A DNA stretch of 64,000 bases from Blastocystis sp. Blastoise (taxonomy: Eukaryota; Protista; Bigyra: Opalinata): positions 682,001 to 746,000 of the forward strand of contig JBBPEB010000014.1 of the NCBI GenBank assembly GCA_039096225.1. The letters are read 5' to 3'. Shown here one piece after another: positions 1 to 64,000 of this stretch (within the stretch, counting starts at the first letter, position 1; the number at the start of each line of letters is the position of its first letter). The notes beneath the pieces were generated by a model. The model saw only the letters and a program-made list of their open reading frames with translations. It was not told the DNA's origin and did not search any database. Made by a program: the position numbers and the translations under genes.

Positions 1-98
1 TATCTTCCTATCTAGCATCTGTCTACAAAGTATTATATTGAATTCTCAAAGAGAAACATAGAGAAAAGAATATTAAGAATACTGTTATGTATTAAATA

Positions 99-1580
99 AT
101 GTCGTCAGAAGACAAAGTGCCTGATCTGTTCACCTATTGTGCTAATTTGGTTGTAGAAGATTGGGACAATAAGCATATGAAATTAATATTTGCTGAACAA
201 ATCAAACAGTATTCTGTTATTTCTTTAGTCTTAAATTTCTTTATAGTTTGAAGCCACATATCGCTGAAGCTCTTTTGAATACATTCCGTAAGAAAGGAAA
301 GGTACATATTGATGTCTATAATGATTTATTAATTATCAATTATTATTTATTTTTTAATTTAGTTAACAGATAGTGTATTTTGTCAATTGATTCCTTGTAT
401 TCAGGATTCTATTGATATTTCTGGTTGTGATCATCTTCGAAAAGCTGCTATACGTCAAGTTTCATTTTATTGTCAGTCTCTTGTAAGTTTTTTTATAGTA
501 TTTTTTTTTTAATTATTATGTATATATACATATATAGAGATCTATTAATTTTTCAGGATGTAAACAAGTTACAAATGGTTTAGTTCGTCAAATCCTTCAA
601 GTAAGTTATTAATTATTATTATAAAATTATTTTTGTGGACTCATCCTAGAGTCTTATTTATATTAATAGTATTCTATACACTCTATATATTATTTTTCAT
701 TATTATTTATATTGTGTACATATATATAGTGTTGTAGTCGTCTACATGTGCTTATTCTCACTGGATGTACACAAGTAACAGATTATGCATTCACTTCAGA
801 TTCGTCACCTTTTACTCCACTTATTGGTCTTTATTCCTTGCGAGTATGTATAGTTAAGCTATTTATTGTTTTTATATTTATTGCTTTTGTTTTATTTTAT
901 ATATATTATTTGTTTTTGTTTTTATTTTTGTTTATTATTTATTGTTTATTATTTATTATTTTTGATATGAATTTGATATAAATATGTTTATTCTATATCT
1001 TTTCTTTTTAGAGTAATAGTATAATAAATATATTATATATATATATGACTCTATAGATTTTATCCCTTGCTTATTGTCATCAACTGAGTGGGTTATTTAT
1101 TCCTTCGTTTGTTAAGGCATGCTATTATCTACATGAAATTAACTTAGAAGGATGTAGAGCTATTACGAATGATAATATTCAAGTAATATATATATATATA
1201 TATATTACTTATATTCTTCATATTTTTTATTTATTTCTTCTTTATGATATCTGTTTTTTAATGTATATATTCACATAAGTTCTTCTTTTTGTACACAATA
1301 TTTTTTAATCATTTTTAGTCACTATTTCCATAATTATAAATATATCTTATAATTCTTCTCTTCTAGAAACTGATTAGTTGTTATTCCTTTAAAGCAGTGA
1401 ATCTCTCAGGAGTGATCAATCTCCAGGATGATAGTATATCTATGCTACTTCATAACGATACCTCTTCTGTCTTAACACAATTATCTCTATCGTATATTAT
1501 TATAACATCAATATAGAATTTATCATTGACCATTTAGTTACAATATTTATTTATATTATTTATATATATATAAACTCTTA

Positions 1581-1629
<49 letters not shown>

Positions 1630-1803
1630 GTAAATATATCTTCAGATACCCTATCTACTGTTCTACCTCAACTTAAAAAGCTTAAAGTATATATAAATAA
1701 TTAATTTATTTTAATATAATATATCCTATAAATATATAGACATTAGAACTTGGTAATTGTGAACATCTCTCTGATTCTTTGCTTATAAATATTGTTAAAA
1801 GTA

Positions 1804-1839
<36 letters not shown>

Positions 1840-2294
1840 TTGTTCAAGACTTTCTTCCTTAGATATTAATAATTGTGGACTTCTTACAGATACAAGTATT
1901 CAATATGTATTATCGCACCTACAATTATCAGCTTTAAATGTATCCTACTGTAATCAATTAACAGGTATTTATTATCTTTATTCTGCTTTTATTTTTTATT
2001 ACACAAACTTTTTATGATTAATTATATATAACTTTATGTTTCTATTAGATGAAGCCTTTAAAACTGCTCAAGAACAAACATTGTCTTCTCTTCAATACTT
2101 AAAAATCACTTGGTGTACACAAGTTACAGACACTATTATAAATATACTACATACATATAAAAATCTAAAACAAGTATTATCTCTATTTCATATATATATA
2201 TAATATACTCTATTATTAGGTTTCTGTGAAAGGATGTAATTTACAAGAAGATGCACTTCAGTTAATTAGAAATCAAGGAATTAAATTAATATAA
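99..2294 (+). CDS. Leucine-rich repeat (cysteine-containing, AMN1/FBXL-like) protein, about 12 exons
   Basis: Hand-spliced with GT-AG introns from ATG 99 (MSSEDKVPDLFTYCA) to TAA 2292-2294. Repeated LxLxxCxxVTD units: INFSGCKQVTN, LILTGCTQVTD, LDINNCGLLTD, LNVSYCNQLTD. Confidence 0.85.
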
Positions 2295-2529
2295 AACAAT
2301 TTTTTATACTTGTCATTTATTATGGGGTTATTAACTTATTATTGTTTAAATATTCCTCCAATTGTTTGTTAATTTTTATTATCATATCCACACATATAAA
2401 TATCCTCAAGACTATTGTAATAATCATGCAATAAATATATATATATATAGTATATAGATGAAAAATAAACAAACGAACAAAACAACATATAGATCTTTTC
2501 GTGATACGGTGCAACTTCTACAAAATTGT

Positions 2530-3107
2530 TTATTCAGATTCATTTTCAACCTTACGGATATGAGCCCTATAGAATAAAAATTGAAAATAATAATCACATT
2601 AGATATTTAATAAAATATATATAAATCAATATATATATAGAGTGGCATCCTTGGCGTTGGTAACAGTGATGGAGAGTTCTTCAGCACGTTTTACGATTTC
2701 AACACGCTTTCTGGCAGAAACGCTGTGAGCGATTTCAGCACAGTAAGTTCTGTTGTGCATCATGAGGAGTTCTAAATCACGAACGTTATTAATGACGTAC
2801 TTTCTTAAACCGTTAGGAAGCATATGTCTGGTGAGTTTGTTGGAACCATAACCAATTCTGGGCATGGGGGTAGCACCTCGGAAACGACGTCTAGCACGAC
2901 AATCGATACCTTTAGGTTTACGCCAATGTTGATTAACAAATCATATAAATAAAATAGCAAAAAGAAAAGAAAAAAAGGAGATAAAAAAGGAATCATCAAA
3001 TAAAAACGTACATTCATTCTCTTGAATTTATCAGCTTGGAAACGAACCCACTTGTTCGTCTTCTTCTTAATAATGTTATATCTAACAAGAGGAGCAGCCT
3101 TCACCAT
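2530..3107 (-). CDS. RPL32: 60S ribosomal protein L32 (eL32), 3 exons (3107-3012, 2931-2651, 2566-2530)
   Basis: The spliced product [86 protein letters not shown] is colinear with the eL32 consensus. Both introns need a non-canonical splice site (see findings). Confidence 0.95.
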
Positions 3108-3535
3108 TTTTAAAAAGTAACAATTGAGTATGTGTAATTTTCTTAATGATCATATTGATAACGTAGCATAAGAATATAGCAAATAGAATAAGAATATATT
3201 CATACTTTTAATCAATAAAGTGATTTACCACGAAAGAAAATTACTCTAAAAAGTTGAAAAAGAAACAACTTGTATGTGGCAAAGAGACTTTTTTCATAAA
3301 CTCAAAATTTTATGATGAACATGATCAAAGTTGAATCACTATACGCTCAACAATTCTATTCTCTTGGGAAAAGAGCAGAAAATGTGTAGACATTTGTGAA
3401 TAGAAAACGTCACGTTGTCAACAAAAGAATCATAAATATCATGGATGTTCTAAAACACATCACTTTACATAATTGTATGATAGTTTCACGGGGATTCCCT
3501 ATTATTTATTTTTACTTTTTTCTTGCATTTAATCC

Positions 3536-4975
3536 ATGGATAGTGACGAGACCTACGAGTATTTTATTTGTTTATTATCTCCATTGCTTCTAATATCTAA
3601 TTTCTTGTTTCTTATAGAATAAAGAAGATTTGTCAATTAATTGAAAGACGATTAGCTGTTTTTAATTACTTGTATACTATCTACAACAACCATGATGCAT
3701 ATATTTTTAATTGCGTAAAGTTATCTTCTAAAGACTTTTTAATGGGCGATTATGCCTCTCATGAAGTGTATATATTGATTTAGATATTGAAAATGAATAT
3801 ATACATTTTCAATTCTACTTGAATCTACAATAATATTTTTTGTTTCTTGCTTCTATTTTTTTTTTTATTTATTTTTGTTTATTTTTATTTATTTTTGTTT
3901 ATTTTTGTCTCTATCTCTATTTATCTTACTTCATTATAGTTTATCTGGTTTGTATCTATTTTGCTACAGTCTTCATTCTCGATTAGAAAATACTTCTCCT
4001 CAAGAATTATTAAAGAATTTCTCTCAACTTTGTCTTGAATATGAATATTATATGGCATCACCAACTTTAAAGAAAATGAAAATGGTATACATGTTATTCA
4101 ATGGTTTATTTTTTTATTTTATTCATTTTATTTTATTTTATTTTATTTTATTTTAGTGTTTTATTGTTATTTTAGTGTTTTATTATTATTTTAGTATTTA
4201 TTTTAATATATTAAATTATATAGGTACGTGCCAAAGAATTTAGTGAAGTAAATTATCCCAAACTTTCTGGAGATTTTTGTATTTTTGAACCTCCTGTTCT
4301 TTTGAAATCAAAATCATGCATTGTCTATCAAGCATTTGAAGATCATATTGTAGTATATATATATTATATTATATTATATTATATTATATTATATTATATT
4401 ATATTATATTATATTATATTATATTATATTATATTATATTATATTATATATATATTATATTATATATATATTATATACTATTATATTATATTATTATATT
4501 ATATTATATTATCTCTATAGTCAATGAACTTAGACCCAAGTAGTGTAGTAGCCGCTCTCTTTGAAATCTTAATCACTTATTATAAAATATTTTCTTCTTT
4601 AGATTATACACAATTCCCTGAATTTGTAAAATATGTAGAATTTATTGACTCTCAAGTCTTTGTATATATATTTGTTTATTATTCTATGTTATTAGTTCTA
4701 TTTATCGAATTCATAAATATATTTTTATTAAATATATAGTTACTTATTTTATTATCTATATGTATTTTATTTCATTTTTAGAGACTTGTCAAAGGACTTA
4801 GTTCAAATATCACTCAAATAGCACAAATCGTATATATATATTTATATGTTTTACATAATCTATTCTCTCATCTATTTATTTTATATTATAGAAACTAAAA
4901 CAGTACTTTGAAGTATTTAATCCTTTTGTTACTCAATCTGATGCAGTTGACTGCTTTTTCCCTCAAAAACAATGA
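3536..4975 (+). CDS. Conserved hypothetical protein, 7 exons
   Basis: Open after GT-AG splicing: MDSDETYE-IKKICQLIERRLAVFNYL...LCLEYEYY...LFEILITYYKIF...FPQKQ*, ending in TGA. Function not recognised. Confidence 0.7.
4355..4512. repeat. Intronic (ATATT)n microsatellite
   Basis: Pentamer array. Similar arrays occur at about 24045-24285. Confidence 0.9.
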
Positions 4976-6119
4976 GTTATACATTTCTTTTTATTAGCTA
5001 TTTCTTTCTATTAGCTATTTTTTTATTTAATTTCTTTATAGTTTGCATTAGCTCTTTCTTTTCTTATATATTAGTATAACTTTTTATGTGTAGTGTATTC
5101 ACTTTTATTTGTATTATAAAATGAGATCATGAAATCGTTTCATTTTTTATCTTATGTATCCTATTTATGTCAATTGTCTTTCAATATAATTTTTTATTTA
5201 TTAATATTTTGTTTGATTTCTATTCAGATTACTACCTACATGTTTTAATGATTTATATTATATGTTCTTTGTTGACATGACTACTGTTTTCATTTTTTCA
5301 GAATTCTTTCCGTGAACCTTCTTCAATAAGACTTATTTATATTCTAAATCTATAACTATATATATATATTGAAAAGAATGTTTACATATCACAATTTGAA
5401 TCAACTTATATTGTTCATAATAAACCTAGATGTAATCACAAATCCCATGTAGTCATCGATAATTCATCAATATATTCATAAAAAATACATTTCATACTTT
5501 TTATTCAAATATTTAATATTTCAAAAAATTTAAGTGCTTTTATTAACTTTAAAAAATTTCGAATCTACATTACTCTATTTATTTATTAGCATTCAATGAA
5601 AAATGTTTTTTTAATGGATTTTATATCCATACAATGGTTTACATTCGTTTGAAGCCATTAAATGTGTGTTTATAAATACTCCATTATTGAATACATTTTT
5701 ATAATTGTATTTATTCATTTTATTTTTTAAAAATATGATACCCTATATGAATTAAAAATGATTTCATAAATTAATAACACATCTTAAGATAAAGATGTGG
5801 TTATTGCTACATCACTTAGAGTTTATTTTGAGTTTTAATATATTTATTTTGTATCATAAAAGAGATTGAAATATGGGACAACTATCTTAAACAATATAAC
5901 AACAAAATAAAATGAAGAATTCATTGCTTGAAGAAAAACAATAGGAAAATTTGATTAAATATGTAACTAAAATAAATATTTAATGTTAGAAAGAAAAAAT
6001 TATAAGTATGACAATAAACACATCAAAGAAACAACTAACATAATTGAAATATACGAATACCAGAAAGCACACAAATTATAGTAGGAAATAATAAAAAATT
6101 CATATATATATATATGGAA

Positions 6120-9100
6120 TTAGGCGCTAGGATCTGATCCTCTGATTGTAGTAAGAAGTTGACCACACCAGACTAATAAGTCATGATTCTCTTGTATTTG
6201 TTTATCATATAATCCCTAAAGATATATACATGTAAACATAATAATTGGAATGAATAATATGGGAAAATTAATTAAAAATATGTAAATAATATTAATAAAA
6301 ATAAATAAAAATAAATAAAAATAAATAAAAATAAATAAAAATAAATAAAAATAAATAAAAATAAATAAAAATAAATAAAAATAATAAATAAAAAAAAAAT
6401 AAATACTGATAAATGATTAAGTCTAGCTTGAATATCCTTTGCAAGTGCAGACCCATCTTCAGGGGCTTCTGCTCCAGAAGTAGAGGAAGAAGAACCATGT
6501 TGTATATCAAATAATTGTATCTACATATATATATATATATAGATTAAAGAGAGTTTTGAATATTATAAATAAAAAATATCCTTACAAATTATAGATAAAT
6601 AATAATAATAATAAAAAAAATAAATATAATATTCATAATAATAAAAACAAATATAATATTCATAATAATAATAAAAACAATATACTTTAAGACTAGCTAC
6701 TTCTTGAGTGAGTTGATTGACTTTTGTTTTATATGGTTCTAATTCTAGAGATGTTCGTGATGCAAACATATTCTTTTGACCATCTAGAACAGCATGGAGA
6801 CTTACTAACTCCGAATTAATTTGATCATACTATATAGAATATAATATATAATTATTATGAATATATTACAAATAGAGAAATGAATATATAAATAGATTAA
6901 AAAAAGAATTAAAAAAGTGACCATTAAAAAATATATATGTAGATGTAATATATGTATATTATTTAGTAACTAAATACTTGAGCTCTAAGAGAAGCGAGAG
7001 ATTGTAAAGCAATTTGATTATCTTCTTCTTTTTTATGAAGAGATATCTGAGAAGATGTTAACTGAGAACGAAGACTATATAATATAATATAATGATATAT
7101 AATTAATATAATAATATATAACATAATACTATATAAACAACAGATAATAATAATTAAATTACATACTCATCCACAGTACTTTGTAACTTTTGATTTTCAG
7201 CGCATTTTTCATCAAATTTTTGTTTTTCTCTTTCTTGATTCATAGTATATATATTAATATCTTTGATATTCTCACTAATCTTCTTTCTTTCTATTTCAAG
7301 AAGATTCTTGATTTGTTCATATTTATTCATATATTCCTCAATCTCCTTCGTCTTATCTTTCAGTTTTGTAGAATAATCATTCTCCTCAGCAAGACGACTT
7401 GCAGCACAATTACTATATATATATAATATTTAATGAAATAACGATCCTAAATAATCATGCAGAATATATATATATATAATATTTAATAATACTATCTATA
7501 GGAGAATATACTCATATTCAGTTTTAAGTCGATCGCATTCAGTTGTTGATTTATTCAATTCCTGAACCAGACGCATCTCATTATTCTTCATATCTATTAT
7601 TTCAGTCTATATACATAGAAGATATTATAGAATTATATAAAACAATATAAAACAATAAAATAATATAAAATAATATAAAAATGATATAAAAATGATATAA
7701 AAATGATAAAAAAGTATTCACCAAAAAAAAATTAAAAATTAAAAAAAAAAAAATAGAAATAATAATAGACTATATACCTTCATAGATTCAAAGGCAATAT
7801 CATTATCTTTCAGTTGATTGGTTAAATCAGTTATTTGATTCTTATAATGTTCTTCTAATTTACGTATTTCTTCTTCATAATGTGTTGAAGCCTCTGTTAT
7901 ACCTTCCTGTTTAATAACACTAATCTTATCATATACTTCGTTAATTACAGTTCTCATCTCTTCATTCTGATTCGATAAATCGATATTACTCTTACGTAAG
8001 GATTGCTATATATATGTATATACATATATATATATAATTTATACATTTATAAATAATAAAAACAGATATAAAACAATATTTATTCATATAGAAATAAACA
8101 AATAAATAAATGAAAAAATAAATAAATAAATGAAAAAACAAATAAAAAAAATCAAAAACAAAATGAATAAATATAAAATAAATAAAAACAAAAATTGAAT
8201 ATCAGGAACATACACATTCTTCTTGTAATCGTTTGAGTGTTCCAGCTAAGCCATTAATAACAGTTTGAGCTTCAATTGTAGCCTTCTTTGTAGCTTCAGC
8301 AACTTCTATAGCTAATTGTTCTTCTGTATATTTTAAAGGAGATTGAGCTATAACGTTACATAAATCTAAATCAAGATTATATTGTTTTCCAAGTTCAGCA
8401 AAAGCTTTCATATGTATAGTTTTCGATTCTTCTTCAACTTTCTTTTCAGGTTGTATACTATTATTATTATTAACAGTATTATCATCATTCGTAGTTGTCG
8501 GTGTATCAACAATAATAACATTAGCTAATTTATCTTTTAAGGACGCATTACTTGGATCTTCAAGAAGTCGTTGAACACTAGCAGGAGGTGCAGGAATCAT
8601 TACAGGTGTTGACTTTTTAGTTTCTATACCAGATATATGAGGACCTTCAGATAAAACAGAAGCAGATATAACTTCGTCAGTTTTCGAAAGAGGAACTTGA
8701 GTATTTGCAGCAGGTTCTGATGGTTCAGAAGGTACTGTTGGCTCCGATTGAGGAATAGATGGAGAAGTAGTAGAAGCAGGCATAGGATTAGAAGTAACAG
8801 GTATAGAAGATAAAGGTGTTGTTGCTGTTTCTTGTTCAACTGTATTATTTTCTGTTGTTTCTTGTTCAACTGCCATATTTTCTGCTGTTTCTTGTTCAAC
8901 TGCCATATTTTCTGCTGTTTCTTGATTATTTTCTTGTGTAGTTGCCATTGGATCATTTGGATCCATCTCATAATCATCGTAAACATAACCATCCTGGTAA
9001 TAATCTCCTTCTGTACCATCATAATTAGGTTCTTCATAGACATCGGCATTTATTGGCATATGTTGTTGGAAAGCTTCTGGATCTTCATCTTGATAATATT

Positions 9101-9242
9101 GAGCATCTTCATCCTGATAATATTGAGCATCTTCATTCTCGTTTTCTAGCACCATAGCAGTTGATGATGGAACGGCCTCAGTAGTAACGGTAGAGTCTGT
9201 AGGTTCTTCTGGAACTGTAGGATCTTCGACAGTGGCTGACAT
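6120..9242 (-). CDS. Acidic N-terminus plus C-terminal coiled coil, TACC-domain-like protein
   Basis: Large first exon (ORF 8202-9242) is E/D/P/T-rich. It is followed by coiled-coil exons (KYTEEQL, MRTVINEVYDKIS) ending YDKQIQENHDLLVWCGQLLTTI, which resembles the TACC end motif ENxELxxICDxLI. All introns are GT-AG. Confidence 0.7.
8829..8923 (-). repeat. 30-bp coding tandem repeat (QETAENMAVE about x3)
   Basis: Repeated gtttcttgttcaactgccatattttctgct. A second 24-bp duplication (AQYYQDED x2) lies at about 9083-9135. Confidence 0.85.
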
Positions 9243-9813
9243 AATAAAATATGTTCTTTAAAATTTAAATACTGTGTTTATCAAAAGTTGTCACTTGTGA
9301 GAAATTATATTTTCCAAAGAATTGCTGTTAGTTTTTCAAAAATTTCCAGTAGAAAATGGTTTTCTCGTGTATATGAACGGAAATATCCGTGAAAATATTT
9401 CTGTGTAACAACGAAATACAGAAATTTCTTCTAAGGATTTCCTTACAGTTGTTCTTTTCCTTCTTTTTATTTCAAATATTCGTAAACTTTGAATTTTTTA
9501 TTTTCTTTATATCTGTAAGAAGGATCATTGAATCATTAGTTATCTGATTAATGATCAAGTCTATTTATATCAAATAAAACAATGTTGAACTAGACTCTCA
9601 TGAAAAATGCATAGTTTTTGAAATAGTCGTGGGAATCTATATCTTTACAGTGGAGTTCTAGAAATAATCATTGTTTCCTTTTTTTAAAATAGGAATAGTT
9701 TTTACTTTATTTAAATAACTATTTTAATTACTTGTTAAATATAAAAATTATTATATAAAATATTGTGAAATATCTGCGCTTTCAAATCAAACCAATTTAA
9801 CTAATAATTCGAA

Positions 9814-11398
9814 ATGAATAACATTAAACGACGTTTAAACGATGATGGAGTTACTGTCATTACTGTATTTTGTCTTTTCTGATCTTCAAGTATATTCTAT
9901 ATTTATAGAAAACATCAAATGAGAATAATTTAATAAAAAAGTATATTTGTTTTGAATTATTTATTACGTATTATTCAGATCATCAACAATTAAGGAAACA
10001 GAACCTACTGATATTCCTGCAAACACAAATTGGGGTTGTGTATGTCATTTTAAATTTTCTTATTCTTTTCAAAATCTTTTCTACATATAAAATTTTGTGT
10101 GCTAATAACTATATATATTTATAGGGTTTATTCTGTCAAAAGAAAGGTATATTGCTTATCGATTATTTATAAATTTCTATTTCTATAGTTGAAGAGTATT
10201 TATTTTTGTATTTCTGAGCTAGTTTCTAGTCATTTTATTATTTTTATTTAATATTTCTATCTATATACTCATTCAGGCCCACCAAAACAATCGTATATAT
10301 ATCTGTTTTTTTCTATATATATATCTATATGTATATATATATATATATATATATAGGTTCCTATTCCTACATTTAGTAGTATATTCAAACAACAAGCACC
10401 TATCACTAAAATAATTAAGATTCATGAGAATAATATTTCTGTTCTTCAAAAGAGAAAACAGTATTTAGAAACAAAATTATATATGTATAATCGTATTAAT
10501 GATGAAAAAATGGAAGAAGTTATTGATGTATATAGATATATATTTATAATTCAATGTTTTCGTCGATATTCTATTTATTATTATTGTAATAGTGAACAAC
10601 TTATCTATATATATATATATTCATTTAAAACAAATAACAGAAATGTTTAATATATATATATATAAATATATATAGAAGATTGCGGAGACATCGTCATCGG
10701 ATGACGACGTCGTAGCACGTGTCTTCAAAGAGAATCACCAGAAGAAAGAGGCTCAAGAGAGACAACTCTATAAGGATGGAAAGAATAATATTATATATAT
10801 ATATAATAATCAATTTATACTTTGTGTTTTATCATCTCTTGATTTGTTATTGGTATTTTCTAAGTATATTCTCTTATTACTATTGTTTTTATGTTGATAT
10901 TATTATATATCTTTTATTATTAAATATCTATTATTATTATATATGTTTAATATATATATCTATTATGTAGTATATATACGGACATTTCAGAGTTAGAAGA
11001 TGTTCGAAATGCGAAGTATATATATATGAAATATAAGGATGAGTTTATAAGGAAGATGGTTCGATATATAAATGATAAGAAGGTATATTATATATATATA
11101 TATGATTTATTTCTCTCTTTATATTTTCTTTACATATATAATTCATTTAATTTATATATATATTAGATGTATTGTATATCTCTTGCAAATGAGTATATAC
11201 GTGTTGAGCGGGAATATTTAAAGCGGGAAACAGAATTAGATAAATATACATATTCCTATGGATTCAAATATGATCATTCTCAACAAGTCATGCCTACACG
11301 TATATATTTATATATATTATTTGATTATATGTGTTCTATATATATATATAATAAATAACATATATGTATAGTATATATATAATCTATATAGTATAATG

Positions 11399-11474
<76 letters not shown>

Positions 11475-13252
11475 CTTCTCGCAGTATGCGTGTGACTCGT
11501 TATCACTCCCAAACCTCCATTCTTGACTTGGACTCTATTACTTCTACTGTATATATATATATATATATATAATTGAATTACTATAATAATAATCTTATTT
11601 TCATAAAGCATCGTAGTTATAACAATAATAATAGTATTATAAGAATAATGATTATCATTTTTATTCATATTCTTGTTCTCTCTCTCTCTCTGAATATATA
11701 TATATATATATATATATATAGGATAGTGCATATTTCATTGATAAGCAGGGAGAACCACCAAATCAAATTGTATATAACCGATGGAAGTATATATATATAT
11801 ATAATATATATATAATATATATATAGTATTATTACTTTAATTAATAGATATGATTTTATTTTGTGTATCTATTAATAAAATATATTTATTTATGATATTA
11901 TTTATTATTATTAATATATACCTATTATTATTTCTCTTAAGGTTTATTAATAAATCGAATAACTTTCTTACAACGGATAATCAACCCCAAAAATGTCTTG
12001 GACAACCTGATGGTATATATATATATATTATGATCAGCTTTTAATTATTACTCTATTTATAATATTATTTATTTATCACTATATATAACTATATTTATAT
12101 AGCTATTCCTTGTCCTCCTACCTGTAATTGTGTGTATAATATTCAGAAATCCCAATATCTCTATAAACCGTGGAGTTATTTGGAACAATTCATTTTCATC
12201 GACCTCTTTTTCCAGAAACCAAAGGTATTCATATTTATTATTATTATTTTATCATAGGATATATTATATACAATAAAATCAAAATAAGTTTTATTTCATA
12301 CTCTATATATATAGAATTTCCATTTTATTGCTCAACATTTAAAGAATAGAAATACAAACGAAGTGATCGATTTCTATTATCGAATGAAAAAAGGTATTTA
12401 AAAAATATTTTTTACTATTTTATTTAAATATATATATATGTCATAACTACACTAAATTCATATCTTAAAATAAATGATATTAAATATATATATATCTTCT
12501 TTAGGTTTGCATATACCTCTCCTTCTTCGTGTATATATATCTCTGAAAAGAGCGAAGAATGGAGATCAGAGACCTATTGTTCTAGCAGCAGCTTATGCTA
12601 TTGGTATATATATAATAATAATAATAATATTATTAATAATATTTATTTAAACTGCTTTCTTTGAATTCTCATTTTTCTAAGATTATATATAATATAATAT
12701 AATATAATAAAATATGCTATATATAGGTCTTCCTATACCTGAGTCTGTCTTTACACCTGATTATGCGTCTGTTAATATATATGAATATATCTCTGAATAT
12801 CAATATAATCACCCTGAGTCTCCTTATATTCAACAACCTCTCCCTTTTTCTTATGATGGTGAAGAAATGTCGCCAGAAGAACGACGTAGAAGACGACAGG
12901 CACGTGAACATGAAATAGAACATCTATTAGAAAAAATGGGAATCGATGTATATATTATTATTATACTTATTATGATTAACTTATACTAATTTCTTAATGT
13001 ATTGATCAACTATACATTTTTATTTATTATTTATGATTGACATTATAACAATATATATTCTATATATATATAATATTTTTAAAAATAATTTTATATGAAA
13101 AATAATGATTCTATATAAATGTGTTTTTATATATATAGTTGAAAGGTTGTATTCCTCCATCAGAGTCTCTCACTCAAGGGTCAGGAAGAGGAAGGAGAGG
13201 GATACAAAGAGCAAAGGAACAACATAGAATACATGAAGAAGAAACTAATTAA
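9814..13252 (+). CDS. SANT/Myb-domain protein (NCoR/Snt1-type SANT)
   Basis: Spliced exons give [46 protein letters not shown], a typical SANT domain. ATG 9814, TAA 13250-13252. The 5' exon structure requires a 7-nt microexon. Confidence 0.8.
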
Positions 13253-14003
13253 ATATCAAAGATTAATGATTTATATATATATATATATTGTATTCAAAAT
13301 TTTGTTTTTTATCTTGTTCATTGTTTGCAATATATCAGTTTATTTTCACTTTATTATATATATATAGATTTCAAATTTGTTGATCACTATATATTTAAAG
13401 AACAATAATTTTAGTTTTTGATTCTTGTGTTTAGTCCTATAGTATATTATACTATAAATAAAAAAGTTGAATAATATTACAAAACAATATTAAAAGAGAA
13501 GCATAAGAAATAAAAGGAATTCAACTAAGAGAAATCACTGGAATAAGTGGTTAATCACTTATGAAGAAAACAAGAAAAATAGGAGAAAAAGAAAAACAAA
13601 AATAGCTATAATAAAGAAATATACAAAACAAAAATGATTATATAAAAGATGAAACTAAAAATAAAATGTAATATGAGTAATATACTTATAAATACCACGA
13701 GAATCAACAGAAAGGAAACAAAATACAAGTTATAAAAAGAGAATGAAAATAATGTAAATATATATATATAAATAAAGACAAGAAGAAAAAATCCAAAAAA
13801 ATCCAAACAAAAAAAAAAGCAAACGAAATAACTAATAAAACTATTTATAATAATAATTAGTATAATAACGGTTTGAAAAGAGAAAGAGACATCAAAATCA
13901 AAAAAAAATAAATAAATGAAAACATATGCTTAAAAACATTCATTAGAGGGTAACCTATAGAGTATACAATATGTATAGTTTATATATATGTATATATATC
14001 TGT

Positions 14004-15265
14004 TTATCCCATAAATCCCCCCAAACTGTCTTCACTTAGATTAGACCCTCTATCAAAAAGACTATTTGTAACATTCCTATTAATACGATCAATTATAAGT
14101 AAACATGATAATCCTGTTATTACTGGCATTACTAAACTTAAGGTATATTGTAGAAGTTCCACGGTTATAAAGAAGGAGGGAAATAATTGATTTATAAAGA
14201 ACCATAAAGATGTCTATATATATTTATATTAAGAATATATATTAATAATAAAATAATAATAAATATATAATAATATAATAAATGTATAATAAACATAATA
14301 ATAAACATATAATAATAAACATATAATAAACATAATAATACTATAGAGTATACTCCTGCTTGTATTAGAATCATGAAGATCATGAGTGATTTAATCCATT
14401 TAATAAGTGTAGGAGAAGGACAATAACTCGCTATATGTATAAACACACAAAGGACACATCCCAAAACACATAAACATGTATATAAATAAATCGAATAAAA
14501 ATAGGACATCAGACCAGATATTATATAAACAATTGCTTGTAGAATAGAAATAGCTATAAGAGTTTTCCGGAATTGTTTTTGAACCTATAATATATATATG
14601 AATAGCATAAAAATATCGAACAAAAAATATAATGTTAAATTGTTAATAATTAATCATAATATGTAAAAAAAAATACTTCATATGAATATATTCCTTGCCC
14701 ATATCCTTCAAAGAAATCCAATACAGGAACTATATAAGAATAATAGTAATATATATATACATATATAATTATAATTAAATAAAAAAGAACAAAACAAGTA
14801 TATATATATATATAATTAAAACTATATAGACAATTACAAAACATAATATATATATATATATAATACCAATAATTTCAACAGGTACATATGCACAATTCGA
14901 TAAGTTTTGTTCTTGATCGATAACAAGAAGTACACACCTATTTTAGATAAAACAAAATAATATATAGATATATATTTTAAAAATAACAAAACTAATATAA
15001 ATATATATATACTTTGGTTCTAAATGATATTCCTCGACTAAATGATCATTCATTAGAATATTCCCTTGAAAAATCAATCTGAAGTTCTTATTCGTTTTTC
15101 TTGTTGTCTCAACGATTTGATCTTTTAATGAATCGACAGTCATATGCGGAGAAATCATGATTGGTGACCTAGATCAAACATAACAATAATCAAAGATTCA
15201 AATACAAACAAAACTTACAGAATACCAGTATCCAATTGAATGAAGACTTGAAATTGATCACTCAT
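14004..15265 (-). CDS. Ubiquitin-like domain plus C-terminal multi-pass membrane protein
   Basis: MTVDSLKDQI..FRLIFQGNILMNDHLVEEYHL is a Ubl fold signature, followed by about 4 hydrophobic segments. GT-AG introns, 6 exons. Confidence 0.75.
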
Positions 15266-15734
15266 TTTCTAAATTTGTTTCTTCTACTATTTTATCTTTA
15301 CTTTACAGTTTTAAAATATCAATAAAATAAAATAGATATGTCTCTCAATAATGAAATAAGGTTTTTAAAAAAGACAGTCAAATAATGAAACCACTATTTT
15401 TATCATAGAAAAATCACGAATAGTGGCTGATTTCTTTAGAATTCAGTGAATATTCTGGTCTTCTTTTTCAAAAAAAAAAAAAAACAAAATAAAACGTTTT
15501 TATTATAAAATTATTAGTAACTTTGACGCTAGGATTGTTTAAATAAGTTTAACATGATATTCTGCATTATACGATATGAATTTAAATAATGAAATAAGAA
15601 AATAGAATATAATAAAAAAGTGACAACAAACAATTGAGTGGAAATTGAATACACAAGAATAAAAAGTAGGGATATAGCATTCGAGATTAGGTTAACACAA
15701 AAAAGTATTACCAATTAGCTAATTGTTTTTGTTT

Positions 15735-16571
15735 TTAATTGCTTTTTTCGAGAACCTATAGATTTGGGTATTTATAATAAATTGATGAATAATAAAAATA
15801 GTGATGCTATATAATTTGATTATATATGTATATATACATCAATAGCTTCATAAATCTTGTTAAGAAGATTAACAGGAGAGGCAAGAAGACCTAATAAAAC
15901 TTCAACATCAAGTTCTAACATCATACCTAAAAAATAATAATAAATAATAATAATAAATAATAATAATAAAAAAAATAATAATAATAAATAATAATAATAA
16001 ATAAAAATAAATAATAATAAATATAATATAAAAATAGTGAGTATAGATAGATCAATATACCAGTGATCTTAGAGGCTCTAGCGGCATCGACAAAGGAGAC
16101 ATAAGCATATAATCTTTCTCCAAGAGCGTTTCTACGAGAATCAGCGTCAAGACTTAAAATAGTGGCCTTATCGAGCATAGGAGTACTGTTGACAAGATCA
16201 GTGAATTCTTGAGCAGAGACAGTTCTGGTAGGAGCAACAGCAGCAGGAGCAGGAGCGGCGGCAGGAACAGCGGGAGCAGTGACAACAGCAGCAGCAGAGT
16301 TCATATCAGCGGACATCATCATAGCTATAGAGAATATATAATATGTATATATGTATGTATATGTATTTAGTATAGAAATAGAGATTAATATGTTATACAT
16401 AATAGAATATGATATATATATATATACAAGGATTCATGGGCATCATATTATTGTGCATCATGGGTTGATTACGGTTATTACGATTCATCATAGGTCTACG
16501 ATTATTACGTCTTTGGTTTTGAGGCATGACGTGAGAGTAAACGGGACTATAGAGATAGAAGAAAATAGAGA

Positions 16572-16636
<65 letters not shown>

Positions 16637-18433
16637 TTGACCAGGCATCATATTAGGCATTTGAGGCATCATCATCTATAATATAATATAATAATAATAA
16701 CATATATATACAGGTCTGTTGACAGGAGAGTAATAGAAAGGAAGCATATTGGGATTACTAGGAGCCATCATGGGAAGAGCGCGACTGTAAGCAAGAGCTA
16801 ATTGGTTACGACGAAGCTCCTATAGGCGATATAGAGAATCAGGAATTATAATAATAAAATAATAAAATAATAAAATAATAATAATAATATATATACCTTC
16901 TTTTGATATAAAGCAACAAAGAGAGGTTTGTTATGGAAACTCTTACCATTAAGTTCAACAATAGCTTTAGCAGCTTCATCCTTAGTAGAGAAACAAACGA
17001 AACCGAATCCTTTGGAGACACCATCTTCAGATTTCATGATAGTAGCACTGGTAATAGTACCATACTTAGCAAATAAATCTTGGAATTCTTCTTGAGTAAC
17101 TTCAGGAGCAATATTCTTTACATAAAGATTACGTTCTTGAACTTGTTCTTCCCAAGTTTCTCTTTCTTTCTTAGCTTGTTCAGCTAATACTTTAGCACGT
17201 TCATTCTTAGACATATAACGTTGAATACTTAAAACAATATCCTTTTCTTCATATTTTTCATTCTAAAAAAAAAAAAATAAATTATTTATATTCTTTTTAC
17301 AAAAAATGAATAATAATAGAATAAAAATAATAAAATTATAATAATAAAAACAAAATAATAATAATAATAAACTAAATAAAATAAAAATTTCAGCTTATCT
17401 TCATACAGGAATAGGTTTTTCATTAAGTTCTTCAATGGCTTTAACAGCATCTTCATGTTTTTCAAAATTAGCAAAAGCAAATTTAGCACCATCCTTATCA
17501 GAAATAAGAATAGAACTAATAGGTCCATAAACTTCAAGATGTTTTTGAAGTTCTTCTTTATCCCAAGTATCAGGGAAATCTTTAATATAAGTATTAGTCC
17601 ATTCATTAGCAACAAGAGAAGATTTCTTAGGATTATAAGCTTCAACAATAATGACATTCTTATTAAGTTCTTGACCATTAAGTTGTTGAATAGCTTTTTC
17701 AGCATTAGCAACATTCTCAAATTGAATATAACCATAACCTAAACTCTTTTGAGATTCTTTTTCAGTAGCAACTTTACATGAAACTACATTACCTATAACA
17801 GAAAACATATCCATTAAAGTCTTAGAATCAATATCTTCAGGAAGATTCTTAACACAAATATTACCTACACCACTACGACGAAGAGTAGGATCTCTTTGTT
17901 GCCACATAATTCTACATGGCTTTTCATCAATTAAAGAATAATTTAAAGTACTAAGAGCACGTTCAGCTGTATATATGTATATTATATATAAAATTTACTA
18001 AAAAAAGAATAATAATTATTATTAATATTATTACTATTATTAATAATAATATTATTATTAATAATAAAAAACAAATAATAAACGCATAATAAAAAACAAA
18101 TAATAAACACATAATAATAAACATAATAAACATAATAACAACATATATACCATCTTCGGGAGATTCATAGTTTACATAAGCATAACCGAGAGATTTTTGG
18201 GTTTCCTAGATTGGTTTACGTAATTACAAATACAAAGAAAAGCAAGAGATAGAGTAACAAAAACAAAGATTTATAACTAAATATACGCTATCACGTAAAA
18301 CTCTAACAGATAAAACGTGGCCAATAGGTTCGAAAATACTGTAAAGCTTGCTTTCATCAACAGTAGAAGCAAGGTCACCAACGTAAAGAGATGCGTTGAC
18401 AAAAGGATGAACAGGAGAACTAGTAGAAGCCAT
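15735..18433 (-). CDS. PABP: Cytoplasmic poly(A)-binding protein (4 RRM + MLLE)
   Basis: [50 protein letters not shown], and the MLLE motif LGERLY..ASKITGMMLELD. All introns are GT-AG. Confidence 0.97.
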
Positions 18434-18658
18434 TATTTTATTTCTTTTTATTTTAAATTATCTTTAAAAGTTCAATAAATTATTGGTGAATGGTATTAAA
18501 AAAAATGTCTTCTAACTTCATTGTCCCTATTAAAGCTATATTCGCGATTTTTTTTACTATTCTCCGTAGAAATCTTCTCGTTTTCAGAATTTCTATATTT
18601 AAAAGCATGACAACCGAATGGAATTACTATCAGGAATATTTTACAAAATAACAGGTAT

Positions 18659-18730
18659 GGGTATGTGGAACAGTGGTAGCTCGTTCCCTTCGCAAGGGAA
18701 AGGTCCCGGGATCGATCCCCGGCATATCCA
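18659..18730 (+). tRNA. tRNA-Ala (anticodon CGC)
   Basis: Acceptor stem GGGTATG/CATATCC with the G3:U70 alanine determinant. Anticodon arm TTCCC-TTCGCAA-GGGAA, T-arm CCGGG-ATCGATC-CCCGG. One A-C mismatch in the D-stem. Confidence 0.95.
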
Positions 18731-18745
18731 TTTTTTATTTTTTTT
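18731..18745 (+). terminator. RNA polymerase III oligo-T terminator
   Basis: TTTTTTATTTTTTTT immediately follows the tRNA discriminator base. Confidence 0.8.
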
Positions 18746-19476
18746 AAATTCTATTTTTATGGTCTATTTATTTCAATTGAAGTAATAGACTCAATTTGTT
18801 ATTAAAACTAGGATGTTTATATATAAGAAAACAGTATATTATCGTTTGAAAAATTAAAATAACTGAAAAATGCATGAAATATTGTTATAATCACTTTGTA
18901 GAGTCCTTATTTTCCTTATAACCACTAGAGAGTAGCAGTCAACATATTGATGACACAATAGAAAAGTAAAAGGTTATTATTATTGATAAAAAAATGAAAA
19001 AAACTATGATGATGAACTATAGGAGATATATTAGTATTTAAAGAGAAGAGAATCCATAGTTAGGATGAAAATCACGTACAAGGGTTTCATTTGAAATGCA
19101 TTATGAACCAAAAAAACGAAAACTCTGAATGAAAATGAAATGACGAAATAAAATATAAAAAAATCGTGAACAATTAAAATCATGATAATTTCAGACATTA
19201 AACTACATGCTTTAAAAATATCCATGGAAAAACACAGATCACAAAAGAACGACAAATTATGAATGACGCTTTCTATCCCTTAATTGTATTTCTATCATAA
19301 TCCAATTGTTTCCGTGGTTTATTTTTGTATTAAAAAAAAAATAAAGAAACGATTGGCCACTTGGAATAAATGTCAATTATGGAAAAAATAAAAGAAAGTT
19401 CCCTTCTTATTCTGTTCATTTCCTTTGTGGACTCTCAAATACACATATTTTTTTTTATCAAAGAACGAAAACGAAA

Positions 19477-20310
19477 ATGGCTTCTGTTCCTCAAAGTCCT
19501 TTTTTGGTAAAATCTCCTCTTATTAAGAATAATGCTCCTGGTGCTAGTCCTTTCTTAGTAAAATCTAATCTTTCTTCAACTGTACCTACGGTACAACCTC
19601 TCGTTGTCCCTGATGCTAATGGCTGTGCAAACGGAAAATGATCCGGCAAGAAGCCTGAAGTTAAAACAGTTGTAAAGGGTAATGAAACTTGTTCACTCAT
19701 CGTTTCTTTCCTTTCACTTATATTGAGTATTCCTGCTCTTATAGGTGCCTGATGTTGGCCGGCCCTTCTTATGGGTCTTATTTCTGGTGTTGTTACTGAA
19801 ACTGCTCGTGTTACTGGGCATTGGATCAGTTTTGGCCTTACTATGGTTATGATGTATGGCCTCGCTATCTATGTTTACTTCCATAGAAGAAAGAGAACTC
19901 AAGATAAGGATCATTGGCATAAATGGGGTCCTTTCTATTTAACTCTTGCTGCTGCTTTCCTTGTTAATCTTGATCCTTCAAGACATATCTTCCAAGATCT
20001 TGAAATCTGGCCTGCTCCTGGTTCTTCCGAATATAGACCTGATTGTCATGAAGAAACTTTCTACTGTTTATCTGTTGTCGGTTGGTTATTTACTGTTGTC
20101 TTTACTTATTCTGGATTCATCTTCCTTATTATTGGTACTCTTTGGAATGCTGATATGAAAGATAAGTGTAAGAAGATTTCTAATCAATGGAAGGAAATGA
20201 AAGAACAAATTAAGTCTCGTAGAAACGACAAGAGTAAATCTTCTAATACTGCTTTAGATCAAAATCTTATTGATCCTGAAGCTAATAAAGAAGGTTATAC
20301 TGCTGTCTAA
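19477..20310 (+). CDS. Multi-pass membrane selenoprotein (MSP-like), 277 aa, Sec at codons 55 and 92
   Basis: ATG 19477 is in frame with ORF 19771-20310 and is interrupted only by TGA 19639-19641 (GCANGK-U) and TGA 19750-19752 (SIPALIGA-U-CWP). Codon usage is coding-like throughout, with no intron-like sequence, and SECIS elements lie downstream. The resemblance to the algal/protist MSP family is from memory and unverified. Confidence 0.9.
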
Positions 20311-20795
20311 GTTGAAAATCCATGAAGAAGAACAATAAAGACGAATATCTATTGTTTCTTTTTATTTTTTGATGATTTCTTATTGTATTCATAATGTATT
20401 CGCTATAAATAATGAAATAATCTATATTCTTATTATAATATCCTTTATGCCAGGGATATATACTATTATTTGAATATATTTTATTTTGCTATTTATAAAA
20501 AGCTAATCTTATGAATGAAGTAATAACAATAATAATGAAGTTAGATAAAATGAAATATATGGATTTGAAAATATCTTTTGTTCTTATTGGTAACTGCATA
20601 TAAAAATGTATGGAAAAATTAAATAAATAAATCTTATGATATTTTAGAATTTTATATATGAATATATATATGAAATATCTTTTATATATCTGAGAAAGAA
20701 ATATGAAATCATAAAGAGTTCCAACACCGCTCTTTATGATGAATGTTTGAAATAATGAGATATTATTTTCAAATTTTAAATAAGATTTATGAAAA

Positions 20796-20863
20796 GTATT
20801 TATAGATGGATGATATAAAATACATAAACCTTTGAATGGAGGTATTTTATTGAATGTTAAATA
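20796..20863 (+). promoter_or_regulatory. SECIS element A (type II)
   Basis: ATGAT at 20810, helix ATAAAATAC/GTATTTTAT, AAA (20826-20828) 11 nt after the core, CC/GG mini-stem, TGAA (20851-20854). Confidence 0.8.
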
Positions 20864-20942
20864 TTTTTTTCATATAGGATCTTATTTAAGTATTCTTTCT
20901 TTATTTATCTCAAACCTTTTATTATAAATTATTTATATATAC

Positions 20943-21008
20943 TCATATGTTTATGACGCTATTATATTAAACCATACCATTGGCATATACTAGCTGAACC
21001 CTATATGA
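20943..21008 (+). promoter_or_regulatory. SECIS element B (type II)
   Basis: Helix I TCATATG/TATATGA; ATGAC at 20953; helix II GCTATTATAT/ATATACTAGC; AAA (20969-20971) 11 nt after the core; CCA/TGG mini-stem; TGAA (20995-20998). Confidence 0.9.
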
Positions 21009-21362
21009 ATATATATTTATAATTTCTAAAGGCAAGATTTATTTTATTTAGCTATATGATATATGTTTTTATTGTTTATATCTGATATATTAATGTTTGA
21101 ATTTATTTTGTTTTTAATTATATTAGCTAATTTTATATATATAAATATTGAATTGTTTATTTGGGTTTTAATTTTTTATATTTGCTAAATATGTATTTGT
21201 TTTTATTATAAATATAATTAAATATAACTTTGTTTTTTTTAAATTTTTGTTTTGTTCAATAAAGAAAACTTTTAGCATTTATACAAACAATTATTTTTTG
21301 TACGAAACAGTGAAAAAGAGAAAAAAAATAAGAACAGCTATATTTATATATATACTATTATT

Positions 21363-25909
<4,547 letters not shown>

Positions 25910-26267
25910 GAATGAGAATGAACTGAGATTTCGCTTGATATTGCTGAAATAGGTAGAATATGACTATTGCTCTATAAAACAGATATTATTGATCTAAGTA
26001 CTCCTGTCAATCAAATGAAATAACACCTTATCATTTATATACTAGAATCATAAAAAACTTGGCATTTACACGTAGAAATCAAAAATAATCAAAAACCACA
26101 TAAACAATTTGATTTCAGAACGGACGAATTCGTTTTACGATTTTTTTGGAATTCGAATACATTTAGTGATAATAATCACTTTTACTATTAATTAAAAAAG
26201 AAATAACAAGTTTCTAGTATTGTTTCTCTACATAGGTTTTTAGATATTTATATTTAACGATTCACAA

Positions 26268-26901
26268 ATGAATCCTTTGATCCGATTACAAAAAGAAGCT
26301 AAAACATTTAATCAACCGTGTGATGATTCTATCAAATTGGTCAATCTAGATACTTATAATTATCGTCATTGGAAATGCTATATTAAAGGACCTACAGAGA
26401 CACCCTATGCAAATGGTACTTATGAAATTAATGTCGATGTTGGAGATTCTTATCCTTTTCATCCGCCAACATGTACTTTTGTAACTAAGATATTTCATCC
26501 AAATATTAATTTTCATACTGGTGAAATCTGTCTTGATATTTTGAAAGATGCATGGACTCCTGCTTGGGGTATTCTTTCTGTATGCAAAGCTATTCAAGTA
26601 TTATTATCAAATCCTGAACCATCAAGTCCTCTTAATGTTGATGCAGGTATATATATATAAATTAATTATTTATTTTAAACTTCTTCTCTTGATGAAATTT
26701 TAAAATCTTCTCATATATTATTTATTATTATATTGTAATCTATAAATACTATTTTAATATTGAAAGAAAAATTCTGTATAAAGTAACGTTTATTTATATA
26801 TAGCAAATTTATTGATTCATAATGATCAAATAGGATATAATTGTATGGCAGCAATGTATAGAGATGAATATGCACTAACTCCTTTCCCTACAACTATATA
26901 A
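26268..26901 (+). CDS. Ubiquitin-conjugating enzyme E2, PEX4/UBC21-like
   Basis: FHPNINFHTGEICLDILKDAWTPAW contains the catalytic Cys. The C-terminus VCKAIQVLLSNPEPSSPLNVDAANLLIHNDQIGYNCMAAMY resembles PEX4. One GT-AG intron. Confidence 0.9.
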
Positions 26902-27300
26902 ACATTCTTAAGTAATGGTATTATACTATCTATATACAACTTATTCTATATATTGTATTTCATAAAAGTAAATTTATTGGTTTATTTGTTATTTTCCTTT
27001 TTTTCTTGATCTTTATTATTATTTATTAGTTGTTGTGGTTTGTCTTTTTTCTTTTTTACAGCTTTTTTAATATATATTGGGTTTTCATATATAATATTCT
27101 TTTCTTTTTTAAAATCTCTTAATTATTCTTTGGTATACTATATATTTTTTGTTTCATGATTTGAATAGCAAACAATTAATTGAAAGAAAGAAATATATAT
27201 AAGAACAAAACACGATTATCAAAAAAAAAGTCAAAAGAATTAGAATGAAGATATAAATATAAGTATATACAAAAAGAAAGAAAACTGTAATTTATGACTT

Positions 27301-27984
27301 TTATTCAAGTTTTTCAAGCATTTCATCACCAGTCATATAACACATGATAACAAGCCAAACATAAGCAAGTGTTTTAGGCATCATAAAGAAACCTAAGAAT
27401 TTGTATTGAGGTAAATAGACCACAACAGCATAGAATACAAAAGATAAAGTAATTGATATCCATAAATAACGAAGAGAATCATTAGGAGTATTATGAGTAA
27501 CAATATAGGAATAGACAATAATCATAATACCCATAATAGTAAAGCAAATATTTCTTGTTCTTTGAAGCATCATATTAGTATTCTTTGAGAACCATTCATT
27601 TCTAGGATCACATAATTGAAGGACTCTACCAACAGTAAGAATGTAGTAAACATAATCAAACCATCCACGTTCATTGATTTGATAACGTTGTCTTAAAATT
27701 TCATAAAGTAAATCATAGAAAAACGTCATTGTTATACCACTGATAAACTTACCCCAATCTAAAGGAACAGTCATAGATTCGAAATCATTCTTAATATTAG
27801 CAATAATACGAGGAACAAGATGAAAACTATCACCTAATCCAAGAAGAAGAGCCATTAACCCAAATCCTTTGTATGCAAGATTTGTTTTCGGCTTTACAAA
27901 CATGAGAATACTCATTGTAAAAATCGTGATCAAATAGGCAATATCAAAGACAACCTCAAAATAGCGAACAGCTGTAGGCACCAT
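27301..27984 (-). CDS. Intronless bacterial-type multi-pass membrane protein (227 aa)
   Basis: Single ORF with FDIAYL, LGLGDSFHLVPR, GKFISGITMTFFY, LSFVFY and MMPKTLAYVW motifs, about 7 TM helices. The ATG at 27984 is preferred over the TTG start in the ORF track. Confidence 0.85.
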   Translation of the reverse strand: MVPTAVRYFEVVFDIAYLITIFTMSILMFVKPKTNLAYKGFGLMALLLGLGDSFHLVPRIIANIKNDFESMTVPLDWGKFISGITMTFFYDLLYEILRQRYQINERGWFDYVYYILTVGRVLQLCDPRNEWFSKNTNMMLQRTRNICFTIMGIMIIVYSYIVTHNTPNDSLRYLWISITLSFVFYAVVVYLPQYKFLGFFMMPKTLAYVWLVIMCYMTGDEMLEKLE

Positions 27985-28909
27985 GTTTATTTTAATATAA
28001 ATCAAAATCTATCTTTATCAGAAAAAGAAATATGTATTTCTTATCAAAGAAATCTGGTGTTCAATAATAATGTATCGAATTCTATAGATGTTTTCTCGTT
28101 TCACCAAAGGAGACGTGTCATAGACGACGTCATCTCCCGTTGAAACGATAGATCGTTGATTATCTTTTCAAATCATCAGGAAAAGAAAGATTTTCCAAGG
28201 TTTAGAATTATAACTGAACTTTCTAATAGAGATTTATTCAAAATATGTTCTTCATTTTTTACAAACTTTAAAAACCTGTTCTACTTACTGTTCATCTTCA
28301 TTCTATATAGAAAATGATTGTCTGAATGGAGAGTTTGATGTATAAAAGAAGAAAGACGAGAAAATAATCATTTTAGAAGTAGATATGTAGTTTTAATGAC
28401 AGTATAAAAGCATAAGTTTATAGAGAATCATTTAGAAAATATATAAAAACAAGTTTGAATATAAATTATATAAAAGATGGACAAGAAAATGAATAAAATC
28501 CAAGATTACAGTCTTTTCAAAAAAGGAAAAATTTAAAAAGGAGAAATGCTGGAGATGTTCTCGAATTCGATTTCTCGTTTTGTAGAATTCGCTTCTTCTT
28601 TTTCTGGAGATTCCGAATTCGAGAGTCCTTCTAAGAACAGAAGAGTCAGTCTTTTTTTGTTCTTCAAGAAACAATGACGCACTCCATAGAATTCTTCATT
28701 GAGTGATGTTCAAATACATTTTTTAATATTTTATTTTTAATGAAAACTGTTGTTGTTATAGATATTTATGAAATAATTCAAACAAAAAATAATGAATAAG
28801 ACGATATTCTAATAAAACTAAGTGAAACGAAACAGTAAATAAAACAAATGGAGCAACTTTTTTTAGAATTAATTGATAAAAGATAATTATACAACAATAA
28901 AAATATAGC

Positions 28910-29930
28910 TTATTGTAAATCGAAGAAAAGACTAAGTAAAGAGTTCATATCCATACTAACTGTACCAACACGTTGAGTATCTAATTGAGAAAAACGAGTC
29001 ATAACAGCTTGAATTTGAGATATTATCTATAGAATAATGTTTACATAGAATATATAGAACAATATGATAATAAAAACAAAAGAATTATTTGAAAATTGCA
29101 AAAAAAAAATAAAACATGAAAAAATATTTTGATAAAATTATCTAATTCAAGAGAACCAGATTGATCTTCGTCAGCAGATTTAAACATAGTTTCCATAATA
29201 GGTTGAGGGAAATTATAACCAATCTTAATTAAAGCTTGAATGAATTCATTCTTATCTAAGAATCCACCTTTATCAGTATCATAAAAATCAAATGCAGCCT
29301 AAAAATATATATATATATATATTTTATATTATATTAATATATATCATACTTTCCATTGCCAGATTTCTTTAAGAAGAGCTTGGAAACCATTAAAATCAAT
29401 AGTTCTAGATATAAAAATAGACAATATAGAAAAAGAAATAGTTTATGTTTATTTTTTTTGATAAAAAATTAAAATAATAATATATATACTCTCCATTAGC
29501 AGAATATTTCTTTAATAAAATTCCACTTGTAGCAAGAGTAAATCTTAAACCACCAGATTGAAGAGCAGTTTGAAGTTCTTTACGATTCAAAGCATTACTA
29601 GAAATTTAAAAAAAAATAGCAACCACTTTAAATAGGTATTGAAATATATATATATGAAAGATAAAATATACCTATGGTCTACATCAACTTTAGAAAAGAG
29701 ATCCCAAGCAGGGTTTTGAGATTGTCCTCCAGCTGGAGCACTAGCAGCTATAATCGATTATTCATATGAAAACTAAATAAGAAGATATACCGATATCAAC
29801 AACATTTTGGCAAATAGGACACTAAGAAAAATAGTCAATGATCATTCTTAAAATAATAAAATACTCTGCATTGAGCACAATTTTCAGGTGCTTGAATTTG
29901 AGTATTGCAAGATCTGCAAGTTACAATCAT
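28910..29930 (-). CDS. Penta-EF-hand protein (ALG-2/peflin-like) with N-terminal LSD1-type zinc finger
   Basis: MIVTCRSCNTQIQAPENCAQCRCPICQNVV, then FSKVDVDHSNALNRKELQTAL, FDFYDTDKGGFLDKNEFIQAL, ADEDQSGSLELDNFI, FSQLDTQRVGTVSMD. Confidence 0.85.
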
Positions 29931-30097
29931 AATTTATATTGAAATCAACACGATTCTAAAGAAAACAATTTTATCTAACAAAACTACGAAAAAAATTTTT
30001 TTTTTATTCACCGATAATCACGAAAATTTCTAAAACTGTACATATTTTTTTTATGTTTCCCAGTTTTTTTTTATATTATGTTCTTTTTGATATTTAT

Positions 30098-32789
30098 TCA
30101 CTCTCTCATTTCTTCTTTTGAATGAAAAGTATTGATATGTTTTCTTAAATAATCATTTCGTATAGCTGCATAAGAACAACCTGGATATGTGCATTTATAT
30201 GGTTTTTCACCTGTATGAGTTCGAAGATGTCTTTGTAGATTAGTATTTGTTGTAGCTGCATACGAACAGCCTGAATATGTGCATTTATATGGTTTTTCAC
30301 CTGTATGAGTTCGAAGATGTGTTTGCAAATGATCATTTGTTGTAGCTGCATACGAACAGCCTGGATACGTACATTTATATGGTTTTTCACCTGTATGAGT
30401 TCGAAGATGTGTTTGTAAATGACTATTTGTTGTAGTTGCATAAGAACAACCTGGATATGTGCATTTAAATTTTGCGTTCTTTCTATGATCTTGAATATGT
30501 AGATCATATTCTTCTTTATTCTCAGTTTTATAATTACAGTCTTTATATATACATCGATATTCTCCTAAATGAATCGTTTCATTCTTTTCAATCTACAAAT
30601 ATATATCATATTAAATATTATTCCTTATATAATATATATACATATTGGTAATTGTTTTGCACATGATTTAGTTTCTTAGTTTTCTGTCGTTGATGAATAA
30701 TGGGTATAGATATATGATTTATATTCTCTTCATCATCAGTGACTAAATCTGATAAATAAGAAGATTCAGAATCACTTATAACTGTATTTATTTCAACTTC
30801 ACTTGATTCATTATCAGATTCTTCAACTTCATCAGAATCACTACTTCCATAATCATCTTTTTTTATAGCTGATAATTTTGACTCTGCTTTTTTTCTACTA
30901 TTTCGTAACAAACGAGTTTTTACACCATTTTCTGTATTATCTATATGACTCCATATTTCCTAAATAACAATAACATATTTTAAATAACATATATAGTTTT
31001 TATATTTTAATACTATAAAAATACCAATCCTTTTTCTGTATATTCTTTTTCAATCAACTTTTCATATTTCTGTTTTCCCTTCTTATATGCTTTCTCTAAT
31101 AACCTTGAGTTATATTCAATTCCTTTCTTATCTTCATACTCACTATACATATATATATTTAGTTATATATATATACCTTAAACCTCTAGATAATGTAAAG
31201 AACTTTAGTAATTCTATATATATAATAAATTGAAAATATAAATATGCATATATATATATATACCTTCATTTGTGTTTAATTCGTTATTTATAATCATTCG
31301 ATTCATTTCCTCTTCTATTGTATATATATATTTATACATATATATAATATACCTGCTTCTAGAGATGGAAGAATATTTGGAACACAAAATAAAGTATAAA
31401 CTATACAATATATATATGAATAATATATATATATATATGTAGAATACAGTCTTTATCGATCATGCTCATTAGTATTCTTTCTTCTCTCTGATTAGGTATA
31501 GATATTCTCTAATTATTATTATTATTATATACATATATATATAGTGAATAAGAAAAATACTTCATATTCTGGATAACTTGTTTCCTATAGAATATAAATA
31601 TAACAGATTATTTAAATAGATTTATATACATAAAAGTTTTGTATAAGATTTTTTGTATCTATAAAGTAAATTGAATTTATATATTTATATTATTTTTATT
31701 CTATAGAATAAAGAATATAAATAGATCATACATTCATAAGCTTCTTTCTTATATTCCTCTGGATATCGTTCCTTCATGCATCTAATTATATATATATATA
31801 AAACTATTCCATTTATCAAAAATAACTATATATATACTTCACACAATTGCATTCTTTCTCTTCAAATTTATGTCCGTTTATATATCTATATAATAATAAT
31901 AGAAAAATAAATTCATAGTATACCCTGGAACAAAATTTAATTTCTTTATATCAATTAATTGTCTTTTACAGTTATTATTACAATAATACATCTTCTTATC
32001 ATTAGTATCAACTTGATTTTTATCATTTATTTGTGGTATTTCAGATATCAAAGTCGCATTAGAATCTATAGAATCAATATATTCAGATTTTTATGCATAT
32101 AAATATTACCTATCAAGGCATTTTCTTCTTGAATATCTCGACTATAAAGAATATCAACAATATTATTAATTTTAAATATCGTACTTTATTCTTTGATAAA
32201 AACGTTCTCTTAACATAATTAAGTGCTACATATAATAAGTATAACTAATTTATTATGGTATATAATAATTACTTGACAACCACGCAAACACATATTTGAA
32301 TCACACATGTGCTATAATAATATTAATATTTAATTCCAAAACATTAACTGTGTATACCTGAAGACAAGTGAGTCCAACAGAAACAGGAGTATTCTAGATT
32401 TTAGATGATAAATGAAGAATTCAAATGAATATACTCGTGTTACCAATTCGTCAAATAACTATAGAATTATTTTCAATTGAATATATATATGCATACACAA
32501 TCTCTCAACAGATATTTCCATGACAATTGCTTTGTTTCAATTGCATGAATCTAAATAAAATAGTACTGATTTGTTTCGAAAACGTACAATAAACTCTTTA
32601 AATTTAGGATGAATTAAGGTCAATTGTTGACCAAGTACAGTTCTTTCTTTCCAATATTCATAATATAATGAATCCTTATATTCTGTTGGAAATTCAACAT
32701 TAGGTTTTTCTTCCAAAAACTCTTTTGTTCTACATATTTATTGTTATAGATATCTAAATATACTTGAAGACACTTCCTTGACAAGCCAT
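30098..32789 (-). CDS. C2H2 zinc-finger protein with Cys-rich, many-exon N-terminal region
   Basis: The last exon has one divergent finger plus four tandem CTYPGCSYA...HLRTHTGEKPY fingers. The upstream short exons splice in frame (GT-AG) from ATG 32789. Stop is TGA. Confidence 0.8.
30150..30470 (-). repeat. 90-bp tandem coding repeat (zinc-finger array)
   Basis: Near-identical units catttatatggtttttcacctgtatgagttcgaagatgt at 90-bp spacing. Confidence 0.9.
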
Positions 32790-32996
32790 TCTTATTGCAT
32801 AATAAATAAAAATAACGAAGAACAAAACAAAAATGTAAAAAACAACTAAACCACAAATTTTCGAAAAGTTGACGATATATAGATGACCCAATTAAAATGA
32901 ACACATAGATCACTATCCACAAATTAGTTAAACCAATAAAAAGAGAAAGAAATAGAATAAAAGAAATTATTTCAAAATCATAATGGATTGGATCAT

Positions 32997-33570
32997 TTAA
33001 ATACCATTAGTTGTAAGAAGTTTCACAATAGCTTCTACAATGTAATGGAACATATATACATTATTCTGAGGATTCTTATATTTGTCTAGTAACTTTATAT
33101 CAAGTTGTTCAAGAAGACGTTTGATAAGAACAGAAACACGAGGAGGAGAATGTAAACGAATCCATCCATCGATCATAATAGTTTGTTTATCATATTGAAC
33201 ATCAACATTTCCACCAAATAAAAGTAATGTATATGTATTAATACTAGAAATATCATGAAGATATAATTTAGATGTATTCACTAAATTATGGTAAAGTAAT
33301 TAAAGAATATATATATATATATATATATTCTTCATATTCAAAATATTAAAAAATAAACAGATAATAATAATAATAAAGAGTATTTTAAAAGATATATAAA
33401 CAAGGAACGGATAGGGATAAACAGTTTCTGAGAAATTTGATGATGACGGATGTATATACACACGTGTTGTCATTTTTGAAAGAGGAGTCAATCCATCTTT
33501 AGAAATATATATATATATATAGATATATATAAATAATAACTGATATAACTACTGTAATCGATAAAGAATT

Positions 33571-33608
<38 letters not shown>

Positions 33609-36600
33609 TATCTTCATCAGAAGAATCTGTAGGAATATCTTTTGTTGTTTTAATAAGATATTTGAGTTCTTGAACACGTGCGTTCTTTTCTACAACACCA
33701 GAAGATGACGAGTAAAAAAATAATAAAGGAAAGATAGAAATATTTAATAATATTATATGATTATAATCATAATATAATATTTATAAACATATATATAAAG
33801 GATATTTGAAATTTAGGTTTTGGTTTCTTTAATAATACAATATTTGGATATAATCCTAAAATGAATAAATAGTAGTATATATATATAAAGAAAATGAATA
33901 ATAGGAAAATTAGAATATGTGTATACCAGCAGAGAGAACTCCTTTTATTACTCCATCCTCATGGGAATATGCATTAAATGTATTGTTTTCTGATTTATAA
34001 TCGCGGGGGAGGAAATTAATGGATTGAAGTGCAGTTATATAATCTTGTCGAAGGTAAAGAATTAAGGAATACATATAGTAAAATTATGATATATATAGTA
34101 AAATTATGATATATATAGTAAAATTATGATATCTATATATATTAGGATATAGAAACAATCATATTCATGGATTCTCTTGATAAAAACAAATCTCTACAGA
34201 ACTGTCTCTTATTTGTACTTTGTATATATGCGTTATATATATTAACAAATGTCATATGATCACTAAAACGATGCGCATATTTTTGTTTTTGTATTTTGGC
34301 ATCTTCAAAATGTTCTATTGGAATTCGAAAAGGACTTCGAATCGAAAGATATGAAGCAATGGTTAACATCTATATAGATTAATATATTGTGTTTTCTAAA
34401 ACATTGATTATAAGACAAAAAAATAGATTATGAACGCAAATAAAATCTTTAAAAAATATTTAATTAACTCAATATTATTCATAAAAATATTATTAACTAC
34501 TATATATATATATAAGCTTACAGGTTCAATACAGGAGAAGATACATCCAAAAACAAGTATTTTTGCCAAACGTGGTTGAAGAGGAAGTGTAGATAAATTG
34601 AGTCCAAGAGGAGTTAAGGAATAATGAGAACCATCTATATATATATATTATTATTATTATAGAATAGATTGTTGTAACATCAATAATACTTTAATAAATA
34701 ATTGTCACATCAATAATACTTTAATAAATGTAATTAGTATAATAATAGTATAGTTAATAATAATATATACCTCTTTGAACAGCCTTAATAGTCTCAAGCA
34801 TATCTAGAGTCTCTCTTATAGCATCTTCTTGAGGAGGTTCAATAAATGTAGACATAAATGTGAATATATCTTTATAACCAAGGTATAATACTTGCATTAA
34901 TACACTATCAATAGATATTCGTTGTATCTCTGGAATATTATATTTCTCCATCGAGTCGAACATCGATTGGGGATAAAGACGATATATATATCCATCACAA
35001 ACTCTTCCTGCACGACCTTTTCTCTATAGAATACCATATAATAATAATAGAATATAAACATAGAATAATCATGATAAATAGAAAAAGTATAGTGATATAA
35101 TAATATGATAAAAAAAGAAGAAGAACTCCTGTTTTAATATGTATCTAAAACTACTTACCTGATTGGCTGATGCTTGGGATATCCAATGATTCTTCAGCTC
35201 TGAAATCTTTGTATATACATTATATCTCATTTGCTTCTCTATACCTATATCAATAACATAAACACATTGAGGAATTGTAATTGATGTCTCAGCAATATTG
35301 GTAGCTAAAACAACCTAAAATACATAGATATAGATAAACAAAAAAATAACATAAACATAATCATTACATTCAAAATAATAATAATAAATATAATAATAAT
35401 AATAGATAATTATATAATTCAATATACTCTATATGTTTTATTGGGTATTTCCGTAAAAAGCTGTTTCTGTTCATCATTTGTACAACCTCCATGACACATT
35501 AATACTTGAATATTCTTACTGGATAATGCTGAATCGCTCTGAATATACGAAGTTAAGTCTTCTTTAACGGTACGAATCTCTGCGACACCAGGGAGAAATA
35601 CTAATATACTCTTATTAATAGACTTTTCATACTAAATAAATAAATTTCATATATAAAGATTTAAAGAAATTTCAATGATAATAATAGATATAATAACACT
35701 TAATAATAGCAAATAAATAAAATAAATTGAAAAAATATTAAACATTAATTCATATAAATACAATGTATTCATTAAAAATAAATTATATGAAAAACAATAT
35801 CTTTAAAAATAAGTTATGTATACTCTATATATATAGATAATTCTTAATATACCTGTATAATATAAGCAATAGTAGATGTAACCATAGCATAATCGATATA
35901 TTTACAACTCCAGTTAAAAAGAATATCTGATTTCTTCTGAATACCTCTATTACGTTCATCTTCCATTAAATCTATATCCTCATCCAATTTATTTGGAGGA
36001 ATATACCTAGAGATTCATCATATATACATTATTGTTATGAAATATTATTTTATGAAATATTATTTTATGAAATATATCTCTTATAAATATTACTTTCAAC
36101 ATATGTATAAAACATTTAAAAAAACAGTTACAATAAATAAAGATTCATTATAATCCAATAAGATTATTTCAATCCATAGACAATAAAACTATCTATATAT
36201 ATATACTTTGTTTTCATAAGAATATCATCCAGATAAAACTGCTGAACTGGATACATTCTCCCGGGAATATAAAGAGCGGGACAATTAAAGAAATAGGAGC
36301 TAAACATCTTTTCATTAAATGTAGCAGACATAATAATGATCTATATATAATATAATAAACACTATGTCTATGAAGTGACATTGATACATAATCATACATA
36401 TAGACTATATACAATACAACTATGTCTATATATAAAGATACTTTAATATGTTTATTCTTTACAAGTACTTGTTTGAGAATAGCCAATAGGAAATCACTTT
36501 CTACGCTACGTTCATGAACCTCATCGATGACGATGTGTGTGTAGCGATTAATTAATGGATCACTATTTATATATCGTAACAATACACCAATTGTACAATA

Positions 36601-38829
36601 GATCAAATGAGTATTCTTAGAAACACTGTATATAGATATATAGATATTACAAATAGATTTTCAATATAATATAGTACAGAATAATAGATGATATAATAGG
36701 ATCTATTAAATAGACATATATATAAAGATAATCAATACTATGTAGAATAAGTAAATAGATAAAGAATAGTATACCATTTTTCTCCTCGAACACTATATCC
36801 ACAGATCCCCCCGCAACTGTCTCCAATCTCCTCGCTGACTCGAAGGCCAAGCCCCATAGCAGCAATACGTCGTGGCTGAGTACAAATGACACGCGTTCTG
36901 TCAAGCATACCGGATGATGACGCATCTTCTAAAATGTATTGTGGAATCTATATATAGAATATTATATAGACTGTTTAATAAACTGACAAATAAAAAGTAA
37001 AAGATTATACAAAAAATAAAAACTTTTCAAGATAATGAAATAATTTAAAAATTTTCATAGATTAATAAAACTATTATATAATACTATATAATATTATATA
37101 TTATTATATATACTTGAGTACTTTTACCAGATCCTGTTTCTCCAGAAATAAGTACATATTGATTCTTATGAAGAATATCTAAGAAAGTGTCACGTTGTTT
37201 ATATACAGGAAGAGATTGGCGGGTTGATTGGAGGGAAACAGGAGGGGTTGGAAGATGTTCGACCTTGATAGAATATAATAATAAGTAGAATGATAATATG
37301 TATAATAATAAATAATAACAAAATAGATATTATAGTAATAATAAGAATAATAATAAATAATAGAATATTTAATTTATATAATAATAGCAATAAGTAGAAT
37401 AATAAACAAATATAAATATATTAAATAAAAGTATAAATATAAAATAAAATAATAAATACACTTACAATAATATCCTTTATTATGTTACTTGTAAAAGGAT
37501 CATCAATTGAAGATTGTTCAGATTGTGTCGAATTCCCGTAATTATTTCTCTTTCCATTTCGTTGATTACTATATTTTCCTTGTTTATTAGGTTTTTGTTC
37601 TTCTTCAATTTCCCCATGAATAAACTTAAGATATCGTGAATATATATTATATATATTAATAGGAGGAATAAGATCTTTTGGATGTATATAGGATGAAATG
37701 TTCTCTTGAATATATAATACTAAATCATAAAGAATAGGTGCATTCTTATTATTAGTCCACTATAAATAAATAACAATAAAAAAAAATGAAATTATTGAAT
37801 AAAAAGGAATGAGAAGATGATAGCATACATATTCTAAGGAATATTCATTGTGATTTAGCATATATAATTATAAAAATATATAATAAATCATTTATAGTAA
37901 GAATAATAATATATAATAAATAGTATTTATATTAAGAATAACAATATATAATAGATGACACACGTATTAGTAATAAATTTCATAATAAACAACAGATATC
38001 ATATTGACATACATATGTATAAAGTAAATATGTAAAAAACAGTTGAAAAGATGCAGAAAGAAGAGGAGTTTGTACGAAACATAATGGGGGATTGGCGGGA
38101 TAGGAATAGGAGGGATGAACAAAGAACTATAGAGACATGTATTTAAAAGCATATAGAAGAATGTATAAAATAAGAAAGACAATAATCTAAACAATAGATA
38201 AATATACAATAAACTTGATAATATTATTGTCATCATAATTAATATTAATATTAATTTCTAATAAGTGATTTGGATGTTTAAACACAGTCATTGGAACACA
38301 ATTATCATCAGTAAGATTCTCATTAGATGGACATTCAGGAATATTATTCCAGTCAGAGAGATCTCCTTCATAACCATATATAGACGCTAATGTTTCTAAT
38401 TCTTCGTAAACAGCTGCTGTAGACTCATTAGCTACTATATATATATTAAGTCATTAAATATAAAGAAAAGAAATGCATAGAAAAGAAATGTATATATAAT
38501 ATGTAATATAAATAAATCAATATACAAGGTAAATCATGTTTTGTGGCAGCATAAATAAGTGATTTATAAAGAAGAGTAATTGATTCATAGAGATCATTAT
38601 TTGTATCTTTAAGACTATAAAGTGATGTATATTTAATACAAAGAATATAAATAGATATAATTAGTTTTTGAATATGATACTAGTAACGTATATAATTATA
38701 CTTATAATATGTAGTATTTATAATAATAATAAATGGTATATATAAATATACACTTGGCTAACATCAATCTTAGAGAATCCGTAGGATGTCAATAAATGCT
38801 TCGGAGATCGAGTATGTAAATCAGCCATC

Positions 38830-38862
<33 letters not shown>

Positions 38863-41114
38863 TGATATAGTTATGAATAAAAATAGATATAGACATAGAT
38901 ATAAAAAATATAGTTATATAAATATATATATAATTGTGAATAAATATACATATATTATATTTGTAAGCATAGAGATAAGAGAATAATTATATATATATCT
39001 ATAAATACGGAGAGTTGTTTATTTAAAGAGGAGAAAGCTGGAGGTAATTCTTTATCTGGTAAATAAACGCATAGCCAGTCATAGCAATTAGAAAGAATAG
39101 GAGGACAATACTAGAGAATATAAATGAATATAGAAATAGAGAGAAATAATTAATTATAAAGAAAATAAATAACTTTTAAAACATATAAAAATATTTTTAT
39201 AAAATAAAAACAAAACAAAATAAGGATTTATTTTTATAATGTAAATAGAAAAATATTTAAAGAATATACATAAAAAATGGAGATAGAAAAAAACATACTT
39301 TTTGGCATTGTTGAATATGTAAATCTGTGAATCCATCTTTTCTTAATCTTGTCTGTATTTCTATTCCGGAAGAACTGTTCCACTTATCATTTACTAGAGA
39401 ATAAAGAGAATAAAGAGAATAAAGAGAATAAAAAGAATAAAGAGAATGTTTAAAAAGAATAGTATAAAAAGAATAGTATAAAAAGAATAGTATAAAAAGA
39501 AATCAAAAAATAATAATAATAAATAATATATAATAAATAATAATTAATAGTAAATATATAATAAAAATACATTCATAAGGAATAGTACTGGTTTCAGATT
39601 GTAGAATATGTTCAATACATTCTTGATTCTCTTCACTTAAATATACATCAATAGTATCATCTAATAATTTACGTACACTCTTCTTATTCTCATATTGACG
39701 TCTATAGTATATATATACTAAACTTAATTATACTCAAAATAAATATATATATATATTGAGTTTAAAAAATAGATACAATATATATATATATATATATCAT
39801 GATAGCAACAGGAATATACTGTTTGATATCTTTTTGAAGATAATGTTGTTTTTGGTCATATTTGGTAATATATGTATTCTTTAATGTTACTGTTTTAGAT
39901 ACTGGAGGACTTAATGGAGAAACTGGAGAAACTGGAGAAACTTTAGATGTAATTGATTGAGTGATTTTAGAATTTATATTCTTTGAATCTGATATAGTAG
40001 GAGTAATAGAAGACTTTATAGTATTTGGGGTAGGAGTAATAGGAGTAACAGGAGTAACAGGAGTAATAGGAGTAATAGGAGTAACAGGTGATGTTGGAGT
40101 AGTGGGATGTTCTTTCTTTATATGCATATCTAAACTATATATACATAATAATTATACTATATTTTTTAAATAATATATATATGTACGCAAATTGTTTATC
40201 AAATGATTTATTACAGAAAGAGCATAATAAAGAAGGTTTCTTATCATTTTTGGTTTCTTTGTCATTATTTATGGATGAACCCTTGCTATTAGAGGACGTC
40301 ATATTGATCCATGTTGTCTTGTAACTAGAAATATATATAATACTCATTATATACATATAAGTAATGAAGATAAAATATATCATATAATTTGTATATAAAT
40401 ATATCATAATAATGTATATAAATATATCATAATAATGTATATAAATATATCATAATAATGTATATAAATATATCACATATAAATATATTATAATAACTAT
40501 ATATATATACGGTTCAGGGAGTAATCGTTCATAGGGTGTCTTAGGTTCTAAAGTATACATAGCTAATAAACATACATAATGTTTAGCTTCTGTTTCATCA
40601 TCATAACTCTATGTATGGTGAGTGTTTAGACAATAAATTCATATTATAACGGTAAATATTCTGTACAATTAAAAAAAAACTAACATATAATATACTTCTT
40701 CGACCTTATAAACGAGATCTTTATCATGGTTTTTCATATCAGGAAGGATCAATTTAAACTTGTACTTTCCATGAGCTGCTTGATCTTTACAATATATAGG
40801 TTTCGGTCGTTTATTCTTTTGGCAATATTGTTGAATGATTTGTAATGGAGTTCTTTGCCACTCTTGAATAACTATACCAGCTTGTACTCTCTATGAACTC
40901 ATAAATTACATAAGTATAAACACAATATACAGGTCCTTTTGATGACACAACAGCTCCAGCACCTGTTTGCTTATGACCTTTGGCTTTTTTGGCCTATACA
41001 AAATATTTCAAAACTCAAAAAATACAAACAAACCTGAGTTTCTTTCGAATTCTGATTCACTGTAGTAGATGGTTTTGTTTCTTGTTTTTCTTTTCCTTTG
41101 TCTGGTTTACCCAT
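32997..41114 (-). CDS. DHX57: DEAH/RHA RNA helicase, DHX57/DHX29-like (UBA, RWD, helicase, HA2, OB)
   Basis: GETGSGKSTQ, CTQPRRIAA, VIDEVHERS, MSAT, FLPG, ATNIAETSITI, QRKGRAGRV, LTPLG, SDHMT, IHPSS. N-terminal DWLCVYLP (UBA-like) and EELETLASIY/YPANPP (RWD). Includes three AT-AC introns. Confidence 0.9.
33291..33395 (-). other. U12-type AT-AC intron
   Basis: 5' ATATCTTTT, branch TTCTTTAAT, 3' TTTAC. Removal joins PFLVY-HNLVNTSKLYLHD in frame. Confidence 0.85.
33712..33805 (-). other. U12-type AT-AC intron
   Basis: 5' ATATCCTTT, branch TTCCTTTAT, 3' TTTAC. Removal joins KPKPKFQ-SSSGVVEK in frame. Confidence 0.88.
34054..34150 (-). other. U12-type AT-AC intron
   Basis: 5' ATATCCT, branch TTCCTTAAT, 3' TTTAC. 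Removal joins SMNMIVS-LRQDYITAL in frame. Contains a 20-bp tandem repeat. Confidence 0.9.
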
Positions 41115-41414
41115 CTCACTTAATACTTGAATTAATATATCTAATTAATAATAAATAGATAAATCTAGAATTATTGATGAATCAATTGTTTTGTGACTTA
41201 CTGATTTTATTTCAGACCAAAACTGATTTCTAGACATGCTATTTACTATTTTTCGTTTTTTCAGAGATTTTCAATATATACCTGAAAAAAAGGATTTGTG
41301 TTTTGTCTGAAAACAATTAAACCAGTTTCAGTTTCTTCTTCAGAATGTTTAACTTTTATAAAACACATAAACCTTTTCTTATAATTTAATTAAAACTTTG
41401 TCTTTAAAGAAATC

Positions 41415-41885
41415 ATGAGCCCTGTTAAGTTGCCTACTGTGAAATCCATCGATGTGGGTGAAGTTACTGAAGATTCTATAGAATTATTCTTTAAACCTGT
41501 CGAACATGCCATTGGATATGATGTATATTACAGAGATATTATCGAAGGAAGTTGGGAAGATGCAAAAATGATCAATATTGATTCAAAGGAGAGATCTGTT
41601 GTGATCACTGGATTATATCCCACAGCAACTTTTGAAATTAAGATTATTGCTAAAGGAGACATGGAACAATATGGTATGTTTTTCTTGTTTCACTCATAAT
41701 CCTTATATATTTGAATAACTTTTTTCTATTCCATTATGAATGAAATATGAATAATTTACTTTTTAGAATAGTATTTTATTATATATATATATCTAGAAGA
41801 TTCAGATGAAAGTGAGATTATTGATGTAGATACATTAGTTGGAGGTTGTACACCTAAAGAAAAATCTTGTTGTAGTATTATGTAA
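41415..41885 (+). CDS. Small fibronectin type III domain protein with C-terminal CaaX box
   Basis: VTEDSIELFF..GYDVYYR..VVITGLYPTATFEIKIIA is an FN3 pattern. The second exon ends GCTPKEKSCCSIM*. Confidence 0.8.
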
Positions 41886-42379
41886 AATATACTTTATAAG
41901 ATAAATCCATCTATGTATATTTTTTTATTAGTGAAATATTTAGATATATATATATCGTAGAGGTTGCTATTTTAAATATATAAAAAATGCATTGAATAGT
42001 TTTTGTCTAAAGATATGTATCATCAGTTGTGTATATTGATGTTTATATCCATTTTGCTTTGTTTACCTATTTTTTAGAATATAAATATCTATTTTTATGA
42101 ATCATAACTTGAATGTTTTTTCATGATATGATTATTATATTTATATATATTAAAAACATATATTTCTGTTATATAATAATCATAAACAGTTACTTATCTT
42201 GAATACATAGAAAACGTAAACAAATACATGAATTTTAATATATCCAAAAAGCAACATGAAATTGAATTATACTTTATAATTATGAATAAAGATATATAGA
42301 TAACAAAGAAGAAAAAAGCAGTTAATATTAAATATGAATGGCAAAAAACTATTTAAATAGTATTATAGATGTTAAATGA

Positions 42380-45300
42380 TTATATTTGAAGTGGTTCTTT
42401 GACATTAATTTGAGATTCCTTTATAGTGGAAACAGTATGCATTCTTAAGACACGAATTTCTTCCCTATATAAGTAATATATAGTATACTATTCATGAAAT
42501 GAGTATAAATTAAGATATATAATACACTAATAAATATTCTATATATATAAAACATACTTTCTCTTACGATCAATCTTTCTACTAATAAGGATAACAATGA
42601 TAATAGCAATTACTAATAAGATAGAAGCTGAAGAGCCAATAATTAATATAATGCTTGTACAATGATCTTCAGTTTCTCCCCAAACGATATTATTCTTATA
42701 ATCTAATTCACAAGGTCGTTTTCGTTCACCAACATATCCCATGCCACAAGAGACAGTAGTCGTAGTAAACAAGGTAGTTTGAGGATATTCATCGACAGGA
42801 TAACAAGATCCTTGAATTATTTGTAATGATAATTTTGTAGAAGTAGACGATTTATCATTAGATCCAGTTATAGTATATATAATTGTACCATTTGTAGGAA
42901 TAGTAGGAATGCCAGATATAGTACCTTTTTCAGTATCGAATACTAAGCCATTAGGAAGAACTATAAATATAGTTAAGAAATAGAACGAAATATAGTTGTT
43001 TAATTATATAGATAGAACTTATATTAAGAGTAATAAGAAATTATGATAATATGAGTAAGAATATATTTATTTATATATATATTTAGATACCTGGAGATAT
43101 TTCAAATCGTTGAATAATATTTCTATAAGAAGGAGTAAGATCTGTAATAGGAGAATAAGTAAAGAATTGATAAATTGAATCTGGATAATGTAATTCTAAA
43201 GGAGGTAAATAAGTGCAATGACTATTATCAATTTCTTCAAATACTAATCCATCACACTCTCTCATTTGATATCCTTGATAACCAGGATTACATGGTTTAT
43301 AACTATATATATTCTCACCTACAGAAGGGAAAGAGTCGATAGAAGGACACATAGTGGTTTGATAATTACTATATGCAAAAGCTAAATCAGAAATAATAAT
43401 TGAATTGCTATTTGAAGGTGTATTTTTGAATGTCAACTGAATATAACGTAATCGAAGAACACCCATTGGAACATCAATCCATAAAGTATTCGATTTATCA
43501 ACAACAATCTGATACTATATAGATTAATCATATAAGAATTGAAAAAAAAATTATTCATAAATGTATTATATAATAATTTTTTTATAAATAATAAAAAAAA
43601 TATATACAAAAGAATGATAATACTTTATAAATATAAATATATATACATCATAAAGAAGTGTTATGAATTCAGCGTTATCTGATTCTCTTCCATATATAGA
43701 TAGAGATGTAGGTATATTAGTATTCCATAATTGAAGAGATATACTATTAAATAGAGGTGCTTGTTCATCATTAAATACAATATCTATAATACCATCTGAT
43801 GTGAATTCAGTATATGTATAATAATCGAAGTCAAATAAATTCGTTAAAGGATGATCTGGAACCATAGCACTTGGAGAAGAATAAGTAAATGAATTAATAA
43901 AACGAGTCTTTTGACCATAAGTATAAGCAGAATCCATATAGAATTCAGTAGTTCTAAAAGGATTATTAGAATATAATTGAATACCTATAATATTATCTGT
44001 TGTCTTTAACAATGCATTCTGTAAGAAGAATGTAAATGAGTGAGTAGTAAGAGAAAGATCTGTTGAAGTATATTCATATACAACTACTTTATTTATATAT
44101 ACTGTAACAGATCCTTGAGTAGTAAAATGAAAGTCTAATGAACTATGATCATTCATATTAGTTAAAGAAAACTATATAGAATGAATATTATGTTATATAA
44201 TGAAGATATTATGTTATATAATGAAGATATTATGTTATATAATGAAGATATTATGTTATATATTGAAGATATTATGTTACATAATTAGAGAATATGTTAT
44301 ATAATAAAAATAATAATAATAATAATTAATATCAAAAAACTTAGCATATAAATGATAATAAATAATAAAAATAAATAAAATAATTACCACTATTTTATAT
44401 TATAGCAAATGTATATATAAAAAATATATATAATAACGAAATATATGTATACATATGTTCTGAGGAGAATATATTTATGCCAGTCACCTTTAAGGACACC
44501 AGTACTAGTTTCATCCCATGATTTTATATCGAATTTCTTATTTAGCCAATCAATAGAGTTATCGTCACATGCATGATACTTCCAAACAGTAGCATATTTT
44601 TGTATAGGACTGTTCGCATCAATAATGATATCAACTCTCTTTGTGCCTTTATCCATAAGGCTACTTGTAGATACAGTACTTGCAGCATTATGAAGGGAAT
44701 AACCAACAGGGAAAGCAAATACTTCTTCTTTCTCTGTATATAGAGATAATAAGTAATAATCATCAGGAATACAAAGAGGATAAAGACGAGTCATAAGCAC
44801 AGGATCCGTCTTATTATAATAACTATACAAATACTCATTAAGAATAATAATATAATAATATAATAATATAATAATATATTAATAAATAATAATAAATAAT
44901 AAATAATAATAAATAATAATAAATAATAATAAATAATAATAATAAATAATAATAATAAAAAATAATAATAAATAATAACTTAAATAATAACAAATAATAA
45001 CTTAAATAATAATAATAAATATATCTAATCAACAAAAATAAAAGCATACCCGGTATACATATTACTAATAGCAAGTGAGAAGAATTCTTTTTCTCCAGTA
45101 CCCTCTTTTCCATGAGCAAGAGAGACAGTGAATTCACGAAGTGTATTAATAAAACGGATTTCAACAGAAAAAAGACTTCTCTTATCATAGCAATTCTCTA
45201 ATTTAATATTAATATCTTTAGATACTTTCTTATTATCAGGACCTATTGCCCAAATAGTAAATAGAGTTGTACCTGTATATTCAGTAGGAATACCTGTAAT

Positions 45301-48300
45301 ATGACCTGTTTTTTCATCAATAGTAATACCAACAGGAAGACTTGGTTCTGAATTCCAATTATGATATAAATAATTATAATCAGGAATAAATTCTTCTATA
45401 TATGTACCTACATATAAAGTAGTAGTAGGTTTATAGAAATTAAAAGAAGGATAATCATATGCTAATGAAGAAGAATACACTTCTAATTGATACATATTCA
45501 CAAAATTACTATAAGGACTATACATATCTACAAATCTAAATTCATTATATATTCCTCTCTTCTCTTCAGAAATAGGGAAAATAACACGTTTATTAAAATG
45601 CCAATCTACAAATTCTTGACGATCAATATCTATCCAATTCTCATTTCCATTATTATTTTGACGTCCTTGTAAAGTCCATCGATAAGGATAATTATCAGGA
45701 TTCTTAGTATCAACAACAATAGCATAATGATTCATATAGAAATATCTATAATTTAAAAACAAAAATAAAAAATATTTAAAGATCATATTATATATATGAA
45801 TAATTTAAATATATATAGAAAATATAATAAATAATATGTATATACTCATCTCTCTTAGATGTAATAGTAAATGTGGTTTCTTTTGGATAAAACAAACTCA
45901 ATTGATCCTTATAATTATGATCAAAAAGGTACTTGAAATGAAGAGCATCATATTTAGGATAATATATTGAACGAGTATCTCCTATAGATTATATAATATA
46001 ATGTTATTTAGATAATTTAATGTTATTTATAGAATATAATGTTATTTATAGAATATAATATGATATAATATAATGTTATTTATAGAATATAATGTTATTT
46101 ATATAATATAATAAAACAGAATATAATATACTATAAAATAAACCTATAAACACTACATAAATATACCTTTACCAATATCTCTCATGAACATATCAAAAGG
46201 AACACTAGGAATAGTTGTGTTCATATCAGGGAGAATAGCTACAGCTATAATATTCTTCTTAGAACTACTGGATTTGAATAAGAAGGATTGAGGGAATGTA
46301 ATTCTATACAAAAAATATATAGATATACATAAATATTTATGTATATAAAAATATATACCTTCTATTATAGAGAGTAGTATAAGAAGTAGATACAGTACTT
46401 GTAGTAGAAATAGATCTATAAATATAAAGTATATTAAATAATTAAAGAAAAATAATATTAATAAATTACACCAAAACAATATAGAATACTATATACCCTT
46501 CAATTCTATTTGATAAAACAAGATGTTCATTAATATATATTTGAATACCTGATAAATACTTTACATAAAGTTCATTTACTCCATATTCATCAATAGTATC
46601 TACATCAAAAGAATATCTAAATAAATGAACTTCTTTACTCATAGCAGAACTACTACCTATATAATTCTCCCAAGTGTTATCATCATAATTACTAGAATAC
46701 CAATTTGCAGGTATTTCTCCAACTTTATGTTTTAGTGTAGATTCATAATAGAAATAAGTATTAGTATTTAATAAGAAATTGGTGGATCCATACATGTTAA
46801 ATCTTTCATAAAAGATTTGTTCAAAATTAACAAGTTGTGTTTCATTAATTACTTCTTTATAATGTATAGGAGATATATATATCTGGAAAGTACTCTCAGA
46901 TGCCCATTGTGTAACTGTACTCTTATCATATTTATAAAATCCAATAGAATAGATATCTTTTGGTGCACATATTTGGAAATAATCTTTATCATTATCTCTG
47001 GAGACATAAGAATAAGGCATTTGTTTCCATAGTATTTGCTTTGTTGTCGTTGAAGTAATAAATATAGCTTCATCCGATGAAGTTAAATCACCATATGTAC
47101 GAACAAAGAATAAATGATCCGTGTTACAATCTATATATATATTTATTTATATAGTTATATATATATATATATATATATAGTTATATAATGAGATAATAAT
47201 ACTATGATCGAATTAACTATATATAATATACATTCAATAGCAATAGTTAAAGTGACTGAATATGTTTCAGGATAATGAGCAGTAATTGTATATTGAGTAG
47301 CAGTTTGAATTACACTAGTCTAAAAAATATATTATAAAAATAGAAAAAAATAATATATATAGAAATAATAAAAACAAAATAAATATAAAAAATAATAATA
47401 GAAACGAAAATATATAAATATATACAGTTCCTGAGATTACGCCATTATATGTATTGAATTCCAGTCCTTCAGGTAAAGACGGTGAAATCGTAAAAGCAGA
47501 GTTTCCCGCAAATACTGGAGTAATAGGAATAATAGGAATGAAAGGGTTTAGAGTAATAGACAGAGAACTGTAAGTCAAATGAGTAGGAAGAGAATTACAG
47601 GTATAAAGATATACCTCTCGCATAGAAGATGAACTACCACCAAGATTCTCTACAGATATAGAAATAGAGAAAAAACAATAAGATTACATAACTTATAAAA
47701 ATAAAAAATATATATATAGTAAAGAAAAAAAACATAACTAATAGTATTAGAATATTTTTCTATGATATAAAAAGAATAGAATAGAATAAAAAAAACAATA
47801 ATTTGTATATAAGAAATAATAGAATAAAAAGCAAGTGATAAAGAATTCTATAAATATATACTAAGAAGATGGAATTGAAATTGATTGAAAGCTTTATTAT
47901 TAGAAGATAAGTAATGTGTGCGGTTACCGTTAAGAGCACCATCATTCGTACGATAATCTAAATAACTCCATTCATCACTGTCGGAATTACGACCCTTAAG
48001 AGCGTAATCACGTGCAGAGTATTCAGTTATATACGGAGAAAAGATAGTATAACCGCTTACTTGGATATATCTATAAGATAACAGAAGGTATAAATATATA
48101 TACATATATAATTAATAATAAAAAACGACTAATAAATATATTTAAAAATAATGAAAAATTTATAGACTATAAAAAAAGTATGTAGTAAGAAAAATCTATG
48201 AATATTTATAATAATAGAAAGAATAAATACGTGTTATTTTGGAGTGTAATAGAAACAGAAATATCATTAACTTGAGAAGTAGGTGTCCATTCGGTATTCA

Positions 48301-49685
48301 TAAGGAAATCAAAAAGTGCATAAGCACTCTTAGCCTCTGGCTGTCCTACTGCAACTGTTTCATCTAATGTATAAGCACAACCTAGAAGAAACATAGATTC
48401 ATGATTATATAGAGAAAGAGCAGTATATAATAAAATATATATGTTAAGTAGATGATATCTAGATAAAAAAAAGATTTTGAAAAGCAAAAAAAAAAAAAGC
48501 ATTAAATATAAAAATTATTTTTATGTTTATATAGAGTATTGTTTATTATAAGATGAATAAAAGGAGATTATATTATTATATACCATTATCAGCTGAGATT
48601 AAGAAATAAGATAATGATAAGTTGATATAAGTAGTAGCTCTACTTGTAGAGTCTTCATTATGAATATGAATGGCTAAAGTATTTACTTCTTGAAGGTAAT
48701 AACCAGATAATACAATACTATATATATATTGTTATACATAATTATATAAATATATATATTTATAGTGATTTATAATTATATATATTTATAGAACTAGTTA
48801 TATGTAATTATAGAACTAGTTATATATAATTATAGAACTAGTTATATATAGAGATTCCTACATACCGATTATAGAAGGAAGAATCAGTTGTATTTACCCT
48901 AAATATACATAAATATAAGAAACTATAAATGAATAATTATACATCAACAAAAAAAGAGTTTTAAAATAATAATATATATATTATATAATATGTAAAAGAG
49001 ATATAAATACTGTTGACCAGACCAAACTAATTGTTCTCTTAAATAAATTTCAGCATTTCCAACAAAATTAATGGAAATTGTAAAAGCTGCAATAGTATTA
49101 TAATTTGGTAAATTAAATATTTTTCTATAATACTGATCATTGTCACTATTTTCTATTTGACTGCCTGTAGTAATGTCACTCCATGTTGACGTACTATAAT
49201 CATACTTATACCAATCACCCGTAGGTGTAACTTTAGTATAACGAAAAGTATCACCTCTATCAATAGGATTCAAAATTGAAAACGTTTGTTCAAAAAGGTT
49301 TCCTTCGGGAATAGAAACTTTAGTAACAAGTGAACCGTATCTATCATAAGCGGCAAAATAAGAATAAGTAGTTCGTGAACCAGACGAAGTATATTGAAAA
49401 GTATATTCACTATTCAAGGTGGCTGGTAATTCAATTTCAGTGTAAATTTCTTGTTTATTTTGACAAGTAAGATCAGTTAACTTGGTTAATTGTTCTTGAG
49501 TTTTGCCCCAAATAGAAAATTTATCGCTGTAAGGGTCATAGCAGTAGTATCTGATATAGAAACGAACAGTATCATTATTAGTTGATGTGGCACACACAAA
49601 ATCTATAGATTAATAACGTAAAAAAAAATGAAAGAAACATACTAATACATAAAATAGATAATATGATGTACAAAAACGGTATCAT
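42380..49685 (-). CDS. Large type I membrane/surface protein with putative Ig (He_PIG-like) repeats and discoidin/galactose-binding-like modules
   Basis: Signal-like MIPFLYIILSILCI. Ig repeats SLPEGLEFNTYNGVISGT, SLPVGITIDEKTGHITGIP and LPNGLVFDTEKGTISGIP. Cys-rich stalks, TM SIILIIGSSASILLVIAIIIVILI, basic tail. Many GT-AG introns. Confidence 0.85.
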
Positions 49686-50503
49686 TCTTAAAATAATATA
49701 AAAATAAATGATTTATGTTGATTAAATCAAACGCAAGATATAAAAGCTTCATTCTCTTCTGTTTGTGCGTCACAAACAAAATTAGATTTCTTCTCCATTT
49801 TCCATTTGGATTGGCTACAGGAAATTATGAGAAATTTCCTGCTGTTTTCTGTTCAAGTTGAATTCGTATAAATATGCTGAATATAAAAGTGATTTCCCTT
49901 TTTAAAGTTGTATGTCACTCTAAAGTGGCTATAGATTTGATTCAATGATTATTATAACAAAAGATTACTTCTTTTCAATCAAATGTCATGTTGATCACAA
50001 AGATTTACATTTCCAGAAGTGTTGTTCATATGCAAAGGTCTTTATAAGATGTTTCTAATAATTGAATACTTCTTATATTAAAAGTGAGTTGAATGAAATG
50101 AACAGCTATCACATGAGAAACTTCTTTTGTCAGTGTTTTTCTATATTTTCAATATTTTTAAGTATTGGAATCATAAAATGATGCAGTAAAAAGGACATAA
50201 TAAGACATAAATGTTTTGATTCATGAAGATTATATATTATTTTTGTTACTGCTATAGTAGCACAATGATTTTCGAGCGTTTAATAAAGTTATGAATAAGA
50301 ATATATACTACCGAAACTGAATTAGTTTTCTGAATCCTTTTTCAAAGGGTAATTATACATGCATAGAATATGATAGACTATAATGATCCCAAAAATAAAT
50401 TTTAAATGAATAAAAACTAAAAAATAATTTTTTATTATTCATTTATGAACTCAAAATAAAAAAACATTTATTTTTTTAATAAATATTTCAAAACTTCATA
50501 AAA

Positions 50504-53205
50504 ATGGTGTTGAATGTATTGATGGTGGCTGAGAAGCCATCGATCGCTAGTAGTATAGCTGGAATATTAAGTGAAGGAAAGGCTCAACCTAAAGGAGGTA
50601 AGTTACCTGTCTATGCTTATTCAGGAAAGTTTCAAGGAAGAGATGCTAACTTTAGAGTATATTAAATAATAAGTAGAGAATATATATATTCTATTTTTAT
50701 GTTTCTTATAGGTTACTTCAGTAGCAGGTCATGTTTTTAACTTAGATTTTGCTCCTGAATATCAAAATTGGGATACTACAAAGTTTGTTGATTTATTTGA
50801 AGCAAAAACTATTAAGAAAGAAGCTACTAATGGTATTATTCGTCATTTAAAGGAAGAATCTAAAGGAATGTATGATATTTCGTTATAATTTAACTATTAA
50901 TTCATTAGCGATGCAATTGTTTTATGGCTTGATTGCGATAAGGAAGGTGAAAATATTTGTTTTGAAGTTTTAAATGTGATTCAAAATTCTATTAGAAATA
51001 TTAAAGATCGATCCAAAGTATTCCGAGCTCGCTTTAGTTCTATTACTGCTCCAGGTATATAGTAGACGAATTTATTTTTAAAAAGTTATGACATATTATT
51101 TAATTATAGATATTCGTAAAGCTATGCAAAATTTAGTTTATCCCAATGAGAATGAAAGTCTTTCTGTAGAAGCTCGACAGGTATATATTTGTTATTATAT
51201 TATATAATATATACTATATTATTCTTTTATAATTATTTATGTTGTAGTATTCTATTTTATTCTATTCTATATATATATAATTTTTTTTCTTTATAAAGGA
51301 ATTAGATTTAAAGATAGGTGTTGCTTTCAGTCGTTTTCAGACAAAGTATTTCCAAGGGAAATATGGTGATTTAGATAGTACTATTATTAGTTATGGTCCT
51401 TGTCAAACACCTACGTTGGGATTTGTTGTTGAACGACATGATCTTATTAATCAATTTGTACCTGAAGTAATTATATTATTATTATTATTTTTTGAATAAT
51501 ATGTTTTTATATTTATTTCTATTATATTGTGTTCTAAGTTATGTGTATTCTATGTGTATATATATATCTATATAGAAATATTGGTATTTAAATGTAGTTC
51601 TTAATAAGGAGAATCATGATATTGTTTTAAACTGGAAACGAGGACGAGTTTTTGATCATGAAGTATATATATTTATTGATATATTATTTTTATTATGTTA
51701 TTTTATATTATTTTATATTATTTTATATTATTTTATATTATTTTATATTATTTTATATTATTTTATATTATTTTATATTATTTTATATTATTTTATATTA
51801 TATTATATTATTTTATATTATTTTATATTATTTTATATTATTTTATATTATTTTATATTATTTTATATTATTTTATATTATTTTATATTATTTTATATTA
51901 TTTTATATTATTTTATATTATTTTATATTATTTTTATTATATGATTTTGATAAAACTATATTAATAAACTATATAAATTTATTTTTGAATAATTTCTATT
52001 ATATACTTAACTTTATTTATTTATATGTTTCGTCCTCTTTCTCTTCATTCTCTATAGGTCGCCTTTATGTTTAGTTCTTTATTTCAAGATATAACATCTC
52101 TGACCGTTACATCTATTAATAAGAGCACAAGTCGTCATCCCCCGCCGCTCCCTTTAAACACCGTAGAAATGCTCCGATTAGCTAGTAAAGTACTAGGCAT
52201 GGGACCCCAAGTATATATATATATGATAATTATATCTTATTTTATTACTTGAAATTATATCATTAAGAATTTATTGTTCTTATCTTATATTTTATTCTAA
52301 TGTATATATATTTATATAATATCTATATATAGGAAACAATGCAAATAGCGGAGAGACTTTATTTAAATGGCTTTATATCTTATCCACGAACAGAAAGCAC
52401 ATCCTTTCCTCAAGCCTATGATATCGTGTATATATATGATTTATTATTATTATATTTCTTATAATTATAAAAGTAATTATTATTCTTTATTATGATTATG
52501 ATTATTATGTTAATGAATGATGCATTAGAATTCTATTGATACTACTAATAATACTCTATAGAGGTAATGTTCGTCAACAGACATCTCATCCTCTTTGGGG
52601 TACTTATGCATCCAATCTTATTCAGAATGGAATACGTAAACCTAGAAAAGTATTTCTTAATGATATTCTTTATTATTATCGTTACTATAAATTAATATAT
52701 ATATATATTATCTATATAGGGAGTTGATGCTGGAGATCATCCACCAATTACACCCACAAGTCCCGCGGGAGCAGGAGCATTATCAGGAGGTGAAAATAGA
52801 CTTTATGAACTTATTTGTAAACATTTTCTTGCTAGTCTCTCTCAAGGTATACATATATATATAAATATTCTTTTTTCTGATTATATAATTTTTTTATATT
52901 GTTGTTAAAAATGATATATATATAACAATATATATCTATACCATTATAGATAGTGAAAGTGAAAGAGTTAGAGTTACTTTAGAAGGAGGAAACGAAGTAT
53001 TTTCATATTCATATACAAATATTATCAAACCTGGATTCACAGAAATATTATATTCTTCCGTATTCAATATATATATTGAAATACTATATATTCATTATCT
53101 TTCTTTTTTATAAATTTATTTTTATTTATTTATAGTATAAAAATTTTGAAGATGACGATGACGATGAAGAAGAGAAAGATAGTCTTTATAATATTACTTT
53201 TTTAC

Positions 53206-53266
<61 letters not shown>

Positions 53267-53360
53267 AATTATTTCAATTTTTTTTTAATAGAATGAAGTG
53301 ATTCCTATTAAAACAAAAGGAATAAAAGAAGCCTTAACATCACCTCCAAGTATACTCTTA

Positions 53361-53405
<45 letters not shown>

Positions 53406-53738
53406 TATTTAATGGAGCATGAATTGATTTCCTTGATGGAATCCAATAGTATTGGGACAGATGCCTCTATTGCAACACATATTAATAATATTATTACTAG
53501 AAACTATGTAACAGTCACTGGAAATCGTATTTATTATTATTATTACTTTATATTCATTTCTTAATAATATATCTATATTATTTATATAATTATAATTTCT
53601 TTAGGTCAGTTAGTACCTTCAAAACTTGGTATTGTATTAGTTCATGGATATTATTCTATTGATAGTGATTTAGTTGAATCAAAATTAAGAAGAAATATGG
53701 AAAGAGAATGCAATCTAATTGCCAATGGAAATGCAAAG

Positions 53739-53771
<33 letters not shown>

Positions 53772-54680
53772 TTTTTATAAAGTATATTATCCTTTTTTAT
53801 ATAACTATTGTCTATATTATGAATGCTTATTTTTTATATTTGTTTCTGTTAATATTTTATTATTATATAATAGTTCATTATTATTAGTATAATAGTATTA
53901 TATAATTCTATAATTAATATATTATTATTACATTTTCTATAATTAATTTATAGTTTTTATTACATGAATATATAACTGCTATAAAACTATTCTACGTTAC
54001 TATATAACTACTATATAATTATTATTATATTCTTCTCTAGACTCCAAGATGTTGTTAACTATACGTTAAATATATTTAGAAACAAATTTTTATATTTTAT
54101 TGCTCATATCAGTGTATATACATAACTTATTTTGATATTATTCATTTATTATTATACTCTTAAACAATTCTTTTTTAATTGACATTTACAACTATATTAT
54201 TATACTTCTATCTTATATATATAGTTAATGAATAGTTTATTTGAGCCTGAATTTAGTAGTATCACGTCTACAGGGCGTTTCCTGTCTCGTTGTGGTATAT
54301 GCAAACATTATATGAATTATATCTCTGCCGCTCCACAAAGACTGTACTGTCAAACATGTAACTCTGTGTATATATACTTTTAAAAATGATATTTATATAA
54401 TTTTATTGAATGTTATATGATAATTTTATAATTAATGATATTAATAATGAGATATTTGAATAATCTTAAAATTTCAATAATTAATATAATTTTTATAATT
54501 TGAATAGTTATTTATAATTTGAATAATTTAAAGAATTTAAAAGATAATATAGTTTCCTATATGTTTCTCTATTAATTACATTTATATATAGATATAAACT
54601 TCCTCAGAATGGTACTATTAAACAATATAAAGAGTTGAAATGTCCTTTAGATAATTTTGAACTTGTTATGTTTTCTACAG

Positions 54681-54721
<41 letters not shown>

Positions 54722-56080
54722 ATTCTATCTGTATTATCCTGTTTCTTATTTCTATATTATATTTCTATATTATATTTCTATATTATATTTCTATATTATA
54801 TTTCTATATTATATTTCTATATTATATTTCTATATTATATTTCTATATTTCTTTACATTATATCTATAAATATTCTACAGGAAATAGTGCTAAAGCATTA
54901 GGTACTACGTATCTCTTATGCCCTTATTGTTATAATAACCCGCCATTTGAAGATCTATGTAATATGGTATATTATATATCATGAATACTATGATTCATCA
55001 TACTATGTATTATAAGAATAAAAATACTATTCTTTATATTAATTATATTAATAATAACAACAAAAATAAGAATACTCTTCCTATATTATTCGCATTCTTT
55101 ATTTTTTCTTGATTATTATTATTATGTATAATATATATATATATCTAGGGTTGTAATAGTTGTTTGAATCCTTCCTGCATTTATGGGCTTCATCAAAATG
55201 GTGTTTGCTTGTATATATATATGATTATATATCTCTAATTTTAAAAATAGTATTACTATATTTTTGATATTATATATATATATATATATATAGATGTCCT
55301 AATTCTATTGAAGAAACTCCTTGTTCTGGAATGATGGTATTAGACAGAGAATCGAAACCAAACTGGAAATTATGTTGCAATAAATGTAATTACCTTATTA
55401 AGTATATCTATAGATAATTAAAATAATATATATATATATTGTTTTATAAATACTTTTTTTTTTGATGTTTCTATATATATATATTTACATACATTTTTTC
55501 TTTATAGATTTACTACTCCTATTCATATGATTCGTGTTTTATATGATGAAAAATGTCCTGAATGTGAGTCTTCTCTACTTAATGTATATAACATTATTAT
55601 CTATTAATGTTTCTTTATTATATAATAATTTAACATTATTATCTATTAATGTTTCTATATTATATAATAATATAACATTATTATCTATTAATGTTTCTAT
55701 ATTATATAATAATATAACATTATTATCTATTAATGTTTCTATATTATATAATAATATAACATTATTATCTATTAATGTTTCTATATAATATACTATAACT
55801 ATTGATCCTAGATTGAATTCAATAAAACAAATACACCCTTACATGATGGAAAAACATCGTATGTCTATATTATTACATACTATACATATATATCAAATTA
55901 TTCAATATTAATGTCTATATATCTAGTTATGAAGGATGTATATTATGTGATGATTTCTTAAATAATATGATAGAAGCTAAGAAAGGAAGAATGAAACATA
56001 TTTCGTTAATTAAAAAATCAAAAGGGAAAGGAAGAAAAGGAAAATCTCATCGTAAACATAGACATGATGATGATTTCTAA
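50504..56080 (+). CDS. TOP3B: DNA topoisomerase III beta
   Basis: [57 protein letters not shown] (catalytic Tyr), [18 protein letters not shown]-terminal Cys4 zinc ribbons and a basic tail. Confidence 0.95.
51698..51932. repeat. Intronic (TTTTATATTA)n 10-mer array
   Basis: More than 20 copies in a TOP3B intron. Confidence 0.9.
55586..55790 (+). repeat. 42-bp intronic minisatellite (about 5 copies)
   Basis: Repeated taacattattatctattaatgtttctatattatataataata inside a TOP3B intron. Confidence 0.9.
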
Positions 56081-56704
56081 TTTATTTTATTATAATATCT
56101 CTTTTTTTTCAAATTGTTTTACCTTTTTGTCTATGTCTTATTCTATTTTTTGTTCAAAAGTGTGTTTTGTTGTGTAAATATTTATTATAAAGAAATCCTA
56201 TATTCTATAATGTATACAATACATCATAATATCACAACCTATAACTTTTCCATCAAGTCGAACCTGATTATTCAATCGAAATCTATGTTCATTGAACATA
56301 TATACTCCTAATTGTATTTGAATATAGATAATACTTACAAGGGAATATTATATTTATCTAGAAAATGTAGTTATCACGTTAAACAGTTTAATCATATTGA
56401 AATTTTTTCTTTTGAAAAGAATTTACATTTCATTTTAGAGTAATAAAAAGAAATTAAGTGACTCGTTTCAACTTTATTCATTAACAATATGAAGAGAATT
56501 CAACAAATAGACACCATCTTCGCATTCAAGAGAAATATTTAAATAGTATTGGCACAAAAGTTGTATCCAAAATGATTCAAACGATGACGAGCTCCGAAAA
56601 ATCTTTTATTCTGTCTTTTCAGCCAGACTTAATATATACTGAAAAAACACAGCTATTCTATGGGTATTTTCTGTTGATGTTATTCTGTTTTTTGGAAGAT
56701 TATA

Positions 56705-59489
56705 ATGGATGCATTATGGGATACAAAAAAACCTTGTCTCTTGTCAAAGCGTAAGAGCTCTCAAATATTTGAATTTCGTTCCTGGTTTTTAATGTTGATT
56801 GCTTTATATAGGTCTTTTTCCAGATACATTTGATAGATGTTGCTCAGGAAAAGAGGAAAAAGATCGCTATTATAAGATGGCATCCGATAAAATAAAGACA
56901 ATTATTGAAGACGATACATTCTTAACTCAAAAACCTCAGATTATGTGGGGTGATAAAGATTTCTATGTATTTTTAAAATTGAAGACTATCTGCTATCTAT
57001 ACGATCATTTATTTTAGGTATATAATCCAACAGGCATTTGCCAAGAATGTTCTCTCTTTGTAAAGATTTACAAAATCTTTAAGGAGAAAGAGAGGATATC
57101 GGAAAATGGTAATTGAAATTCTTATTATAAATTTTTACAAAAAAATGTATTTTTTAATTGCTATTTTTCTTTAGAATTATATAATCTTCTGTTAAACACA
57201 ATCGAAGGCAAAAATATATATAATTCATATCGAATGAAGAAGCCGTCTATTGAAGCAAGAGAGTTCCTTACAGATATTTTACAATTTTTATCAAAACCTT
57301 GTTTATTACCTCCTGATTTACCATTTAAAGAAATCTATGTTTGTCCTGGAATCATAAAGTATATATTTATACACGATTTACTATTTATTTAATGTTTATT
57401 TTTCAATTTTGTTTTTTTAAAGAAATGATTACAGTCCAACGATTTGGAGTCTCAATAAAGATATATCATTTTCTAATGATAATGTTCTTGTACATTTAGA
57501 GGAAAGTTATTTAGATCCTACTCTATTTGAAACTGCTAAAATGGATCATCAAAATGTATATATATATATAATTCTTCAAAATAAATTTTTGATATTCATT
57601 ATTTATTATATACTTTTTTATTTATAAATATATATATATACATAATTTAGGTAAATAAATACTTAGCTTTAGAACGGACAAAAAGACGATTAGTTGTATA
57701 TAGATATTATTTTGTTTATATATATATGTATTTTATTTGTGATTCTAATATATATATATATATATTCTATGTTGTATTGATATTATAGAGAGTATTAATG
57801 GATTCATTAGAGTCAAATTATATTTCGACTGATGATACTTCTGTTGATACTAATGATAAAGAGAATAATGATTCTAAAGGAGTATCTATGCCAATGAATT
57901 CATCAAATGAATTCAATAATAAAGTACTCGATAAGAAAAAGGATATTCCCAAGAGTACTATTAAGGAAAGTGGATTAAAAGATGACTCTAATAATAATAA
58001 TAAGGATATAAATAATAATACTCCTATACCATCAGAAACAGAAAATAAGGATGATATTTCAAAAGATAAAGGAGAAAATAAGGCTGATCTTTCAATTATA
58101 GATGTTTCCAAAGAGAAAGAAACAAGAGAAAATAAGATTCCTTCTAAATCGGATGATCTGTCTATAGATATTATGAATGAAAATGAATCGAAACTAAATA
58201 TGAAAAAGAATACTATAATATCTATGTCTAAGAAAAGAAATTTATATTGGGAGGATAAAACATATTGTATTCAAAATTATGAGTATATTGCTATTTTATT
58301 ATTGTTATATTGTTATTTTTATTATTATATTTTTTTATTATTTTTATTATTATTTTATTAATGTTATATTGTTTTTTTTATTATTATATATTTTTTTTTA
58401 TTTTTATTATTATTTTATTAATGTTATTTTTTTATTATTTATATATATATTTTTTATTATATATTTTTTTATTATTTTCATTATTATTTTTTATTCATAA
58501 ATGTTCAATGAATAGAACTCTTTTACATTTATATTATATTTTTAGATTTACATATATAAATAAAAGAGCTTTAATGTGTTTCTGGAGGCAAGAAATTAAA
58601 AGGTATATATATATATATATAATTAATTAATTATATAATAATGAATATATGAATATATATATAACTTCTTTTAATTATATTATTAGAAATATATATATAT
58701 TATATATATATATATATATACTAAATAATAATTCATATGTATAAATAGATATACAAGTTCTGGTAATCCATTTGCATATATTGATTCTAAGACAGGTCAA
58801 AGAACAACTGTTCCTTCTGTCGGTAATATTCATCATTCTGCTATAGAAGATAGTATTCTCGAAAAACATCGAATGGAACAAGTCTCTTTACAAAGGTATA
58901 TATTTATAGTATTCTTTTCTTTTTCAAGATTCTTAATGGGCTACCATGTTCTTAATATAAATATTCTTGTTATTAAAATATTTAGTCAAATAAATATTTT
59001 TTCTGAAATATTTTTATAACACATTTACATATCCTCCTTTTATTTACATTTTATGGAATATTTATATAATACATTTATATATCCTCTTTTAATTTACCTT
59101 TTATAGAATATATTTATAACACATTTATATATCCTCTTTTTATTTACATATGTTTTGTAACATGTTTTATTACCAAAAATAAATAGACTTTTATTTTTAT
59201 TTTTCTCTATAGTATTGTCTATGATGCCTTTTTGCGTGCTGGCACCTATGATAAAGATACTATTGTAAATGAAGTTTATAAGTCTCAATATATTATATCA
59301 AATAATCCAAATACACTCAAACAAGTATATATATTATAGAATATATATTTAAAAGAAAATCACACATTACTGTAGTATATACTATTATATATATAATTCT
59401 AGGTATATCTCCAAATTGATAATTATATATCTTTATTTTCATCTCAAATTTCTCGACTTTCTCTTAATCAACCGAATTATCAACAGTAA
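56705..59489 (+). CDS. NFRKB (INO80 subunit)-like winged-helix protein
   Basis: Splices in frame from ATG 56705. The C-terminal FWRQEIKRYTSSGNPFAY..TTVPSV..SILEKHRMEQVSLQSIVYDAFLR..IVNEVYKSQYI resembles the NFRKB FQEQERxRY..F.F / TILSLVRDAAARL / LKDSQF segment. Confidence 0.6.
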
Positions 59490-60862
59490 TGAATGAATAA
59501 CTTCTTTCTTATTATCCAATTTATATATATCTATTTCTTATGTTCATTTTTGTTCTCATCATTTTTCGTTTTTATTTGTTCAGTATTTTCCCAATCTATA
59601 TATATATATATAGATTCAATCTATTTTCTCTTTTTATTTATAATACTCTTTTTTTCTTTTTCAATTTTTTCATATTTTATATTCTTATTAAATGATTGTT
59701 ATTCATCATTGGTAATAAGTAATAGTTTCAATCATAATCTATTTTTTAAGTTCTTAAAATTTTATATATATCTTTTTATATCTCATATAGACCATTTCTA
59801 GCATAGAAAATGTTCAAGCGCCTCTTTTCTTGATATACTTCAAAAGTATATCTTTTTCCATATCTTTGTTAATTTATTTTAAATTAAATAGCCATCTTCA
59901 ACCAACTTTATTATCAAGCTATTAATAATAATTTGAGTAATTCACTACTCTCATTTTCATAAATACTCCTTTTCCTATTCTTTTTTGATAATAGAATAAA
60001 TCACATTTCATGTTTTTTTAAAGTCATTCTAAGAAATATAACATCGTTTTTTATTCCTATAAACATCTAATTATATGGATGACTTTAACCATATAATATC
60101 AAGAAAAAATAAGCATTTTTGATAACTGGCTACTAATTGTAAATCACGTTCTTAACTAATTTGTTATGATTTATTATTTAGCCTTTCATATACCTAGTTT
60201 CATGAATATAGATAAGACACATCTTAACATAATATTTTTGTTCTATATTGAACCATTTCAACCATAAATATGTGAGAATGGACTCTTCTCTGTTTATTCT
60301 TTGAACTAAAAGTTTAGTAAAGCAAAGTCCATATAAAATATTACCACTCATTACTTCTGTTGCTAAAACGACGTAGAAGGAGAAATTCTTCATTAGTCAA
60401 GCCTCTAATACTAAAAACGTTGGATAATGAATGACACGTTTAGCCTCACTAAAATATCTGTCCAATAAACCTATTGAATATGCGATGATGAAGAGATATG
60501 TCATCATGCTATTCCACAGTTCTCTAGAAGTCAGTTGCTTTTACATAGAACGAAGATTCGACTTTGGATTAAATAAGAAAAAACATTACAGTCAACTTAG
60601 GAATATCATAATCATTCTTTAAATAGACGAATCAAATCGGATGAGATTCAAGAAGCAAATGAAATTAACTGTAGTATTGTTCTTTTTACTGATTGTTGGA
60701 CACTAATAATTTACCGTGTTTCATGTTTCTTTTGTCTATTTTGCCTAATTCAGATATTTGTTTTATGGTTTTTTAGAAAATCCAAACAGACATGTATATC
60801 TTTTCTTTCCTGATCGACTTATTCATATTTTATTTTATTTTACATTTATATAACTATTCGAA

Positions 60863-63800
60863 ATGAAAGTTTATATTCTGCTACTCTTAATTCTAATAAG
60901 TATATCTCTTCAATTGTTGATCCAATAGATTCACTTTTTATAGGTGCTGCTGAGCAGTGTTTGACACCAAAAGTCGCTGTGAAGTTCTTAAGACAATATT
61001 CTAGTGAAGCTAGGGAAGAAAGACTTAAAATATATGAAGGAAACTATGCTGATGGAAAATTAGTGGCTACTATTGATGGAGTCAATATGGCCAATCAATT
61101 AAAAGCTTATGAGTACTGTTTGAGTCCTGTTGCTCACCAACTTGTTGCTACCGATAGGTATGTGATTTTTAGTAATTATAAAACTGAATTATTATTTCTT
61201 TAGTGGTAATTCTGGTTGGACTGTAGGATCTGAAGTTACTGTTTCCGTAAATGATATAACTCTTTTCAAAGATACACTTGAAAGAGGATCTTATGCTGAA
61301 TGGATTATCTATCGTATATACTATTCTATTCTTATTATATATGTTGTTAAAATATTTACTTTATATTTAATAAGTTTTTTTCTTCTTTTTTCTCTCACTA
61401 TATATATATATATATATATAGCTGGATTTATAGTCCCTAAATCTTCTCAATGGAAATATTCAACTATTGCTCAATCTGATTCTACTTGGACTCAGTCTAC
61501 TTATGATGTTACTTCTTGGTCTACTTATTCTAGTGGTTCTTTTCCTACTACTATAGCTTCTACTACTCGTTATTATCGTACTACTATTACTCTTCCTGAT
61601 CTTACTAATTTTGCTGCCTTTGAATTAGGTATTAATGCTAAAGAAGGAATGATTGTATATATAAATGGTCAAGAATTATTCAGAAGAAATATGGCTGATG
61701 GTGCTATTTTGGGAACTACTCTTGCTACTAATGAAGATACTACTTATGCTTATAGAAGAATTACTCATTCTATAAAGAAATACTTTACTACTCTTAATGA
61801 AATTACTATTGCTGTTGAAATACATCCTAGTGCTACTTCCGTTGCTGGAGAAGATTTATTTGATTGTTTCCTTATTCCTATCTATGGATCTTGTTCTAAA
61901 CGTACTCATGAAGGACTAGCTACTAGTATTCCTGTTTCTCCTGCTACTGAAGGTGTTAATTATGCTTTTGATGACAATAGAGATACACAATGGATATCAA
62001 CATTATTACCTACTGCTATTCTTTATCAATTTAATGATGGTCGACGTGAATGGATTAATAAATATGAAATCACTTCTTCACATGATTATCCTGAAAGAGA
62101 TCCTAAAGTATTTACATTTGCTGGTTCTAATGATAATGGTGTTTCTTGGAATCTATTAGATATTAATTCTCGCGTTGTATTTGATACTAGAAAACAAACA
62201 AAATCATTTATTATACCATCTAATAATGTAGCTTATAATATGTATAAATTAGAAATTACTTCTGTTGTCGGTAATGATATTAAAACTCAATTATCTGAAG
62301 TAGAACTTTATTCTTGTAATATTGATATTATTACTGATTTTATTTACGAAAAAACTTCCTATATTTGGTATAAAGATTTAGATTCTATATATTTATCTCC
62401 ATATTCTTCTGGATTAGAAACATTTACTCTTACTGCTCCTACTACTTTACCTGATGGACTTACATTTGAATCAACTACTGGTGAAATTTATGGAACCCCT
62501 TCTACTGTTTATTCTGGTGTTTTTACTATTAGTGCTGTTAATGCAGTTACGAAGGCTCCTGTTACTTGTACACTTACTATAAGTATTATTGAATGTGATG
62601 GTATCAATAATATACCTATTCAAATAAGTAAAACTTCAGGTGGAGAAACTCCTTGGTCTGAAGTTGTTTCTCTTATCGATACTAATAATTCTACTGTTTA
62701 TTCTGCTCCTGGATTAGAATACGCAGAGCAAGTATCCAATCTCTGTTTACCTGCTGGTTTATATACATTAGAAATGAAAGATCTAGATTCTGCTTCTTGG
62801 GATTCAACATCTATTCTTACAATTAAACTAATAGCTTCTTCTAATGATGCTCATATAATCTTTAAAGGATCATTACATGATACATATATGGCTAAAACAC
62901 AAATTAATATTCAATATTTAGTTGAACCTCATAATCCTAGTGTATTATGTTATTTAGCCGATACTCCTGTTGCTGATAATTGGTATTCTTCTCAATATAC
63001 TCCTGATTCTACTTGGACTCCTTGTTTAGCTCTTTCTGAAAGACCTTCTTCTGAAGCTAATGAACACTATTTCAGACATACATTTAATATAGATAATAAA
63101 TCTATGTTTGCTGCTGTTGAGTTTAATATTAATGCTGCTGATTCTATTGCTATATATATGAATGATGTTCTTGTTTTACGTAATGGACTTTCTGAAAATA
63201 ATGTATCACTTATGAATAGTACTGATTATTCTCGTCGTTCATTTACTATAGATATTCATCATCTTCAAGAAGGTACAAATGTATTAAGTATTATTCAAGT
63301 ATTTTCAGATGAAACTGTACTTCCTATAACTGTTAATTTTGATTTTTCTCTTCGACTTCTTCTTTCTTCTTCTTTATTTAGTTCTACTTTTGATATGAAT
63401 ACTGAAGTATTATCTTTAAATCAATTAGAAACTGCTGATAATCTTGTTGATGGGTTTTATGATACTTTCTGGCAATTTACTGCTACTCAATCTACTATTG
63501 CTCCTATTGATATTTTCTTTACATATCGTGACTCTAATCAATATGGATATTATAATAAATATTGTATTGTAAATAGTGTTGATACTCCTAATAGTGATCC
63601 TATTGATTGGACTTTTAAAGGATGTGTAGGTGAAAATTGTGTAGTTCTTGATATAGAATCAAATATCATGTGGAGAGCAAGACTTCAAAGACAATGTTTC
63701 TTTATGAATATTCATCATGAATCTTTTAATAGTTATACATTAACTATTACTAAACATACTGGATATGGAAATACGAATGTTGTTGGATTTAATGAATTTG

Positions 63801-64000
63801 AATTATTAACTTTAGATTTAGTAAATTTACCTGTAGAACCTCTTGTTTATACACCTAATACTATCATTGGATATAAAGATATTGATATATCTACCATAAC
63901 TCCTACTGCTAATTATCATAACTTTTCTGTTTTAGATGGTACTCTTCCTACTGGTATTTATATAGATACTAATAGTGGATATATCTATGGTAAATCATCT
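60863..64000 (+). CDS. Second Ig-repeat surface protein (paralog of 42380-49685), 3' truncated by the window end
   Basis: Signal-like [12 protein letters not shown], three short exons, then an open exon from 61422 to the end of the window. Contains TLPDGLTFESTTGEIYGTP, TLPTGIYIDTNSGYIYG and YAFDDNRDTQW. Confidence 0.88.

Follow-up and report, generated by a model that had tools for sequence, protein, structure and literature searches.

Why does a selenoprotein mRNA with two UGA codons carry two SECIS elements in its 3' UTR? Selenoprotein P is the textbook two-SECIS mRNA, and its 10 or more UGAs make dissection hard. The locus described here lies in a 64-kb stretch of AT-rich eukaryotic DNA (about 23% G+C; "the window" below always means this whole stretch) from a genome of 33.3 Mb in 34 contigs, and it raises the question for a membrane selenoprotein (MSP) whose gene is single-copy in that genome. 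The analysis confirms two genuine-looking SECIS elements, A and B, in one transcribed 3' UTR of this two-UGA gene (Table 1).

The open reading frame is a member of the MSP family of multi-pass membrane proteins, which have two Sec residues and are known from Dictyostelium, Chlamydomonas, Volvox and Ostreococcus (Lobanov et al. 2007, PMC2375036); the Dictyostelium and algal proteins were matched by their published description. The gene itself, with its two Sec residues, is no new invention but part of an already published family. Homologs were sought with separate pieces of the protein, unjoined across the UGAs, and the C-terminal piece found 24 in public assemblies at 45–57% identity (E = 1e-28 to 1e-51), plus one at 82%. 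Homology extends over the transmembrane core, with 26 invariant columns in the homolog alignment. No piece of the protein matches a Pfam family, and a protein-atlas look-up returned only sub-threshold 7TM-like neighbours.

Both UGAs, which are 37 codons apart, are conserved in about 25 homologs. Our own translations of the fetched loci have TGA at both positions, and the motif IPALIGA-UGA-CWPAL is kept in every homolog translated across the site of the second UGA. In the longer public gene calls W stands at both UGA positions, from which it follows that the gene callers used a code in which UGA means Trp. The public calls P0002, P0003, P0008, P0010 and P0020 either read the UGAs as tryptophan or place the start downstream of both, and because of such calls the family is systematically mis-annotated in metagenome protein sets.

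The genome has two genes for tRNA-SeC(tca) (G000:C5:69863-69948 and C14:272975-273060), two SPS loci with the AIRS domain (C16:978812-979027 and C13:423965-424186) and a SepSecS gene; a Sec-type thioredoxin reductase has been described in Blastocystis (PMC3129679). The tRNA-Sec gene and the SPS gene are each present in two copies that score identically and lie on different contigs, which may reflect a segmental duplication or retained haplotypes.

Table 1. Positions of the features discussed, in window numbering unless another sequence is named.
Feature	Sequence	Position	Strand	Details
MSP (membrane selenoprotein) CDS	window	19477..20310	+	277 codons plus stop TAA at 20308-10; intron-less; from translation, homologs and RNA contigs
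First in-frame UGA	window	19639..19641	+	codon 55, motif C-A-N-G-K-U; UGA also in homologs
Second in-frame UGA	window	19750..19752	+	codon 92, motif G-A-U-C-W-P; UGA also in homologs
MSP 3' UTR	window	20311..21145	+	about 835 nt; 3' end approximate, being the RNA contig end
Stable hairpin upstream of both SECIS	window	20699..20748	+	-16.8 kcal/mol, z = -5.75
SECIS A, type II	window	20798..20863	+	helix I 20798-803/20858-863; ATGA 20810-13; AAA 20826-28; TGAA 20851-54
SECIS B, type II	window	20944..21007	+	helix I 20944-48/21003-07; ATGA 20953-56; AAA 20969-71; TGAA 20995-98
First SECIS of L001	L001	11339-11395		Rfam 30.9 bits, R2 23.1 bits; counterpart of window B
Second SECIS of L001	L001	11596-11653		R2 18.4 bits; counterpart of window A
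Thioredoxin reductase (TR) gene	L094 (G000:C8:2091000-2097000)	about 2950-3168		ends GKCUG-stop; SECIS 3112-3168
Rdx-fold gene	L087 (G000:C5:746183-749329)	about 1338-1916		CTSUG motif; SECIS 1856-1916

The two elements share one layout: ATGA is followed by one base, 11 nt and AAA, and then come a mini-stem, the helix's return strand and TGAA. In each, the AAA starts 12 nt after the ATGA, which is the canonical spacing, and the AUGA and 3' GA quartet that makes up the kink-turn core of type-II SECIS is present. Helix II has 9 bp in A (20815-23 with 20842-50) and is paired at 9 of 10 positions in B (20958-67 with 20985-94), and the duplex energy of helix I is -9.0 kcal/mol in A and -10.5 kcal/mol in B. 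The mini-stems, CCUUU/GGAGG with a GAAU loop in A and CCA/UGG in B, are visible in both the Rfam and the RNAfold structures, and for B the minimum-energy fold is the SECIS shape itself (z = -3.1). The UTR contains no ORF longer than 41 aa. An earlier note on this DNA had described two type-II elements of the same geometry and unrelated primary sequence, some 500–650 nt past the stop, and this description is borne out: the motifs and their spacing were confirmed at 20810 and 20953, A and B are no more similar to each other than any pair of SECIS (alignment z = 2.0), and the cores lie 499 and 642 nt beyond the MSP stop.

How well do the elements score? With the Rfam model SECIS_1 (RF00031), B reaches 33.0 bits (20944-21007) and A 20.6 bits (20810-20859). 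Neither attains the gathering score of 35 bits, which counts against a reading with two functional elements. However, the same model at E <= 10 reports neither the TR nor the Rdx-fold SECIS of this genome, so that its threshold is too strict for this AT-rich organism. On 20 MSP homolog transcripts it gave only three weak hits. Whole-genome searches with it and with the family model R2 (see below) gave none, an uninformative outcome because 67 Mb is too large a space for a model of 60 nt to reach significance.

Models of the family's own elements were also used. From 77 fetched loci encoding MSP relatives, SECIS-like elements were sought downstream of the stop codons with a pattern-plus-energy scanner, which made 34 hits as against 3 in reverse-complement controls. 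Two covariance models, R1 (18 sequences) and R2 (43 sequences), comprise SECIS of MSP homologs only, with sequence from neither the window nor the ortholog L001 described below. Across the whole window on both strands, R1 places B first (27.8 bits) and A second (22.2 bits); R2, over the same 128 kb, again has B first (26.9 bits) and A second (20.6 bits); its best decoys score 14.9, 13.5 and 12.7 bits, the nearest about 6 bits short of A. On the MSP UTR alone, the R2 E-values are 6e-5 (B) and 1e-3 (A), such values being rough for custom covariance models. Of the 56 R2 hits in the homolog loci, 53 are in sense orientation; the other three, in antisense, belong to the weakest (11.5 bits). A rigid pattern scanner and an energy-filtered one both missed element A as well as the second element of L001.

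L001 is an 18-kb metagenome contig with an MSP ortholog at 82% amino-acid identity over the aligned part. Its gene order is the same as in the window, with a tRNA gene and a poly(A)-binding-protein gene upstream of MSP, and the tRNA genes (18659-18730 in the window, 9553-9624 in L001) have the identical Rfam score of 56.4 bits, which confirms the synteny. The MSP 3' UTRs of the two have almost no 9-mers in common. The second SECIS of L001 nevertheless shares GGAUGAU and the apical AAACCUUU..GAA with A (alignment z = 4.9), and the first shares the apical AAACCAU.CCAUUGG with B (z = 3.7), compared with z of about 2 for the non-matching pairings. Since the first element of L001 matches B and the second matches A, the order of the SECIS is reversed between the two species, pointing to elements that were duplicated and lost, or rearranged, within the UTR.

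The earlier note had proposed looking for covariation in orthologs, and this is what L001 provides, having kept both SECIS with compensatory changes in helix II. In a comparison by hand, each matched window/L001 pair has six double compensatory changes in this helix. When six SECIS are taken together (A, B, both from L001, and those of the TR and Rdx-fold genes), 86% of the cells pair, against 48% in shuffles and 36–48% in slid controls, and double changes are found in all ten of the ten helix pairs. The L001 gene has two introns of about 33–36 nt (10370-10470 and 10793-10826), the MSP gene of the window has none, and introns of the genes neighbouring it are about 100 nt long. The GC content of the L001 coding sequence is much above that of the window gene; genome composition is strongly diverged between these close relatives.

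Three further stretches of the UTR were tried as SECIS and rejected: 20652-20700, which is TA-rich and scores 13.3 bits with R1 and 10.9 bits with R2; 20316-20379, which scores 11.3 bits and has a 3' GA that is not adjacent to the helix; and 20739, which is an ordinary hairpin. The stable hairpin about 60 nt upstream of A was also rejected as a SECIS, with at most 6.4 bits by R2 and a counterpart in L001 that has no AUGA/GA core. It is flanked by AUGA...GA in the window, but not in L001, where it receives no score from the SECIS model. Its stem words UCAUAAAGA and UCUUUAUG recur in an L001 hairpin at 11273-11308, upstream of the first SECIS there, and it may serve this UTR as a conserved accessory element.

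Does a protein with two UGAs need two SECIS? Two elements per 3' UTR are also found in L033, L035, L050-L052 and L056. One detectable element is present in the MSP homologs L019, L023, L032 and L062, whose 3' UTRs are complete, the contigs ending in poly(A), and several further homologs have one SECIS despite hundreds of bases beyond the element. On the conserved-domain tree, which is without L001, L035, L051 and some fragmentary loci and has several long branches, the two-SECIS state takes at least 3 changes; it recurs in at least three further MSP lineages. The earlier note had spoken of an independently evolved multi-SECIS design for decoding two UGAs. The independent part of this stands, because the number of changes on the tree implies that the design arose, in several MSP lineages, independently of selenoprotein P. 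The supposed need does not: L015 and L016, which have a single SECIS and were translated across the N-terminal region, have both UGAs, and since single-SECIS homologs carry the same two UGAs, a second SECIS is not required for decoding them. The second SECIS in MSP is a recurrent, dispensable addition.

In L050, L051 and L052, which are marine metatranscriptome contigs with two SECIS each, the C-x-x-x-x-U segment is replaced by an N-terminal domain resembling the second half of the Rdx/SelW fold. These proteins may represent a fusion of two selenoprotein modules.

What, then, would two elements do in one UTR? By the standard eukaryotic mechanism, SBP2 would attach to the AUGA/GA kink-turn core of each SECIS, and the bound element would bring eEFSec and Sec-tRNA(Sec) to the ribosome, where the UGAs at 19639 and 19750 would be read as selenocysteine instead of stop. 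Most likely A and B would be additive or redundant, making it likelier that a single pass decodes both UGAs, with neither SECIS assigned to one codon. We infer SBP2 binding, the activity of each element and their additive action, and consider it probable that the MSP 3' UTR holds two functional type-II SECIS in tandem that act in this additive or redundant manner. A rather unlikely alternative, in line with the division of labour that the earlier note had considered possible, is that A and B are specialised, either with one element for each UGA, or with one providing efficiency and the other selenium responsiveness. Such a design would have been gained repeatedly within a single protein family, and, as A and B are swapped between related species, it would work in either order.

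It is also rather unlikely that B is the only working SECIS and A an inactive or decaying SECIS-like hairpin, comparable to the upstream element of human SEP15. A scores below B in every model; almost all of its pairs are A-U, including all of those in its helices, and its minimum-energy fold does not stand out from those of shuffled sequences (z = -0.23). A single SECIS also suffices in other MSP mRNAs, and an inactive second element has a precedent in human SEP15 (cited in PMC2874816). On the other hand, modest scores and weak folds are the norm for the working SECIS of this genome: R2 finds exactly one element in the TR gene, at 19.2 bits (the next hit being 8.5), and exactly one in the Rdx-fold gene, at 20.4 bits, so that A is level with elements that are the sole SECIS of their genes, and the fold of the Rdx-fold element is likewise weak (z = +0.35). 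The GAUGAU...UGAAU flavour is common to all three. Moreover, L001 has retained A within a UTR that is otherwise unalignable: the core context is the same, the apical part almost the same, and 6 of the 9 helix pairs have changed on both sides.

The reading in which both elements are functional also presupposes that they lie on the MSP mRNA. In run X1 (presumed RNA), one contig covers 19448-19997 and another runs unbroken over 19968-21145, with depths of about 1,200 and 878 compared to about 0–28 in the flanking DNA. Run X2, a poly(A)-selected metatranscriptome of animal gut from a different study, has contigs at 19465-20033, 20029-20586 and 20733-21053. Since contigs span the CDS through both elements, A and B lie on one continuous RNA with the coding sequence, and the mRNA does not end before 20796, the outcome that the earlier note had named as refuting its reading; assembled contigs cannot fix its true 3' end. 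The X1 contig stops at 21145, a few bases short of TTGTTTAT (window 21145-21162), and GTTGTTTGTA is found at about 11686-11696 in L001, about 35 nt past the second SECIS. A similar motif, TGTTTGTT, is reported downstream of Blastocystis poly(A) sites.

Past 20586 the depth of X2 drops from 155 to about 1, and it returns to only 11.6 over 20733-21053. The drop between 20586 and 20733 could mark a proximal poly(A) site; alternatively, this extremely AT-rich sequence could have dropped out of the assembly. In the former case A and B might serve alternative poly(A) isoforms, with one SECIS or none on mRNAs from the proximal site and both on those from the distal site; this is an improbable account, and equally so the proposal that goes with it, that the number of SECIS tunes expression as in human SELENOP and SELENOS variants. 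SELENOP mRNAs without SECIS 2 do exist (PMC5133445). However, contig depth after assembly reflects abundance poorly, the AT-rich stretch 20590-20730 may just assemble badly, a single X1 contig crosses the entire UTR, and no contig ends between A and B.

That A and B resemble SECIS by chance, in AT-rich non-coding DNA, with the UGAs decoded by some other signal or undecoded, is strongly disfavoured: ATGA, AAA and TGA words are common at such a base composition, a loose pattern scanner found 11 candidates in 128 kb, and both elements are under the curated Rfam threshold, but 3 of these 11 candidates are inside the 0.8-kb MSP UTR, A and B take the top two model scores with a clear gap to the decoys, the model hits in homolog loci keep to the sense strand, both elements are conserved in L001, and both UGAs are conserved across the family.

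How does this arrangement compare with known systems? SELENOP mRNA has several UGAs and two tandem SECIS in one 3' UTR, and its mRNA variants differ in SECIS number (PMC5133445, PMC5727441). Like vertebrate SELENOP, the window MSP has several in-frame UGAs and two tandem SECIS on one transcript. However, SELENOP is an unrelated, secreted protein with 10 or more UGAs, whereas the window MSP is a membrane protein with 2 UGAs from a gut-associated microbial eukaryote. The two SECIS of SELENOP have been shown experimentally to have distinct roles, while those of MSP are known from sequence; and in MSP, unlike SELENOP, both elements are of type II and their order differs between two related species. 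Two SECIS-like elements have also been predicted in the 3' UTR of Ciona intestinalis SelW1, with one Sec codon (PMC2874816), and the same paper cites two in human SEP15, again with one Sec codon, the upstream element being reported as non-functional. Like these, the window MSP mRNA is a non-SELENOP mRNA with two predicted SECIS in its 3' UTR. SelW1 and SEP15 have a single UGA, however, and MSP two, and the Ciona case is a prediction in one species, whereas both MSP elements have been retained in a second species with covariation.

Within the MSP family, the text of PMC2375036 on MSP gives two Sec residues and makes no mention of two SECIS elements, and the window gene is without the Dictyostelium-specific UGUA preceding the SECIS core. 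A prior description of two SECIS in MSP was not found in the literature searched, which included an algal selenoproteome survey and was incomplete in coverage. The two-SECIS MSP mRNA is a new instance of a known design, and a rare natural two-signal case outside selenoprotein P.

The finding has practical consequences for annotation, since public gene calls truncate the MSP protein or read its UGA codons as tryptophan, and the Rfam SECIS model misses real elements of this AT-rich genome that a family-trained model recovers. For the biology of selenocysteine decoding, MSP is a far simpler natural model than selenoprotein P, with exactly two UGAs and two dissimilar, conserved SECIS, and the one-SECIS and two-SECIS relatives within the family are built-in comparisons. 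It could serve to find out what maintains a second SECIS, be it efficiency, processivity, redundancy or regulation.
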